Shown here: positions 1-64,000 of the stretch, in pieces
How positions within the stretch are numbered: the stretch's first letter is position 1
Layout of the letters: each line of letters begins with the position of its first letter
Source of the DNA: Clostridia bacterium
Lineage (GTDB): Bacteria; Bacillota; Clostridia; RUG12999
Direction of reading: 5' to 3'
Assembly (NCBI GenBank): GCA_045648785.1
Contig: JAZROP010000041.1
Span: 20,268 to 84,267, forward strand
DNA length: 64,000 bases
Position numbers and translations under genes: made by a program
Notes under the pieces: generated by a model
The model's input: the letters and a program-made list of their open reading frames with translations, nothing else
Database searches by the model: none
Told to the model about the DNA's origin: nothing

Positions 1-1783
1 TCATAAGACTGAGAACGGATTTGTATTCAGAGTATGGGCACCACAGGCAAAAAGTGTGCGAATAGTAGGTGATTTCAATTTTTGGGATGATGATACGGAT
101 TATATGGAGAAAATCCATGGCGGAATATGGGAGGGAAAAATAGATGGTGCCAAAATTTTTGATAACTATAAATTTGTTATTGAAAAAATAAGCGGTGAAA
201 AAGTACTTAAAAGCGATCCTTTTGCATTTCATAGTTGTACACGCCCCGATAATGCAAGTAAAATTTATTCTACAGACAACTTTAAGTGGAGTGACGGAGA
301 ATATATAAAAAAAAGAAAAAATCCGCTTGTGTCACCTTTGAATATATATGAGGTGCATTTTGGTTCATGGCAGCGATATGCGGACGGAAATACACTTAAC
401 TACAGAGAAATGGCAGACCGGCTTAGCAGTTATGTAGCTGAGATGGGGTATACTCATATTGAACTTTTACCAATATCGGAATACCCATTTGATCCATCAT
501 GGGGATATCAGGTTACAGGATATTATGCACCCACCTCCAGATATGGTACGCCGGAGGATTTTGCATATTTTGTAAATAAGTGTCATGAGATGGGTATTGG
601 TGTGATTTTAGATTGGGTGGGAGCCCATTTTCCAAAAGATGAAAATGGACTTTATGAGTTTGACGGAAGTTATTGTTTTGAATATTCAGACCCACTTAAA
701 AGAGAGCATCCCGAATGGAACACGAGAATTTTTGATTATGGAAAAAATGAAGTAAAATCATTCCTCATTTCAAACATAACTTTTTGGCAGAAAGTGTATC
801 ATATAGATGGCTTCAGAGTTGATGCAGTTGCATCAATGCTCTATCTTGATTATGGAAAACAGGGTGGACAGTGGCGACCAAATAAAGAGGGTGGAAATAT
901 TAATAATGATGCTATTGAGTTTTTACAACAGCTCAACCGGTCTGCATTTGAAATTAATGAAAATGTTCTTATGATAGCAGAAGAGTCAACAGCGTTTCCT
1001 CTTGTGACAAAACCACCTGAGGATGGGGGACTGGGTTTTAATTTTAAATGGAATATGGGCTGGATGAATGACATACTTGATTATCTCTCTTCAGACCCGC
1101 TTTTCAGAAAAGGTAAACATAGTGCACTAACCTTTCCTTTTTTCTATGCATTTTCAGAAAACTATATTCTGCCTATTTCACATGATGAGGTTGTGTATGG
1201 GAAAAAATCTATGATAAACAAAATACCGGCAGAATACGAAGAAAAATTTGATACACTCCGGGCATTTTACGCATATATGGTTGCTCATCCGGGGAAAAAA
1301 CTTTCATTTATGGGAAATGAATTTGGGCAGTTTAAAGAATGGGATTTTTCAAAAGAGCTTGACTGGAATCTCCTCAGCTTCGATAAACATAAAAAACTTT
1401 ATCTTTTTATAAAACAACTAAATCAATTTTATCTCACCAGTAGCGAACTATGGGAAAATGATACTGACTGGACTGGATTTAAATGGATTGTAAGCGATGA
1501 CAGGGACAACAGTGTTATTGCTTTCAGGAGAATTAATAAGAAGGGTGAGGAGATTATTTGTGTTTGTAATTTTTGCCCGGTTTTACGAAAAGGGTACAGA
1601 ATTGGAGTGCCGGAAAAAGGCATATATAAGCCGGTTTTAAACTCGGACAGAAAAATTTATGGTGGTGGCGGAACAAGACTTAGAAAGGTTAAATCCGCTG
1701 AAAAAGAGTCGCATGGATTTCCTTTCAGTATTAGTCTTACGCTTCCGCCACTGTCAACAGTATATTACAAATCAGAGAGGTGA
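1..1783 (+). CDS. glgB: 1,4-alpha-glucan branching enzyme GlgB (5' partial; frame continues upstream of the window start)
   Basis: Reading frame is open from position 2 ([30 protein letters not shown]...). GH13 catalytic-core motifs follow ([37 protein letters not shown]) and the protein carries the branching-enzyme C-terminus. Confidence 0.9.
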
Positions 1784-1787
1784 AATA

Positions 1788-2933
1788 ATGCTTGGAATGA
1801 AGAAAAAATGTATTGCAATGCTGCTTGCCGGCGGACAGGGAAGCAGACTAACAGTTCTTACTGAAAAAACTGCAAAACCTGCCGTACCTTTCGGTGGTAA
1901 GTACAGAATAATTGACTTTCCGCTTTCTAACTGTGTAAATTCAGGTATTGATACGGTTGGGATTATGACGCAGTATCAGCCGCTTGAGCTTAATGAATAT
2001 ATTGGCAACGGTAGACCGTGGGGACTTAGCAGTAATTTCGGTGGGGCACATATACTGCCGCCTTATTCACGCAGTAAAAAAAGCGAATGGTATTCGGGGA
2101 CGGCAAATGCCATATATCAGAACAGATATTTTGTGGACAGGTATAATCCCGAATATATTGTAGTTTTATCGGGTGACCAGATATACAAAATGAATTATGC
2201 ACAAATGCTGGACTTTCATAGAAAAAACGATGCTGAATGTACAATAGCGGTACTGGATGTTCCATTGAGCGAGGCGTCAAGATTTGGTATTATGAACTGT
2301 CGAGATAACGGTCAAATTTATGAATTTGAAGAAAAGCCCCAAAAACCTAAAAGCACCAAAGCATCTATGGGAGTATATATTTTTAATTGGAAAATACTGA
2401 GAGAATATTTGAAAAAGGATGCAAAGGACCCATTTTCAGATAATGACTTTGGAAAAAACATAATTCCTACCATGCTTGCTGATGGAAAAAGAATGTTTGC
2501 ATATCTGTTCGACGGTTATTGGCGGGATGTAGGAACAATAGAAAGTCTCTGGGAGGCTAATATGGATCTTCTTTCGGAAAATGGAGGAGTAAAGCTCGAG
2601 GAACATGGGTTTAAAATTTATTCACGCAATTATGCACAGCCTCCGGCATTTATAGCAAAAACAGGGAAAATTTACAATTCAATGATTGCAGAAGGTTGCT
2701 GCATAAATGGCATTGTGAAAAATTCTGTTGTCTCGGTAGGTTGCAGGGTTGAAGATGGGGCGGTGGTAGAAAATAGTGTAATTATGCCGGGTGTTATTAT
2801 TGGAAAAAAATGCAAAGTTTATTATTCTGTTGTAGGCGAGAAAAGTAAAATTTCAGATGGGGTGACAATCGGACAATCGGATGGTGGAAAAGAAAACATA
2901 TTTGTTGTTGGCAAAAATAAAATAATAAATTGA
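1788..2933 (+). CDS. glgC: glucose-1-phosphate adenylyltransferase GlgC
   Basis: [21 protein letters not shown]...[25 protein letters not shown]-terminus is typical of ADP-glucose pyrophosphorylase. The ATG at 1788 is preceded by AGAGAGG. The upstream part of ORF 1659 overlaps glgB and is rejected. Confidence 0.9.
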
Positions 2934-2950
2934 GATGAGGGCATTATAAT

Positions 2951-4048
2951 ATGAAAGCAACAGGAATTATTTTTTCAAATATATATGACAGTGTAATGGG
3001 GGAGCTTACTAAAAAGCGTGCAGTGGCATCTCTTCCAATTGGAGGCAGGTACAGACTAATAGATTTTATGCTGTCCAATATGGCAAATTCGGGAATATAT
3101 TCAGTAGGAGTACTGACTAAATATAACTACCGTTCTCTGCTTGACCATCTTGGTAGCGGAAGTGAATGGGATTTGAACAGAAAAAACGGAGGGCTTTTTA
3201 TTCTGCCTCCGTTTACCTCAGGAGACTTAGCTGAACCCAGAGGTAAATTTGAAGCAATGTATAACGCAATACCTTTTTTAAACAGAGTAAAAACTGATTA
3301 TGTTATACTTTGTGATGCTTCAGTGGTATGTAAGGTTGATTTTGAAAAAATTCTTGACAATCATATTGCTTCAGGGGTAGATATTACAGCTGTTGCAAGT
3401 GTTGAAAAAGATTATAAGTGTGATGAAAAGGATGTAACATTTGAGATATCCGGGGACAAAATTAATGAAATTTCAATAGGATACAGAAGTAAGAAAAACT
3501 GTCCTGTAAGTATGGGTATTTATGTAATAAAAAGAAGTCAGCTGATTGAGGCTGCGGAGGAATTTGTAAGCAAAGGCAGATACAGCTTTGAAAAGGATTA
3601 TATGCAGGCAGGATTTTTAAGTGGTGAACTTAAAGTAAACCTTTATCTATTTGATGGAATTGTTCTTAGAAACCGGAATATAGAATCATATTTTAAAAAT
3701 AATATCCGGCTTATGGAGGAAAAAGTTAGAAAAGAAATTTTCAGTCGTGAAATGCCGGTATATACAAAAGTAAGGTATGAAGTGCCCACCTTATACGGTG
3801 AAATGTGCAATGTAAATGACTGCTTTGTTGCTGATGGATGTAAAATACTTGGAGAAGCAGAAAATTCGGTTATCTTCCGTGATGTTGTTCTGGAAGAGGG
3901 TGCACGCGTTAAAAACTGCATTATAATGCAGGGTGTAAAGGTTTCTAAAGGTGCGGATATAGAAAATGCAATTGTTGAAAAAAATACTGTTGTAAACGAA
4001 AATGAAATTTTCAGAGGAGCTGAGAATTCTCCTGTTATTGTAAGATAG
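2951..4048 (+). CDS. glgD: glucose-1-phosphate adenylyltransferase regulatory subunit GlgD
   Basis: Paralogous to GlgC (AVASLPIGGRYRLIDFMLSNMANSGI) but diverged, and sits in the Firmicutes glgC-glgD position. Confidence 0.85.
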   Translation: MKATGIIFSNIYDSVMGELTKKRAVASLPIGGRYRLIDFMLSNMANSGIYSVGVLTKYNYRSLLDHLGSGSEWDLNRKNGGLFILPPFTSGDLAEPRGKFEAMYNAIPFLNRVKTDYVILCDASVVCKVDFEKILDNHIASGVDITAVASVEKDYKCDEKDVTFEISGDKINEISIGYRSKKNCPVSMGIYVIKRSQLIEAAEEFVSKGRYSFEKDYMQAGFLSGELKVNLYLFDGIVLRNRNIESYFKNNIRLMEEKVRKEIFSREMPVYTKVRYEVPTLYGEMCNVNDCFVADGCKILGEAENSVIFRDVVLEEGARVKNCIIMQGVKVSKGADIENAIVEKNTVVNENEIFRGAENSPVIVR

Positions 4049-4063
4049 AAAAGAGGAAAAATT

Positions 4064-5482
4064 TTGAAGATACTTTTTGCAGCAAGTGAGGCGGCGCCAT
4101 TTGTTAAATCGGGCGGGCTTGGTGATGTTATGGGAGCACTTCCACCTGCTCTTGCACAAAATAATAATATTGAAACATGTGTGGTTCTGCCTTTTTATGC
4201 ATCAATAAAAAACTCAATAGACGCAGAGTTTGTCTGTAGTTTTAATGTGCCGCTTTCCTGGAGAAATGTGTATGCAGGCATTTATAAAAAGATAAGCAGA
4301 AATGTTACCTGGTATTTTATTGATAATAACTATTATTTCGGCAGGGATTGTTACGGATATGATGACGATGGGGAAAGGTTTGCTTTTTTTGATAAGGCGG
4401 TTGTCGAAGCAATATCTTACATAGATTTTGCTCCCGATTTAATTCATCTTAACGATTGGCAGACTGGATTTATACCACTTTTTTTAAAAGCTCATTACTC
4501 GGACATTCCAATCTATCGTGGTATTAAAACTATATTTACGATACACAATATTGAATATCAGGGCAAGGCAAACCCAGACTTTTTAAATGATGTTCTTGGC
4601 GTGGATGAGTATTGGCGCGGTGCGGCAGAACATGATGGTATGATAAATGCAGTAAAGTGTGCTATTGAGCTGGCTGACAAGGTTACAACGGTTTCTGACA
4701 CCTATGCTCATGAGATTAAACATGCATATTTTGCGGCAGGACTTGAAAGTGTTACCGAACGAAATTCACACAAACTTATGGGAATTGTAAATGGAATAGA
4801 TAATGAAACTTTTAATCCGTCAACAGACTCAGGAGTTAGTGTAAAATATGGAAATAATACAGTTTATCTAAAAGATGAAAATAAAAAGAAACTTAGAAAA
4901 CTCCTTGCACTTGAGGAAAGAGAGAATGTCCCAGTTTTTGCAATAATTTCAAGACTCGCTGAGCATAAGGGAATGGAACTTTTTGAAAGTATCTGGAAAG
5001 AGCTTTTAGAGCATGACTTACAGCTTGTTATAATAGGAACAGGCGAAAAAAAGTATGAGGATTTTTTTAGATTTTTAGAATATTCTTATCCGGGAAAGGT
5101 TTCAGCCAATATAATGTTTGATACAGTGAGGGCATCAAAGATTTATGCGGGGGCAGATTTTCTTTTGATGCCGTCAAAATCAGAGCCGTGCGGACTTTCG
5201 CAACTTATAGCAATGAGATATGGGTGCATACCTATTGTTCGGGAAACAGGAGGGCTTGTAGACACAGTTCCGCCTATTGACACAGCAACTCTTGATGGAC
5301 TCGGCTTTACATTTAAAACCTACAACCCCGGGGACATGCTAGATGCAGTAAAGAGAGCTTCAGACTTTTACAGACAGAAAGATAAGTTTGAATATCTTCG
5401 CCGTAAAATAATGTCGGTAGATAATGGGTGGAATAAAAGGGCAGCACAGTATATTGACCTATATAAAGAAATTTTATCATAA
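4064..5482 (+). CDS. glgA: glycogen synthase GlgA (TTG start)
   Basis: MKILFAASEAAPFVKSGGLGDVMGALP is the GT5 ADP-glucose binding motif. RBS AAGAGGAAAA lies upstream of the TTG. Confidence 0.9.
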   Translation: MKILFAASEAAPFVKSGGLGDVMGALPPALAQNNNIETCVVLPFYASIKNSIDAEFVCSFNVPLSWRNVYAGIYKKISRNVTWYFIDNNYYFGRDCYGYDDDGERFAFFDKAVVEAISYIDFAPDLIHLNDWQTGFIPLFLKAHYSDIPIYRGIKTIFTIHNIEYQGKANPDFLNDVLGVDEYWRGAAEHDGMINAVKCAIELADKVTTVSDTYAHEIKHAYFAAGLESVTERNSHKLMGIVNGIDNETFNPSTDSGVSVKYGNNTVYLKDENKKKLRKLLALEERENVPVFAIISRLAEHKGMELFESIWKELLEHDLQLVIIGTGEKKYEDFFRFLEYSYPGKVSANIMFDTVRASKIYAGADFLLMPSKSEPCGLSQLIAMRYGCIPIVRETGGLVDTVPPIDTATLDGLGFTFKTYNPGDMLDAVKRASDFYRQKDKFEYLRRKIMSVDNGWNKRAAQYIDLYKEILS

Positions 5483-5493
5483 GGGGAATATAA

Positions 5494-7890
5494 ATGAAGC
5501 AAAAGGATTTTAAAACCAGACTTGAGGAAATATCAGAAAAGAATTTTGGCTGCGGATTATCGGAGTTGACAAAGCATCAGCTTTATAAAATAATGTGCAG
5601 CGGAGTAAAGGACATTCTTGCAGAAAAAAACAGAGATTTTCATAAAAGAACAAAAAAGAAAAATGTATATTATATGTCAATGGAATTCCTTGTAGGAACA
5701 TCCCTAAAAAATAATTTATATAATCTTGGAATGGAAAAACAGGCACAGGAGATAATTGACGAGCTAGGCTACAATATAAACGACTTTTATGAAATTGAGC
5801 CGGATGCAGGACTTGGTAACGGTGGTCTTGGAAGGCTTGCTTCCTGCTATATGGACTCAATGACTACTCTTAAAATTCCTGCAACGGGATTTTCTATAAG
5901 GTATGAATTTGGTATATTTAAACAAAAAATAATTGATGCATGGCAAATGGAATTTCCTGATAACTGGCTGGCTAATGGAGAGGTTTGGCTTAACTCCAGA
6001 CCTGATGATGCTGTTGAGATAAAACTTGGCGGAAGAGTCCAGGAGCATTGGGATGAAAAAGGGTTCCGTGGGGAACTTGTAGATTATGATTCGGTTATGG
6101 CAGTGCCGCACGACCTTTATATTTCAGGTTATAATTCCACAGCGGTTAATCGACTTGTTTTGTGGAGTGCAGTTTCTCCGGACAGTATAGATATGAACTT
6201 GTTTTCGCGCGGAGATTATATGAAAGCGCTTGAAAAAAGTACAAAAGCAGAAGTTATTTCAAAGGTGCTTTATCCCGCAGACGACCACTTGGAGGGGAAA
6301 ATTCTTAGAATAAAACAACAGTACTTTTTTGTTTCCGCGTCACTCCAGTCCATTGTTAAAGAGCATATATCTAAAAATGAAACTATTGAAAATCTGTACG
6401 AAAAAGTGGCAATTCATATAAATGACACGCATCCGTCTATGTGTGTGCCCGAGCTTATGAGAATTCTTATGGATGAGCATGGTTTAGGATGGGATAGTGC
6501 CTGGGAGATAACCTGCAAAACCTTAAGTTATACAAATCACACGGTTATGAGCGAAGCATTAGAAAGATGGAACGAAAGTATGTTTGCAGGTCAACTGCCA
6601 AGAATTTATCAGATTATATCGGAAATTAACAGGCGGCTTGTAGAAAAACTTTACAAAATTTATCCAGGCGATATTGCGAAAATAGATTACATGTCGGTTA
6701 TTTCGGGTGGAGAAATTAAAATGGCTAACCTCTGCCTTGCGGCATGTCATAAAATAAATGGCGTATCAAAGCTTCACACAGATATTCTTGTATCAAGCAT
6801 TTTCCGCGATTACTATAATATAAATAAAGAAAAATTTATTAATGTAACAAACGGTATTAACTACAGAAGATGGCTTTGTCAGGCAAATCCGGACCTAACC
6901 GATTATATTACAGAGCTTATTGGAGATGGATTTTTAAAAAATGCTGAAAAGCTTGAAGATTTGATTAAATTTTCGGGGGATAAAAAAGTTCTTGAAAACC
7001 TTCGTAAAATTAAGCAAAATAATAAGAAGCGGCTTGCTGATTATATAGAGAAAGCAAACGGCATAAACGTAGATTTAGACTCAATCTTTGATGTGCAGAT
7101 AAAAAGACTGCACGAATATAAGCGCCAGTTGTTAAATGCCCTGCACATAATGTATTTATATAAAGAAATAAAAAGAGGGGCAACTGATATAATGCCCAGA
7201 ACATTTATTTTTGCAGCTAAAGCTTCGCCGGGATATTTTATGGCAAAACAGATTATAAGGCTGATTGTAACTTTATCCGAGCTTATAAATAACGACCATC
7301 AGGCGAGAGATATTATAAAAATTGTTTTTATTGAGGACTATAAAGTTTCACTTGCAGAAAAGATTATTCCAGCGGCTGAAATATCACAGCAGATATCAGT
7401 TGCAGGCAAGGAAGCCTCTGGTACAGGAAATATGAAGCTTATGATCAACGGCGCGGTGACGCTTGGTACACTTGACGGTGCCAATGTGGAGATTTTTGAA
7501 CAGGTGGGAGAGGATAATATTTTCCTGTTTGGTCTTAAATCTGAAGAAACTGAAAAGTTTAGACAACAGGGATATAATCCGTCTGAATTTTTAAAATCAA
7601 TCCCCGTACTAAATGAAGTTGTTTCTATGTTGACCTCGGGTGAACTCGGAGCAAAGTTCGATGACATAGCCAGGGCGCTTTTGTCGGGTGGATATGGCAG
7701 AGCGGATGAATATCTAACGCTTGCGGATTTTAAATCATATGCGACCGCCCAGAAAAAGGTGGGAGAAGTCTATATGGATAAGGATAAGTTTACTAATATG
7801 TCGCTTATTAATATTGCAAAGTCAGGAATTTTTTCTGCAGACAGGTCTGTGAGGGAATATGCAGAAAAAATATGGAATATTAAAGTATGA
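5494..7890 (+). CDS. glgP: glycogen/maltodextrin phosphorylase GlgP
   Basis: GT35 hallmark EASGTGNMKLMINGA (pyridoxal-phosphate lysine region); about 800 aa. Confidence 0.92.
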   Translation: MKQKDFKTRLEEISEKNFGCGLSELTKHQLYKIMCSGVKDILAEKNRDFHKRTKKKNVYYMSMEFLVGTSLKNNLYNLGMEKQAQEIIDELGYNINDFYEIEPDAGLGNGGLGRLASCYMDSMTTLKIPATGFSIRYEFGIFKQKIIDAWQMEFPDNWLANGEVWLNSRPDDAVEIKLGGRVQEHWDEKGFRGELVDYDSVMAVPHDLYISGYNSTAVNRLVLWSAVSPDSIDMNLFSRGDYMKALEKSTKAEVISKVLYPADDHLEGKILRIKQQYFFVSASLQSIVKEHISKNETIENLYEKVAIHINDTHPSMCVPELMRILMDEHGLGWDSAWEITCKTLSYTNHTVMSEALERWNESMFAGQLPRIYQIISEINRRLVEKLYKIYPGDIAKIDYMSVISGGEIKMANLCLAACHKINGVSKLHTDILVSSIFRDYYNINKEKFINVTNGINYRRWLCQANPDLTDYITELIGDGFLKNAEKLEDLIKFSGDKKVLENLRKIKQNNKKRLADYIEKANGINVDLDSIFDVQIKRLHEYKRQLLNALHIMYLYKEIKRGATDIMPRTFIFAAKASPGYFMAKQIIRLIVTLSELINNDHQARDIIKIVFIEDYKVSLAEKIIPAAEISQQISVAGKEASGTGNMKLMINGAVTLGTLDGANVEIFEQVGEDNIFLFGLKSEETEKFRQQGYNPSEFLKSIPVLNEVVSMLTSGELGAKFDDIARALLSGGYGRADEYLTLADFKSYATAQKKVGEVYMDKDKFTNMSLINIAKSGIFSADRSVREYAEKIWNIKV

Positions 7891-9602
7891 GAATTCTCTT
7901 TGACAGTAAAGAAGAAAAGTATAAAAAGCCGTTTGGGGCAATAAAGATGGGGCAAGTATGTTATTTTAACATACTTGTCCCTGAAAGCTGTCCGGCTGAA
8001 AAGGTTTATATTATTTTTGAAATGAACGGGAAAGAAATTTGCTATGAAATGCAGCGGTTTGAAAGTAAGAATGAATATGTAAGTTTTAAAACTGAACTCT
8101 TTTTTGATATTCCCGGTTTATATTTTTATAGGTTCTATATCAAAAAGGCTGATGGTGGATTTAATCTTTTTAAACAGGGATACACAGACACTAATATGGA
8201 GGCGGGGGAAAAATGGCAACTTACTTGCTACGACTCAAGCTACCATGCGCCCGAGTGGGCAAAGGGTGCAGTTATTTATCAAATATTTCCCGACCGCTAT
8301 AACAAAAAGGGTAAGTGTGACCTTTCGGAAAAACTGCTCCCTTTTAAAATACATGCAAATTTCAGCGACTCTCCCGACTGTCAGCCTGATGACGAGGGCA
8401 ACTGGAATAATGATTTTTTTGGAGGAAATTTAGCTGGAATTGTGGAAAAGCTAGATTATATAAAAGATTTAGGTGTTGACACGATATATCTTAACCCAAT
8501 TGTCAAGGCTTTTTCCAATCACAGATATGATACTGCGGATTATTTATCTGTTGACCCTATGCTTGGCAATTTAAATGATTTTAAAAACCTGTGTGATGAA
8601 TCACATAAAAGGAACATTAAAATTATTTTTGACGGGGTATATAATCATACCGGAAAAAGAAGCATATATTTTGAGTCGGCAGTAAATGATGATAAATCTC
8701 CCTATAAAGACTGGTATGATTTTAAGAATTTTCCGCATGATTATGTATCGTGGTGGGGAATAAGTACTTTGCCTCAAATAAAAAAAGGTCACCCTGATTT
8801 TATAAAATTTATTACAGAAAAAGTAATTCCTTTTTGGCTAAATCTTGGAGCTGATGGGGTAAGACTAGATGTCGCGGATGAACTGACAGATGAGTTTATA
8901 GAAAAAATATCACAATCAGCCAAAAATGTTAAGCAGGAAGCCCTTGTTATAGGTGAGGTTTGGGAGGATGCATCCAACAAAATAAGCTACGGAGAGCAAA
9001 GAAGATATCTTCTGGGCAGAGAGCTTGATTCGGTGATGAACTACCCGTTTTTAAATGCTATTGTGGGTTTTGTAAAAGGAGAAAAAAGTGCAGAGCAGTT
9101 TGCATATGAAGTAATGACAATAACAGAAAATTATCCTCCGGATATTTTGAATTGTTCTATGAATATGCTTTCAACGCATGATACGGCGAGAATTTTAACT
9201 CAACTTGATGGAAATAAAATAGCTTTGAAAACTGCAATGTTTTTACAGTTTATGCTACCAGGGTCTCCATCAATATATTATGGCGATGAAATTGGCATGG
9301 AAGGCGGAAAAGATCCATTTAACAGAGGATATTTCAAGTGGGATGATATGAATTTTGAGTTAAGAGGCTATGTCAGAAAATTATGCGAGTTAAAGCACAG
9401 ATTTCCCCAACTGAGAACGGGGAGGATTAAATTTTTAAACAATGAAAATACTGTTGTATTCATCAGAGAAAACTTGAAGATTGTTGTTAATATGACTGAT
9501 GTAACCCATGAGGAAAATGGAGAAATTATTTTTTCGGAAAACACAAGGGAAAATAAAATAAATAAATATGGATTTGCTATAATAAATAATGCCACTCAAT
9601 AA
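7887..9602 (+). CDS. GH13 alpha-glycosidase (neopullulanase / maltogenic-amylase-like) with N-terminal Ig-like domain
   Basis: GH13 conserved regions GVDTIYLNPIVKAFSNHRYDTADY, GADGVRLDVADEL, GEVWEDAS, LSTHDTARI. Its start overlaps the glgP stop (ATGA). Confidence 0.8.
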   Translation: MRILFDSKEEKYKKPFGAIKMGQVCYFNILVPESCPAEKVYIIFEMNGKEICYEMQRFESKNEYVSFKTELFFDIPGLYFYRFYIKKADGGFNLFKQGYTDTNMEAGEKWQLTCYDSSYHAPEWAKGAVIYQIFPDRYNKKGKCDLSEKLLPFKIHANFSDSPDCQPDDEGNWNNDFFGGNLAGIVEKLDYIKDLGVDTIYLNPIVKAFSNHRYDTADYLSVDPMLGNLNDFKNLCDESHKRNIKIIFDGVYNHTGKRSIYFESAVNDDKSPYKDWYDFKNFPHDYVSWWGISTLPQIKKGHPDFIKFITEKVIPFWLNLGADGVRLDVADELTDEFIEKISQSAKNVKQEALVIGEVWEDASNKISYGEQRRYLLGRELDSVMNYPFLNAIVGFVKGEKSAEQFAYEVMTITENYPPDILNCSMNMLSTHDTARILTQLDGNKIALKTAMFLQFMLPGSPSIYYGDEIGMEGGKDPFNRGYFKWDDMNFELRGYVRKLCELKHRFPQLRTGRIKFLNNENTVVFIRENLKIVVNMTDVTHEENGEIIFSENTRENKINKYGFAIINNATQ

Positions 9603-9614
9603 ATTGAGTGGCAT
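9589..9614. terminator. bidirectional intrinsic terminator shared by the convergent GH13 and rhaB genes
   Basis: Perfect inverted repeat ATGCCACTCAAT-AA-ATTGAGTGGCAT spanning the GH13 stop codon. Confidence 0.6.
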
Positions 9615-9621
9615 CAACACT

Positions 9622-11109
9622 TTATTTAAGACCGGTAACAGTTAAGAATTTTTCATAAGCGGCAGTCCATGCATCCTGCTCGGTGGGGAGATACTCTTTT
9701 GTATCAAAAGAGTTTATAACCACCTTGCGTGCCTCGGCAAGAGACTTAATTTTTCCAAGGGATGTGAGCTGCATAAGTGCATTTCCTGTTCCTGTTGCTT
9801 CAACAGGTCCGGCAACAACTTTTTTTCCTGTTGCACAGGAGATAAGCGTGCAAACCATTGTATCTTTAATGCCACCGCCAACCATATGTATTACATCAAG
9901 GGTTTTGCCTAAAGTATCTTCCATACCCTTTACGGCGTATGCACATTTCATTGCAATGCTTTGTGCCGCGCAGCGAATAACTTCACCCTCTGTTTCGGGA
10001 ACTTTCTGACCTGTTTTTTTGCAATATTCACGAATTCTTTTCGGCATATTTCCAGGGCCTGCAAAGGCTTCGTCATCGGGATTGATGAAAGACTCAAATG
10101 GTTCTGCCTGCCATGCTGCTTTTTCAAGAGCATCAAAGGAGAAGTCTTTACCCTCGCGTTTCCACTGGCGTCTGCTTTCCTGGATAATCCAAAGTCCCAT
10201 AATGTTCTTAAGGAAACGGATTTTGTTTTCAACACCGCCCTCGTTTGTGAAGTCATACTCAAAGCTTTTTTCGGAAATAACTGGCTGGTCCGATTCAACA
10301 CCCAAAAGTGCCCATGTACCTGTGCTTATGTATGCATAATCATATCCGCCTGTGGCAGGAACGGAAGCAACTGCTGAAGCGGTGTCATGAGAGCCAACAG
10401 CAATAACAGGAACTTTCGGACAACCAAGTTCTTCGCAAATGTCATCCGAAAGCATACCGATTTTTTCACCTGGGTGAATTATATCGCAAAAAAGGTCTCT
10501 TTTTATTCCAAGCTTTCCTATAAGCTCGTCATCCCATGTTTTTGTATATGGATTAAGAAGCTGAGAGGTTGAAGAAATAGTATATTCATTTTTCATTTCA
10601 CCTGTCAAAAAATAGTTGAACAGGTCAGGAGTGAAAAGTAGCTTGTTTGCAATTTTGAGTGACGGGTCATCGTTTTTAACCATTGACAGAAGCTGAAAAA
10701 TGGTATTAAAGAAATTGAACTGGATGCCTGTTCTGTCAAAAATATATTTTTTTCCAACCATTTTGTCTGCTTCATCAATCATGCCATTTGTTCTGGTATC
10801 GCGATAGTGGTAGGGATTTGCAATAAGCTGACCATTTTTGTCAAGCAATCCAAAGTCAACACCCCAAGTATCTATACCGATTGCTTCAAAATCTGTATGA
10901 CCATTATTGATTGTGTTTAAAATACCCTGTTTAATTTCAAAAAACAGACGCATAATGTCCCAACGATATGTTCCGGAAACCATTACAGGGTCGTTAGAAA
11001 AACGATGCATCTCGTCCATTGTAATTTTCTCACCATCAAATGTGAAAAGCAGTGCGCGGCCACTTGATGCACCAAAGTCAAAGGCAAGTACTTTAGATTG
11101 TTTACTCAT
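9622..11109 (-). CDS. rhaB: rhamnulokinase (FGGY family sugar kinase)
   Basis: Blocks match RhaB: AFDFGASSGRALL, IGIDTWGVDFGLLD, YRDTRTNGM, GIQFNFFNTIFQL, NEGGVENKIRFLKNIMGLW, HMVGGG, AGPVEATGTGNA. Confidence 0.75.
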   Translation of the reverse strand: MSKQSKVLAFDFGASSGRALLFTFDGEKITMDEMHRFSNDPVMVSGTYRWDIMRLFFEIKQGILNTINNGHTDFEAIGIDTWGVDFGLLDKNGQLIANPYHYRDTRTNGMIDEADKMVGKKYIFDRTGIQFNFFNTIFQLLSMVKNDDPSLKIANKLLFTPDLFNYFLTGEMKNEYTISSTSQLLNPYTKTWDDELIGKLGIKRDLFCDIIHPGEKIGMLSDDICEELGCPKVPVIAVGSHDTASAVASVPATGGYDYAYISTGTWALLGVESDQPVISEKSFEYDFTNEGGVENKIRFLKNIMGLWIIQESRRQWKREGKDFSFDALEKAAWQAEPFESFINPDDEAFAGPGNMPKRIREYCKKTGQKVPETEGEVIRCAAQSIAMKCAYAVKGMEDTLGKTLDVIHMVGGGIKDTMVCTLISCATGKKVVAGPVEATGTGNALMQLTSLGKIKSLAEARKVVINSFDTKEYLPTEQDAWTAAYEKFLTVTGLK

Positions 11110-11122
11110 GATGTGCTCCTTT

Positions 11123-12055
11123 TTAGTTATTTATTTCTTTAGTATCCGACCACAACTCTTTAACGGAGGTTGCAAGTGATGCAACACCCTGAAGTTCAGA
11201 TGGTATAATTAATTTGGTTGATTTTCCGTCAGCGACTTTTTCAAGTGCTTCATAGCTTTTTAAAATAAGCACTTCTTTGTTGGGATTTGCTTTGTTTAAA
11301 AGTTCAATACCATCAGCGGTTGCCTGCTGAACACGAAGTATTGCCTCGGCTTCACCTTCGGCTTTTTTGATTGTTGCCTCTTTTTCAGCTTCTGCATAAA
11401 GTATCTGCGATTCCTTTTCGGCCTCAGCCTTTAAAATCTGTGCCTGTTTTTCACCTTCGGCAACAAGTATAGCACTTTTCTTGTCACCTTCTGCACGCAG
11501 GATAGCTTCGCGCCGTTCGCGTTCAGCCTTCATCTGTTTTTCCATGGCGTCACGGATTTCTTTTGGAGGCATAATATTTTTAAGTTCAACACGATTGATT
11601 TTTATACCCCACGGGTCGGTAGCTTCGTCCAAAATTGTTCGCATCTTTGTATTAACAACATCACGGGAGGTGAGCGTTTCGTCAAGCTCCATATCACCGA
11701 TAATGTTTCTGAGTGTTGTTGCAGTAAGATTTTCAATAGCAACAAGAGGACGGTCTACACCATAAGTATAAAGCTTAGGTTCTGTAATCTGGTAATAAAT
11801 TACAGTATCAATTTGCATGGTAACATTATCTTTTGTAATAACTGGCTGAGGGTCAAAATCAACAACCTGTTCCTTTATAGAAACCTTTTTTGAAATCTTG
11901 TCAATAAACGGAACTTTAAAATGAAGTCCGACACTCCAGGTTTCTTTGTATGCACCAAGGCGTTCAACAATATAGGCATGCGCCTGGGGTACAATTTTAA
12001 TATTTGCAATAATTAAAATTGCAGCAATAATAAGGACAATAAATATTAATTCCAT
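11123..12055 (-). CDS. SPFH/band-7 (stomatin-like) membrane protein
   Basis: N-terminal TM helix followed by an SPFH domain (IVPQAHAYIVERLGAYKETW...) and a C-terminal coiled-coil A/E/K-rich tail. Confidence 0.85.
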   Translation of the reverse strand: MELIFIVLIIAAILIIANIKIVPQAHAYIVERLGAYKETWSVGLHFKVPFIDKISKKVSIKEQVVDFDPQPVITKDNVTMQIDTVIYYQITEPKLYTYGVDRPLVAIENLTATTLRNIIGDMELDETLTSRDVVNTKMRTILDEATDPWGIKINRVELKNIMPPKEIRDAMEKQMKAERERREAILRAEGDKKSAILVAEGEKQAQILKAEAEKESQILYAEAEKEATIKKAEGEAEAILRVQQATADGIELLNKANPNKEVLILKSYEALEKVADGKSTKLIIPSELQGVASLATSVKELWSDTKEINN

Positions 12056-12058
12056 ACA

Positions 12059-12499
12059 TTACATTCCTTTCATTTTAACTATAAGCTTAACACCTGAAAT
12101 TTCAACAATTTCAACAACTTCACGCTCGGAAATAATAAATCCGTGCTCCGAACGGGCTGACCATACATTGCCGTCAATTTTAACCTGACCTGTTCCTGCA
12201 AGGTTATCAATTTTTTCGATAACAATAGCCTGTTTACCTACAAGACTGTCAATATTGGTAGAGGTCTTACGGATATATTTTACTGCCAAAGGGCGTGTAA
12301 AAATAAGCAGAACAACTGTAGCAACAACAAAGAAAATAATCTGGAGAGAAGAACTGCCTCCAAGTGCTGATACAACCATTGCTGCAATGGCACCAAATCC
12401 AAACCATATAGTTGTTAAATTGACGGTAAGTGCTTCAACAGCAAACAAAACAATTGCAATTACAAGCCACAAAAATTCAGAATTAGTTAAAAAATCCAT
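12059..12499 (-). CDS. NfeD-family membrane protein, partner of the SPFH protein
   Basis: Two TM helices plus a C-terminal OB-fold-like segment, 3 nt upstream of the SPFH gene. ATG at 12499 is preceded by GGAGGTG. The TTG at 12562 from the ORF track lies inside the repeat element and is rejected. Confidence 0.75.
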   Translation of the reverse strand: MDFLTNSEFLWLVIAIVLFAVEALTVNLTTIWFGFGAIAAMVVSALGGSSSLQIIFFVVATVVLLIFTRPLAVKYIRKTSTNIDSLVGKQAIVIEKIDNLAGTGQVKIDGNVWSARSEHGFIISEREVVEIVEISGVKLIVKMKGM

Positions 12500-12520
12500 G
12501 TAAACACCTCCATACAGTAA

Positions 12521-12659
12521 TTCTTTGCGAAAGCAAAGCAAGGTTCCGGGGACCCATCGCAATCTTTGATTGCGTTAATGGGTCGGGTTGTTATTGCGAA
12601 AGCAAAGCAAGGTTCCGGGGACCCATCGCAATCTTTGATTGCGTTAATGGGTCGGGTTC
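12521..12659. repeat. two identical tandem copies (about 65 nt unit, 69-bp period) of a structured intergenic repeat between prfB and nfeD
   Basis: Unit TTGCGAAAGCAAAGCAAGGTTCCGGGGACCCATCGCAATCTTTGATTGCGTTAATGGGTCGGGTT occurs at about 12525-12589 and 12594-12658. It contains the hairpins TTGC-GAAA-GCAA and CCCAT-CGCAATC-TTT-GATTGCG-TTA-ATGGG. Confidence 0.8.
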
Positions 12660-13782
12660 TTATTTTTCCTTCAGATTGCCAAGACTTTGGCGTTTTAAGT
12701 ATTCATTTATAAAACCATCAATTTCTCCATCCATAACTGCACCAACATTACCCATTTCGTAATCTGTACGATGGTCTTTCACCATTGTATAAGGATGGAA
12801 AACATATGAACGAATCTGGCTACCCCAAGCAATATCCTTCATATTGCCCTTGATATCCTCAATTTTATCCATTTTTTCACGCTCAGCTATTTCCAGAAGC
12901 TTGGATTTAAGCATTTTCATACAGGTTTCTCTGTTCTGAATCTGTGAGCGTTCTGTCTGGCATGCAACTACAATTCCTGTAGGAATATGTGTAATTCTGA
13001 CGGCGGATTCGGTTTTATTAACATGCTGACCGCCTGCACCACTGGAACGATAGGTATCTACCTTTAAATCTTCGGTGCGAATTGTAATTTCGATATCATC
13101 ATCAAACTCGGGCATAACATCAAGTGATGCAAATGATGTGTGGCGTCTGCCCGAAGCATCAAATGGTGAAATGCGAACAAGTCTGTGAACGCCCTTTTCA
13201 GTTTTTGCATATCCGTAAACATTTGTGCCTGAAATAAGCATTGTAACACTTTTAACACCGGCATCATCGCCATCTAAAATATCAAGGATTTTTGTTTCAA
13301 AGCCGCGTCTTTCAGCCCATCTGAGATACATTCTCATGAGCATTTGCACCCAATCCTGTGCCTCGGTTCCGCCAGCGCCTGCATGAAGTGACAAAATTGC
13401 GTTGTTTTTGTCATATGGACCGGTAAGTAGGGTATCAAGACGCATTTTTTCATAATTTTCAGTTAAGTTTCGGCAGCCTGAAATAATTTCTTCTGCCATA
13501 TTTGTATCATTTTCCTCGTTTGCCATATCAATCAGGAGAAGTAAATCTTCCCGCTCTGTGCAAAGAGATTCATATGATAAGATTTTTTCTTTAAGTGCTT
13601 TTGTTTTGCGGAGCACTTTTCCTGAGTTTTCCATATCATCCCAGAAATCGGGGGCAGTTGCCTGATTTTCCAAATCTGAAAGTTCGGATTTTAGTGCAGG
13701 CAAGTTAAAGTGAATCACCTAACTCTTTAATGCCGTCTTCAAGATTTCTTAAAGATAATCTGTATTCTTCAAGCTCTAACAT
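12660..13782 (-). CDS. prfB: peptide chain release factor 2, expressed through a programmed +1 frameshift
   Basis: ORF0 is ATG(13782) MLELEEYRLSLRNLEDGIKELGDSL, 25 codons, followed by UAA. The +1 frame continues NLPALKSELSDLEN...DFWDD...GGQHVNKTESAVRITHIPTGIVVACQTERSQ (SPF/GGQ motifs). The shift site is CTT TAA C with AGGTGAT three nt upstream. Confidence 0.9.
13700..13716 (-). other. prfB +1 recoding site (SD-like AGGUGAU, then CUU UAA C)
   Basis: Codon 25 CUU is followed by the in-frame stop UAA. The downstream body is in the +1 frame. Confidence 0.8.
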
Positions 13783-13800
13783 TTTTTCACAACCTTTCAA

Positions 13801-16521
13801 TTATGGTCTGCAGCATTTTTTATATTTTTTACCTGAACCGCATGGGCAAGGGTCGTTTGGACCAACTTTTTTCTCAGCTTTTACAGGCTTTTTTTCCACA
13901 GTGCCGTCACCATGAGATGCAACAAGTGGTTTTGCAACCTCTTCACGCTCAGTGCTTGCACCCTGACGCACAGTAAGCACCATTTTAACAGTATCTTCTT
14001 TAATGTTTGCGGTCATTTCGTCAAACATATCCATACCTTCGTATTTAAACTCAATTACCGGGTCGCGCTGACCATATGAGCGGAGGTTAATACCTTTTTT
14101 CAGCTCATCCATCATATCGATGTGGTCCATCCAGTAACGGTCAATATTACGAAGCATGATTACACGCTCAATTTCACGAAATTGTTCACCAAAAATTTCT
14201 TCCTGCTGAGCATATTTTTCCATAGCTTTTTCTATGGATTCGTTTGTAAAAGAGGTAAGCGTCATTGATTCCATCTCATCACGGTCAATTTCAAGCGTAC
14301 CATCATAGATAAAAGTATTAAAATATAATTTTAGTCCGTCAATATCCCAGTTATCAGGAATATCACTTCCGTTTGAGAAGCGTTTTGCCGCATCGGTAAT
14401 AACATCGGTAATCATTTTTTCAATGTAGGGTTTTAAGTTTTCGCCGCTTAAAACTTTTTTGCGTTCGCCATAAATAATGGTACGCTGTTCATTCATAACT
14501 TCGTCAAACTGAAGAACATGTTTTCTGATTGAAAAGTTTCTTCCCTCAACATTTTTTTGTGCGTTTTCAATAGCATTTGTCAGCATTGAATGTTCGATAG
14601 GTTCATCTTCGGGGAAATTAAGAGCACTTATCACACCTTTAATTTTATCCGAGCCGAAAAGACGCATTAAATCATCGTCAAGAGACATATAAAACCTTGT
14701 TTCACCTGGGTCGCCCTGTCGACCGGCACGACCACGGAGCTGATTATCAATTCGTCTTGATTCATGGCGCTCTGTACCTATAATGCATAAACCACCGCTT
14801 TTTATTACTTCTTCGTGTGCTTGTGAAATCTCGTTTTTGAATTTTTCAAGCAGGTAAGAGTATTCTTTTCTTGCATCAAGAATTTCGGCGTTATCAGTAT
14901 CAAAAAAACCTGAGGCATCGGCAATCATTGCGTCTGTATAACCCTTTTTGGACATTTCGTTTTTAGCTAGATATTCGGCATTACCGCCAAGTGTAATATC
15001 AGTACCTCGACCTGCCATATTGGTAGCAATTGTAACTGCACCCGGCTTGCCCGCCTGAGCAACAATCTGCGCTTCTTTTTCATGGTGTTTTGCGTTTAAA
15101 ACCTCATGTTTGATACCGCGTTTCTTTAATAGTGCACTTAAAAGCTCTGATTTTTCAATGGAAATAGTACCAACGAGCACAGGCTGGCCTTTTGCATGAG
15201 CTTGTTCAATTGCTTTAATAACTGCAGCAAATTTACCTGCCTCAGTTTTATAAATATGATCAGATTGGTCTTTTCTGAGAAGCGGCTTGTTTGTAGGAAT
15301 TTCAATAACATCAAGTGAATAAATCTGTTGAAACTCAGCTTCCTCGGTGAGAGCAGTACCTGTCATACCGGCAAGCTTTTTATACAGTCTAAAATAGTTC
15401 TGGAAAGTGATTGTGGCAAGAGTTTTACTCTCGCGTGCAACAGTAACACCTTCTTTGGCTTCAATAGCCTGGTGCAGACCGTCACTGTACCGTCTGCCTA
15501 TCATAAGTCGGCCAGTGAATTCATCAACTATAATAACCTCTCCGTCGCGAACAACATAGTCAATATCGCGTTTCATTATACCATGGGCACGGATGGCTTG
15601 GTTTATATGGTGAACTATCGTTGTATTTTCAATATCCGAAAAGTTTTCAAGCTTAAAAGCTTTTTCAGCTTTTTCGATACCCTGTTTTGTAAGGGTAACA
15701 TTTCGTGCTTTTTCATCAACAAGATAATCAGCGTCAATATCATCATAAGATTCTTTTGTGTCAAACTCTTTGCGTTTATACGCCTTTAAACCTTTTGCAA
15801 ACTGGTTTGCAAGGGAGTAAAGCTGGGTTGAGGCATCGCCCTGACCGGAGATAATAAGGGGAGTTCTTGCCTCGTCGATAAGTATTGAGTCAACCTCGTC
15901 TACAATGGCGTAAGGCTGTCCTCTTTGCACCATGCGTTCTTTATATATAACCATATTATCGCGCAGGTAGTCAAATCCAAGTTCGTTATTTGTGCCGTAG
16001 GTAATATCGCAGTTATAGGATGTTCTGCGTTCATCGGGTTCCATACCTGACAAAATAAGACCAACAGACAAACCCAGGAAACGGTGAACCTTGCCCATCC
16101 ATTCGCTGTCTCGCTTTGCAAGATAATCGTTTACGGTTACAATGTGAACACCTTCGCCGGACAGAGCGTTAAGGTAGGCGGGAAGAGTTGCAACAAGCGT
16201 TTTACCTTCACCGGTTTTCATTTCGGCAATTCTGCCCTGGTGCAAAATAATACCACCAATTACCTGAACTCGGAAAGGACGCATACCGAGCACACGGTCA
16301 CAAGCTTCTCGTACAGTTGCAAATGCCTCAGGGAGAATGTCATCAAGAGTTTCTCCACCCGAGAGTCTTGATTTAAACTCGTCAGTTTTAGATTTCAGCT
16401 GAGCATCAGTAAGATTTTTATATTCTTCTTCTAATGCATCAACTTTATCGGCGATCGGAATTATCCTTTTAAGCTCGCGGGAGCTATATGTTCCGAAAAC
16501 CTTTTCTATAAGTTTCTTCAT
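13801..16521 (-). CDS. secA: preprotein translocase ATPase SecA
   Basis: 906 aa with DEAD-motor motifs and the C-terminal zinc-binding [13 protein letters not shown]. prfB follows 18 nt downstream (secA-prfB operon). Confidence 0.95.
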
Positions 16522-16537
16522 TATGATTGTAACCTTT

Positions 16538-18409
16538 CTATTCCTCTGTGTTTTCGCCTAATTCTTCTGTTTTTACTTCGTCAAGGGTGAAAAGCTTTTC
16601 AAATGTAGGACCGTCAATTTTTTCAAATTCCATAAGAGCATCGGCAACACGCATAAGTTTATCTTTGTTTTCGGTAAGAAGTTTAACAGTATTTGAATAG
16701 CATGAATCTATTATGCCGGAAACTTCTTTGTCAATAACAGAAGCAAGTTCTTCACTGAAACTCCTTGTCTGAGTCCAGTCTTTGCCGATAAATACTTCGT
16801 CGTTAGAAGAACCAAAAGTAATTGGACCAATTTTTTCACTCATACCATATTTGGTAACCATTTTACGCGCCATATCAGATGCACGCTCAATATCGTTTGA
16901 TGCGCCTGTTGAAATATCACCCAGAACAATCTGTTCAGCGGCACGACCACCAAGAAGAATATTGATTGACTCAATCATAAAGTTCTTGGTAACATAGTAT
17001 TTATCCTCGGTAGGCAGATGCATTGTATAACCGCCTGCCATTCCGCGGGGGATAATTGAAACCTCGTGAACAGGGTCCTGACCGGGGAAAAGTCTTGTAA
17101 TAACAGCATGACCTGCTTCGTGAATAGCAGTTAAACGCTTTTCTTTTTCAGTCATTTTGCGTGATTTCTTTTCGGCACCCATCATAACCTTCATAAGGGC
17201 TACCTGAATATCATCATTGTCAATAGCCGGCTTGGATTTACCTGCGGCTAGAAGAGCCGCCTCGTTGAGCAGATTTTCAAGGTCTGCACCAGTAAATCCT
17301 GCGGTTGTTTTTGCAACAACCTTAAGGTCTACATCGGGAGCAAGAGTTTTATTTTTTGCATGAACTTTTAAAATATCTTCACGACCACCAACATCAGGAG
17401 TGTTAACAACGATTTGTCTGTCAAAACGACCGGGACGGAGAAGGGCAGGATCCAAAATGTCAGGTCGGTTGGTTGCGGCAATAATAATAATTCCTTCATT
17501 AACGCCAAAACCGTCCATTTCAACCAGAAGCTGGTTGAGAGTCTGCTCTCTTTCGTCGTGACCACCACCGAGACCTGCGCCTCTATGACGACCAACTGCG
17601 TCAATTTCATCTATAAAAATAACTGATGGGGTTGATTTTTTTGCTTCCTCAAAGAGGTCACGAACTCTTGCTGCACCGACGCCGACAAACATTTCAACAA
17701 AGTCAGAACCGCTTATGCTGAAAAATGGTACGCCTGCTTCACCGGCAACTGCTTTAGCAAGAAGAGTTTTACCTGTTCCCGGAGGGCCAACAAGGAGAAC
17801 ACCTTTTGGAATTCTTGCACCAAGTTTTGTATATTTATCAGGAGATTTAAGAAAATCAACAATTTCCTCAAGATCTGCTTTTTCTTCATCTGCTCCGGCA
17901 ACATCATCAAAAGTTACCTTTTTACCAAGATTAGATAAAGTTTTGGCACGGCTTTTGCCAAAATTCATAACTTTGCCGCCGCCTGCACCGCCACCACCCT
18001 GCATCTGACGGAAAATAAAAACCCAGAAAATAACAAGAAGTACAGCAAAAATAAGATATGGGAGCATTGAAAGCCACCAAGGAGCTGTTGCAGGTGAGGG
18101 GGTTGTGAATTTAAAATCAGGGTTTTGTGCAACAAGTTCTTTTATTTCCTGAGTTGCAAATATTAGAAATAAATCAACTGACGGAATTTCAACAATCATT
18201 TCGCTACCACCAGTTAATGTGGCAATAGCCCTGCCTTCTTCAAGAACAAGCTCAGTAACCTCCTGTTTGTCAAGACAGCGCATCAGGTCGCTCATTGTAT
18301 GCTGCTCCATGGCAGGCTGAGTTCCCATCAGGGCGTAGACTATGATAAGTATTGCAAAAAGCAATACATAAAAACCTATGTTTTTTAATGTTTTTTTCAA
18401 ATTAATCAC
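16538..18409 (-). CDS. ftsH: ATP-dependent zinc metalloprotease FtsH
   Basis: N-terminal TM helices, AAA module [23 protein letters not shown] and HEAGHA zinc motif. Confidence 0.95.
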
Positions 18410-18434
18410 TCTCCTTTGGTGATGGTATGTATTT

Positions 18435-18974
18435 TTATTTATTGTAAACTTCCGGCTTTAAAATGCCAATATAAGGAAGATTACGGTATTTTTCGTTATA
18501 GTCAAGACCGTATCCGACAACAAATTCGTTTGGAATGTTAAAACCCACATATTCAGCATTAATGTCAACCTCACGGCGTTCGGGTTTATCAAGAAGTGCA
18601 CACATGTTAACGGATAAAGCGCCCTTTTCGGTAAAATACTTTTTCAGAAAAACATATGTATTTCCCGAATCTATAATATCTTCAATGACAAGCACATGCT
18701 TGCCTGCAACATCTACATCCATAGGATATTTGAAAGTAACCTCTGCTGAGGATTTTGAACCAGAACCATAGCTTGAAACACGGAGGAAATTGATTGTTGT
18801 GTGGAAATCAATTTCGCGCACCAGGTCGGCATAAAATATGAATGAGCCTTTAAGTACAGAAATCATTACACATTCTTTGTCGCGATAATCATTAGAAATC
18901 TGGTTTGCGAGTTCTTTAATTCTTGTTGATAATTGATCTTTAGTAAAAAGTACTGATTTGATGTCGCTATTCAT
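18435..18974 (-). CDS. hpt: hypoxanthine phosphoribosyltransferase
   Basis: PRTase motif [13 protein letters not shown], 179 aa, sits between tilS and ftsH. Confidence 0.9.
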
Positions 18975-20265
18975 TATTATACTCCTTATTTGTAATATTT
19001 AAAACAAAGGTTTTGTCACTTTTTGAAATATTGGGGAATATATCACTTTTTTCGTAGCCTAAAACATAAATAATCTCGCCGTCAACCGTTAATATGGGAA
19101 TTTTATTTCTCTCGCTTGCGGGAATTTTTTTGTCAATAAATAAATCACTTATTTTTTTGGTCATACCGCGGACACGGATTTTATCACCCGGTAAACGGGA
19201 ACGGACAACAACTTCCGAATCACAAGAAAGAGTGAAATTAATCGGGGAGGTTGTAATATTTGAGGCCAACAAACTATATTTTTCAAGTTCAATTTCACAT
19301 TCAGGGGTAATGGTGTAACTATAATGTTGTGGCAGGGTTTTTACGGCAGATAAAACCCCGCAGGAAATTTCAAAACTTCCGCCGGGAACATCAATTCTTT
19401 TTCCGCAAACTCCTGATTTTATCATATCTGCAACAAGCTTTATGTGCCTGAATTCAGGGGAAAGTCCTGCGTTTTGTGCAAGTCTTGAAAGCATGCGATA
19501 TATAACAGAGTTAGATAAGTAGGAAAGCTCGCTTAAAGGTAAACTAACACTATTTCCAACCAGTTTTTCAATTATTTCCTCAAAATATTCCTTATCAGCA
19601 GTCATAAGCTCACTCAATGAGGAAAAAGAGGAGAGTATATTGCTGTTAAAATCATTTAGCAGCGGCATAAGCTGGTGACGGATTTTGTTTCTTGTATAAA
19701 CAGTTGTTAGATTGGTGGAATCTGTTACAAAAGGCAGTTTATGCTCGAGGCAATATTCCTCAATTTCGCTGCGCGAACATGATAAAAGCGGACGAATAAT
19801 GTTTTCACGCTTTACAGGGATGCCGGAAAGTCCGGCAGTTCCACAACCTCTTATGATATGCATAATAATCGTTTCGGCGTTATCGTTTTGATTATGTGCA
19901 GTAGCTATAAGGTCTATGGAATTATCCGTTGTGATTCGGTCAAAAAATTTATATCTTTCATTTCTGCCTGCTGTTTCTTCCGAAATGCCGGATTCTTCCG
20001 CTATATGGGCTATGTCGGCACTAAATTTATAAAAAGGGATGTCATATTTTTTGCAAAAATTTTCAGCAACCTTTTCGTCACTTTCTGCTTCAGCACCGCG
20101 AAGCATATGATTTAAATGTGCGGCTGAAACATTATAGGACAGACTTTTTAAAATGTGTAAAAGACACATAGAATCTGCACCGCCTGAAAATGCGACCAAC
20201 ACTGACTGACCCTCAGCGATAAGAGAGTTTGCAGATATAAATTTTTTAACTTTTTCAGCAAGCAT
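18967..20265 (-). CDS. tilS: tRNA(Ile)-lysidine synthetase TilS
   Basis: PP-loop motif VAFSGGADSMCLL; conserved tilS-hpt-ftsH order. Confidence 0.9.
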   Translation of the reverse strand: MLAEKVKKFISANSLIAEGQSVLVAFSGGADSMCLLHILKSLSYNVSAAHLNHMLRGAEAESDEKVAENFCKKYDIPFYKFSADIAHIAEESGISEETAGRNERYKFFDRITTDNSIDLIATAHNQNDNAETIIMHIIRGCGTAGLSGIPVKRENIIRPLLSCSRSEIEEYCLEHKLPFVTDSTNLTTVYTRNKIRHQLMPLLNDFNSNILSSFSSLSELMTADKEYFEEIIEKLVGNSVSLPLSELSYLSNSVIYRMLSRLAQNAGLSPEFRHIKLVADMIKSGVCGKRIDVPGGSFEISCGVLSAVKTLPQHYSYTITPECEIELEKYSLLASNITTSPINFTLSCDSEVVVRSRLPGDKIRVRGMTKKISDLFIDKKIPASERNKIPILTVDGEIIYVLGYEKSDIFPNISKSDKTFVLNITNKEYNNE

Positions 20266-20270
20266 AATTT

Positions 20271-21635
20271 TTAACCTTCAAATTTTCTGTTAATAGAAAC
20301 AAATCGTGTGATTTCAGGATTCCACAGCAGGTCAATTGAACAACAAGCACCGTTTCTGTGTTTTGCAATTGTGCATTTAACAATTTTGCTTGGATTTGTA
20401 TTTTCCTCCGACTGATCCTGATTGTTTTCCGATTCCTTATCAGCGTGAAGGAACATTACAATGTCTGCGTCCTGCTCAATAGCACCGGATTCACGCAGGT
20501 CGCTGAGCTGAGGCCTTTTATCGTTACGCTTTTCCGATTCACGGGAAAGCTGAGATAGTGCAATAACAGGAACATTAAGCTCCTTAGAAAGGATTTTAAG
20601 GTCACGGGAGATTTCGGAAATTTCCTGTTGACGACTTTCTGTTCGTTTGCTGCCTTTCATAAGCTGCAGATAGTCCACAATAATAAGACCAAGACCGTGT
20701 TCAAGCTGAAGCTTTTGTGCCTTTGCACGGATGTCTGTTATGGAAATACTTGAAGTATCATCAATATAAAGTGGAGCTTTTGAAAGTCTGCCAACTGCAT
20801 TTGCAAGAACCGGCCAGTCCTTTTCGCTGATGTTACCGGTACGAAGCTTGTCCCCGGGAACAAGAGATTCTGACCATATAATTCTTGTTCCAAGCTGTTC
20901 TTTAGACATTTCAAGGTTAAATACAGCAGTTGGTACATTGGCATGCATTGCAGCATACTGTGCGATGTTCATTGCAAAACTTGTTTTACCAACACCGGGA
21001 CGGGCTGCAATAATAATAAGCTCTGCAGCATGGAAACCATTTGTAATGGCATCGAGGTCGGAAAAACCCGAGGGCACTCCGCTGACCTTGCCGCGGTTTA
21101 AAGCATTTTGTTCAATTAAATCAAATGTACTGACAAGAACATCTTTGATATGAAAAATTCCGGTCATGTTACGGTTTTGCACAACATCATAAATGCACTT
21201 TTCGGCAGTACCCATTATAACGCTTATATCGTCATCACCGTCGTAACCCATTTCGGCAATAGTGTTAGCGGCCGAAATAAGTTTTCTGAGGGAAGATTTA
21301 TCTGAAACGATTTTTATGTACGCCTTTAAATTCTGAGTTGTAGGCGTAACAATAGCTAGGCGGGCAAGATAATCATAGCCGCCAATAGCATCGAGATTTT
21401 TGCCAAGCTCTTTTGTCAGTGTGATACTGTCAACGGCTTCACCACGATTCCATAAATCAAGCATTGCTGAATATACTAACTTGTTTTGAGGAATATAAAA
21501 ATCTTCCGGCGATAAATTTTCTGCAATTGTAATCAGACTTTGTGGATCAACAAATACACAACCGAGAACTGATTGTTCGGCTTCGTTATTGTACGGCAAA
21601 GTTCTTATGTTGAAGTTATCTTCCACGGTTTTCAC
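20271..21635 (-). CDS. dnaB: replicative DNA helicase (DnaB family; called dnaC in Bacillus)
   Basis: Walker A motif IIAARPGVGKTSFAMNIA plus the DnaB N-terminal domain; 454 aa, no intein insertion. Confidence 0.93.
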   Translation of the reverse strand: MKTVEDNFNIRTLPYNNEAEQSVLGCVFVDPQSLITIAENLSPEDFYIPQNKLVYSAMLDLWNRGEAVDSITLTKELGKNLDAIGGYDYLARLAIVTPTTQNLKAYIKIVSDKSSLRKLISAANTIAEMGYDGDDDISVIMGTAEKCIYDVVQNRNMTGIFHIKDVLVSTFDLIEQNALNRGKVSGVPSGFSDLDAITNGFHAAELIIIAARPGVGKTSFAMNIAQYAAMHANVPTAVFNLEMSKEQLGTRIIWSESLVPGDKLRTGNISEKDWPVLANAVGRLSKAPLYIDDTSSISITDIRAKAQKLQLEHGLGLIIVDYLQLMKGSKRTESRQQEISEISRDLKILSKELNVPVIALSQLSRESEKRNDKRPQLSDLRESGAIEQDADIVMFLHADKESENNQDQSEENTNPSKIVKCTIAKHRNGACCSIDLLWNPEITRFVSINRKFEG

Positions 21636-21650
21636 CTCCGGGAAATGTAA

Positions 21651-22097
21651 TTATTGTGCTGTTACGGATACTTTAAGCTCTGCCAAAACTTTTGGATGAA
21701 GTTTTATAGGAAGAGAAAATTCTCCGGTTGATTTGATAGGGTCGGAAAGAACTATTTTCTTTTTATCCACAACTATGTGGTGTTCCATTTTAAGTTTGTC
21801 TGCAATTTCGGCAGTTGTAACCGCACCGAAAAGTTTGCCGTTTTCGCCTGCTTTGGCGGAAACTGAAACAGTAACTTTAGAAATCTTTTCTTTAAGGGCA
21901 GTTGCTTCGTCAAGCTCTTTTTGCTCGCGGTAAGCTTTTGAATCCTGCTGTCCCTTAAGCTCGTTCAAAGCAGTTTTTGTAGGTTCAACTGCAAGGCCTC
22001 TGGGAAGAAGAAAATTGCGAGCATAACCATCACTTGCATTTATAATATCACCTTTTTTACCCTGACCTTTAACATCTTTTAAAAGAATAACTTTCAT
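21651..22097 (-). CDS. rplI: 50S ribosomal protein L9
   Basis: [32 protein letters not shown]. Confidence 0.95.
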
Positions 22098-22100
22098 GAT

Positions 22101-24116
22101 TTACTCCTTTCGTGTATCATCAATATACTTGTCTATGGCATCCTTAAGCTGCGAAACAGCCTCGGACATTGAACAGGAAAGTTGAGCTCCTGCAATCACA
22201 CCGTGACCGCCTCCGCCAAGTTTTTCTAAGATAAACTGAACATTGACGCTGCCAAGGGATCTGCCACTTATACATATTGTTTTGCCGGATGAGCATAGAA
22301 CGAAGGAAGCTGTAATTCCCTCAAGTTCAAGCATTTCATCGGCGGCAGCCGCAGAAATTGCCTGAATATCCTCGTGCTTTGAATCGGCAACGGAAATTGC
22401 AATTTGATTTTTATAGACCTTTCCGGCGCGCACAATATCAGTACGCAACTTGTAAACATCCTTGCCACTTTGGAAAAGTAATTTGACATTTGACGAGTTA
22501 ACGCCCTTACGACGAAGATATGCAGCAGCCTCAAAGGTTCGTATGCCTGATTTAAATGTGAAACTCTTGGTATCAAGCTCAATACCTGAATAAAGGGCTT
22601 CGGCAATGAACGGGGTTATTGTTGACCCGTCATTGATATACTGAAGAAGTTCTGTGACCATTTCACAGGTTGAAGAAGCAGAGGGCTCGTGATAGGTGAG
22701 GGAAGCATCTTCGATAAAGTCTGAACTTTTTCTGTGGTGGTCGATAACAACTATACTGTCGGCTTTTTCAACAAGCTCTGGAAGCTCAGTGAGAGAGGCG
22801 CGATAAACATCAACAACAATTAAAAGCGTCCCGGAAGTAGCGATTTCTAGTGCCTGATCTTTTGTTATGAAAGAATGGATTATGCTTGATGCTTTGCAAC
22901 GGTCAAAGAGCTTTTTAGTGTTAAATACCATTGTCTCTGCAAGTATATATGCGGGCTTTCCCATACCTGCAGCGGCAGAATGCATAGCAAGTGCGGCACC
23001 GAAAGAGTCAAGGTCGGCATTTTTATGCCCCATTATAATAACTTTTTCTGCTTGTGCGATGAGATGACTGAGTGCGCCTGCCATAACCCTTGTTTTAACG
23101 CGGGTATATTTTTCCACATCTTTGCCGTTACCGCCAAAATAGGTGAATTTGGAGGCGTCTTTGACAACAACCTGATCACCGCCCCTGCCCAGAGCCATAT
23201 CAATGGCTTTGCGGGAAAAAGCTTCGTTTTCGGAAAAAGTTTTTCCTTCGACACCGATACCGATACTAACGGTTGGGGAAATCTGGTTTCCGCGGTTTAA
23301 AGATTTAATGCTTTCAAGAAGAGCAAATTTGTTGGCGCGGAATTTATCTAAGTTTTCATAATCAAACAGAATAAAATATTTGTCCCGTTCAAGGCGCTTT
23401 ACAACACCGTTTGCCGAGCGTGCCCATTCAGAAATAATATGTTCAATGTCGCCGGCAAGAACTGTTTTCATATTATCAGGTGTATTTTTCATTACATCAT
23501 CATAGTTATCCACTATAACGCTTGATATCACTGGTCTTGAGTTTTTATATGCAGATTTAAGCTGAACATGAGAGGTTTCGTCAAGCCAGTAAAGAATAGA
23601 AGAAACCTCGCCCGAATCAGATGAAAGAGAATTAACCAAAACTCGGTAGGTTCTGTCACCGATGGTTATCATAACACCAGAGGATGATTCCATAAGTTTT
23701 GAGATGCTGGTCTGCTCACCTATTATGCTTTTGATGTTTGTGTCGAAAGCATCGCCGATGTTAAACAGGGAGGCAAATTTGTCGTTATACCAGACAATAT
23801 TTCCGTCCGAACGAATAAGTGAAAGGGGCAGGGGAAAATGAAGCAATGAATCCTTACTGGTTGAATCTGTGTGAAAAGAGAGCATACGGATATATTCAAG
23901 AATATCCTTTTCTCTTTTAGATTCATGGATAAAACTGAAGACAGTCATAACTATCCATACACCAAACCCTATTGCAGAAACAATAATGTAATCACTTATT
24001 ATAAGCGGCAAAAGGGCTAGTACAAAAAGTACGCCGAGAAACAGCGATGTGTTTGATGCGAACATCTTTGAAAAAGTTTTATTATTCATAATAAAAACAC
24101 TCCGTTTTAAGAGCAA
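22101..24116 (-). CDS. gdpP: cyclic-di-AMP phosphodiesterase GdpP (YybT family: TM-PAS-degenerate GGDEF-DHH/DHHA1)
   Basis: Two N-terminal TM helices and a DHH/DHHA1 C-terminus, in the Bacillus yybS-yybT-rplI-dnaC position. Confidence 0.8.
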   Translation of the reverse strand: MLLKRSVFIMNNKTFSKMFASNTSLFLGVLFVLALLPLIISDYIIVSAIGFGVWIVMTVFSFIHESKREKDILEYIRMLSFHTDSTSKDSLLHFPLPLSLIRSDGNIVWYNDKFASLFNIGDAFDTNIKSIIGEQTSISKLMESSSGVMITIGDRTYRVLVNSLSSDSGEVSSILYWLDETSHVQLKSAYKNSRPVISSVIVDNYDDVMKNTPDNMKTVLAGDIEHIISEWARSANGVVKRLERDKYFILFDYENLDKFRANKFALLESIKSLNRGNQISPTVSIGIGVEGKTFSENEAFSRKAIDMALGRGGDQVVVKDASKFTYFGGNGKDVEKYTRVKTRVMAGALSHLIAQAEKVIIMGHKNADLDSFGAALAMHSAAAGMGKPAYILAETMVFNTKKLFDRCKASSIIHSFITKDQALEIATSGTLLIVVDVYRASLTELPELVEKADSIVVIDHHRKSSDFIEDASLTYHEPSASSTCEMVTELLQYINDGSTITPFIAEALYSGIELDTKSFTFKSGIRTFEAAAYLRRKGVNSSNVKLLFQSGKDVYKLRTDIVRAGKVYKNQIAISVADSKHEDIQAISAAAADEMLELEGITASFVLCSSGKTICISGRSLGSVNVQFILEKLGGGGHGVIAGAQLSCSMSEAVSQLKDAIDKYIDDTRKE

Positions 24117-24173
24117 AATTTTACACCTTTGTAAAATAATATTATACTACAATATAATATGACCAGTCAAGTA

Positions 24174-25127
24174 TTATTTTCCTTTAAGCATTCTTATTTT
24201 AGTACGATAATTAAACAGGGAGTCGGCAGCACCCAGAAGCATTGCAATAAGAATGGGGTTTGCAAAGTATAAAACTGACGAAACTATTGTAAGCAGAAAC
24301 GATACGCCAAGTAAAATACCGACTCTTGCAAAAACATTCTTAAACCGGATTTTTAAAAGAAAATCCAAAAGAGCAAATCCGCACATGGTTAAATAAACCG
24401 TCAGGACCATAAACACATTTGCCATCAGCCCTGAAAAAAACGGATTTTGTATTGTCTGGACAAAATATGTTATTATTGCAATAATTATAAAAAATGAAGG
24501 TGCGCGCATTTCGGAAAATGAGGGAACAATATCAAATTCCGGCTCGTTTTTTGCAAAACGACCACTAAGTTTGATGGAGAAATATGAGAGCAGGAAAATG
24601 AATGATAGTATAATTGCAGGTGCGATAACCTTGAGATTTTCAAAATATGCATTATAAAACTGTTTCATCTCTGCTGCAAGCTCAGCCGAATCTGAAGGGA
24701 AAGTCGCCATAACGGAATCAACGCTTTCTATCAAAAAGGATTTTGCTATGTTTAATACATCTGAAACAAAGTTTCCGCCATAAATAAAATATAATACACC
24801 AATCAGCACAAAAGGTCCGATTGTTCCGCAAAGCAGAACAGTTTTAAATTGTGCTTTGTTTTTAAGCGAAATGTATATGCCGACAACGGAAAATAATGTA
24901 ATAACTGGAAAGGTAATAGCAGAACCCATACCGGACAAAAAGTATATTGCCAGGCCGGAAAATGCTGCTGAAAAAACAGAATAAAGCACATGCCATTTTA
25001 CCGATAACGCAACCGAAAGAGCTACGGCAAACACCGAGAAAAGTGGCATAAGTATGCCCGAAAAGGGCAAAGCAAGTGTTAACAGTGTTGTAATAACAAA
25101 AAATAAAATTGGTTTAAGTATTTTCAT
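24174..25127 (-). CDS. yybS: YybS-like polytopic membrane protein (DUF2232)
   Basis: Multi-TM protein immediately upstream of gdpP, as in Bacillus. The ATG at 25127 (MKILKPILFF) overlaps the upstream gene's stop by 3 nt. Confidence 0.65.
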   Translation of the reverse strand: MKILKPILFFVITTLLTLALPFSGILMPLFSVFAVALSVALSVKWHVLYSVFSAAFSGLAIYFLSGMGSAITFPVITLFSVVGIYISLKNKAQFKTVLLCGTIGPFVLIGVLYFIYGGNFVSDVLNIAKSFLIESVDSVMATFPSDSAELAAEMKQFYNAYFENLKVIAPAIILSFIFLLSYFSIKLSGRFAKNEPEFDIVPSFSEMRAPSFFIIIAIITYFVQTIQNPFFSGLMANVFMVLTVYLTMCGFALLDFLLKIRFKNVFARVGILLGVSFLLTIVSSVLYFANPILIAMLLGAADSLFNYRTKIRMLKGK

Positions 25128-25128
25128 T

Positions 25129-27486
25129 TTAAATAACCTCAACGGCAGTAGAAATGATATTCTTTCTGCCAAACTGTTCAAAATCTACTGTAAGTATTGT
25201 CATTTTGGATGAAGCATCAACAGATGCAATAACTCCCTTGCCAAACTTTTTATGCATTACACAGGCTCCCGCAGAATAAGTTTTTGTATCTGTAAAGGTG
25301 TTTTCTGTAAAAGATGGCGGAGTAAATTTTTTGATTTTCTTTGGGTGAGATGGTGCTGAGTCTATAACAAAAGAGGTTTCGGACATGGGACGGAAACCTT
25401 TCTCAAACTCGATCAGTTGGGGCGGCAGTTCTGAAATAAACCTTGACGGGTCATTTTGCATAATTCTACCAAAAGATAGTCTACGACGCGCATGTGAAAT
25501 GAAAAGCTGTTTTTTTGCACGGGTAACAGCAACATAACACAGTCTGCGCTCCTCCTCAAGTTTTGTCATATCAACCGAAAATGGGTCTGTTTTCGGAAAA
25601 AGACCCTCTTCAAGTCCAACGATGAATACATACGGATATTCAAGACCCTTTGCGGCGTGGACGGTCATAAGTGTTACCTGGTCAGCACTCTCGTCTGATA
25701 CATCTGTGTCGGTAATAAGTGAAGTGTATTCAAGAAAATCAGCAGGGGAGACAATATTTTCACTTTCCTGCAGTTCCACTGCCATGGAAACAAGTTCTTC
25801 TATATTGTCGGTACGGGTTTTAGCGTCAACTTCACCCTCTTTTTCATATTCCTCGATAAGATGGGTGCGCTCAATTAGCTCTTTTAAGGTTTCAGCAGTT
25901 GAATGTTCTGTTGAAAATGTCGTAAGGTCGGATATGAGTAAATAAAAATCCTGCAGTTTATTTTTTGACTTTGAAATCTCAGGATAATCTGGACTTGAAA
26001 TAATTTCAAGAATACTTTTACCATTTGTGGCAGAAAGCTCTTCAAGAGTTGCAACGGTAGTCTGACCAATACCACGCTTTGGAAAGTTTATAATTCTTTT
26101 TAAACTCACATTGTCAAGCGGATTTATAAGAATCTTAAGATAAGCTAGCAGGTCTTTAATTTCTTTTCGCTCATAGAATCTAAGGCCCCCAATAATTTTA
26201 TAGGGGATTGCACTTCTGACAAGCGAGTCTTCTATTATTCGAGACTGCGAGTGAGTACGATATAAAACAGCAAAATCTCGATATGTTGCATTTTCAGAGT
26301 CCGAAAGGGAAGAAATTACCGATATAATTTTTTCAGCCTCATCACGGTCATCACTGGCCTCGTAACAATGAATTTTTTCACCGTCATCACTGCTTGTCCA
26401 CAAGGTTTTACCCTTGCGGTTTTTATTATTGGCAATAATGCTGTTTGCGGCATCAAGAATGTTTTTTGTTGAACGGTAATTCTGCTCAAGCCTTATTACA
26501 GTGCAGTTAGGGAATGAATTTTCAAAATCAATGATATTGCGAATATCGGCACCACGCCAACCGTAAATTGACTGGTCATCATCACCCACAACGCAAAGGT
26601 TTTTATGCTTTGAGCATAGCAAAGAAATAAGCTCATACTGAGCCCTGTTTGTATCCTGATATTCATCCACAAGAACATGACGGAATTTGGTTGCATAAAA
26701 TTCCAGCACATCGTCATATTTTCTGAAAAGCTTTATTGTCAGATTAATTATATCATCGAAATCTACTGCATTGTTTTCGCCAAGATATCGCTGATACAGT
26801 CTATATACTTTTGCAACATCCGCTTCTTTGGCGGTAGTAGCATCTTTTTCAAATTCGTCAGGCTCTGTTAGGTTGTCTTTTGCTCTGCCAATATATCCAA
26901 GAATTTCTTTCGGGGGAAGAATTTTTTCTGAAAACCCCAGTCGGTCAAGACACATTTTAACAAGTGTAATCTGGTCAGCGGTGTCATATATTACAAAATT
27001 GCTTGTGTATCCGCCTAGTTTATCAATGTTTCGACGAAGAATTTTCATGCAGATGGAGTGAAAAGTTCCTATCCACATATCATACACCGAATCACCGATA
27101 ATTGCCGCTACACGCTCTTTCATTTCATTTGCCGCTTTGTTTGTAAAGGTGAATGCAAGGATGTTGTAGGGCGCAATGGGATTGTCGGCAATAACATCAG
27201 AAATGTATTCGTCGGCAGGAAATCCGCTTTCTGCAAAGCTTTTCATATATGCAATAAAATTTTCATCTGCACCTGCAGGTATTGAATAACTATCATCAAA
27301 AGCACTGCCATATTTTAAAAGATATGCAATGCGACTGATGACGGTTGTTGTTTTGCCGCTGCCGGCACCTGCCAGAATAAGCAATGCTCCTCTTGATGTA
27401 AGAGCCGCTTTGAGTTGAGCGGAATTTAAGTGTTTAAATTCGTTTTTTATCAGTTGTTTTTTCAGGTTGTTATATTCATTTAACAT
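25129..27486 (-). CDS. pcrA: ATP-dependent DNA helicase PcrA/UvrD family
   Basis: SF1 helicase motifs LILAGAGSGKTTTV, VLVDEYQDTN, and the C-terminal UvrD_C domain. Confidence 0.88.
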   Translation of the reverse strand: MLNEYNNLKKQLIKNEFKHLNSAQLKAALTSRGALLILAGAGSGKTTTVISRIAYLLKYGSAFDDSYSIPAGADENFIAYMKSFAESGFPADEYISDVIADNPIAPYNILAFTFTNKAANEMKERVAAIIGDSVYDMWIGTFHSICMKILRRNIDKLGGYTSNFVIYDTADQITLVKMCLDRLGFSEKILPPKEILGYIGRAKDNLTEPDEFEKDATTAKEADVAKVYRLYQRYLGENNAVDFDDIINLTIKLFRKYDDVLEFYATKFRHVLVDEYQDTNRAQYELISLLCSKHKNLCVVGDDDQSIYGWRGADIRNIIDFENSFPNCTVIRLEQNYRSTKNILDAANSIIANNKNRKGKTLWTSSDDGEKIHCYEASDDRDEAEKIISVISSLSDSENATYRDFAVLYRTHSQSRIIEDSLVRSAIPYKIIGGLRFYERKEIKDLLAYLKILINPLDNVSLKRIINFPKRGIGQTTVATLEELSATNGKSILEIISSPDYPEISKSKNKLQDFYLLISDLTTFSTEHSTAETLKELIERTHLIEEYEKEGEVDAKTRTDNIEELVSMAVELQESENIVSPADFLEYTSLITDTDVSDESADQVTLMTVHAAKGLEYPYVFIVGLEEGLFPKTDPFSVDMTKLEEERRLCYVAVTRAKKQLFISHARRRLSFGRIMQNDPSRFISELPPQLIEFEKGFRPMSETSFVIDSAPSHPKKIKKFTPPSFTENTFTDTKTYSAGACVMHKKFGKGVIASVDASSKMTILTVDFEQFGRKNIISTAVEVI

Positions 27487-27501
27487 GATATTCTCCGGTA
27501 T

Positions 27502-29049
27502 TTATTTAACTGTCCACAAGGGAAGAAATGAAAATTCGTCTGATATTCCACCGGGTGATGGTGCATCAAAAACAGTTTTGTCGTAAACAACTTTTGATGA
27601 CTGAAACCAAAGAGGAATATGTGGCATATCTGTAAAGAACAGTTGCTGAAGCTGTTTTAATAATTCAACTCTCGTTGCTTTATCAGTGCACGAGGATATG
27701 CTGCTCAAAAGCTGGTCAGCTTTTTCCGAGGAATAGCCGCCAAAATTTGCACTTCCATCTGTGCTCATAAGGAAAGAATAGTTGTTGTTTAGTGAAATTA
27801 CCGTCTCACACAAAGCAAGGTCAAAACTTCCTGAAATGAGCGCGTCAATATATGAGTTGTAGTCAGGTTTTGAAATTGTAGTGTTTATTCCATAACTTCC
27901 AAGAAGATTTGAAATATACTGTGCAGCGATTATTTTAGATGAATTGTCACCATTTACCAAAATATCAAAGGAAAGTCGGCGTTTGCCACCGGCTGTTTCT
28001 TTGGCACGTATTCCACTTTCGTCCGGAACATAACCAATCTTTTCAAAAGCTTCTTTTGTATCTCCGTATGTCGCCTCGTTAACACAGGCAAAGTAAGCCT
28101 CAGGATTAACAAAACTGTCCGTATGGACAGCAAAATCCGGGAGTAAATCTTTAATAACACTATCCTGGGATGTGATTTCTGCAATAAGCCTTCTGACAGC
28201 AGGGTCGGCAAGATTTGAGTTTTCGTGATTTACAGCAAGAAAAGAATATCTGTTTGTATTAACGGGGAAACATGTCATTTGTCCGTCAATAGAATATAAA
28301 GAAGAATCATTTGCGGAAAGCTTTAAAAGATTGATTTTGCCAAGTTTGTAACTACTGTGAGCTGAATCTGAACCAGGCAGAAGAGTAACTTTGATTTTGT
28401 CCGCATGGCCTTTGCCTTTCGGAGTTTTTGCAATCAGCATATAAGATGAATAATCTTTATGCTCGGTCAGAATATAATCACCTGTTCCGACGGTATTAAC
28501 GCCATTTTCCAAAGCACCATTTTTCACAATAGGAAAGTTGAGCAAACATGGGAAACCTGAATCGGAATTTTCAAGCACAAAAGTGTAGCCAAAGCTTCCG
28601 TTTGGTGAATAATCGATAACATTTCTCAAATTGTCAAAATAAGGAGACGATTCTTCATATTCCATGATTTTTCTGACTGTATATTCAACATCTGACGAGG
28701 TGAAAGATGAGCCGTCGTCCCAAAAAATGTTGTTTTTTAAAGAAATGGTATATGAGGTGCAGTCTGCAGACGGGGAAATATCCTGTGCCAGACAACAGGA
28801 ATAGTCGAAGTTTTGTCCAACAGTAACAAGAGGACGAAACACCATAGAAAGCATAAGCCGCCCTGACTCCGTAGAAGTCAAAAGCGGATTTAAATCATTT
28901 CCTCTTATGGCGTACATATTTATTGTTTTATCATTTGCTACAGATGTATGCTCTGTTTGGTTCCCTGCGCCTTCGTCGGAGGGAGCATTGCTGCAACCGC
29001 AAAGCATACAGACAAGTAGAATTAACAGGATTTTTTTCAAATTATTCAC
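27502..29049 (-). CDS. orphan lipoprotein, solute-binding protein family 5 (peptide/nickel type)
   Basis: Lipobox LLVCMLCGC; the size and fold pattern fit SBP_bac_5. No permease or ATPase genes are adjacent. Confidence 0.55.
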   Translation of the reverse strand: MNNLKKILLILLVCMLCGCSNAPSDEGAGNQTEHTSVANDKTINMYAIRGNDLNPLLTSTESGRLMLSMVFRPLVTVGQNFDYSCCLAQDISPSADCTSYTISLKNNIFWDDGSSFTSSDVEYTVRKIMEYEESSPYFDNLRNVIDYSPNGSFGYTFVLENSDSGFPCLLNFPIVKNGALENGVNTVGTGDYILTEHKDYSSYMLIAKTPKGKGHADKIKVTLLPGSDSAHSSYKLGKINLLKLSANDSSLYSIDGQMTCFPVNTNRYSFLAVNHENSNLADPAVRRLIAEITSQDSVIKDLLPDFAVHTDSFVNPEAYFACVNEATYGDTKEAFEKIGYVPDESGIRAKETAGGKRRLSFDILVNGDNSSKIIAAQYISNLLGSYGINTTISKPDYNSYIDALISGSFDLALCETVISLNNNYSFLMSTDGSANFGGYSSEKADQLLSSISSCTDKATRVELLKQLQQLFFTDMPHIPLWFQSSKVVYDKTVFDAPSPGGISDEFSFLPLWTVK

Positions 29050-29052
29050 ATC

Positions 29053-29799
29053 CTATTCGTTTTCCATCATAGCGATAACATCTTTGGCAGACATACTGCC
29101 TGTTACCGTGTGCCTTTTGAGTGAAATTATACCATCAGCGGATACATCACCGCAAACTTCGCCAACGCGCATCATAAGTTTATATCCTGCAGCCTTTGCA
29201 AACTGTACAGCCTGAGGGCTGAATTTACCAAAAGGCGCGGCAAAAGCATCGCAGGATGTGCCGAGCTTTGACTCAATCAAAACCTTAGACCGTCTGAGTT
29301 CAAAAATGAGTTGGGCGGGAGTAAGAGTTGAAAGGTCTGCGTGGCTGTTTGTGTGACTGTAAATTTCAATACAACCACTATCAGACATTTCTTTTGCCTG
29401 TGTCCAGTCAAAGTGGGGGAAAGGTACATCCGAAATCCCTACCGAGCCTGTTACAGTAAAAATTGCAGCAGAAAAACCGTGTTTTTTAAGAAGTGGCATT
29501 GCATAAGTGTAGTTGCTTGTATATCCGTCATCGAAAGTTATAATAAACGGCTTTTTGGGAAGTTCAAACTGCCCGTTTGTGTAGCGTATATAATCTTTTA
29601 CCGTAACGGAATTGTACCCCTGTTTTTTAAATTCCTCAAGATGGCTTTCAAAACTGGCAGGAGTAATACTGCTGAGAGCCTGATCGTCAGAAAAAACATG
29701 GTCTGTATTATGATACATCAGCACGGGAATGTTATCGTAAGCCGAAACGCAGGTACTCAGTAAAAAAATAAATAAAATTAAAAGAGTAATTTTTTTCAT
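29053..29799 (-). CDS. polysaccharide deacetylase (NodB-homology domain), secreted
   Basis: Signal peptide, then the NodB motif [30 protein letters not shown]. Confidence 0.8.
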
Positions 29800-30254
29800 T
29801 TATCTTCTCCGGTTAAGACTTTGAGCTCGTCCATAAATGTATCAAGGTCTTTGAAGTCTCGGTAAACAGAGGCAAATCGAACATAAGCTACAAGATCAAC
29901 ATCCTTGAGCTGTTCCATAACCAGCTGACCAATATAGTCGGTGGTAAATTCACGCTGAAGCGAATTTGCAAGTTTTTGCTCAACTGAGTTTACTATACCC
30001 TCTAAAACTTCAGTCGAAACTGAGCGTTTAACACAAGCGCGGAAAAGACCGCTAAGAATTTTTTCACGGTCAAAGCATTGACGGCTATTATCTTTTTTGA
30101 TAACAACTATCGGCATTGTTTCAACAACCTCATAGGTTGTAAATCTTTTTTCACATTTCAGACATTCTCTGCGTCGTCTGATAGAGGTGCCCTCCTCAGT
30201 GGGCCTTGTATCTATAACTTTACTGTCGGTATGTTCGCAATATGGACATTTCAT
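29796..30254 (-). CDS. nrdR: transcriptional repressor NrdR
   Basis: [42 protein letters not shown]: zinc ribbon plus ATP-cone. Confidence 0.95.
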
Positions 30255-30424
30255 GATTATTAATAAACCTTTCTGCCTAAAATTTTGTTTATTTCCTACG
30301 GTCGTTTGTGCAGGAAAATATTAAATAATTTAACGATATAATATAGAAACTTATATATAATAATTTTAATATATAATGTCTTTTTCGTCAATAGTTTTTT
30401 GCAAAAAAATTCCTACTATTGCCG

Positions 30425-30453
30425 TTGACAATAATATCTTGGTGTGATAATAT
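30425..30453 (+). promoter_or_regulatory. sigma-A-type promoter for the dnaD/dnaI unit
   Basis: TTGACA - 17 nt - TAATAT; RBS GAAGGAGGA lies before the ATG at 30489. Confidence 0.55.
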
Positions 30454-30488
30454 ATTTTATGTGAATATTTTGCCCGAAGGAGGATGTT

Positions 30489-31424
30489 ATGGCATATATT
30501 AATCGTGCGCCTGATAAGGCACGGGAAATCATTGTAAGTGACATATTTATAACTGAATATATGCCTGAAGCAAACGCCAATTTTGTCAAGGTTTATCTTA
30601 TGGGACTAAGCATATGCATGAATGAGAAAGCCATGAGTCACAGTGAAATGGCCGACAAGCTTGGCTTACTAGAGTCTGACATTATTCGTGCGTGGAATTA
30701 TTGGGCAGATAAAAAAGTGGTAAAGTTTGACGGAGAAAATGTTGAATTTCTAAACCTTGAAAATATAAAACAGGTTCAAGTTATTGAAACTAAGCCTGTT
30801 TACTACCCGGATGAAATATCTGCGGCAGCGGCGGCTAGTCCTGAACTTTCGGGGATGTTTCAGATTGTACAGAAAATTTTACAGAAACCCTTTAGCTCCA
30901 ATGATTTAACTGTTATATATTCACTTTATGATTATTATCGAATTCCTCTGGATGTCATTCCGATGCTTATAACCTTTTGTATGAAAAATGGCAGAAAGAG
31001 TATGAGACAGATTGAAGGAACTGCTGTTAAATGGGTTGAAAAAGGAATTGACAGTGTTGAGGCGGCAGAAAAATATCTGAAAAAAGCCGAAGAATACGCT
31101 CGGGCGATCGAAAAATTGAAAAATGCATTTGGGATTGCAGACAGAAAATTTTCACCCACCGAAATAAAATACATAAATGGTTGGCTTTACGATTTGAAAG
31201 TGCCTTTTGAGAAAATAATGCAGGCGTATGACTTGTGTGCGGCTAATACAGGCAAGCTTTCGGTAAAATATATGAATACTGTTTTGAGAAATAACCATAC
31301 AGAAACGCGAACTAATGTGTTGGAAAACAAAGGAAAAAGCAATGCTGTTCCAACGAAATTTACAAACTTTGACCAGCGTGATTTTGACTATGACGCTTTT
31401 GAAAAAAGGACGGGAAACAAATGA
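30489..31424 (+). CDS. DnaD-domain replication initiation / membrane attachment protein
   Basis: DnaD/DnaB(Bsu)-like N-terminal domain plus a DDBH2-like C-terminal region. It is translationally coupled to the downstream helicase loader. Confidence 0.7.
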   Translation: MAYINRAPDKAREIIVSDIFITEYMPEANANFVKVYLMGLSICMNEKAMSHSEMADKLGLLESDIIRAWNYWADKKVVKFDGENVEFLNLENIKQVQVIETKPVYYPDEISAAAAASPELSGMFQIVQKILQKPFSSNDLTVIYSLYDYYRIPLDVIPMLITFCMKNGRKSMRQIEGTAVKWVEKGIDSVEAAEKYLKKAEEYARAIEKLKNAFGIADRKFSPTEIKYINGWLYDLKVPFEKIMQAYDLCAANTGKLSVKYMNTVLRNNHTETRTNVLENKGKSNAVPTKFTNFDQRDFDYDAFEKRTGNK

Positions 31425-32383
31425 TTTACGGAAATGAAGTTGAATCAAAGGTTAAAGACCTCTTTGAAAGAAAGCAGGCAAATGCAAGATTTCAAATTAA
31501 TGCACGCCGTGAAAAAATATATTCTGAAATTCCTGAAATCAGAGAAATTGAAGAGAAAATAAGCCGTGAAGGTATAAAACTTGCTAGGGCGACCATTAAA
31601 GGAAGCGAATATACTGCTGAAACAGACATTAATGCTTTGGCAGAAAAACGAGACAGTATTATGGCAGAAAATGGATACTCTCCTGATTACATTTTCGATG
31701 TATATGAGTGTAAAATTTGTAATGATACAGGATATGTTGGTGGTATGATGTGTGATTGCATGAAAAGGGAAATGCAAAAACAATCGCTTTTTTATTCAAA
31801 TATTGCCCCAGCACTTTTAACGGCTGATTTTGAGAAGTTTGATATTAATTATTACTCGGATAAAGCGGATGAACATGGAAATGTGCCGAGAGAAGAAATA
31901 AAATATATTCTTTCAAAATGTGAAGAGTTCATAGACGGATTTGGAAAAAAAGAACTGAAAAATCTATTCTTTTTTGGAAGTACGGGACTTGGAAAGACAT
32001 TTTTATCAGCAGCTATTGCAAAAAAAATGCTGGAAAAAGGCTTTTCGGTTGTATATTACAGTGCCAGACAGCTTCTTTCAATGATGACGGATTATGAATT
32101 TGGAAAAGCTCCCGAAAAAAAAGAAGCATGCGAAAGTATTTTTGAAGCAGACCTGCTTATAATTGACGATTTGGGCTCGGAGCAACAAACAGCCGTTTCA
32201 GCATCTACGCTGTTTGATATAATTAATACAAGAGCACTCAATGGCAGAAAAATGATAATCAATACAAATCTTGCTGCAAAAGACTTGCATCAGCTATATT
32301 CTGACCGGATTTTTTCAAGACTTATGGAATTTGAAAGATTAAAATTTATTGGTGAAGATGTAAGATTTATAAAAAACAGTTGA
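31421..32383 (+). CDS. dnaI: primosomal helicase loader DnaI/DnaC-like AAA+ ATPase
   Basis: Zinc module CKICNDTGYVGGMMCDC and Walker A FFFGSTGLGKTFLSAAIA; IstB-like AAA+. Confidence 0.8.
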   Translation: MIYGNEVESKVKDLFERKQANARFQINARREKIYSEIPEIREIEEKISREGIKLARATIKGSEYTAETDINALAEKRDSIMAENGYSPDYIFDVYECKICNDTGYVGGMMCDCMKREMQKQSLFYSNIAPALLTADFEKFDINYYSDKADEHGNVPREEIKYILSKCEEFIDGFGKKELKNLFFFGSTGLGKTFLSAAIAKKMLEKGFSVVYYSARQLLSMMTDYEFGKAPEKKEACESIFEADLLIIDDLGSEQQTAVSASTLFDIINTRALNGRKMIINTNLAAKDLHQLYSDRIFSRLMEFERLKFIGEDVRFIKNS

Positions 32384-32558
32384 TAGAGAAAAACAGACCG
32401 CACTGCGGTCGGTTTTTTCTGTAGTATGAAGGGGTTTTACCCGTAAATGATTTAAATTGTTTTGTAAAATATGCCGGACTTACAAAACAAAGCCTGTCAG
32501 CAATTTCGTTTATGGTGAGATTGTCATATTTTAATAACATTTGAATAGTTGTAATCAT
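32367..32558 (-). pseudogene. remnant of an AraC-family regulator (C-terminal helix-turn-helix only)
   Basis: 63 aa carrying IADRLCFVSPAYFTKQFKSFTGKTPSYYR (second AraC HTH). There is no ligand domain. Confidence 0.5.
32394..32418 (+). terminator. intrinsic terminator after dnaI
   Basis: GACCGC-ACT-GCGGTC followed by a T run. Confidence 0.65.
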
Positions 32559-32719
32559 ACAGATTTTAAAATTTTATTGGGTTCACACAACTTCACCTCG
32601 TTGTGATTATATTACACCAATTATTATCTGTCAATAAAAAGTTTCGAAAAGTTATATTATCATTGATTTATATTGCATGACGGTGTCTTTATGATAATAT
32701 TGATGACAAAATAAAAAAC

Positions 32720-32749
32720 TTGACATATAAAGTTGAAAATGGTTATACT
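32720..32749 (+). promoter_or_regulatory. promoter for the aldose epimerase gene, with a roughly 130-nt leader
   Basis: TTGACA - 18 nt - TATACT. The leader contains an 8-bp stem AGCAAACT...AGTTTGCT. Confidence 0.45.
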
Positions 32750-32881
32750 GTTATAGAGCAAACTGTAGTCGTGATAGTTTGCTTATGTACCGTGATGAAT
32801 ATGGTTATGAGCGTCAGTTTAGGCTTATGAAAATATAAAAAGTCCGGTGATTACTTTAAAAAAATTAAAGGAGCGAGATAA

Positions 32882-33763
32882 ATGATAGTTACACTTAAAA
32901 ATAATATGTTTTCAGCACAGATTGACAGTTACGGTGCACAGCTTATCTCAATGAAGGATAATGCGGGCACAGAATATATCTGGCAGAGAAAAGAACCTTA
33001 CTGGAGCGAATGTGCACCCATTTTATTCCCGATTGTTGGCAGACCACTTAATGGTGTTATTACAATTGATGGTAAGGACTATGAAATGGGTACTCACGGT
33101 TTCGCAAGACATTCTGAATTTGAGGTTTTAACACAGACTGATGATGTTGCTGTTTTCATGATTAAAACCACGGAAGAAAATTATAAAAATTATCCATATT
33201 ATTTTGAACTTTACATCACATATTCATTAGATGATGAGGGCATTAATACTGAAATGAAAGTTGTTAATGCTGACAAAAAAGAAATCTTTTTTGGTATTGG
33301 TGGACACCCAGCTATCTGCTGGCCTATCTATGAGGGAGACACATTTGACGATTATGTAATAGACTTTGGTGCAGATTATGACATTACTGCTCTGACCAGT
33401 GACGATGATGTATTTATCTTGCCTGATTCGGCATATAAATTAAAATTGGAAAATGGCGTACTCCCTGTTAAAAGAGAACTTTTTAATTCTGATGCAGTTG
33501 TTATTGAAAGAGCACCCTTTAACAGCCTTAAATTTATTAACAAAAAAGGAAAGGGCATTAGATTTGAATTTGAAAACTTTAAAAGCTTTGCAATGTGGAC
33601 AATGACTCATCCGGACGGAGCACCTTATCTTTGCTTTGAACCATGGAATTCTATGGGGAAAAGAATGGGTGAAAATTCAAACCTCAAAGAAAAAATGGAT
33701 ATTGTAAAGCTTGCAAAGGAAAAAGAATTTGTTTGTTCGTACAAAATTTCTCCGATAAACTAA
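32882..33763 (+). CDS. aldose 1-epimerase family protein
   Basis: Galactose-mutarotase-like fold pattern: IWQRKEPYWSECAPILFPIVGR, HGFARHSEFEV. Confidence 0.75.
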   Translation: MIVTLKNNMFSAQIDSYGAQLISMKDNAGTEYIWQRKEPYWSECAPILFPIVGRPLNGVITIDGKDYEMGTHGFARHSEFEVLTQTDDVAVFMIKTTEENYKNYPYYFELYITYSLDDEGINTEMKVVNADKKEIFFGIGGHPAICWPIYEGDTFDDYVIDFGADYDITALTSDDDVFILPDSAYKLKLENGVLPVKRELFNSDAVVIERAPFNSLKFINKKGKGIRFEFENFKSFAMWTMTHPDGAPYLCFEPWNSMGKRMGENSNLKEKMDIVKLAKEKEFVCSYKISPIN

Positions 33764-33769
33764 AATTAA

Positions 33770-33795
33770 AAGCACCCCAAAAGGGTGCTTTTTTA
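33770..33795 (+). terminator. intrinsic terminator
   Basis: GCACCC-CAAAA-GGGTGC followed by TTTTTT. Confidence 0.7.
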
Positions 33796-33823
33796 ATATT
33801 TAAAAAGAAATTTCAAAAAAAGC

Positions 33824-33852
33824 TTGATTTTATAATTTTGTTGTGTTATAAT
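33824..33852 (+). promoter_or_regulatory. promoter for tRNA-Arg
   Basis: TTGATT - 17 nt - TATAAT, about 20 nt upstream of the mature tRNA 5' end. Confidence 0.6.
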
Positions 33853-33872
33853 ACTATCTGTTGCATATGAAT

Positions 33873-33949
33873 GCGCTGTTAGCTCAGCTGGATAGAGTGT
33901 TTGGCTACGAACCAAAAGGTCAGGGGTTCGAATCCCTTACAGCGCGCCA
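33873..33949 (+). tRNA. tRNA-Arg (anticodon ACG)
   Basis: Cloverleaf with acceptor GCGCTGT/ACAGCGC, D-arm GCTCAGCTGGATAGAGT, anticodon loop CTACGAA, T-arm GGTTCGAATCC; CCA is encoded. Confidence 0.92.
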
Positions 33950-33955
33950 ATAAAA

Positions 33956-33981
33956 AAGGACATCTTTTGATGTCCTTTTTT
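33956..33981 (+). terminator. intrinsic terminator after tRNA-Arg
   Basis: AAGGACATC-TTTT-GATGTCCTT followed by TTTT. Confidence 0.7.
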
Positions 33982-34058
33982 AATATAGATATTGACAAAT
34001 ATGTTTATTTTCAGCTAAAATAAAAGTAATAAAAATATTTATAGAAAGAGGGATAACC

Positions 34059-34898
34059 ATGAGAGAGATTGAAGCGAATGTTATAACAGATAAGATTTCA
34101 GAAATGTGTATAAGTGCAAACTGCAACCTGAATTGTGATATTTTAAATGCAGTAAAAGCCGGTATTAACAATGAAACTGCAGCTACTGCAGTCGATATTC
34201 TTGAATCTATTGTAAAAAATGCTGAGATTGCCGGAGAAAAGCAGGTTCCAATATGTCAGGATACAGGTATGGCGATTTTTTTTGTTGAGGTTGGTCAGGA
34301 TGTTCATATTAACGGAAACCTCACAGATGCTATAAACCTTGGTGTAAAAAAAGGGTATGAGGAAGGTTTTCTCAGAAAGTCGGTTGTAAAAGACCCGATA
34401 AGACGAGGTAATACAGGAGACAATACCCCTGCAGTTATACATTATGACATAGTTCCGGGCGATAAAATTAAAATAATCTTTATGCCAAAAGGATTTGGCA
34501 GTGAAAATATGAGCCGGCTTAAAATGTTAAAACCCTCTGAGGGTGCAGAGGGCGTAATTGATTTTGTTGTTGAAACAGTAAAACTTGCGAGTTCAAACCC
34601 ATGTCCACCGGTGGTTGTGGGAGTTGGTATTGGTGGAAGTATGGAAAAGGCAGCACTTTTATCAAAGCTTGCACTTTCAAGACCAGTTGACTCTGTAAAT
34701 GAAGATGAATATTACGCTGAAATGGAAAAGCTTTTGCTTGAAAAAATAAACCTTACCGGAGTTGGACCTCAGGGACTTGGTGGAAAAACAACTGCACTTG
34801 GTGTTAATATAGAAACTTATCCCACTCACATTGCCGGACTTCCGGTTGCAGTTAATATAAGCTGCCATGTGACGCGTCACGCAGAGACTATTATTTAA
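34059..34898 (+). CDS. Fe-S hydro-lyase alpha subunit (class I fumarate hydratase / L(+)-tartrate dehydratase alpha)
   Basis: QDTGMAIFFVEVGQDVHI is the FumA N-terminal catalytic domain. No beta subunit gene is adjacent. Confidence 0.8.
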   Translation: MREIEANVITDKISEMCISANCNLNCDILNAVKAGINNETAATAVDILESIVKNAEIAGEKQVPICQDTGMAIFFVEVGQDVHINGNLTDAINLGVKKGYEEGFLRKSVVKDPIRRGNTGDNTPAVIHYDIVPGDKIKIIFMPKGFGSENMSRLKMLKPSEGAEGVIDFVVETVKLASSNPCPPVVVGVGIGGSMEKAALLSKLALSRPVDSVNEDEYYAEMEKLLLEKINLTGVGPQGLGGKTTALGVNIETYPTHIAGLPVAVNISCHVTRHAETII

Positions 34899-35548
34899 CG
34901 GATAATATTTGCATAATTATCAGGAATATCACCAACAAGGACAAGCTGAACAACCGGTATTGTATTTGAAATACTGACCCTGCTTTGATATGCAGACAAG
35001 GAATATAAAATGTCCGTTTCTATGATTAAATTTACTGAAAACTGCGTTTGATTTATGCCTGCTGATTTAAATGAATCTTCAAAACGGACCTGTACATTCG
35101 ATACCGGTGCAATTCTATATGATATTTTAGGGCCGACGTTCAGCAGAATGGGGAGTCCTAAAACATTTCCGATTGGAATTTTGACCTTAATTCCGTCTGA
35201 CGTTGAAAGTCCCTGTAAAATTGCGGTAGACATTTCTGTTTGGAGTATATTAATTTTTTCGATATCGGTGTTTATTGCAGATATATTACCGGCAGGGGAT
35301 TTATCTTTGACTAAGATATTGCTGTAAAGCTCGCTGTTTTCACTTAAAAACTGATTAGCAATTTTGGTTACCAGTTTTGTAGTGCTGCGTGTTGCCTGTG
35401 CTCGGGCAATTTCATTTGCCGCAACAAAAAAACGACAAACCAAAAATATAGATACAGCGGTGATTAATATTATAGTAATGATAAGTTTTAGCTTTCTATT
35501 TTTTCGGAGCATAAGTATATTACACCACCTTATATACATTATACTCAT
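34895..35548 (-). CDS. yunB: sporulation protein YunB
   Basis: N-terminal TM helix; the C-terminal region aligns to B. subtilis YunB blocks KIPIGNVLGLPILLNVGPKI...VSNVQV...IPVVQLVLVGDIPDNY. The start is probably at MLRKNRK (35509). Confidence 0.6.
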   Translation of the reverse strand: MSIMYIRWCNILMLRKNRKLKLIITIILITAVSIFLVCRFFVAANEIARAQATRSTTKLVTKIANQFLSENSELYSNILVKDKSPAGNISAINTDIEKINILQTEMSTAILQGLSTSDGIKVKIPIGNVLGLPILLNVGPKISYRIAPVSNVQVRFEDSFKSAGINQTQFSVNLIIETDILYSLSAYQSRVSISNTIPVVQLVLVGDIPDNYANIIR

Positions 35549-35565
35549 ATTCCGGATGGCTGTGA

Positions 35566-35673
35566 TTAATTCATAAAGTTTGCTATAAGGACATAAACAG
35601 AGCTGAGAAGAATGCTTCCTGCCACCATTACGGCAAGAACGGAAGCTATAATTTGTTTTGTGCGCTGCTTCAA
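35566..35673 (-). CDS. candidate 35-aa hydrophobic micro-protein (TTG start)
   Basis: GAGGTGA RBS 6 nt before the TTG. Product is (M)KQRTKQIIASVLAVMVAGSILLSSVYVLIANFMN, a single TM helix. It lies just upstream of yunB on the same strand. Confidence 0.3.
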   Translation of the reverse strand: MKQRTKQIIASVLAVMVAGSILLSSVYVLIANFMN

Positions 35674-35733
35674 TTAAATCACCTCATTTTAAGTATATAT
35701 CAATAGATGTTTTTTTTCAAGAGGAATTTTGAA

Positions 35734-36471
35734 ATGAATTTTGTGAAAATACCCAACAATCCTATAAATTCATCTGCAGTGCTGATTGCAAAAAATGTAC
35801 CCATGCAGGTTGCTGAAAAATTGGAAAAACTTAATATAACTCCGCTGTTTGGTGATACGATACAATATGATGTTGAAGCGGTAAGTTTTCATATTGATAC
35901 TCAGATTATTCATGTGGGAAATGACCGGTTTGTTGTGTCACCATATGTTTATGAACATTATAAAAAGGTTTTACCGGGAGCTAAACTTATTATTGGAGCA
36001 AGTAATTCCTGCGGTACTTATCCTGCCGATGCGGCATATAATGTAGCGAGCCTGGGGAAGTATGTAATACATAATTTTAAATATACCGATAAGGTTGTTT
36101 TATCTGAAATAAAGGGAGAAAAAATTCAGGTAGCACAAGGATACAGCAAATGTTCAATTTGTATTGTAGATGAAAATTCGGTTATAACAGAGGATAAAGG
36201 TATAGCACGAACACTTAAAAGAAATAATATAGATGTTCTTGAAATTTCTGCGGGTGATGTGCTTTTACGTGGTATGGATTATGGCTTTCTGGGAGGAGCG
36301 TCCGGAAAGCTTTCAAAAAATATTCTTGCCTTTGCAGGAGATATTAAAACTCACAGAGATTACGCTAAGATACGAGATTTTTGTTTAATCAGGAATGTTG
36401 AGCCGCTGAGTCTTTGTGATGGGAAACTTATTGATATCGGGTCAATCATTCCTGTGCTTGAAAAGGAGTGA
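35734..36471 (+). CDS. hypothetical protein (possibly a guanidino-group-modifying-enzyme-like fold); probable start at the second ATG
   Basis: AAGAGGA RBS precedes the ATG at 35734. No firm motif is recognised. Its stop overlaps the ytxC-like gene. Confidence 0.5.
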   Translation: MNFVKIPNNPINSSAVLIAKNVPMQVAEKLEKLNITPLFGDTIQYDVEAVSFHIDTQIIHVGNDRFVVSPYVYEHYKKVLPGAKLIIGASNSCGTYPADAAYNVASLGKYVIHNFKYTDKVVLSEIKGEKIQVAQGYSKCSICIVDENSVITEDKGIARTLKRNNIDVLEISAGDVLLRGMDYGFLGGASGKLSKNILAFAGDIKTHRDYAKIRDFCLIRNVEPLSLCDGKLIDIGSIIPVLEKE

Positions 36472-37226
36472 ACCGCTTGAGAATTGTTGTTGACACTTCT
36501 CATGATATCACACATTTATTTAAAATTCTTTCTGAGAACATCAAAAAGAATAATATAAAAGCAGACTGTTTGCTGGAGAATTACATTATAATTTCAGGCA
36601 ATGGTGTTAAACTGAAAAACATCGTCGCACAGACGGTTGCCGGATATATAATTGATAATTATGAAAGAAAAATGTTATATGATATTATTCGGGATTTTGA
36701 GCTGTTAAAAACAGAAACGGAAGAAATAACCGCGTGCATTGTAAATGATAAAGAACTTATTAGCTCGCGGCTGAAAATGCTTTCAGATGAAATTATGCCG
36801 AGTATTTCGTCCGGGAGAGTTAATATAGATGGCCTGCTAAGTTTCAGGCTTGAAAATTATAAAAATGAACTTCGGTTTACTACTGAATATTTAATTGATG
36901 AGCTGATGGCGAAAAAATCATACGATGAATTTATTGGACTTATGAAGTATTTTACAGAAATTCAGTCGCCCGTTACTGATACCGTTATTCTAACTGAGTC
37001 ATCAGGTGAATATGTACTGACTGACTTATCGGGAAATCCGGTTATGCTGAAATTTGATGAAGAATTTGCGGGCGAGCTTGCCCCGCTTGGATTAAGCCAC
37101 GAAGACCTTTTGATAAGTAATCTTATGGCGGCAATGCCAAGGAAAATTGTTTTTAATAATGTAAATGAAGATAAGCCTATAATTAATACAATAAACCGTA
37201 TTTTTGAAGGCAGAATAACACATTGA
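36468..37226 (+). CDS. ytxC: YtxC-like sporulation-associated protein (GTG at 36468, or TTG at 36477 with better RBS spacing)
   Basis: About 250 aa, with composition and length like the YtxC family. In Bacillus ytxC lies downstream of dnaI, and here it is near the dnaD/dnaI unit. Confidence 0.4.
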   Translation: MNRLRIVVDTSHDITHLFKILSENIKKNNIKADCLLENYIIISGNGVKLKNIVAQTVAGYIIDNYERKMLYDIIRDFELLKTETEEITACIVNDKELISSRLKMLSDEIMPSISSGRVNIDGLLSFRLENYKNELRFTTEYLIDELMAKKSYDEFIGLMKYFTEIQSPVTDTVILTESSGEYVLTDLSGNPVMLKFDEEFAGELAPLGLSHEDLLISNLMAAMPRKIVFNNVNEDKPIINTINRIFEGRITH

Positions 37227-37241
37227 AAGGTAAATTAATTT

Positions 37242-37877
37242 ATGCGAATGAGAAGAAAAAAACACCGTGAGGAAAGGATGGAAATCTGCTCGTCGGTAAT
37301 GATACAGGAGCCTTTTCCAAAAGGTGAAATAAAAAAGGTTTTCGGCAACGAAAACCCTATACATATAGAAATAGGCTGTGGTAAAGGTGGGTTTATTACA
37401 GAACTTGCCTGTACAAATCCTGATGTAAACTACATTGCAGTTGAAAAAAACGGTGATGTTCTGGTACTTGCAATGGAAAAGGCAATGGCAAAGGGACTTA
37501 AAAATGTTAGGTTTATTTTTGGTGATGCAACTCATCTGGAAGATATTGTTGCACCTGGAGAAATAAATCGGATTTACATAAACTTTTGTGACCCATGGCA
37601 CAAATCGGGGTATGCAAAAAGAAGGCTTACACATCGCAATTATCTTGCGATTTATAAAAAACTTCTTGAGCCGACGGGTGGTGAGGTTTTTTTTAAAACG
37701 GATAACAGAAAGCTTTTTGAGTTTTCTCTTAACGAATGTGCAGATACAGGACTGAAGATGAGAAACATTACCCTAGATTTACATAACAGCGGTTATGAGG
37801 GCAACATAATGACTGAATATGAAAAATTGTTTTCCGAACAGGGAATGCCAATTTACAGACTTGAAATTCAATATTAA
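37242..37877 (+). CDS. trmB: tRNA (guanine46-N7)-methyltransferase TrmB
   Basis: SAM-binding motif IEIGCGKGGFITELA and the conserved FCDPW motif. Confidence 0.88.
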   Translation: MRMRRKKHREERMEICSSVMIQEPFPKGEIKKVFGNENPIHIEIGCGKGGFITELACTNPDVNYIAVEKNGDVLVLAMEKAMAKGLKNVRFIFGDATHLEDIVAPGEINRIYINFCDPWHKSGYAKRRLTHRNYLAIYKKLLEPTGGEVFFKTDNRKLFEFSLNECADTGLKMRNITLDLHNSGYEGNIMTEYEKLFSEQGMPIYRLEIQY

Positions 37878-37906
37878 AAAGACGGGTAAGTGCCCGTCTT
37901 TAGTTT
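37876..37906. terminator. bidirectional terminator between trmB and the hydrolase gene
   Basis: AAAGACGGG-TAAGTG-CCCGTCTTT. Confidence 0.65.
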
Positions 37907-38622
37907 TATTTATAATTCTTTTCAACAAATTCGATGATAGGTGTTGGATCGTCAAGACCGTGAGGGTGGTGACCGCACATTGATTTTCCGATAACTTTGA
38001 GTGTGCCGCCGTGTTCTTTATAATAATTCTCAAGAACTTTTCCATTTTCCTCGTATAAAACAACAACATCTGCATTTCCGTATAGCATAATAATGGGAAT
38101 ATTGTTTTCAATAAGTGGAGCCATATTGTCAATGGGGCTCTTGCGGAAATTTACAATTGTAGATTTATTTACGCCATATGCATCTACAAGTTCACGCCAG
38201 AAGGCTGCACTTGTATCTCTTGAAAGTTCGCCCAGACCTGCCAGACTTAAAATGTTAAGTACCGGTGCATCAAGATACATAACGGCAACGAGCTCGGGGT
38301 GAAGCTCTGCAAGCTTTGCCGCTTGCAGACCGCCACAGCTCATACCCTCTGCAATAATTCTTTCGGATGCATTAAGCTCTTTTGCACAATATTTTATGAA
38401 ATCTGCCATAATTTCTGTTTCGACATCGGGAGCCCAACGATTGCGATGGTATATGTGTATAAGATAGTATCCGCGGTCGAGCATTGCTTCATCAAAACCG
38501 GGGAATGCATCAAGGTATTCTGTTTTTAATAGCATTTTGCCGTTTGGTTCGCGGCTTGGATAAATAATAACCGCTTTTCTTTCGGCAAAATAAAATTCCT
38601 TCTTTTTGTATTTGTCAAACAT
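37906..38622 (-). CDS. alpha/beta hydrolase (esterase / S9-like)
   Basis: Nucleophile elbow GMSCGG plus Asp/His downstream; no signal peptide. Confidence 0.75.
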   Translation of the reverse strand: MFDKYKKKEFYFAERKAVIIYPSREPNGKMLLKTEYLDAFPGFDEAMLDRGYYLIHIYHRNRWAPDVETEIMADFIKYCAKELNASERIIAEGMSCGGLQAAKLAELHPELVAVMYLDAPVLNILSLAGLGELSRDTSAAFWRELVDAYGVNKSTIVNFRKSPIDNMAPLIENNIPIIMLYGNADVVVLYEENGKVLENYYKEHGGTLKVIGKSMCGHHPHGLDDPTPIIEFVEKNYK

Positions 38623-38725
38623 AAATATGTCTCCGTAGTTTTAATATAAATTCATTTTATCACTATGGATTTTTTTTGTCAATAAAAGTATGAAATTATC
38701 TGTTGTTTTTGACGTGGTTGTAATT

Positions 38726-40111
<1,386 letters not shown>

Positions 40112-41638
40112 TTAGTCAATAAGGCTTTTTCCTGTCATTTCATCAGGCTGGTCTATGCCTAAAAGCTCAAGCATTGTTGGTGCAATGTCAGCAAGTCTGC
40201 CTTCGTGGAGGTTAACATCTTTGCCTATAACAACAAAAGGAACTTTGTTAGTTGTGTGGGCGGTGAAAGGACCGCCATCCTCGTCAACCATGCAGTCAGC
40301 ATTGCCGTGGTCGGCTGTAATAATAACCGTTCCGCCAAGGGCTGTAATTTTGTCAATAATTTTCTTTGAACATTCATCTACTGTTTCAACAGCTTTAACT
40401 GCAGCTTCCATAAATCCGGTGTGACCTACCATGTCACAGTTTGCAAAGTTCAAGATAATTACATCATAAAGGTCAGAGTCGATTCTCTTTATAGCCTCTT
40501 CTGTTACTTCATAGGCACTCATTTCGGGTTTTAGGTCATATGTTGCAACTTTAGGAGAGGGGATAAGTGCTCTGTCCTCACGGTCATAGACCTTTTCTTC
40601 ACCGCCGTTAAAGAAGAATGTTACATGCGCATATTTTTCGGTTTCGGCAATCCTAAGCTGTGAAAGTCCGTTTTTGCTTAGGATTTCACCAAGTGTGTTT
40701 GTAAGACTTTCGGGTTTGAAAGCAATTTCAACATTCGGCATTGTTGCATCATACTGAGTCATACAAACATAGTTGATTTTACTGAATTTTTCACGAGCAA
40801 AGCCGTCAAATTCAGAATCAACAAAGCATCTTGTGATTTCACGCGCTCTGTCAGGACGGAAGTTGAAGAAAATAAAACTGTCACCTTCATCAACAGTTGC
40901 ATTTTTGCAAACAACAGTAGGAATAACAAATTCGTCGTAAATTTCTTTTTCGTAAGAATCAAGAACTGCACCGAGCGCGGAATCTTTTTCTTCACCTCTG
41001 CCAAGGGCAATGGCGTTATATGCCAGACTTACTCTGTCCCATCTCTGGTCACGGTCCATTGCATAATATCTGCCCATAACGGTAGCTATTTTACCAACGC
41101 CAATTTCAGCCATCTTTTCTTCAAGCTGTTTTACATACATATCGCCTGAATTGGGAGGAACATCACGACCATCTAAAAGGGCATGAACATAAACTTCGGT
41201 AAGACCAAGCTTTTTAGCCATTTCTAAAAGTGCGTAAAGGTGTGTGTTATGACTGTGAACGCCACCATCTGAAAGTAAACCTGCAAGGTGGAGCTTTGTA
41301 CCGCTTTTTACACAGCTTTCCATAGCAGATTTAAGTACGGCGTTCTCAAAGAAATCACCATCGGTGATGGATTTTGTAATTCTTGTGAGTTCCTGATAAA
41401 CAATTCTGCCGGCACCGATGTTTGTGTGACCAACTTCGGAGTTGCCCATCTGACCGTCAGGCAGACCTACATCCATTCCGCTTGCACTTACAAGTGTGTT
41501 AGGATAATTTGCAAGATAATTATCCATATTGGGAGTAACTGCTCTATAAATAGCGTTGTTTTCTTTCGGGGGAGCAATGCCGTACCCGTCAAGAATCATT
41601 AGACATAAAGGTTTTTTCATTTTAGATTGTCCTTTCAA
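40112..41638 (-). CDS. gpmI: 2,3-bisphosphoglycerate-independent phosphoglycerate mutase
   Basis: Metal-dependent iPGM motifs LMILDGYG and ITADHGN; about 505 aa. Confidence 0.95.
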
Positions 41639-41642
41639 GTTA

Positions 41643-41665
41643 AAAGGGCGAGTAAATCGCCCTTT
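41643..41665 (-). terminator. intercistronic hairpin (partial terminator / attenuator) between tpiA and gpmI
   Basis: AAAGGGCGA-TTTAC-TCGCCCTTT, then UUAAC, with the gpmI RBS directly after. Confidence 0.5.
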
Positions 41666-41670
41666 GTATT

Positions 41671-42426
41671 TTATTTATTAGCAGCTTCAACGATGGGAGC
41701 GAATTTTTCTGCTACAAGTGAAGCACCACCGATAAGACCGCCATCAATATCTTCTTTTGCAAGAAGTTCAGCAGCATTGGAATCATTCATGCTGCCGCCG
41801 TACTGGATGATGAAATCCTGTGCACAGTGAGGACAGTAGAGGTCGCCGAGAATGTCTCTAATGCCTTTGCAAACCTCCTGAGCCTGGTCGGCTGTAGCGG
41901 TTTTGCCTGTACCGATAGCCCAGATTGGTTCGTATGCAATGATAACCTTTTTAGCATCTTCAGCATCAATGCCTGCAAATGCTTTTTTAATCTGAATAGC
42001 AATCAGGTCCATTGTAATGCCTGCTTCTCTTTCCTCTAAACTTTCACCAACACAAACGATTGGGAGAAGTCCTTTTTCAAGAGCTTTTTTAGTTTTAAGG
42101 TTAACAGTTTCGTCTGTTTCTGCAAAATACTGGCGTCTTTCGGAATGGCCGATGATAACATATTCAACACCAATATCCTTAAGCATATCAGCACTTACTT
42201 CGCCTGTGAATGCGCCCTTATCTTCGAAATGAAGATTTTCAGCACCGATTTTTACATGTGTGCCTGTAGCAGCTTTAACTGCTTCAGTAAGACAAACATA
42301 AGGTGTGCAGCAAACAACGGTGCATGTCGCACCTTTTGTAGCAGCTTCAACTTCCTTGATAAAACCAAATGTTTCAGAGGGAAGTTTATTCATTTTCCAA
42401 TTACCTGCAATAACTTTTGTTCTCAT
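41671..42426 (-). CDS. tpiA: triosephosphate isomerase
   Basis: [15 protein letters not shown] and GGASLV motifs. Confidence 0.97.
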
Positions 42427-42480
42427 AATATATTAGTGATTCCTTTCCTGTGATTAATGAATAAAAAGAGATTACAAAAC

Positions 42481-42548
42481 AATTCTTGCGCAAGCAAGGT
42501 TCCGGCTTTTCCCGATCTCAATCTGTGATTGCGTAAGCGGAGCAGATT
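42481..42548. repeat. diverged third copy of the structured intergenic repeat (pgk-tpiA spacer)
   Basis: AATTCTTGCGCAAGCAAGGTTCCGG...CAATCTGTGATTGCGT shares the 5' flank AATTCTT, the core GCAAGCAAGGTTCCGG and the CAATCT-N-TGATTGCGT hairpin with the 12.5-kb copies. Confidence 0.6.
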
Positions 42549-42549
42549 C

Positions 42550-43737
42550 TTACTTTTCCTGAAGACAAGCAATTCCGGGAAGTTCAAGTCCTTCAAGGAA
42601 TTCAAGTGATGCGCCGCCACCTGTGGAAATGTGGCTCATTTTATCGCCAAGACCGAGAACTTCAACTGCAGCTGCAGAGTCACCACCACCGATTACTGTG
42701 ATAGCGTCTGTTTCTGCACAAGCATTAGCGATTGCAGTTGTACCTGCGGCAAAGTTGGACATTTCAAATACGCCCATAGGTCCGTTCCAAACAATTGTTT
42801 TAGCTTCTTTTACAGCCGCGCTGAAAAGTTCAACTGTTTTAGGACCAATATCAAGACCCATCCAGCCGTCAGGAATTTTGTTTTCATCTACTAAATCTCT
42901 GTTTGCGTCATTATCGTATTTATCTGCTATAACTGTATCAACAGGGAGAAGAAGTTTAACTCCTTTTTCTTTAGCTTTTTCGATGATTTCGAGGCAGTAT
43001 CCGAGTCTTTCTTCGTCACAGAGGGAGTTACCGATGCTGCCGCCCTGAGCTTTTGTGAATGTGTAAGCCATACCGCCGCCGATGATGAGGCTATCAACTT
43101 TATCAAGCAGAGAGTTGATAACACCGATTTTGTCTTTAACTTTCGCACCGCCGAGGATAGCGAGGAAAGGTCTTTCGGGGTTAGCTACCGCACTGCCGAG
43201 GAATTTGATTTCCTTCTGAATGAGGTAACCAGAAACTGCAGGGAGATAATCTGCAACACCTGCTGTTGAAGCGTGAGCTCTGTGTGCTGTACCGAAAGCG
43301 TCATTTACAAAGATTTCAGCAAAGTCAGCAAGTGCTTTTGCAAAAGCAGGGTCGTTCTTTTCTTCTTCTGCGTGGAAACGAACATTTTCAAGAAGGCATA
43401 CATCGCCGTCTTTTAAAGCGGCAACTGCAGCTTTTGCGCTATCGCCAATAACATCTTCAGCCATCACAACATCTTTGCCGAGGTGTTCGGAAAGTCTTTT
43501 TGCAACGGGAGCAAGAGAATATTTCATATTGAATTCGCCCTTGGGTCTGCCCATGTGTGAGCAAAGTATAACTTTTGCACCATTTTCAACCAGATATTTT
43601 ATCGTGGGAAGAGCACCAACAATTCTGTTTTCGTCAACAATGTTTTTATTTTCATCAAGAGGTACATTAAAGTCACATCTTACGAGGACTTTTTTTCCAG
43701 CAACGGAAATGTCTTCAATAGTTTTTTTGTTTAACAT
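42550..43737 (-). CDS. pgk: phosphoglycerate kinase
   Basis: RCDFNVP, the hinge region and the C-terminal GGGASLE motif. Confidence 0.97.
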
Positions 43738-43770
43738 ATTTTTCCACTCCTATTTTTTATTTTTGTTATT

Positions 43771-43799
43771 ATTTTACATCAAATTCTTATAATTTGCAA
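43771..43799 (-). promoter_or_regulatory. promoter for pgk
   Basis: Minus-strand TTGCAA - 17 nt - TAAAAT about 45 nt upstream of the pgk ATG. No gapA or cggR precedes pgk. Confidence 0.5.
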
Positions 43800-43886
43800 G
43801 TCTAAATATATAATTTATAATATTTTACAAAATTTATCCAACAAAATATAAATTGTATGTTATTTTTGCCTAATTTATTATTTTTA

Positions 43887-43915
43887 TTGAAAAAAAGATT
43901 GATTTGTGATAAAAT
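43887..43915 (+). promoter_or_regulatory. promoter (TTGAAA - 17 nt - TGaTAAAAT, extended -10) reading into the repeat array and AEC transporter unit
   Basis: Its motifs are seen directly. The transcript would begin at a GAGTTTGC-AGA-GCAAACTC hairpin (43916-43934). Confidence 0.5.
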
Positions 43916-43930
43916 GAGTTTGCAGAGCAA

Positions 43931-44100
43931 ACTCAATGAATTGCCTGACGGCGTGAATTGAAATCTGCGGTTTCATGAATTTAGCCTTGCGGCTCATGAA
44001 TTGCACTTCATGCATTATAAAGGCAATTCAATTCATGTTGCGTTAGCAACAATTCATGGCTTTAGCCAATTCATGACAACGGTAGTTGTCAATTCATAAA
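43931..44100. repeat. phased array of nine 9-nt modules ((T)CATGAATTG x5, then inverted CAATTCATG(A) x4) at roughly 20-bp spacing
   Basis: Modules at 43935, 43953, 43973, 43994, 44008 in the forward orientation and 44024, 44049, 44068, 44090 in the reverse orientation. Spacers contain small hairpins (GTTGC-GTTA-GCAAC, ACAAC-GGTAG-TTGT). Confidence 0.8.
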
Positions 44101-44122
44101 ATGGACAAAAGATATGATGTAG

Positions 44123-44452
44123 ATGGAACTATTGAAAACTGCTGTAAAACAGCCGCTTATTATAAATCAGCTTCAATTTTCTGTAACAGAGGCAGGTATG
44201 GTAACTTCGGGAAATCCGTTTCAATATGGATTTTTTAAGGGCACTTTCTTAGATAATGATGAATTTCCTGAACTTAATGAAAAACTTGCAGAAATCGGAG
44301 AAAAGCATGGTCTTACCAAAACAGGAGTTGCAGCAGCGCAGGTCATACGCCTCCGTGATAACAGCCTAAATTGCCAAAATGTGAAAAGTTTGAGAAAAAT
44401 ATCTTCGATGATTGAGAGTTTTAGAGAGGTAATCAAATATGGAAAGTTTTAA
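44123..44452 (+). pseudogene. probable C-terminal fragment of an aldo/keto reductase
   Basis: KLAEIGEKHGLTKTGVAAAQVIRL resembles the AKR C-terminal block KLAPIAEKHNV...VLAW. The N-terminal 60 to 70 percent is missing and the array abuts the 5' end. Confidence 0.35.
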
Positions 44453-45383
44453 TTTGTCATTTAATGCTATTGCACCAATTTTTATTCTGATGCTTTTAGG
44501 TTATTATCTTAAAAGAATCAAAGTGGTGGACAAACGAGGGTTTGGTGCCATAAATAAATTGGTATTCAAGGTTTTTTTGCCTGTTCTTTTGTTTTACAAT
44601 ATATACAAAACGGATGTTGGAAATGTTTTTGATGTTAAACTTGTCGTATTTACGATAGTTTGCGTTATTTTTGTTTTTGTGGCAGGCTATTTTGCAGCAC
44701 TTGTATTTACAAAGAATAATGCAAAAAGAGGAGTTATGCTGCAAGGTTTTTTTAGGTCCAATTTTGCGATATTGGGAGTGCCTCTTGTGGGTTATATTTG
44801 CGGCGATAATTCTGGCGGATTGGCATCTATGATGGTTGCGGTGGTTATCCCGGTATTTAACACCCTTGCGGTGATAGCTCTCGAAAGATTTAGGGGAGGG
44901 AGCAGTAAGCTGAATTTGCTGCGGTTGATAAAAGGAATAATTACAAATCCGCTCATTATTGGATGTCTGACGGGACTTGTATTTTTCCTGATTGATATAA
45001 AATTGCCTGCAATACTTGAAAAATCGGTAAAAGATATTTCGTCAATAGCAACCCCGTTGTCGATAATTGCTCTTGGCTCGGAATTTGAATTTTCAGCGGT
45101 TAAAGAAAGTGTTAAAGAACTTGTTATAACAGTAAGCGCACGACTTGTATTCGTACCCATGATTATACTGCTGGCAGCTGTCTTGAACGGTTTTTCAGGA
45201 GAAGCACTTGCTTGCATACTTGTTACTTTTGGCTCTCCGGTAGCAGTATCGTCTTTTGCTATGGCGCAACAAATGGATGGAGATGAGCAGCTTGCGGCAC
45301 AGCTTGTTGTTATGTCGTCAGCATTTTGTCTTATTACATTGTTTGGATGGATTTTTTTGCTTAGCTATCTTAATTTGTTTTAA
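44439..45383 (+). CDS. AEC-family transporter (auxin efflux carrier / malate-permease-like)
   Basis: About 10 TM helices with a two-repeat architecture, 314 aa. Confidence 0.8.
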   Translation: MESFNLSFNAIAPIFILMLLGYYLKRIKVVDKRGFGAINKLVFKVFLPVLLFYNIYKTDVGNVFDVKLVVFTIVCVIFVFVAGYFAALVFTKNNAKRGVMLQGFFRSNFAILGVPLVGYICGDNSGGLASMMVAVVIPVFNTLAVIALERFRGGSSKLNLLRLIKGIITNPLIIGCLTGLVFFLIDIKLPAILEKSVKDISSIATPLSIIALGSEFEFSAVKESVKELVITVSARLVFVPMIILLAAVLNGFSGEALACILVTFGSPVAVSSFAMAQQMDGDEQLAAQLVVMSSAFCLITLFGWIFLLSYLNLF

Positions 45384-45385
45384 AA

Positions 45386-45426
45386 AACAGCAGGAAGGTT
45401 ATTTGTTAACCGTCCTGCTGTTTCCG
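45386..45426 (+). terminator. intrinsic terminator after the AEC transporter
   Basis: AACAGCAGGA-(17 nt)-TCCTGCTGTT followed by TTTCCGTTT. Confidence 0.65.
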
Positions 45427-45507
45427 TTTAAAAGAATTTGTTTTAAAATTTCCTGTGGATTATTACTTAAGTTTAAAAAACTTATGTCAAAAGACTGCAA
45501 AAAAATC

Positions 45508-45547
45508 ACTCCTCTTTTAAGCATATGCTGAAAAGAGGAGTTTTATG
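45508..45547 (-). terminator. intrinsic terminator after tyrS
   Basis: ACTCCTCTTTT...AAAAGAGGAGT stem with a palindromic loop. Confidence 0.55.
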
Positions 45548-45548
45548 A

Positions 45549-46748
45549 TTAACCGTTAATAATTTTATGATATACTTTTTTACCTTTTTTAATTACATAT
45601 TCAGATGCGTCGGCAAAAGTGAAGTCAATATCAACCTTTTCGCTGTCAACCGAAACGCCCCCCTGCTGAATGAGGCGTCTTGCCTCGGATTTGGATGGGC
45701 AGAGTTTTGAAGCTACGAGGACGTCCATAATGTTCATACCATTTGCAGCAAGTGTTGTTGATGGCATATCGACGGGAGCTGCACCTGCGGAGAAGAGTTT
45801 TGTCGCTGTTTCCTGTGCGGAAAGAGCATTTTCTTCGCCATGCACAAGCTTTGTAACCTCAAAAGCAAGGCGTTTTTTAGCTTCATTAAGCTGAGCACCT
45901 TCCCATTTTTCCATTTCTTCAATTTCTTTAAGGTCCACAAATGTAAGAAGTTTTAAGAAACGGCATACATCAGCATCATCAACATTTCTCCAGTACTGAT
46001 AAAAATCGTAAGGAGAAACCTTTTCGGGGTCAAGCCACAGAGCTCCTTTTGCTGTTTTGCCCATCTTTTTACCCTCGCTGTTTGTAAGCAGAGTGAATGT
46101 CATGCCGTAAACCTGCTGACCTTTTTTGCGGCGTACAAGGTCAATGCCGCCAAGGATGTTACTCCACTGGTCATCACCGCCGAGTTCAATTTTACAGCCG
46201 TATTTTTCGTGAAGCATCAGGAAATCGTAACTCTGCATGAGCATATAGTTGAATTCCAGGAAGGAAAGACCTTTTTCAAGTCTTGTCTGGAAACATTTTG
46301 CCCTGAGCATTTCATTAACCGAGAAGCAACAACCGATATCTCGGAGAAACTCAACATAATTGAGTTTTAAAAGCCAATCGGCGTTGTTGACCATAATAGC
46401 CTTGTCATCCGAAAAGTCAATAACAGACGAAAGCTGTTTTTTGAAACATTCGCAGTTGTGTTGAATTGTTTCGGGCGTCATCATCTGACGCATATCTGTT
46501 CTGCCTGACGGGTCGCCTACCATACCCGTACCGCCACCTACAAGCGCAATGGGGGTGTGACCAGCATTCTGCATATGACGCATTACAACCATCTGCAGAA
46601 AATGACCTACATGGAGACTGTCTGCTGTCGGGTCAAAGCCTATATAAAATTTTACTTTTTCTTTTCCAAGCAATTCACGGATTTCATCCTCGTGAGTTGT
46701 CTGCGCAATAAGACCACGCGCTTTTAAGGTATCAAATACATTTTCCAT
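45549..46748 (-). CDS. tyrS: tyrosine--tRNA ligase
   Basis: HVGH and KMGKT class I motifs; C-terminal S4 domain. Confidence 0.95.
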
Positions 46749-46957
46749 ATACGTTCTCCTTAGTATTAATATACTTATTTTGTTATTTTATCATATAAAT
46801 CAACAAAATTCAAGAGTTTATTGAATTATTTGGGGAAATGGATTGATAGTGTGGGGGATGAGCGCTAAATTAAAGGTAATTTTAGCTGACAACTGGACAT
46901 AAAACCCGGGGGCGATTTTTTAAGAAGATTAAAAATGTTGACATGTTATGATTATGA

Positions 46958-47443
46958 ATGTTATGCAAACAATATGTTGCACAAAATGTTGATGCAGGAA
47001 ATATAAAACGAGTTAAAGAAGCAGTTGGTAAAGCGACAATTATTACAGTAATTTTCGGATCGACACTTGGTTCGATTTCGGCAATATTCTCAGGGCAGTT
47101 GTTATCAATAATGTCCACAACTCCTGAGGTAACTATGTATTCACAACAGAAAATGATAATTGTTTCAAGTACATATTTTATTTGTGGTATAAATGAAGTT
47201 TTGAACGGTTCGCTCAGGGGTCTTAACAGACCAATTATTCCGACCATTTCAACACTTATTTTTATGTGTCTGCTCAGATTTGTGTGGGTTTACTTTATAT
47301 TCACGCTTTGTCCAAATCTTACATTTCTTTATCTTGTATGGCCGATAGGATGGATTTGTTGTATCATAAAGACACTTTTATTCTATTTCCCGACACTGAG
47401 GAAATTACAGAGAAATAAAACCATAATTACGGAATTAAACTAA
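46958..47443 (+). pseudogene. C-terminal remnant of a MATE-family efflux transporter
   Basis: 161 aa corresponding to the last 4 to 5 TM helices of a MATE pump. An in-frame stop lies immediately upstream (46955-46957). Confidence 0.5.
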
Positions 47444-47445
47444 AG

Positions 47446-47480
47446 AAAAAAGGGCTTGTTCGTTTGAACAAGCCCTTTAA
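47446..47480. terminator. bidirectional terminator
   Basis: AGGGCTTGTTC-GTTT-GAACAAGCCCT. Confidence 0.7.
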
Positions 47481-47489
47481 TTATAATTA

Positions 47490-48689
47490 TTATTTTTTGT
47501 AACTGAACATCTGAGTTGTATAAAAACCATATTCCGAATCTTTGTCATAGCTAATTCCCACACCGGAGTAAGTAGCTTTTTCGTGAAGAAGGTTTGAACG
47601 ATGATCGGATGAGTTAAGCCATGAATCAAAAGTGTTTATAGGTGAATATTCGCCACCTGCAATACTTTCGGTGCAAGCGTAATATTTACCTTTTGCATTG
47701 TCGTATCTGTCCCAGGGAGTTTCGTTTTTGAGGTTTGTATGATTAAAATAATCATTGTCAGCCATATCCTGAGAATGGGCACGGCTCACCTTCGTTGCTG
47801 TTTCATCTTCAGTAAGAATGCTGAGTTTGTTTTTCAGGCGGAAAGCATTAGTTATATCTGATACCTCAAGTTCTGCCGCTTTGCCTGCAGAAGAAATGTT
47901 TTCTTTTAAAAATTTGTCCGAGCCGTAGGAAGCACCTACCCATACACCGTAGACAGTATTGCCGTTTAAAGTATCAATGTAAACACGGCAGCTGGGAGAG
48001 GATATTTCCTCGGAAATAATATCACCATATTTGATACCACCATCATATGTGAAATCCGTAAAAGCGGTATAAATACTTATTACCTTTCCGTCAAGAACAC
48101 CAATCATCATAAATTTTGAATAATCACTGTTGTAAACATACCAATCAAATCGGTCGGTACCTGAGTCAATTCTGTCAGGCTGGCCAAAAATGGAAGTAAC
48201 ACCAGAAACCGAATCGCCGACAGTGATTTTATTTTCGCCGATTGTCAGATAATGGCGCTGGGTTACAATTTCAACAATACGCTGGTTATGGTCCCACATT
48301 ACTGCTGCGTCAAGCGCCTCGGCAAGATATCTTACAGGAATAAGGATGCGGCTGTCAACATTTGTAACGGCGGTATCCATAGGAATTCTAATGTCGTTAA
48401 TATACAAGTTGGGGTCATTCTGGGTCATTTTCACAACCCTGTCATCGTAGGTTACAGTAGCTGTTTTTACAGAATCGTCCCAGGTTACTTCAGCCCCGAG
48501 AACCTCAGCCGTTTTGCGGATAGGTACCATTGTACGGTCAGAAATGATGAGAGGTTTAACATCAAAAACAACCGTTGTGCCGTCAACACGAACCTCAATA
48601 TCAGCAGGTGCAGCAAAAACATTTACGGTAGAAAGCAAAACAACTAAAGTGAGTAAAAATGTAAAAACTTTTTTCATATGAAAATCCAT
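47490..48689 (-). CDS. secreted protein with a copper-amine-oxidase-like N-terminal domain and a C-terminal CAP (SCP / YkwD-like) domain
   Basis: Signal peptide; the Cu_amine_oxidN1-like pattern (MVPIRKTAEVLGAEVTWDD); C-terminal CAP motifs (HSQDMADNDYFNH...GENI-like block). Confidence 0.7.
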   Translation of the reverse strand: MDFHMKKVFTFLLTLVVLLSTVNVFAAPADIEVRVDGTTVVFDVKPLIISDRTMVPIRKTAEVLGAEVTWDDSVKTATVTYDDRVVKMTQNDPNLYINDIRIPMDTAVTNVDSRILIPVRYLAEALDAAVMWDHNQRIVEIVTQRHYLTIGENKITVGDSVSGVTSIFGQPDRIDSGTDRFDWYVYNSDYSKFMMIGVLDGKVISIYTAFTDFTYDGGIKYGDIISEEISSPSCRVYIDTLNGNTVYGVWVGASYGSDKFLKENISSAGKAAELEVSDITNAFRLKNKLSILTEDETATKVSRAHSQDMADNDYFNHTNLKNETPWDRYDNAKGKYYACTESIAGGEYSPINTFDSWLNSSDHRSNLLHEKATYSGVGISYDKDSEYGFYTTQMFSYKK

Positions 48690-48728
48690 AACCTTTCCGC
48701 CGCATAATGCGACAATTTTCTATATTTT

Positions 48729-48757
48729 ATTTTATCATTAAGCGACGGTGGTGTCAA
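48729..48757 (-). promoter_or_regulatory. promoter for the CAP-domain gene
   Basis: Minus-strand TTGACA - 17 nt - TAAAAT. Confidence 0.5.
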
Positions 48758-48789
48758 TAGATATTTTTGCCTGATTTCTCTATAAGTAT

Positions 48790-49611
48790 TTAAAGTCTGT
48801 CAATACATACTTTTCCTGCGGAGGCGGATGCATGAATGACATATCTGCCACCCATAGACAGCATTACATGTCCGGGAGAGTATATAATATCAGCAGGTTT
48901 GGCGAGGTGAATATTTTCGGCCGGATAAGCGGAAACAGGAAAAGTAACCTTTGCCTGTTCGCTACTTTGTCGAGGCAGAGTTATGCCACAACATGCAAAG
49001 GAGTACATAATCAGTGAAGAACAGTCAAGTCCTCCTGATTTTTCGCCCCAATCGTAGGGTGTGTCAAGAAATTTAACTGCCTGTGACAGAATTGTGTTTC
49101 GTGAAAAGGGCAGATAACCCAAATGGCATCCCTCTTTTGGGGGAGAGCTTTTAAAAGTGAGTATGCCTTCTTCAGTATCAGGAATTTTAAGCAGATCATC
49201 AACGAGAGGTATTTTACAGGACATAAAATAATCAGTTCCGCAAAGATTTACCGTTGGGTTTGTTACTATACAAAAAGTTTCTGGAAAAGAAAGTGCCCTA
49301 GCCTGGTTGTGGGATATAATTGCCACACACGTTTCATCCACCCACCCGGAAGCAACTGATGATTTAATATAAAGATATTTTTCCCATTTATTTAAAACTT
49401 TAACTATGGAAAATGGCAAAAGAGCGGATTCCTGATTTAAATCAAAACCGTCCGAATCAAAGTTTGATATGTTTCCGTGTTTTCGCCGTATATTACATCT
49501 TTTTGTAACGAGCCCCAAAATGGAGTCTTTATCAGAAAATAAAAAATTTTTCAAGTTTAAATTCCTCCCCAAAAAAGCCGCCGGAGAGAAATTCCCGGCG
49601 GCTTGGGTCAC
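48790..49611 (-). CDS. NlpC/P60-family peptidase, YkfC-like (no signal peptide, likely cytoplasmic gamma-D-Glu-diamino-acid endopeptidase)
   Basis: Catalytic region GGLDCSSLIMYSFACCGITLPRQSSEQ with a downstream His (GHVML), and SH3b-like N-terminal domains. Confidence 0.7.
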   Translation of the reverse strand: MTQAAGNFSPAAFLGRNLNLKNFLFSDKDSILGLVTKRCNIRRKHGNISNFDSDGFDLNQESALLPFSIVKVLNKWEKYLYIKSSVASGWVDETCVAIISHNQARALSFPETFCIVTNPTVNLCGTDYFMSCKIPLVDDLLKIPDTEEGILTFKSSPPKEGCHLGYLPFSRNTILSQAVKFLDTPYDWGEKSGGLDCSSLIMYSFACCGITLPRQSSEQAKVTFPVSAYPAENIHLAKPADIIYSPGHVMLSMGGRYVIHASASAGKVCIDRL

Positions 49612-49632
49612 TCTGCTGATTTATTTATTAGA

Positions 49633-50466
49633 TCAGCAAGGATGACAGCGGTCATCATCATAATCGTTCCTCGGCGGATAGAATTCGTCGAACGGAAATT
49701 GAATTTTGTCAAAAAGTGTGCAGGGGTCATCGTCTGAGGTGTCAACACAGTCTTTCTGTGGCAGACAGTAATCATAATAGGGGATAAGAAGTTGGATGCT
49801 TCTTTGTAATCTTGTGATTACAAAAAGACCGATCGTAACGTAAATACGCTGCGTTTCATTGGAGGTGCAAATGTTACCGCCGATGCATTTACAAATACAT
49901 TCGGGAATGTCTGAAACTGAAATAGAAACATCGCTGTCGTCGTTGTTGTCGCAGCAACAATGGTCATTGTCGCATTTTACCTCAACAATTTTTGCACTTA
50001 AAGCAATTGGGTCAACTGTTTCCACAACAGCCTTTGGAAGATTGGTTTTTCTGGGTTCGAAAGTATCATTATCGCCGGGAACATAATTTGAGGTGAATAC
50101 ATACGCGCTTCCCTCTGAACCGAAAAGTATTACCTTTTTGGTGTAGGTTGCAAGACCGTCTATGTAACTTGATTTACCCAGACAGCTGCCAACCTCCAGA
50201 ACAACATGAAAATAAAATGAAATGTCCACGCTGAAATATCCTCTGTTAAATGGGAGAGCCTCAACATCCGAGCTTGCCCACAAAATTTCTGCTTTGCGGA
50301 ATTTTACTGATGTTGCTCGATTGACCAGTGCCTGGTCTGCTTCGCAAAAGTAGACCCTTAAATCCTCAAGACATTCTTTGTCCTTGCAGATATCGTAAAC
50401 TTTTTCGGTTTGAATACAAACCGAATCTCTTGCGCAGGACTGTGATGAATTTCTTTCTGCGCCCAC
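49633..50466 (-). CDS. cysteine- and aspartate-rich hypothetical protein
   Basis: 19 Cys in 277 aa, including CDNDHCCCDNNDD, CICKCIGGNIC and a C-terminal RCHPC. No TM helix or signal peptide. The minus-strand -10 candidate CATAATATA (plus 50509-50517, about 43 nt upstream) fits the CATA---TA pattern. Confidence 0.55.
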   Translation of the reverse strand: MGAERNSSQSCARDSVCIQTEKVYDICKDKECLEDLRVYFCEADQALVNRATSVKFRKAEILWASSDVEALPFNRGYFSVDISFYFHVVLEVGSCLGKSSYIDGLATYTKKVILFGSEGSAYVFTSNYVPGDNDTFEPRKTNLPKAVVETVDPIALSAKIVEVKCDNDHCCCDNNDDSDVSISVSDIPECICKCIGGNICTSNETQRIYVTIGLFVITRLQRSIQLLIPYYDYCLPQKDCVDTSDDDPCTLFDKIQFPFDEFYPPRNDYDDDRCHPC

Positions 50467-50578
50467 AATAAAACCTCCTTAAAATTGATTTCCTTTCGGG
50501 CTCAGTAATATATTATGCTTGCATTGTGAAAAATGTGTGTAAAGAATATGAAAAAACTCTTCGGATAGCAGTTGGAGG

Positions 50579-50607
50579 TTGACAAATTATATTATTAGGT
50601 GTATAAT
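50579..50607 (+). promoter_or_regulatory. promoter for the zinc-ribbon membrane protein gene
   Basis: TTGACA - 17 nt - TATAAT; RBS AAGGAGG. Confidence 0.6.
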
Positions 50608-50643
50608 TTTAACTAATAGTTTTAAATCAAGGAGGCATAGTAT

Positions 50644-52515
50644 ATGATTTGTAAAAAATGCGGGGCCGAATATCCGGACACAGAGGCAAAATGCCCGATA
50701 TGTGACGCTGAAACTGAGATTGAAGAAATAGCTGTAGAGGAAACGGTTGAAGTATCTGAAATAGCTGATGAAACTGTTGTAACAGAGAAAAAATCAAAGA
50801 AATCCCTTTGGATTGTACTTGCTGCAGCAGCGGTTATAATTGCTATTGCAGCGACAGTTTTCGGTGTAGCTTCAAATCTTACATTTACAGGTGCGGAAGA
50901 TGAAAGAGCGTCTGTTTATGTAATTACAAGAAAAGAGAAAAAACGAGTTTATGCAAAAGTCGGTAATAAAGAAGCGTGCCTCGTAAAAACACTTGGTGAA
51001 AAAGATTCTTTTGCTGAAAATAAAGAGTTTGTTGTGAAAAACAACAATATATATTTCCTTGATGATGAAGGCGGTCTTTCCATTATGAATATGAAAAACG
51101 GAAAGACAAAAGTAATCGGTGACGATTTTAAAGCTGGAACACTTATTGTGTCTGCAAAAGGTAATGCTGTTTTGTATGCGGGCGAAGATGGCATGCTTTA
51201 TAAGTCCAAAAGGGGCGGAGAAGCAAGAGCTGTTGCTGAAATAGGAAAATCAGAGTTTGACAATTCGCTTCCCAATTATGGTTTTGTTGAAGGAACAAAT
51301 GATGCGTGGTATGCACCTCTTGAAACGGAAGATGCGGTAGCTGCTACTGTTTATCTTGAAACAGGAGACGCTGTTGCTGAAAAGGCATCTGGAGTATTTC
51401 ATGTTGGCGACATGAGCGGTAAATACAATGTTGTATATGTAGCTGTAACCAGTGAAGAAACAATTCAGCCTGAACCGGAAGAGCCTGCAGAAGGAGAAGA
51501 AGCAAAGATTCCTGAACCGATTATTAAAAGAACATTTGCTCTCATGCTTAATGAAGAAGGTAAAGACCCTGTCGTTTTAAATGATAAATATGTTGATACT
51601 GATTCAATTTCAATTCTTCATAAAGAACACAAGGGTGTGCTTTATCTTGCAGATAAAGGCGAGGCCCCTGTGGATGAAGAAACAGGCGAAGTAGTGGGTG
51701 TTGCTTCAGGAACACTTTATTTCTATGAATTCGGTGGCGAAAAGATTGCTCTTGAAAAAGAAGTTTCGGTTGCACTTGTTCTTGATGAGTTAAACGGAAG
51801 CAACTATTTCCGTGATGCATCTGACAGGGCAGAGGACGAAACAATCGCGTACATGAAAGACAATACCATTGCGCTTATCAGAGATTTAAAGCCGGTTGCT
51901 AATCCTAAGGAATTTGAATTCCTTTCTTCCAGCCCCCTGTTCTATCATAACAACACATTTGTGCTTTATAAAACATATAATCCGACACCGGCAAGTGAAA
52001 TACAGCCTGCGGAAGGCGAAGAAGCAAAAGAACCCGAAAAAGCTCCTGTTAAACTTGTATATTCAAGTCTTGTAGACGGAGCGTGGTCAGATTATACAGT
52101 TGTTGCTGAAGAAGTTGTGGATTACTATTACGATGAAGAAAGTGGAAAGATTTATTATATGCTCAGCGAGTCCGAAGACCAGAACAAACGCACGTTATAT
52201 TGCTATAATGTAGTGTCTGGTGACAAAGTAAAAGTAGCGGATGATGCCCTTGGTTATATGTCGGCGACAGATGGTGGAAAGAGTTTCTATTTCATCAATG
52301 CTTATGATTCTGAAACTCAGCTTGCAGCAATCAGTCATTTTAACGGAAGTGAAACAAAGACCATTGCAGAAAAATTAAGCGGTTGTCTGCTTGCAAAAGA
52401 TGGAACTCCGTACATCGTAATTCCGCACGGTGATGACAGTGATCTTTATGTTGTAGATGGCGAAAAAGTAAATGTTGTTTGTGAAAAAATGACAAATATT
52501 CTCTACGCAAGATAA
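50644..52515 (+). CDS. zinc-ribbon membrane protein with a large duplicated extracytoplasmic domain
   Basis: N-terminal CKKCG...CPIC zinc ribbon, an acidic linker, one TM helix (LWIVLAAAAVIIAIAATVF), then two related domains each preceded by a PE/EA-rich linker (QPEPEEPAEGEEAKIPEP and QPAEGEEAKEPEKAP). Confidence 0.6.
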   Translation: MICKKCGAEYPDTEAKCPICDAETEIEEIAVEETVEVSEIADETVVTEKKSKKSLWIVLAAAAVIIAIAATVFGVASNLTFTGAEDERASVYVITRKEKKRVYAKVGNKEACLVKTLGEKDSFAENKEFVVKNNNIYFLDDEGGLSIMNMKNGKTKVIGDDFKAGTLIVSAKGNAVLYAGEDGMLYKSKRGGEARAVAEIGKSEFDNSLPNYGFVEGTNDAWYAPLETEDAVAATVYLETGDAVAEKASGVFHVGDMSGKYNVVYVAVTSEETIQPEPEEPAEGEEAKIPEPIIKRTFALMLNEEGKDPVVLNDKYVDTDSISILHKEHKGVLYLADKGEAPVDEETGEVVGVASGTLYFYEFGGEKIALEKEVSVALVLDELNGSNYFRDASDRAEDETIAYMKDNTIALIRDLKPVANPKEFEFLSSSPLFYHNNTFVLYKTYNPTPASEIQPAEGEEAKEPEKAPVKLVYSSLVDGAWSDYTVVAEEVVDYYYDEESGKIYYMLSESEDQNKRTLYCYNVVSGDKVKVADDALGYMSATDGGKSFYFINAYDSETQLAAISHFNGSETKTIAEKLSGCLLAKDGTPYIVIPHGDDSDLYVVDGEKVNVVCEKMTNILYAR

Positions 52516-52530
52516 TATTATTAAATTACG

Positions 52531-52567
52531 GCAGGAAAGAAATTAAATTTCTTTCCTGCTTTTTTTG
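52531..52567 (+). terminator. intrinsic terminator
   Basis: GCAGGAAAGAAATT / AATTTCTTTCCTGC palindrome followed by TTTTTTT. Confidence 0.75.
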
Positions 52568-52575
52568 CTATTCTA

Positions 52576-52604
52576 TTGATTTTTGACTGATAATAGTATA
52601 TAAT
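52576..52604 (+). promoter_or_regulatory. promoter for typA
   Basis: TTGATT - 17 nt - TATAAT. Confidence 0.5.
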
Positions 52605-52640
52605 ATATAGGTTAACACATATGAAAAGAGGAAATAGGTT

Positions 52641-54461
52641 TTGATTAGGAATGATTTAAGAAACATAGCAATTATAGCTCATGTTGACCACGGAAAAACA
52701 ACCCTTGTTGACGAGCTGTTAAAACAGGGCGGTGCATATCGCCAGAATCAGGTGGTTCAGGAGAGAGTAATGGACTCCAATGCTCTTGAAAGAGAGAGGG
52801 GAATTACCATTCTTGCAAAAAACACAGCCGTACACTACAAAGACATAAAAATAAACATTGTAGATACTCCCGGGCACGCCGATTTTGGCGGTGAGGTGGA
52901 GCGTGTTTTAAAAATGGTAAGCGGAGTCCTCTTGCTGGTTGACGCAGCGGAAGGACCTATGCCCCAGACAAGATTTGTACTTCAAAGAGCCCTTGAGCTT
53001 GGTCACAGAATTATTATAGTCGTAAATAAAATTGATAAGCCTGATGCAAGACTCAGTGAGGTGGAGGATGAAATATTAGAGCTTTTAATGGATCTTGAGG
53101 CAAGTGACGAACAGCTTGACAGCCCTATTATTTATTGCTCGGCAAAAGAAGGGAAAGCTACACTTGACCCACACAGCAATAAAAACAACATGGAGGATTT
53201 ATTTGAAACAATTGTAAACTATATACCTGCACCCGGAGGTGATGACGAGGGAGAACTTCAGGTGTTGGTGTCTTCCATTGACTATAATGAGTATGTGGGC
53301 AGAATTGCTATTGGCAGAATTGAAAGAGGAGTTTTGAAAGAAAACTCCGAAATTATGGTGTCCGATTATTATAATACAAAAGAACCCTACAAAAGCAAGG
53401 TTGTAAAAATTTATCAGATTGACGGACTTGGCAGAGTTCCGGTTGAGTCTGCAAAAGTGGGTGATATAGTATGTTTTTCGGGTATTGATAATATTACAAT
53501 TGGCGATACCGTAACATCTGTAAATGCAGTTGAACCGCTGCCTTTTGTAAAAATCAGCGAGCCTACAATTCAGATGACTTTTGCGGTTAACGATAGTCCC
53601 TTTGCTGGAAAAGAAGGTAAGTTTGTAACCTCCCGTCAGCTTCATGACAGACTTTTTAAAGAGCTTTTAAAGGATGTGTCACTCAGAGTTGAAGAAGGTG
53701 AATCCACAGACAGCTTCAATGTTTCGGGCAGAGGAGAAATGCACCTTTCAATCCTTATAGAAACCATGCGCCGCGAGGGATATGAATTTTCGGTTAGCAC
53801 ACCCAAAGTTCTTATGAAAAAAGAAGGCGACCAGACGCTTGAACCGTTCGAAAAAATTGTAATTGATGTGCCAGAGGAATATCTTGGCAGCGTAATGGAA
53901 AAAATGGGACAGCGCAAGGCTGAACTTGTGCAGATGGCACCTTTAGGAAGCAGGATGAGAGTTGAATATATAATCCCCAGCCGAGGACTGTTTGGATACA
54001 GAAATGAATTTATGACAGATACACATGGCGAAGGGGTTCTTAATGCACTTTTCTGTGGATATAAACCATATAAAGGAGAAATTCAGGGCAGACTTACCGG
54101 GTCACTTATTGTATTTGAACCGGGCGAGTCAATTACCTATGGCCTTTATAATGCGCAGGGAAGAGGAACGCTCTTTATCGGCCCCGGTGTACCTGTATAT
54201 GAGGGAATGGTAATAGGTGTGTCGCCAAAGCCGGAAGATATTGCTGTTAATGTCTGCAAGAAAAAGCAGGCTACAAATATGCGTGCTGCCGGCAGCGATG
54301 AGGCTTTAAGACTTATCCCGCCCAAGGTAATGAGTCTTGAAGAATCACTTGAATTTCTTGCTGATGATGAACTTTTGGAGGTCACACCAGAAAACATCAG
54401 AATACGCAAAAGAATACTTAACAATCAGCTCCGCCTTAAGGCTCAGAACAGGAAAAAGTAA
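52641..54461 (+). CDS. typA: translational GTPase TypA/BipA (TTG start)
   Basis: [15 protein letters not shown] and DTPGHADF G-domain motifs; about 606 aa with the BipA C-terminal domain. Confidence 0.93.
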
Positions 54462-54463
54462 TA

Positions 54464-54492
54464 TTGACTTTAAAGCGGCTGTTTAGTATAAT
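54464..54492 (+). promoter_or_regulatory. promoter for the phosphohexomutase gene
   Basis: TTGACT - 17 nt - TATAAT. Confidence 0.55.
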
Positions 54493-54556
54493 TATTATAT
54501 AATTAGTCTCTGGAGAGGGACTTAAAAAAATACTACTAAATTTTGAGGTTATGTGT

Positions 54557-56296
54557 ATGTTGAATTTTAAAAATGAGTATTTAAAATGGGTTAACAGTAA
54601 CTGCACAGATGATAACACAAAAAACGAACTCAACGCAATTTTAAATGACGAAAACGAAATTAAGGAAAGATTCTATAAACATCTGGAATTCGGCACAGCC
54701 GGGATACGCGGAATACTCGGTGCAGGTACTAACAGAATGAATATTTATGTTGTGCGCAGGGTAACTCAAGGACTGGCAAACTTTATTTGTTCCCAGGGGG
54801 AAGAAGCAAAAAACAGAGGAGTTGCAATCTCCTACGACTCTAGAATTATGTCGGATGTTTTTGCCAATGAAACAGCATGCGTACTTGCGGCAAATGGCAT
54901 AAAGGTTTACCTTTCAAACAGACTTCGCCCGGTACCAATGCTTTCGTTTGCGATAAGGCATTTTAATGCTATAAACGGCATTATGATAACTGCCAGCCAT
55001 AATCCCCCCGAACATAATGGTTATAAAGTATATGGTGAGGATGGCGGTCAGCTTAATCCGGCCGATGCAGATATAGTTTTAAATGAAATTGAAAAGCTTG
55101 ATTTACCCGGGGAGGTTAAAACCTGCTCGGTTGATGAGGGAATAAGCAAAGGTCTTATAGTAATGTTCGGTGAAAACCTGGACAATGCTTATTACGAAAA
55201 AGCATTATCGCTTAGAATAAATCCAGAAGCAGTTAGAATTGTTGCTGATGATTTTAAACTTGTTTACACCCCAATCCACGGCAGCGGAAACATTCCGGTC
55301 AGAAAAATTCTTGAAATGTCAGGCTTTAAAAATGTTCATATAGTTCGTGAACAGGAAGAGCCGGATGGCAGATTTCCTACTGTGAAATCACCTAATCCTG
55401 AATACAAGGAAACGCTTGAAATGGCAATTAATCTTGCCAAAAGGGAAAATATTGACCTTGTAATAGGAACCGACCCTGACAGCGACCGAATGGGCATAGC
55501 AGTAAGAGACTCAGAGGGTGAATACCATGCACTAACAGGAAATATGGTAGGCGCTCTTTTAACAGAATACATTCTCGCAAATATGAGCGCATCGGGTGAA
55601 TTGCCTGATAACGGTGTTATAATGAAATCAATTGTTTCAAGTAAAATGCTGGATGCTATCTGTCGCCACTATGGTACAGAATGTGTGAATGTATATACAG
55701 GTTTTAAATTCTTTGCAGAGAAAATAAAGGAATATGAGAAAAAGGGAGATAAAAAATACATTTTCGGATTTGAAGAAAGTTACGGCTATCTTCTTGGATC
55801 TTATGTAAGAGATAAGGATGCGGTAACTGCTTCTATGATCACTGCTGAGATGGCGGCATGGTATAAACTGCGTGGAATGACTCTGTATGAGGGTCTAATG
55901 GAAATTTATAAAAAGTATGGCACATACAGAGAACGCCTTATACAGATTTCTCTCGAGGGAATTGAAGGCAGTGAAAGAATAAAGAGGATTATGGCTCAGA
56001 TGAGAAACAATCCCCCGCAGACTGTTGCAGGAATTGCACTTGAAAAATATACTGACCATCTCACCGGAGTCAGCAAAAATGTAATTACAGGTCAGCAGAC
56101 AAGTATTGATATGATACCGTCTGATGTACTCGTGTATGAGCTTGAAAATGATACATGGTTTGCGGCACGCCCATCGGGAACGGAGCCAAAAATCAAATTC
56201 TATCTTGGAACAAAATCAAGCAGTGTTAATGCAGCGGAGGCTGCTCTGGACGATTTGGAAAGATACATCCGTTCAGTTATAGATTCAGTAGAATAA
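54557..56296 (+). CDS. phosphoglucomutase / phosphomannomutase (alpha-D-phosphohexomutase, PgcA-like)
   Basis: Active-site serine loop TASHNPPEHNGYKVY and metal loop DPDSDR. The ATG at 54557 has better RBS spacing than the one at 54551. Confidence 0.88.
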   Translation: MLNFKNEYLKWVNSNCTDDNTKNELNAILNDENEIKERFYKHLEFGTAGIRGILGAGTNRMNIYVVRRVTQGLANFICSQGEEAKNRGVAISYDSRIMSDVFANETACVLAANGIKVYLSNRLRPVPMLSFAIRHFNAINGIMITASHNPPEHNGYKVYGEDGGQLNPADADIVLNEIEKLDLPGEVKTCSVDEGISKGLIVMFGENLDNAYYEKALSLRINPEAVRIVADDFKLVYTPIHGSGNIPVRKILEMSGFKNVHIVREQEEPDGRFPTVKSPNPEYKETLEMAINLAKRENIDLVIGTDPDSDRMGIAVRDSEGEYHALTGNMVGALLTEYILANMSASGELPDNGVIMKSIVSSKMLDAICRHYGTECVNVYTGFKFFAEKIKEYEKKGDKKYIFGFEESYGYLLGSYVRDKDAVTASMITAEMAAWYKLRGMTLYEGLMEIYKKYGTYRERLIQISLEGIEGSERIKRIMAQMRNNPPQTVAGIALEKYTDHLTGVSKNVITGQQTSIDMIPSDVLVYELENDTWFAARPSGTEPKIKFYLGTKSSSVNAAEAALDDLERYIRSVIDSVE

Positions 56297-56309
56297 GGAA
56301 TGAATTAAG

Positions 56310-57578
56310 ATGGAAAAATTGCAGGCAATCAAAGGAACTTATGACATACTGCCGGAGGACGCTGTCCTCTGGCAATACATAGAAAAAAATATTCGTGAAA
56401 TCTGCGACCTTTTCGGTTACGGTGAAATTCGTATGCCGGTATTTGAAAACACATCGCTTTTTGCCCGTGGCGTAGGTGATACTACAGATGTTGTGCAAAA
56501 GGAAATGTACACATTTACAGATAAAGGCAACAGAAGTATTACACTTCGTCCGGAGGGAACATCAGGTGTTGTCCGCAGCGTACTTGAACATTCGCTGCTT
56601 GCAGGAGCTTTGCCCCTTAAAATGTATTATAACATCACATGTTACCGTAATGAAAAGCCTCAGGCGGGCAGATACAGGGAATTCCGCCAGTTTGGTATTG
56701 AAGCTTTTGGTAGCAGCGACAACAGCCTTGATGCGGAAGTTATTTCTCTTGCGGTCACATTCCTTAAACGAATGGGACTTAAAGGACTTAAAGTTAAAAT
56801 AAACAGCATTGGTTGTCCTAAATGCAGGGCCGAATATAATAACGCTTTAAGAGAATATCTTAAAGAACATTTATCTGAGCTTTGCCCCACTTGTAACACC
56901 AGATTTGAGAAAAACCCCATGCGTATAATTGACTGCAAGGAAGAAAAGTGTAAAGTGGCAGCGGCAGGCGCACCGAGACTTTTAAATTACATCTGTGATG
57001 AATGCAGAGAACATTTTGAAGGTCTTAAAGCAAATCTTGAGCTGATGAATATTGATTATGAAATTGATTCCGACATAGTTCGCGGTCTTGATTATTATAC
57101 TAAAACAGTTTTTGAAATCACATCTGACGATCTGGGTGCACAGTCCACAGTTTGCGGTGGCGGCAGATATGACGGTCTTGTTGAACAACTTGGCGGCGCT
57201 CCAACACCAGGAATTGGTTTTGGTCTTGGCATAGAAAGACTTATAATGTGTATGAAAGCTCGGGGAGTGGACATGCCTGCAAATAAAACGCAGAAAATTT
57301 TTGTATGTAATATGGGCGATGATGCAAAAGCGTTTGTTATCAAACTTGTAAATGATTTAAGGCAGGCAGGAATCAGTGCTTCATGCGACAATATGAAAAA
57401 AAGCCTGAAAGCTCAAATGAAATATGCTGACAAAATTAAATCAGAATACACAGTTATAATCGGCGATAACGAGATAGCATCAGGCGTATGTAATCTTAAA
57501 AATATGACTACTGGCGAAAATACCGAAATTAAAATTTGCGAAATAGATAAATTCTTGAAGGGCGGCGAAAAACGATGA
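56310..57578 (+). CDS. hisS: histidine--tRNA ligase
   Basis: Class II motifs; RYREFRQFGIE and GGGRYDGL. Confidence 0.95.
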   Translation: MEKLQAIKGTYDILPEDAVLWQYIEKNIREICDLFGYGEIRMPVFENTSLFARGVGDTTDVVQKEMYTFTDKGNRSITLRPEGTSGVVRSVLEHSLLAGALPLKMYYNITCYRNEKPQAGRYREFRQFGIEAFGSSDNSLDAEVISLAVTFLKRMGLKGLKVKINSIGCPKCRAEYNNALREYLKEHLSELCPTCNTRFEKNPMRIIDCKEEKCKVAAAGAPRLLNYICDECREHFEGLKANLELMNIDYEIDSDIVRGLDYYTKTVFEITSDDLGAQSTVCGGGRYDGLVEQLGGAPTPGIGFGLGIERLIMCMKARGVDMPANKTQKIFVCNMGDDAKAFVIKLVNDLRQAGISASCDNMKKSLKAQMKYADKIKSEYTVIIGDNEIASGVCNLKNMTTGENTEIKICEIDKFLKGGEKR

Positions 57579-59362
57579 AAATGGAAACATTACAGGGAAT
57601 GAAAAGAACTGATATGTGCGCAACCCTCTCTGCGTCTGATATCGGCAGAGAAGTTACAGTTATGGGTTGGGCAGGCAAGGTAAGGGATATAGGAAGCATA
57701 GTATTCGTTGACCTTCGTGACAGAACAGGTATTGTTCAGCTTGTTTGCGAAGCACCTGAAAATATTCTTGAAAAAGCAAAAGGAGTGCATCTTGAATATG
57801 TTCTCGCAGCAAAAGGTACTGTAAGAAAAAGAAGCGGTGCAGTAAATGAAAATATTCCTACCGGCGAAATTGAAATTGAGGTAACAGAACTGAGAATTTT
57901 AAGTAAATCAGAGCCTCTTCCTGTTCAGATAGAAGAAGACTCATCTGTTAAAGAAGAAATCAGACTTAAATACAGATATCTCGACCTCAGAAGACCTTCC
58001 TTACAGAAAAATCTTATGATCAGACATAAACTTACAAAGCTTGTAAGGGATTATTATGATAAAAATGGTTTTATGGAAATAGAAACTCCAATGCTGACAA
58101 AGAGCACACCCGAGGGCGCAAGAGACTATCTTGTACCCAGCCGTGTTCATCCCGGTAAATATTATGCTCTTCCTCAGTCACCACAACTTTATAAACAGAT
58201 TCTTATGCTATCAGGTTATGACAAGTATATGCAGATTGTAAAATGTTTTCGTGACGAGGACCTGCGCGCAGACCGTCAGCCTGAATTTACACAGATTGAC
58301 CTTGAAATGTCATTTGTTGAGCAGGAAGATGTAATGCAGATGAACGAAGGCTTCCTTAAACTTGCGTTTAAAGAACTACTTGATGTCGATATTCAGCTTC
58401 CGCTTCGCAGAATGCCTTATAAAGAGGCTATGGAGCGTTTCGGCAGCGACAAACCTGACACAAGATTTGGTCTTGAAATCACAGATATTAGTGATGTTCT
58501 TGCAAAAAGTGAATTTAAAGTGTTTGCGGACAACCTCGCTTCGGGGGGCTCTGTCAGGGCGATTAACGCCAAAGGTCTTGGTGAAAAGCTTTCCAGAAAA
58601 GAAATTGATGCACTTGTAGAATTTGTAAAAACATATAAAGCCAAAGGTCTTGTCTGGATTATAAAAACAGCAGAAGGCATTAAATCCTCCGCAGCAAAAT
58701 TCTTAACAGAAGACGAAATTAACGGTATCTTTGATAAAACAAATGCTGAGGTTGGAGATGGAATTTTCATTGTGTCTGATAAGGATTCTGTTGTGTTTGC
58801 TTCGCTCGGTGCATTAAGACTTAACCTTGCAAAAAAATTCAATCTTATTCCCGAAAACAGTTATGACCTTTTGTGGGTAACTGAGTTCCCGTTGTTTGAA
58901 TACAGCGAGGAAGAAGATAGATTTGTTGCTGTTCACCATCCTTTCACAGCACCTATGGATGAGGATATTGATAAAATTGATACCGACCCCGGAAATGTTC
59001 GTTCAAAAGCCTATGACATTGTTATAAATGGTATGGAAGCAGGCGGCGGTTCAATTAGAATTTTCAATTCCGATCTTCAGGCGAAAATGTTTGAAGCACT
59101 TGGATTTACCCAGGAGCAGGCTTGGGAACGCTTCGGTTTCCTGCTTGAAGCATTCAAATATGGAGCACCTCCGCACGGTGGTATGGCGTACGGGCTTGAC
59201 AGACTTGCAATGATTATGACAGGTAGTGATTCAATCCGTGATGTTATTGCTTTCCCGAAAGTGCAGAATGCGTCCGAACTGATGAGCAATGCACCCGATG
59301 TTGTTGACCAGGCTCAACTTGATGAACTTTGTATTCAGAATGTGGTGAAAGACGGTGAGTAA
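57575..59362 (+). CDS. aspS: aspartate--tRNA ligase
   Basis: OB anticodon domain plus class II core (FRDEDLRADRQPEFTQID, GGGSIR). Confidence 0.95.
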   Translation: MKMETLQGMKRTDMCATLSASDIGREVTVMGWAGKVRDIGSIVFVDLRDRTGIVQLVCEAPENILEKAKGVHLEYVLAAKGTVRKRSGAVNENIPTGEIEIEVTELRILSKSEPLPVQIEEDSSVKEEIRLKYRYLDLRRPSLQKNLMIRHKLTKLVRDYYDKNGFMEIETPMLTKSTPEGARDYLVPSRVHPGKYYALPQSPQLYKQILMLSGYDKYMQIVKCFRDEDLRADRQPEFTQIDLEMSFVEQEDVMQMNEGFLKLAFKELLDVDIQLPLRRMPYKEAMERFGSDKPDTRFGLEITDISDVLAKSEFKVFADNLASGGSVRAINAKGLGEKLSRKEIDALVEFVKTYKAKGLVWIIKTAEGIKSSAAKFLTEDEINGIFDKTNAEVGDGIFIVSDKDSVVFASLGALRLNLAKKFNLIPENSYDLLWVTEFPLFEYSEEEDRFVAVHHPFTAPMDEDIDKIDTDPGNVRSKAYDIVINGMEAGGGSIRIFNSDLQAKMFEALGFTQEQAWERFGFLLEAFKYGAPPHGGMAYGLDRLAMIMTGSDSIRDVIAFPKVQNASELMSNAPDVVDQAQLDELCIQNVVKDGE

Positions 59363-60371
59363 TGTGAATGTTATTGAAATAGATAGACTTACCAAAAGTT
59401 ACGGCAATAAAAAAGCCGTAAACGGGATAAGCTTTTCTGTTCAAAAAGGTGAAATACTTGGCTTTTTAGGACCTAATGGTGCAGGAAAGTCAACAACAAT
59501 GAATATGCTTACCGGTTATATCTCGGCAGATGGAGGAAGTGCCTCTGTCTGCGGATATAATATTTTGACTCAGCCTAATGAGGCTAAGCAAAAAATAGGA
59601 TATCTACCCGAGCAGCCACCACTTTATTTTGATATGACGGTAACGGAATACCTTAACTTTGTTTTTAACCTTAAAAAAGTTACGCTTGATAGAAAAAGTC
59701 ACCTTCTAGAGGTAATGAACACCGTTGGCATAACAAATGTAAAAGATAGACTCATAAAAAATCTGTCCAAAGGTTATAAACAGAGGGTAGGACTCGCTCA
59801 GGCGCTTATCGGAAACCCAGAGGTTTTAATTCTGGACGAGCCTACAGTTGGCCTTGATCCAGTGCAGATTATTGAAATAAGAAATGTTATTAAAAAACTT
59901 GGAAAAAACAGGACCATTATTCTGAGCACACATATTCTGCAGGAGGTTACTGCAGTATGTGACAGGGTTGTAATAATTAACCGTGGTAAAATTGCTGCGA
60001 GCGATACTATTCAGAATTTATCGGGTAATGCCGGCTCGGGAAGATTTATTCTCAGAATAAAAGGCGATGAGTACCTTGTGAAAAACATTCTGTCAGAAGT
60101 TCCGGAAATAAAAAGTGCGGAAGTGATTGGTTCAAGAGAAAAAGGTACAGTTGATGTAATTGTTGAAGCACGCGACGGTGAGGATATTCGTGAAAAAATA
60201 TTTAACTCATTTGCGGCTAAAAATACAGCGATTATTATGAATAAACCAATGGAAAAAACCATTGAGGATATTTTTGTCAGAGTAATCGGTGAAACTGAAG
60301 CTGAACCTGACTCAGAAGAAATACCTGTAAAAAAATCTGTAATTAAGAAGCTTTTTGGAAAGGGGGAGTAA
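59355..60371 (+). CDS. ABC transporter ATP-binding protein (ABC-2 / GldA-like)
   Basis: Walker A GPNGAGKST, signature LSKGYKQR and Walker B LILDEPT. Confidence 0.9.
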   Translation: MSNVNVIEIDRLTKSYGNKKAVNGISFSVQKGEILGFLGPNGAGKSTTMNMLTGYISADGGSASVCGYNILTQPNEAKQKIGYLPEQPPLYFDMTVTEYLNFVFNLKKVTLDRKSHLLEVMNTVGITNVKDRLIKNLSKGYKQRVGLAQALIGNPEVLILDEPTVGLDPVQIIEIRNVIKKLGKNRTIILSTHILQEVTAVCDRVVIINRGKIAASDTIQNLSGNAGSGRFILRIKGDEYLVKNILSEVPEIKSAEVIGSREKGTVDVIVEARDGEDIREKIFNSFAAKNTAIIMNKPMEKTIEDIFVRVIGETEAEPDSEEIPVKKSVIKKLFGKGE

Positions 60372-60374
60372 AAA

Positions 60375-61076
60375 ATGTACGCAATATTTAAAAAAGAATT
60401 AAGAAACTATTTCCTTACTCCCATAGCCTATGTTTTTATGGCTCCGTTCATTGCTTTTACAGCCATTTATTTTGTTATGATGCTCAGTTATCAGACGATT
60501 TCCATGAGCTATATTTTTACGTCGATAAATACGCTTTGCCTGTTTATTGTACCCGTTCTTACAATGCAACTTTTTGCTGAAGAGAGAAACAAAAAAACAG
60601 AACAACTTTTAATTACTGCTCCGGTAAATGTTTCCTCAATTGTATTAGGTAAATTTTTTGCAGCACTAGGAGTTTTTCTTATTACCCTTGCCGTGTCGCT
60701 GATTTTTCCGGTGATACTTTTTATAATTAGTGCACCGTCGCTCAGCGAAACAATAGCCATTTATATTGGTCTTGTTTTGCTTTGGGCATCATTTATTGCG
60801 GTAGGCGTATTTATTTCCTCACTTACCGAAAGTCAGGTTGTTTCCGCAATACTTACATTTGCAGTGCTTTTTGTGCTTTATTCAGTAGATGGCTGGACAC
60901 TCAGCATCACATCTGAGTTTGCAAAAAATATTATTAATATTCTTGCAGTATTTACCAGATACAGCGACTTTGAGATTGGACTTGTAAGCTTGTCAAATGT
61001 AATATATTACCTTAGCTTTATTTTTGTATTTTTGTTCTTAACGGTTAGAAATATAGAAAAAAGACGCTATAGCTGA
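60375..61076 (+). CDS. ABC-2 family permease (GldF-like)
   Basis: Six TM helices, 233 aa, directly downstream of the ATPase. Confidence 0.8.
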   Translation: MYAIFKKELRNYFLTPIAYVFMAPFIAFTAIYFVMMLSYQTISMSYIFTSINTLCLFIVPVLTMQLFAEERNKKTEQLLITAPVNVSSIVLGKFFAALGVFLITLAVSLIFPVILFIISAPSLSETIAIYIGLVLLWASFIAVGVFISSLTESQVVSAILTFAVLFVLYSVDGWTLSITSEFAKNIINILAVFTRYSDFEIGLVSLSNVIYYLSFIFVFLFLTVRNIEKRRYS

Positions 61077-61091
61077 AGGAGGGTATAAGAC

Positions 61092-62486
61092 ATGAATAAT
61101 TTAAATAAAAAATATACTGTTACATCATGGATTATAACTGCTCTAGTTATAGTTTCGGTAGTTTTACTTAACCTTATAGCAACATCTCTTACAACAAAGC
61201 TTAATCTCAAACTTGACCTTACACAATCTGGCAAATATGAAATTTCTGACACGACAAAACAGGTTATGGCAGAGCTTGAAAAGGATGTCCGCGTAATGAT
61301 TATGGGCACCGAAGCGGAGGTTTCGGGTGATATTAAGGAATATCTGCAGAAATATGCTGCAATGAGCGATAAATTTAATCTGGAATTTGTTGATGTATAT
61401 AAAAATCAGGCTGTTTTAAATGATTATCAGGCAAAAGGACAGACTCTTGAAGCGGGAGATATTATTTTAGAATGTGGCGAACGCTATAAAATAATTGATT
61501 CTGCAAGCATCTATAACTCTACAATGTCTTTTGAACCCAATAAGGCTAACTATAGCTTTGAACTTGAATCAAAGCTTACAAATGGACTCGTTGTGGTAAC
61601 AGGGCTTATGAATGAAACCACTGCATATTTCCTTGAAGGTCATGGGGAGACCAAGATTGATTCGGTGAAAAAATCCTTTGACACACTTGGTTTTTCCAAT
61701 AACACTCTTAATCTTTTAACAAGTGAAATTCCGGAGGATGCCGGGCTTATAATTTCAGTTGTTCCTACTGCGGATTTTACAGTTGATGAAATTACAAAAC
61801 TTGAAAAATTCTTTGACCGCGGCGGAAACTTTTTGATGGTTTTTAGTCCGGGAATGCCAAAACTTACACTTGCAAATAAAATGCTTGAATCCTGGGGCGT
61901 TGTTCCCAATTATGACCTGGTTCTGGAAAAGGATCCTGAAAAAGTTCTGCAGTATGAAGTTGCTATGCTAACAGATACTTACGGTCATGACATCACAAAT
62001 ACAATTAGAACACAGAGTTTGCCACTTGTGTCCTATTATACATCAAGTTTTAAGGTATTACCCACAAATGTTCACAATTCAACACTGACAACTCTGCTTG
62101 AAACAACAAGTATGGCTGTTGGCAAAACTAATTTTGAAAGCACAACCACAGATTATGAGGAAGGGGACAACAAGGGTCCGCTTCCACTTATGGTAATTGC
62201 TGAAAAATTCACACCTGTTGCGTCAAGACTTGCGGTTTTGGGTTCGGTGGGAACTTTGCAGTTTGCAGAGCAGTATGAAGGTAATAATGAACTTATGTCA
62301 GGAATAATTTCCTGGATGACAAATAATAGCAATACACTTAAAATTTCACCTAAAATTATCAGTGAAAGCAGAGTTGAGGTAACAAATGCCACTCTGGTGA
62401 TAATGAATTATCTGCTGGTATGGATAATCCCTATAATTATTCTTATTGCAGGTATTATAATATGGATTAGAAGGAGATACCTGTAA
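61092..62486 (+). CDS. GldG-like ABC-transport auxiliary protein
   Basis: N-terminal and C-terminal TM anchors around a large periplasmic-type domain. It is in the typical position after the ABC-2 pair. Confidence 0.7.
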   Translation: MNNLNKKYTVTSWIITALVIVSVVLLNLIATSLTTKLNLKLDLTQSGKYEISDTTKQVMAELEKDVRVMIMGTEAEVSGDIKEYLQKYAAMSDKFNLEFVDVYKNQAVLNDYQAKGQTLEAGDIILECGERYKIIDSASIYNSTMSFEPNKANYSFELESKLTNGLVVVTGLMNETTAYFLEGHGETKIDSVKKSFDTLGFSNNTLNLLTSEIPEDAGLIISVVPTADFTVDEITKLEKFFDRGGNFLMVFSPGMPKLTLANKMLESWGVVPNYDLVLEKDPEKVLQYEVAMLTDTYGHDITNTIRTQSLPLVSYYTSSFKVLPTNVHNSTLTTLLETTSMAVGKTNFESTTTDYEEGDNKGPLPLMVIAEKFTPVASRLAVLGSVGTLQFAEQYEGNNELMSGIISWMTNNSNTLKISPKIISESRVEVTNATLVIMNYLLVWIIPIIILIAGIIIWIRRRYL

Positions 62487-63850
62487 TGGATAAACTTATA
62501 AGAAATATTATAATCGCAGTTGTTATTGTTCTTCTCCTTGTAGCGGCGTATATAGCGATCAGCGTTATTCCGGGACAAATTGCAGAGAGAAATATTGAGG
62601 AGCAGGAATCAGAAACGGCTGAGATTCAAATTATGAGCTCGTCGGTTGATTATGTTGAGTCTGTAAAAGTTACAAATGCTAACGGAAGCTACACACTTCA
62701 GCGTGACCCGATAGGAGTATGGGGGGTTGCTGAATATCCTGATGTACCTGTTGAAACAGTAAGCATTGAAAGTGCAGTTTATGGCTTTGTAAATCTTTAT
62801 GCGCTTGATGAAATTGAAATGCCAGAGAAGCTTTCGGATTATGGCTTTGATAATCCCCGTGCAAAGATTTCTATTGCTATGAAAGATGGAACAGCGAGAG
62901 AATTTGCGCTTGGTAACAAAGTAACAGGGGGAAGAGGAGATTTCTTCCTTGATAGCGTGAATAAAAAAGCGTATGTTGTTTCAATTTACATGGGAGATAG
63001 CATGAAAAAATCTGCTGAAAGCTATCGCCGGACAAAGCTTGCATCAATTAAGGCTGATGCTCTTACAAGTCTTGCAATAACAAATCCGAATGGGAAAATT
63101 GTTATGGAACTTGAGGAATCAGATTATTCGTCAGAACTTGTTATGGTTATGACTCAGCCCAAGCATATGAATCTTGACGAAACTCTCGCAACATCTATTC
63201 TGGAAACAATCCAGGATATAAATGTTGTTAAATATATTGAGGATAATCCGTCAGATTTATCAAAGTATGGATTAAGTCGTCCTGCGCTTGAAGTTGAAAT
63301 TGGTGTTGAAAATGCTAATTATAAGCTTTCTTTTGGTAATAAAACCGAAGCCGGAACGATTTATACAATGCTTGAAGGTATGGATTTTGTATTTACTTTT
63401 GACCAGGCAATGTACGATGCGTGCATAAATGTTACAGCATACAACCTTATGAATAAATTTGTTAATATCGTTAACATTAGTGAAGTAAAATCCATTGTGG
63501 TTGAAGGTAAAGGAAAGTCACACAAGCTTGAAATAAAAGGCGGCAGTGATTTCTATATTGACGGCAAGGCGGCTCTTGCTGACTCCTTTAGAAAAACTTA
63601 TCAGAGCATTATCGGCATAAAGGGAAGCGGTCTTGCTGCGAACAGTGTTACTTCTCCGACTGAATATTCGGTTGTTTTTGAATATAATAATGGTGAAACA
63701 ACAAACATTCATTATGCTTCTTATGACGAAATGAACTATTATGTTGAAACCGATGGAGAAAGAGGATTCATTACGCTGAAAAAAGGTCTTGACGACATGA
63801 TGTCAATTGTTGGAAAGCTTGCTGAGAATCCTATGGGTAAAATGAACTGA
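62486..63850 (+). CDS. DUF4340-domain protein
   Basis: N-terminal TM helix plus repeated beta-rich modules. It follows the GldG-like gene, which is the canonical partner arrangement. Confidence 0.6.
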   Translation: MDKLIRNIIIAVVIVLLLVAAYIAISVIPGQIAERNIEEQESETAEIQIMSSSVDYVESVKVTNANGSYTLQRDPIGVWGVAEYPDVPVETVSIESAVYGFVNLYALDEIEMPEKLSDYGFDNPRAKISIAMKDGTAREFALGNKVTGGRGDFFLDSVNKKAYVVSIYMGDSMKKSAESYRRTKLASIKADALTSLAITNPNGKIVMELEESDYSSELVMVMTQPKHMNLDETLATSILETIQDINVVKYIEDNPSDLSKYGLSRPALEVEIGVENANYKLSFGNKTEAGTIYTMLEGMDFVFTFDQAMYDACINVTAYNLMNKFVNIVNISEVKSIVVEGKGKSHKLEIKGGSDFYIDGKAALADSFRKTYQSIIGIKGSGLAANSVTSPTEYSVVFEYNNGETTNIHYASYDEMNYYVETDGERGFITLKKGLDDMMSIVGKLAENPMGKMN

Positions 63851-63861
63851 GGTGAATCTGA

Positions 63862-64000
63862 ATGAAAAAGATTATATGGATTATTGTTGCTGCAGTTGCG
63901 ATAATTGCTATACTTTTGGTATCTTCTTACAACGGTCTTGTAGCTTCAAGGGCACAGGTTGATGAAGCCTTTGCAAATATTGATACGCAGCTTCAAAGAC
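63862..64000 (+). CDS. LemA-family protein (3' partial at the window end)
   Basis: MKKIIWIIVAAVAIIAILLVSSYNGLVASRAQVDEAFANIDTQLQR: TM helix followed by the LemA N-terminal motif. Confidence 0.75.
   Translation, partial: MKKIIWIIVAAVAIIAILLVSSYNGLVASRAQVDEAFANIDTQLQR

What the first reader, a model, noticed from the sequence alone, without database searches (positions are those of the whole stretch)
12521..12659. Structured intergenic repeat family: two identical tandem copies between prfB and nfeD, plus a diverged copy between pgk and tpiA
A roughly 65-nt unit (TTGCGAAAGCAAAGCAAGGTTCCGGGGACCCATCGCAATCTTTGATTGCGTTAATGGGTCGGGTT) occurs twice in perfect tandem with a 69-bp period, filling the 160-bp prfB-nfeD spacer. 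It folds into a GAAA-capped 4-bp hairpin and a strong 12-bp interrupted hairpin (CCCAT-CGCAATC/GATTGCG-ATGGG). A third, diverged copy at 42481-42548 keeps the same 5' flank AATTCTT, the core GCAAGCAAGGTTCCGG and a CAATCT-N-TGATTGCGT hairpin. All copies sit inside minus-strand operons directly after the stop codon of a highly expressed gene (prfB, pgk). That placement is reminiscent of REP/BIME, streptococcal BOX/RUP or neisserial Correia-type elements, which act as mRNA stabilisers, attenuators or processing sites. I do not recognise this sequence as a described family.
Basis: seen in the sequence. Interest (0 to 1): 0.6.

Follow-up and report, generated by a model that had tools for sequence, protein, structure and literature searches.

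The report
Stop-codon-anchored miniature hairpin insertion element
The repeat is real. It belongs to a previously undescribed family of about 62-base hairpin elements that insert, always in the same orientation, into the hexamer TAAGAA, usually where TAA is a gene's stop codon, in gut Clostridia; what it does to the host messenger RNA has not been tested.

Summary
Observation confirmed. Two head-to-tail copies (period 69) fill the 160-nt prfB-nfeD spacer, and a decayed third copy follows pgk. There are no other copies in the window.

It is not a local duplication. Scans and a covariance model found members in at least seven other uncultured Clostridia (Monoglobales-like) assemblies and in cultured Acetoanaerobium noterae.

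All copies share one plan, written here on the window + strand: TTCTT, a small hairpin, the nearly invariant AGCAAGGTTCC, a 12-bp bulged hairpin, GGG, then TTCTT-A. The stems covary (13 of 25 pairs changed on both sides; 0 of 500 shuffles as good).

In 9 of 11 independent loci from the genome and metagenome scans, the terminal TTA is the stop codon (TAA) of a gene on the other strand.

Close relatives have empty sites with unchanged protein ends. One strain-level pair shows a 60-nt body inserted into a pre-existing TAAGAA, leaving AAGAA on both sides.

There are no terminal inverted repeats, no Rfam match, and no phage or true plasmid match.

Best reading: a miniature, non-autonomous, target-specific mobile element that can expand in tandem. 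The mobilising enzyme is unknown; hairpin-dependent single-strand (HUH/Y1-type) transposition is the nearest analogue.

An effect on the mRNA like that of REP elements is plausible but untested.

The parts
12521..12525 (-). Distal direct repeat. It reads TTCTT on the + strand and AAGAA on the gene (minus) strand, and flanks the array on the nfeD side.
   Evidence: Read. The same pentamer borders nearly every family member. The strain-level filled/empty pair shows AAGAA on both sides after insertion.
12526..12587 (-). Unit 1 body (62 nt), the copy nearer nfeD. It contains the small hairpin 12525-12536 (TTGC-GAAA-GCAA), the invariant core AGCAAGGTTCCGG at 12537-12549, and the bulged hairpin 12552-12583 (ACCCAT-CGCAATC-TTT-GATTGCG-TTA-ATGGGT).
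   Evidence: Covariance-model hits: 89.1 bits and 68.3 bits. Folds.
12588..12594 (-). Internal junction TTGTTAT between the two units. It is a degenerate version of the terminal TTCTTA. The array in L135 has a similar internal junction, GGGTTGTTCTT.
12595..12656 (-). Unit 2 body (62 nt), the copy next to prfB. It is identical to the unit 1 body.
   Evidence: Covariance-model hit of 93.3 bits.
12657..12662 (-). Proximal target hexamer. It reads TTCTTA on the + strand and TAAGAA on the gene strand. Its TAA (12660-12662) is the prfB stop codon.
   Evidence: The RF2 C-terminus (...NLKEK*) is unchanged relative to relatives that lack the element.
12660..13782 (-). prfB (RF2), the upstream host gene. 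It has a +1 frameshift site, CTT TAA C, at 13704-13710.
   Evidence: Pfam domains PCRF and RF-1 are recorded on the orthologues.
12059..12499 (-). nfeD, the downstream gene. Its ribosome-binding site GGAGG lies about 12 nt after the end of the array.
   Evidence: PF01957.
42483..42551 (-). Third, decayed copy: TTCTT (42483-42487), body (42488-42546), TTCTT (42547-42551). The pgk stop TAA is at 42550-42552.
   Evidence: Covariance-model hit of 55 bits, E = 3e-11. The stems carry mismatches and the fold is no better than shuffles. The site is empty in a relative whose TpiA is 92% identical.
41671..43737 (-). pgk (42550-43737) and tpiA (41671-42426), the genes that flank the third copy.
   Evidence: PF00162, PF00121.

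Best explanation
The repeat is a miniature, non-autonomous mobile DNA element with a body of about 60-62 nt.

Written on the strand antisense to the host gene, its plan is:
- TTCTT;
- a 4-5 bp hairpin;
- AGCAAGGTTCC;
- a 5-7 bp plus 7 bp hairpin with a 3-nt bulge and a 3-nt loop;
- (C)GGG;
- TTCTT-A.

It inserts in one fixed orientation into the hexamer TAAGAA on the host gene's sense strand. After insertion, AAGAA lies on both sides. In most cases the TAA of that hexamer is the gene's stop codon, so the element ends up as the first thing in the 3' UTR or intercistronic spacer.

Because the target pentamer is re-created at its end, units can pile up head to tail. This gives two units at prfB here, and one to five elsewhere.

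Shown:
- membership of a family;
- covarying hairpins;
- insertion/absence polymorphism;
- the target motif;
- fixed orientation;
- absence of terminal inverted repeats.

Inferred: it is mobilised in trans by an enzyme encoded elsewhere. The most likely kind is a hairpin-recognising single-strand DNA (HUH/Y1, IS200/IS605- or RAYT-like) transposase. The conserved internal AAGG may pair with the flanking TCTT as a guide pairs with its cleavage site.

Also inferred, and untested: once inserted, the element is co-transcribed and puts a stable stem-loop (about -20 to -28 kcal/mol per unit) whose base begins inside the stop codon. This could protect the upstream cistron's 3' end or uncouple it from the downstream gene, as REP elements do.
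For: 1. A family, not a local duplication. An exact-pattern scan of 185,579 species genomes found true copies in six Clostridia metagenome-assembled genomes, ten loci in all, with arrays of 2 and 3 units. One more array came from a metagenome. One copy came from a Monoglobales-like contig. A copy pair is present in the complete genome of Acetoanaerobium noterae.

2. Structure is conserved while sequence changes. On the model-based alignments, 13 of 18 pairs and 13 of 25 pairs show changes on both sides. In one search, 88% of cells are paired, against 32-52% for slid controls, and 0 of 500 shuffles reach the observed values. A variant subfamily in L136 keeps the same architecture with entirely different stems, GGCAC-CGGAAGC-TTT-GCTTCCG-AAC-GTGCC.

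3. Mobility. The prfB-nfeD spacer is 10-19 nt with no element in relatives whose NfeD is 75-87% identical. The pgk-tpiA spacer is 19 nt in a relative whose TpiA is 92% identical. In both cases the protein C-termini are unchanged. Downstream of rpmE, L162 reads ...aagTAAGAAAATAACAG... and its near-identical relative L161 reads ...aagTAAGAA[60-nt body]AAGAAAAATAACAG.... Thirteen other contigs whose L31 is 96-99% identical to the L128 protein are empty.

4. Copy number differs at orthologous sites: 3 versus 1 (L135 and L131) and 2 versus 1 (L125 and L129).

5. Copies within one genome share private variants. L123 and L135 share the same A.G mismatch.

6. Target and orientation. TAAGAA precedes every copy. 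Its TAA is a real stop codon in 9 of 11 loci from the genome and metagenome scans: RF2, Pgk, PEPCK, FtsZ, L31, BofA, a PnrA-like binding protein, and DUF1846. The later-found L161 (L31) and L168 copies also abut a stop codon. Across about 306 kb of held sequence, 8 of 9 stop-codon TAAGAA sites are occupied, against 1 of about 24 other intergenic TAAGAA sites.

7. Orientation follows the gene rather than the presumed direction of replication. Host genes are co-oriented with all neighbours in L123, L125 and L131/L135. In L130 the host gene converges on the rplKAJL operon.

8. The analogy to IS200/IS605. These elements have subterminal hairpins. They insert 3' of an element-specific tetra- or pentanucleotide, which they read by base pairing (PMC5027513; PMC5934647).
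Against: - No transposase or other mobilising gene was seen, and no whole genome could be scanned. The enzyme class is therefore an analogy only.
- Classical IS200/IS605 insertion does not duplicate the target. Here I cannot tell whether the second AAGAA is a duplication or the element's own end.
- IS200/IS605 orientation tracks the lagging-strand template. Here orientation tracks the gene.
- The two hairpins are unlike each other, whereas the LE and RE hairpins of IS608 resemble each other (from memory).
- Copy density is low: three copies in 64 kb of the window, none in about 220 kb from close relatives, and one locus in A. noterae.
- The preference for stop-codon sites is stronger than the hexamer alone predicts. 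Something more is acting: a longer purine-rich target, selection, or a link to translation or transcription.
- The filled L161 site has one more A in the flanking A-run than the empty L162 site predicts.
Confidence: 0.65

Rival explanations
1. It is primarily a selected cis-acting RNA module of the mRNA. A stem-loop that begins in the stop codon would stabilise or process the upstream cistron, or act on terminating ribosomes. It would be kept at stop codons because it works there, however it spreads.
For: - Orientation is always sense with the host gene, and the element sits directly at the stop codon in 9 of 11 loci from the genome and metagenome scans.
- Compensatory changes preserve the helices.
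- Stop-codon sites are over-occupied relative to other intergenic TAAGAA sites.
- Several hosts are abundant-protein genes: RF2, Pgk, PEPCK, FtsZ and L31. One site is a junction between a binding-protein gene and an ABC ATPase gene, the classical setting in which REP elements boost the upstream cistron (the REP precedent is from memory).
- In 3' UTR cases the element lies between the stop codon and an intrinsic terminator, so it is transcribed.
Against: - Both window sites, and the rpmE site, are empty in very close relatives with no change to the genes. The element is therefore dispensable at each site.
- The pgk copy has decayed stems.
- Two loci are not at a stop codon.
- The three conserved G.U pairs of the basal helix form only on the antisense strand. 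On the mRNA strand they are A.C mismatches: 49 against 2 cells. The antisense strand folds more stably in 13 of 16 copies.
- No U tract follows the hairpin.
- No expression data are available.
Confidence: 0.2
2. It is a conventional MITE, mobilised by a DDE transposase of some IS family that makes a 5-bp target-site duplication at AAGAA.
For: AAGAA lies on both sides of the insert in the filled/empty pair and in nearly all copies. The element is small, carries no coding capacity conserved across subfamilies, and forms a dispersed family.
Against: - There are no terminal inverted repeats. On the + strand the body starts TGCGAAAGCA, and the reverse complement of its end is CCCGACCCAT.
- The internal organisation is two unlike hairpins in direct order.
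- Orientation relative to an asymmetric target is fixed in every case. That is atypical for DDE MITEs (from memory).
Confidence: 0.08
3. It integrates by site-specific recombination between a core AAGAA on a small, possibly single-stranded, circle and the same core in the chromosome. This would resemble integron cassettes (attC) or IS110-type elements, and would give core-body-core and (core-body)n-core arrays.
For: - The array architecture in L125 fits (TAAGAA-body)n-AAGAA exactly.
- The element is a folded, bulged hairpin next to the 3' end of a gene, and the antisense (bottom) strand folds better. This recalls attC bottom-strand folding (attC properties from memory).
Against: - The attC core sites RYYYAAC and GTTRRRY are absent. 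The conserved flanking motifs are direct repeats (GGTTC...GGTTC), not inverted ones.
- The host genes are housekeeping genes scattered around the genome, not cassettes at an attI site.
- The internal junctions in the window and in L135 carry 2-3 extra bases that do not fit this model.
- No integrase was seen.
Confidence: 0.07
4. It is only a local tandem duplication plus a chance resemblance at pgk, not a family.
For: Only three copies occur in 64 kb.
Against: Copies with the same architecture occur at unrelated genes in at least eight other assemblies, and their stems covary.
Confidence: 0.01

Closest known systems
REP / BIME / REPIN elements with RAYT (TnpA-REP) transposases of Proteobacteria
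   Same: Short extragenic hairpin repeats that lie in transcribed 3' and intercistronic regions. They are non-autonomous, have genome-specific subfamilies, and are thought to be moved by a hairpin-recognising HUH enzyme (PMC3116915, PMC8266576). They are known to affect the stability of the upstream mRNA (from memory).
   Different: There is no GTAG-type head. Units never occur as inverted pairs; all arrays are head to tail. The element is anchored on one specific hexamer, usually at a stop codon. Density is low in the sequence available. The hosts are Clostridia. No RAYT gene was identified.
IS200/IS605 family and its miniature derivatives (PATE-like elements)
   Same: There are no terminal inverted repeats. 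The ends are built from hairpins. Insertion is next to an element-specific 4-5-nt motif that is read by base pairing, and orientation relative to that motif is fixed (PMC5027513; PMC5934647). The internal AAGG can pair with the flanking TCTT.
   Different: The target motif appears on both sides. The two hairpins are dissimilar. The spacing between hairpin and motif differs from IS608. Orientation follows the host gene rather than replication direction. No tnpA gene was seen.
MIRU (mycobacterial interspersed repetitive units)
   Same: Units of 40-100 bp in tandem, with variable copy number, lying in spacers inside operons, oriented with transcription, and touching the stop codon of the upstream gene (from memory).
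   Different: MIRUs carry short reading frames that couple the stop codon to the next start codon. Here a 1-nt indel between subfamilies breaks any frame, and one array has a 70-nt period. MIRUs are not defined by covarying hairpins.
Correia (Neisseria), RUP and BOX (Streptococcus) elements
   Same: Small, dispersed, transcribed intergenic repeats with secondary structure. BOX has a variable number of internal modules.
   Different: Correia and RUP have terminal inverted repeats and TA target duplications (from memory). None of the three is tied to a stop-codon hexamer, and no sequence relation to them is apparent.
Integron attC sites
   Same: A bulged hairpin site directly after a gene's 3' end, in uniform orientation, conserved more in structure than in sequence.
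   Different: The R''/R' core sites are absent. The host genes are scattered housekeeping genes. No integron context is present.

Membership tests
Any Rfam 15 RNA family | Score at or above the family's gathering threshold | tested here: not met
   A scan of the whole window at gathering thresholds finds only a tRNA. A permissive scan of 12450-12720 gives only chance-level hits, with E of 3 or more and 10-15 bits against thresholds of 38-95.
REP/BIME (REPIN-RAYT) | Imperfect palindrome headed by a conserved GTAG-like tetranucleotide | tested here: not met
   Hairpins are present, but no GTAG head. The conserved flanks are AAGGTTCC and GGGTTCTT.
REP/BIME (REPIN-RAYT) | Units arranged as inverted pairs (BIME/REPIN) | tested here: not met
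   All arrays are head to tail: the window, L125, L135 and L136.
REP/BIME (REPIN-RAYT) | A cognate RAYT gene in the genome, often flanked by REPs; tens to hundreds of copies | not testable with these tools
   No complete genome of a carrier could be scanned. No such gene was noticed among the ORFs and Pfam-annotated genes of the held loci, but they were not searched systematically.
DDE-type MITE | Terminal inverted repeats | tested here: not met
   The ends are TGCGAAAGCA... and ...ATGGGTCGGG, and the reverse complement of one does not resemble the other.
DDE-type MITE | Short direct duplication of the target | tested here: inconclusive
   AAGAA lies on both sides in the filled site and once in the empty site. 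The second copy could equally be the element's own end.
IS200/IS605-type single-strand element | Subterminal hairpins, no inverted repeats, insertion adjacent to a specific 4-5-nt motif in a fixed orientation | tested here: met
   Family properties are taken from PMC5027513.
IS200/IS605-type single-strand element | Orientation bias tied to the lagging-strand template | tested here: inconclusive
   Orientation follows the host gene both in loci where that gene is co-oriented with its neighbours and in L130, where it opposes the rplKAJL operon. Replication direction was only inferred.
IS200/IS605-type single-strand element | A Y1 (HUH) TnpA that binds and cleaves the ends | not testable with these tools
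MIRU | A short ORF in each unit that overlaps the upstream stop codon and the downstream start codon | tested here: not met
   A frame is open through the window unit, but 1-nt indels between subfamilies and the 70-nt period in L125 destroy it.
Integron attC | R'' RYYYAAC and R' GTTRRRY core sites pairing at the base of the hairpin | tested here: not met
   The base of the hairpin is AAGGTTCC / GGGTTCTT, which are direct GGTTC motifs.
Intrinsic terminator | G+C-rich hairpin followed by a U tract on the transcribed strand | tested here: not met
   The scan finds no terminator-like site in the spacer. On the mRNA strand the hairpin is followed by UCCCCGGAACC.

The most novel reading that the evidence does not exclude
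The element is moved by an unrecognised system, either a variant single-strand transposition system or something not yet described. Its target choice would be read by base pairing between the internal AAGG(UU) and the flanking (U)UCUU. It would also be coupled to gene expression: integration would occur in the first bases after the stop codon of transcribed genes. There ribosomes leave the message, and the non-template DNA strand or the nascent RNA becomes accessible. That would make this the first bacterial mobile element whose niche is defined by translation termination. It would also be a programmable tag for the 3' ends of genes.
Probability: 0.12. Interest if true: 0.8.

Novelty: new variant of a known kind. 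Interest (0 to 1): 0.5.

Why it matters
Small dispersed repeats are well studied in Proteobacteria, streptococci and neisseriae. They are hardly described in the anaerobic gut Clostridia, which are known mostly from metagenomes.

This family has an unusually sharp signature:
- one hexamer target, usually a stop codon;
- one orientation;
- no inverted repeats;
- covarying hairpins;
- strain-level presence/absence.

These features give it several uses:
(i) It is a clean system for finding the enzyme that moves it.
(ii) It is a natural experiment on what a strong stem-loop placed exactly at a stop codon does to the expression of housekeeping operons such as secA-prfB-nfeD, pgk-tpiA, ftsZ and rpmE.
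(iii) It is a practical marker for strain typing.
(iv) It is a known cause of contig breaks in metagenome assemblies; one Logan contig ends inside it.

A copy in cultured Acetoanaerobium noterae makes experiments possible.

Tried and rejected
- Rfam at gathering and at permissive thresholds: nothing.
- Protein-coding reading: a frame is open through the window unit, but indels between subfamilies break it, and L31 homologues with long C-termini are not read-through products.
- Terminator or promoter function: no consensus sites in the spacer.
- Phage origin: the 14-mer core gives only chance hits in IMG/VR; a two-box pattern gives none; BLAST against phage records gives none.
- Plasmid origin: the only hit in the plasmid collection is a 2.6-Mb record that is in effect a chromosome.
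- tRNA-like, group II intron domain V, boxA/nut and attC resemblances: considered from the sequence and dropped, because the defining motifs are absent.
- Strand of folding from G.U pairs in the variable stems: equivocal. Wobble cells on the antisense versus the mRNA strand are 4 versus 4 in P2, 2 versus 1 in P3, and 3 versus 5 in the small hairpin. Only the invariant basal helix favours the antisense strand.
- Looking for more copies around orthologous genes in relatives, about 320 kb in all: only one new copy, L161.
The searches that ran targeted REP/tmRNA, IS608 and REPIN/RAYT and turned up no such family.
- The JGI metagenome collection is nearly devoid of the element: 1 true locus.
Full report
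**1. The observation**

Tandem Repeats Finder reports a 69-nt period, 2.0 copies and 98% identity at 12525-12664 (sequence). The two 62-nt bodies (12526-12587 and 12595-12656) are identical. The only difference lies in the junction or terminus (TTGTTA versus TTCTTA).

The array fills the 160-nt gap between the prfB stop codon (12660-12662, minus strand) and the nfeD start codon (12497-12499). A third copy lies at 42483-42551, between the pgk stop (42550-42552) and tpiA.

The shared 16-mer core (up to 3 mismatches) occurs three times against 0.33 expected. A covariance model run without filters finds only these three copies in the 64 kb: 93.3, 68.3 and 55 bits, with the next hit at 14 bits.

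The tandem pair folds far better than shuffled sequence on both strands (z about -3.9). The pgk copy does not (z = +0.52), because its stems carry mismatches. It is a decayed copy.

**2. It is a family**

An exact two-box pattern taken from the body was scanned over one genome from each of 185,579 species. It found 14 loci, of which 10 are clearly the same element and 4 are chance matches. All ten true loci are in uncultured gut Clostridia metagenome-assembled genomes from human, roe deer and sheep. They include arrays of two units (L125) and three units (L135).

Other sources added more members:
- A metagenome scan with a pattern that left the hairpin free found one more locus, L136. It holds five units in tandem.
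- A model search of contigs fetched around rpmE found another copy, L161.
- BLAST against the plasmid collection hit a 2.63-Mb record of cultured Acetoanaerobium noterae DSL2. The record is labelled a plasmid. It holds a good copy next to a degenerate one; the model scores the good copy at 56 bits.

NfeD and L31 homologues closest to the carrier sequences are named Monoglobales bacterium by NCBI. Rfam has no matching family. Phage collections have no copy.

**3. Anatomy**

On the window + strand, which is antisense to the host genes, every member reads as follows:
- TTCTT;
- a small hairpin;
- AGCAAGGTTCC(GGGG);
- a large hairpin;
- (C)GGG;
- TTCTT-A.

The small hairpin varies between copies: TTGC-GAAA-GCAA, CTTGC-GTCA-GCAAG or TGTG-GAA-CACA.

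The large hairpin has a 5-7 bp outer stem, a 7 bp inner stem, a 3-nt loop and a 3-4-nt bulge on the 3' side. Its stems covary:
- Outer stem: CCCAT/ATGGG, ACCCG/CGGGT, ACCCAC/GTGGGT, CCCGT/ACGGG, GCCGC/GCGGC and GGCAC/GTGCC.
- Inner stem: CGCAATC/GATTGCG, GGCAATC/GATTGCC, AGCAATC/GATTGCT, TGCAAAC/GTTTGCG and CGGAAGC/GCTTCCG.

On the model-based alignments:
- 13 of 18 pairs and 13 of 25 pairs have changes on both sides.
- In one search, 88% of cells are paired, against 32-52% when the partners are slid.
- No shuffle out of 500 reaches the observed values.

Some outer-stem cells score as unpaired only because the model aligns two subtypes one column out of register. Single-sequence folds show that the stem forms in every copy except the decayed pgk copy.

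A further basal helix is possible on the + strand. AAGG pairs with TCTT, and TCCGG pairs with TCGGG. It is 96% paired, and two of its positions covary between the main family and the L136 variant. It contains three invariant G.U pairs. On the mRNA strand these would be A.C mismatches, 49 cells against 2. In line with this, the antisense strand folds more stably in 13 of 16 copies.

In the variable stems, wobble pairs are evenly split between the strands. I therefore treat the folded strand as unresolved, leaning to the antisense or bottom strand. G+U-rich strands fold better in general, which weakens the energy argument.

**4. Position and orientation**

In mRNA sense every copy begins TAAGAACC. 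In 9 of 11 independent loci from the genome and metagenome scans, that TAA is the genuine stop codon of a long ORF:
- RF2 and Pgk in the window;
- GTP-dependent PEPCK (L123);
- FtsZ (L125, L129);
- ribosomal protein L31 (L128);
- BofA (L130);
- a PnrA-like binding protein ahead of its ABC ATPase (L131, L135);
- DUF1846 (L132, L133).

The later-found L161 copy (also at L31) and the A. noterae copy add to these. The A. noterae copy follows the stop of a 289-aa gene that lies downstream of an ECF sigma factor gene.

The two exceptions are:
- L134, where the element lies 66 nt after the stop codon, behind a terminator-like hairpin;
- L136, where the array sits in a leader between a good sigma-70-type promoter and a YfhO gene.

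When the host gene is last in its operon, an intrinsic terminator follows the element within about 10-30 nt. The element is therefore transcribed as the start of the 3' UTR. It has no U tract of its own.

Orientation follows the gene. In L123, L125/L129 and L131/L135 the host gene runs the same way as all its neighbours. In L130 it converges on the rplKAJL operon.

**5. Mobility and target**

Both window sites are empty in close relatives.
- Contigs whose NfeD is 75-87% identical have a 10-19-nt prfB-nfeD spacer and the same RF2 C-terminus (...LKEK*).
- A contig whose TpiA is 92% identical has a 19-nt pgk-tpiA spacer.

The clearest case is downstream of rpmE. Two near-identical contigs differ as follows:
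- L162 (empty): gcagaaaagTAAGAAAATAACAGAAAAGC...
- L161 (filled): gcagaaaagTAAGAA-[CCCGACCCG...GCTTGCTTTAC]-AAGAAAAATAACAGAAAAGC...

So a 60-nt body sits in a pre-existing TAAGAA, and AAGAA now lies on both sides. The flanking A-run differs by one A between the two. Thirteen other contigs whose L31 is 96-99% identical to the L128 protein lack the element.

The stop codon therefore belongs to the target, not to the element.

Removing body plus AAGAA from the window sites restores ordinary junctions:
- TAAGAATTACTGTATGGAGGTGTTTAC-ATG for prfB-nfeD;
- TAAGAATTGTTTTG... for pgk-tpiA.

Arrays fit repeated use of the re-created pentamer. L125 is exactly (TAAGAA-body)2-AAGAA. The internal junctions in the window and in L135 carry 2-3 extra bases that I cannot explain.

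There are no terminal inverted repeats. Copies within one genome share private variants (L123 and L135). Copy number differs between species at the same site: 3 versus 1, and 2 versus 1.

**6. Is stop-codon adjacency more than hexamer preference?**

In the window there are 51 TAAGAA hexamers:
- 44 fall inside called genes. One more, at 13746, was scored intergenic but lies inside the first reading frame of prfB.
- 4 are intergenic but not at a stop codon. All are unoccupied.
- 2 are at stop codons, and both are occupied.

Across about 306 kb of held sequence:
- 8 of 9 stop-codon hexamers are occupied;
- 1 of about 24 other intergenic hexamers is occupied (the prfB frameshift-leader sites were removed).

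Loci were ascertained through the body of the element, not through its context, so the contrast is meaningful, though rough.

Occupied sites always have a purine at position -1 and usually an A at -2. These are Lys or Glu codons before the stop. Restricting the comparison to AR-TAAGAA still leaves 9 occupied and 0 free at stop codons, against 1 occupied and 4 free elsewhere. My own Fisher calculation from the lists gives about 0.005, but the restriction was chosen after seeing the data.

Three explanations remain open:
- The real target is longer and purine-rich.
- Insertions elsewhere, in promoters and leaders, are removed by selection.
- Integration is somehow favoured just behind terminating ribosomes.

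**7. Mechanism**

What is shown: this is a small, structured, target-specific, orientation-specific insertion element with no coding capacity that is conserved across subfamilies. It is recently active at strain level and able to form arrays.

What is inferred is the enzyme. The combination of features is closest to single-strand (HUH/Y1) transposition of the IS200/IS605 family and to REP/RAYT systems. Those features are:
- no inverted repeats;
- ends made of hairpins;
- a fixed 5-nt motif at the junctions;
- possible pairing of an internal AAGG with the flanking TCTT.

In IS200/IS605, the left end always inserts 3' of an element-specific tetra- or pentanucleotide, which is read by base pairing with a guide sequence next to the hairpin (PMC5027513; PMC5934647). 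For REP/RAYT see PMC8266576 and PMC3116915.

Points against simple membership:
- The motif lies on both sides.
- The two hairpins are unlike each other.
- Orientation follows genes rather than replication.
- No transposase was seen.

I could not scan any carrier genome in full, because the collection scans were exhausted.

Whether the element does anything for the host is untested. It places a stem-loop of about -20 to -28 kcal/mol per unit, whose base overlaps the stop codon, in the mRNA of several abundant-protein genes and at a junction between a binding-protein gene and an ABC ATPase gene. That is the classical REP situation, so an effect on upstream mRNA stability or on cistron uncoupling is plausible. 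Set against this, the sites are dispensable in sister strains, and the pgk copy is decaying.

**8. Verdict**

The interpretation as a structured repeat family is right. The functional reading is unproven.

The main new facts are the insertion target (TAAGAA, usually a stop codon) and the strain-level filled/empty evidence.

The element is a new variant within the known kind of miniature non-autonomous bacterial repeats. I found no description of it in Rfam or in the literature searches that ran, though the one search aimed directly at such repeats in Firmicutes failed on a term-format error.

Noticed in passing
window 13704-13710 (minus strand); ORF1 at 13705-13782: The programmed +1 frameshift site of prfB reads CTT TAA C, with an SD-like AGGTGA 3 nt upstream. 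The textbook site is CTT TGA C. Three relatives (L139, L142, L144) have the same UAA-type site. RF1 also reads UAA, so the autoregulatory logic would differ from the classical RF2-specific UGA sensor.
   Followed up: partly
L136 1126-1498, with a promoter near 1600-1630 (minus strand): An array of five units, one canonical and four of a variant subfamily with different stems. It lies in a leader between a near-consensus promoter (TTGAAA, 16-nt spacer, TGgTACAAT) and a YfhO-family gene, not after an ORF. Unit 1 looks like a recombinant of two unit types and has a broken outer stem.
   Followed up: partly
L168 = NZ_CP154629.1 2424117-2432221; element at locus 3980-4102: The PLSDB record 'plasmid pTPELB2' of Acetoanaerobium noterae DSL2 is 2.63 Mb with only four annotated features. 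It is in effect a chromosome. It carries one good and one degenerate copy of the element after a 289-aa gene that lies downstream of an ECF sigma factor gene. This is the only cultured carrier found.
   Followed up: partly
L001 (Logan SRR24653694 contig, 1039 nt): The only other contig that encodes the window's exact NfeD protein ends inside the element. This is probably an assembly break at the tandem repeat.
   Followed up: no
L153-L163, about 100-280 nt downstream of rpmE: The convergent gene downstream of rpmE ends in a long, low-complexity, N/Q-rich tail. It is encoded by GTTGTTCTGATT-type repeats whose length varies between strains.
   Followed up: no
window 12588-12594 and L135 internal junctions: Internal unit junctions in two unrelated genomes read GGGTTGTT(A/C)T, whereas the terminal reading is GGGTTCTTA. 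They share a C-to-G change and carry 2-3 extra bases. Simple re-insertion into AAGAA does not explain this.
   Followed up: no
window, whole: The + strand has an overall positive GC skew (+0.073), with genes split 24 plus and 27 minus. If the + strand is the leading strand, then secA-prfB-nfeD and pgk-tpiA-gpmI would be head-on to replication. That would be unusual for such genes in Firmicutes.
   Followed up: no
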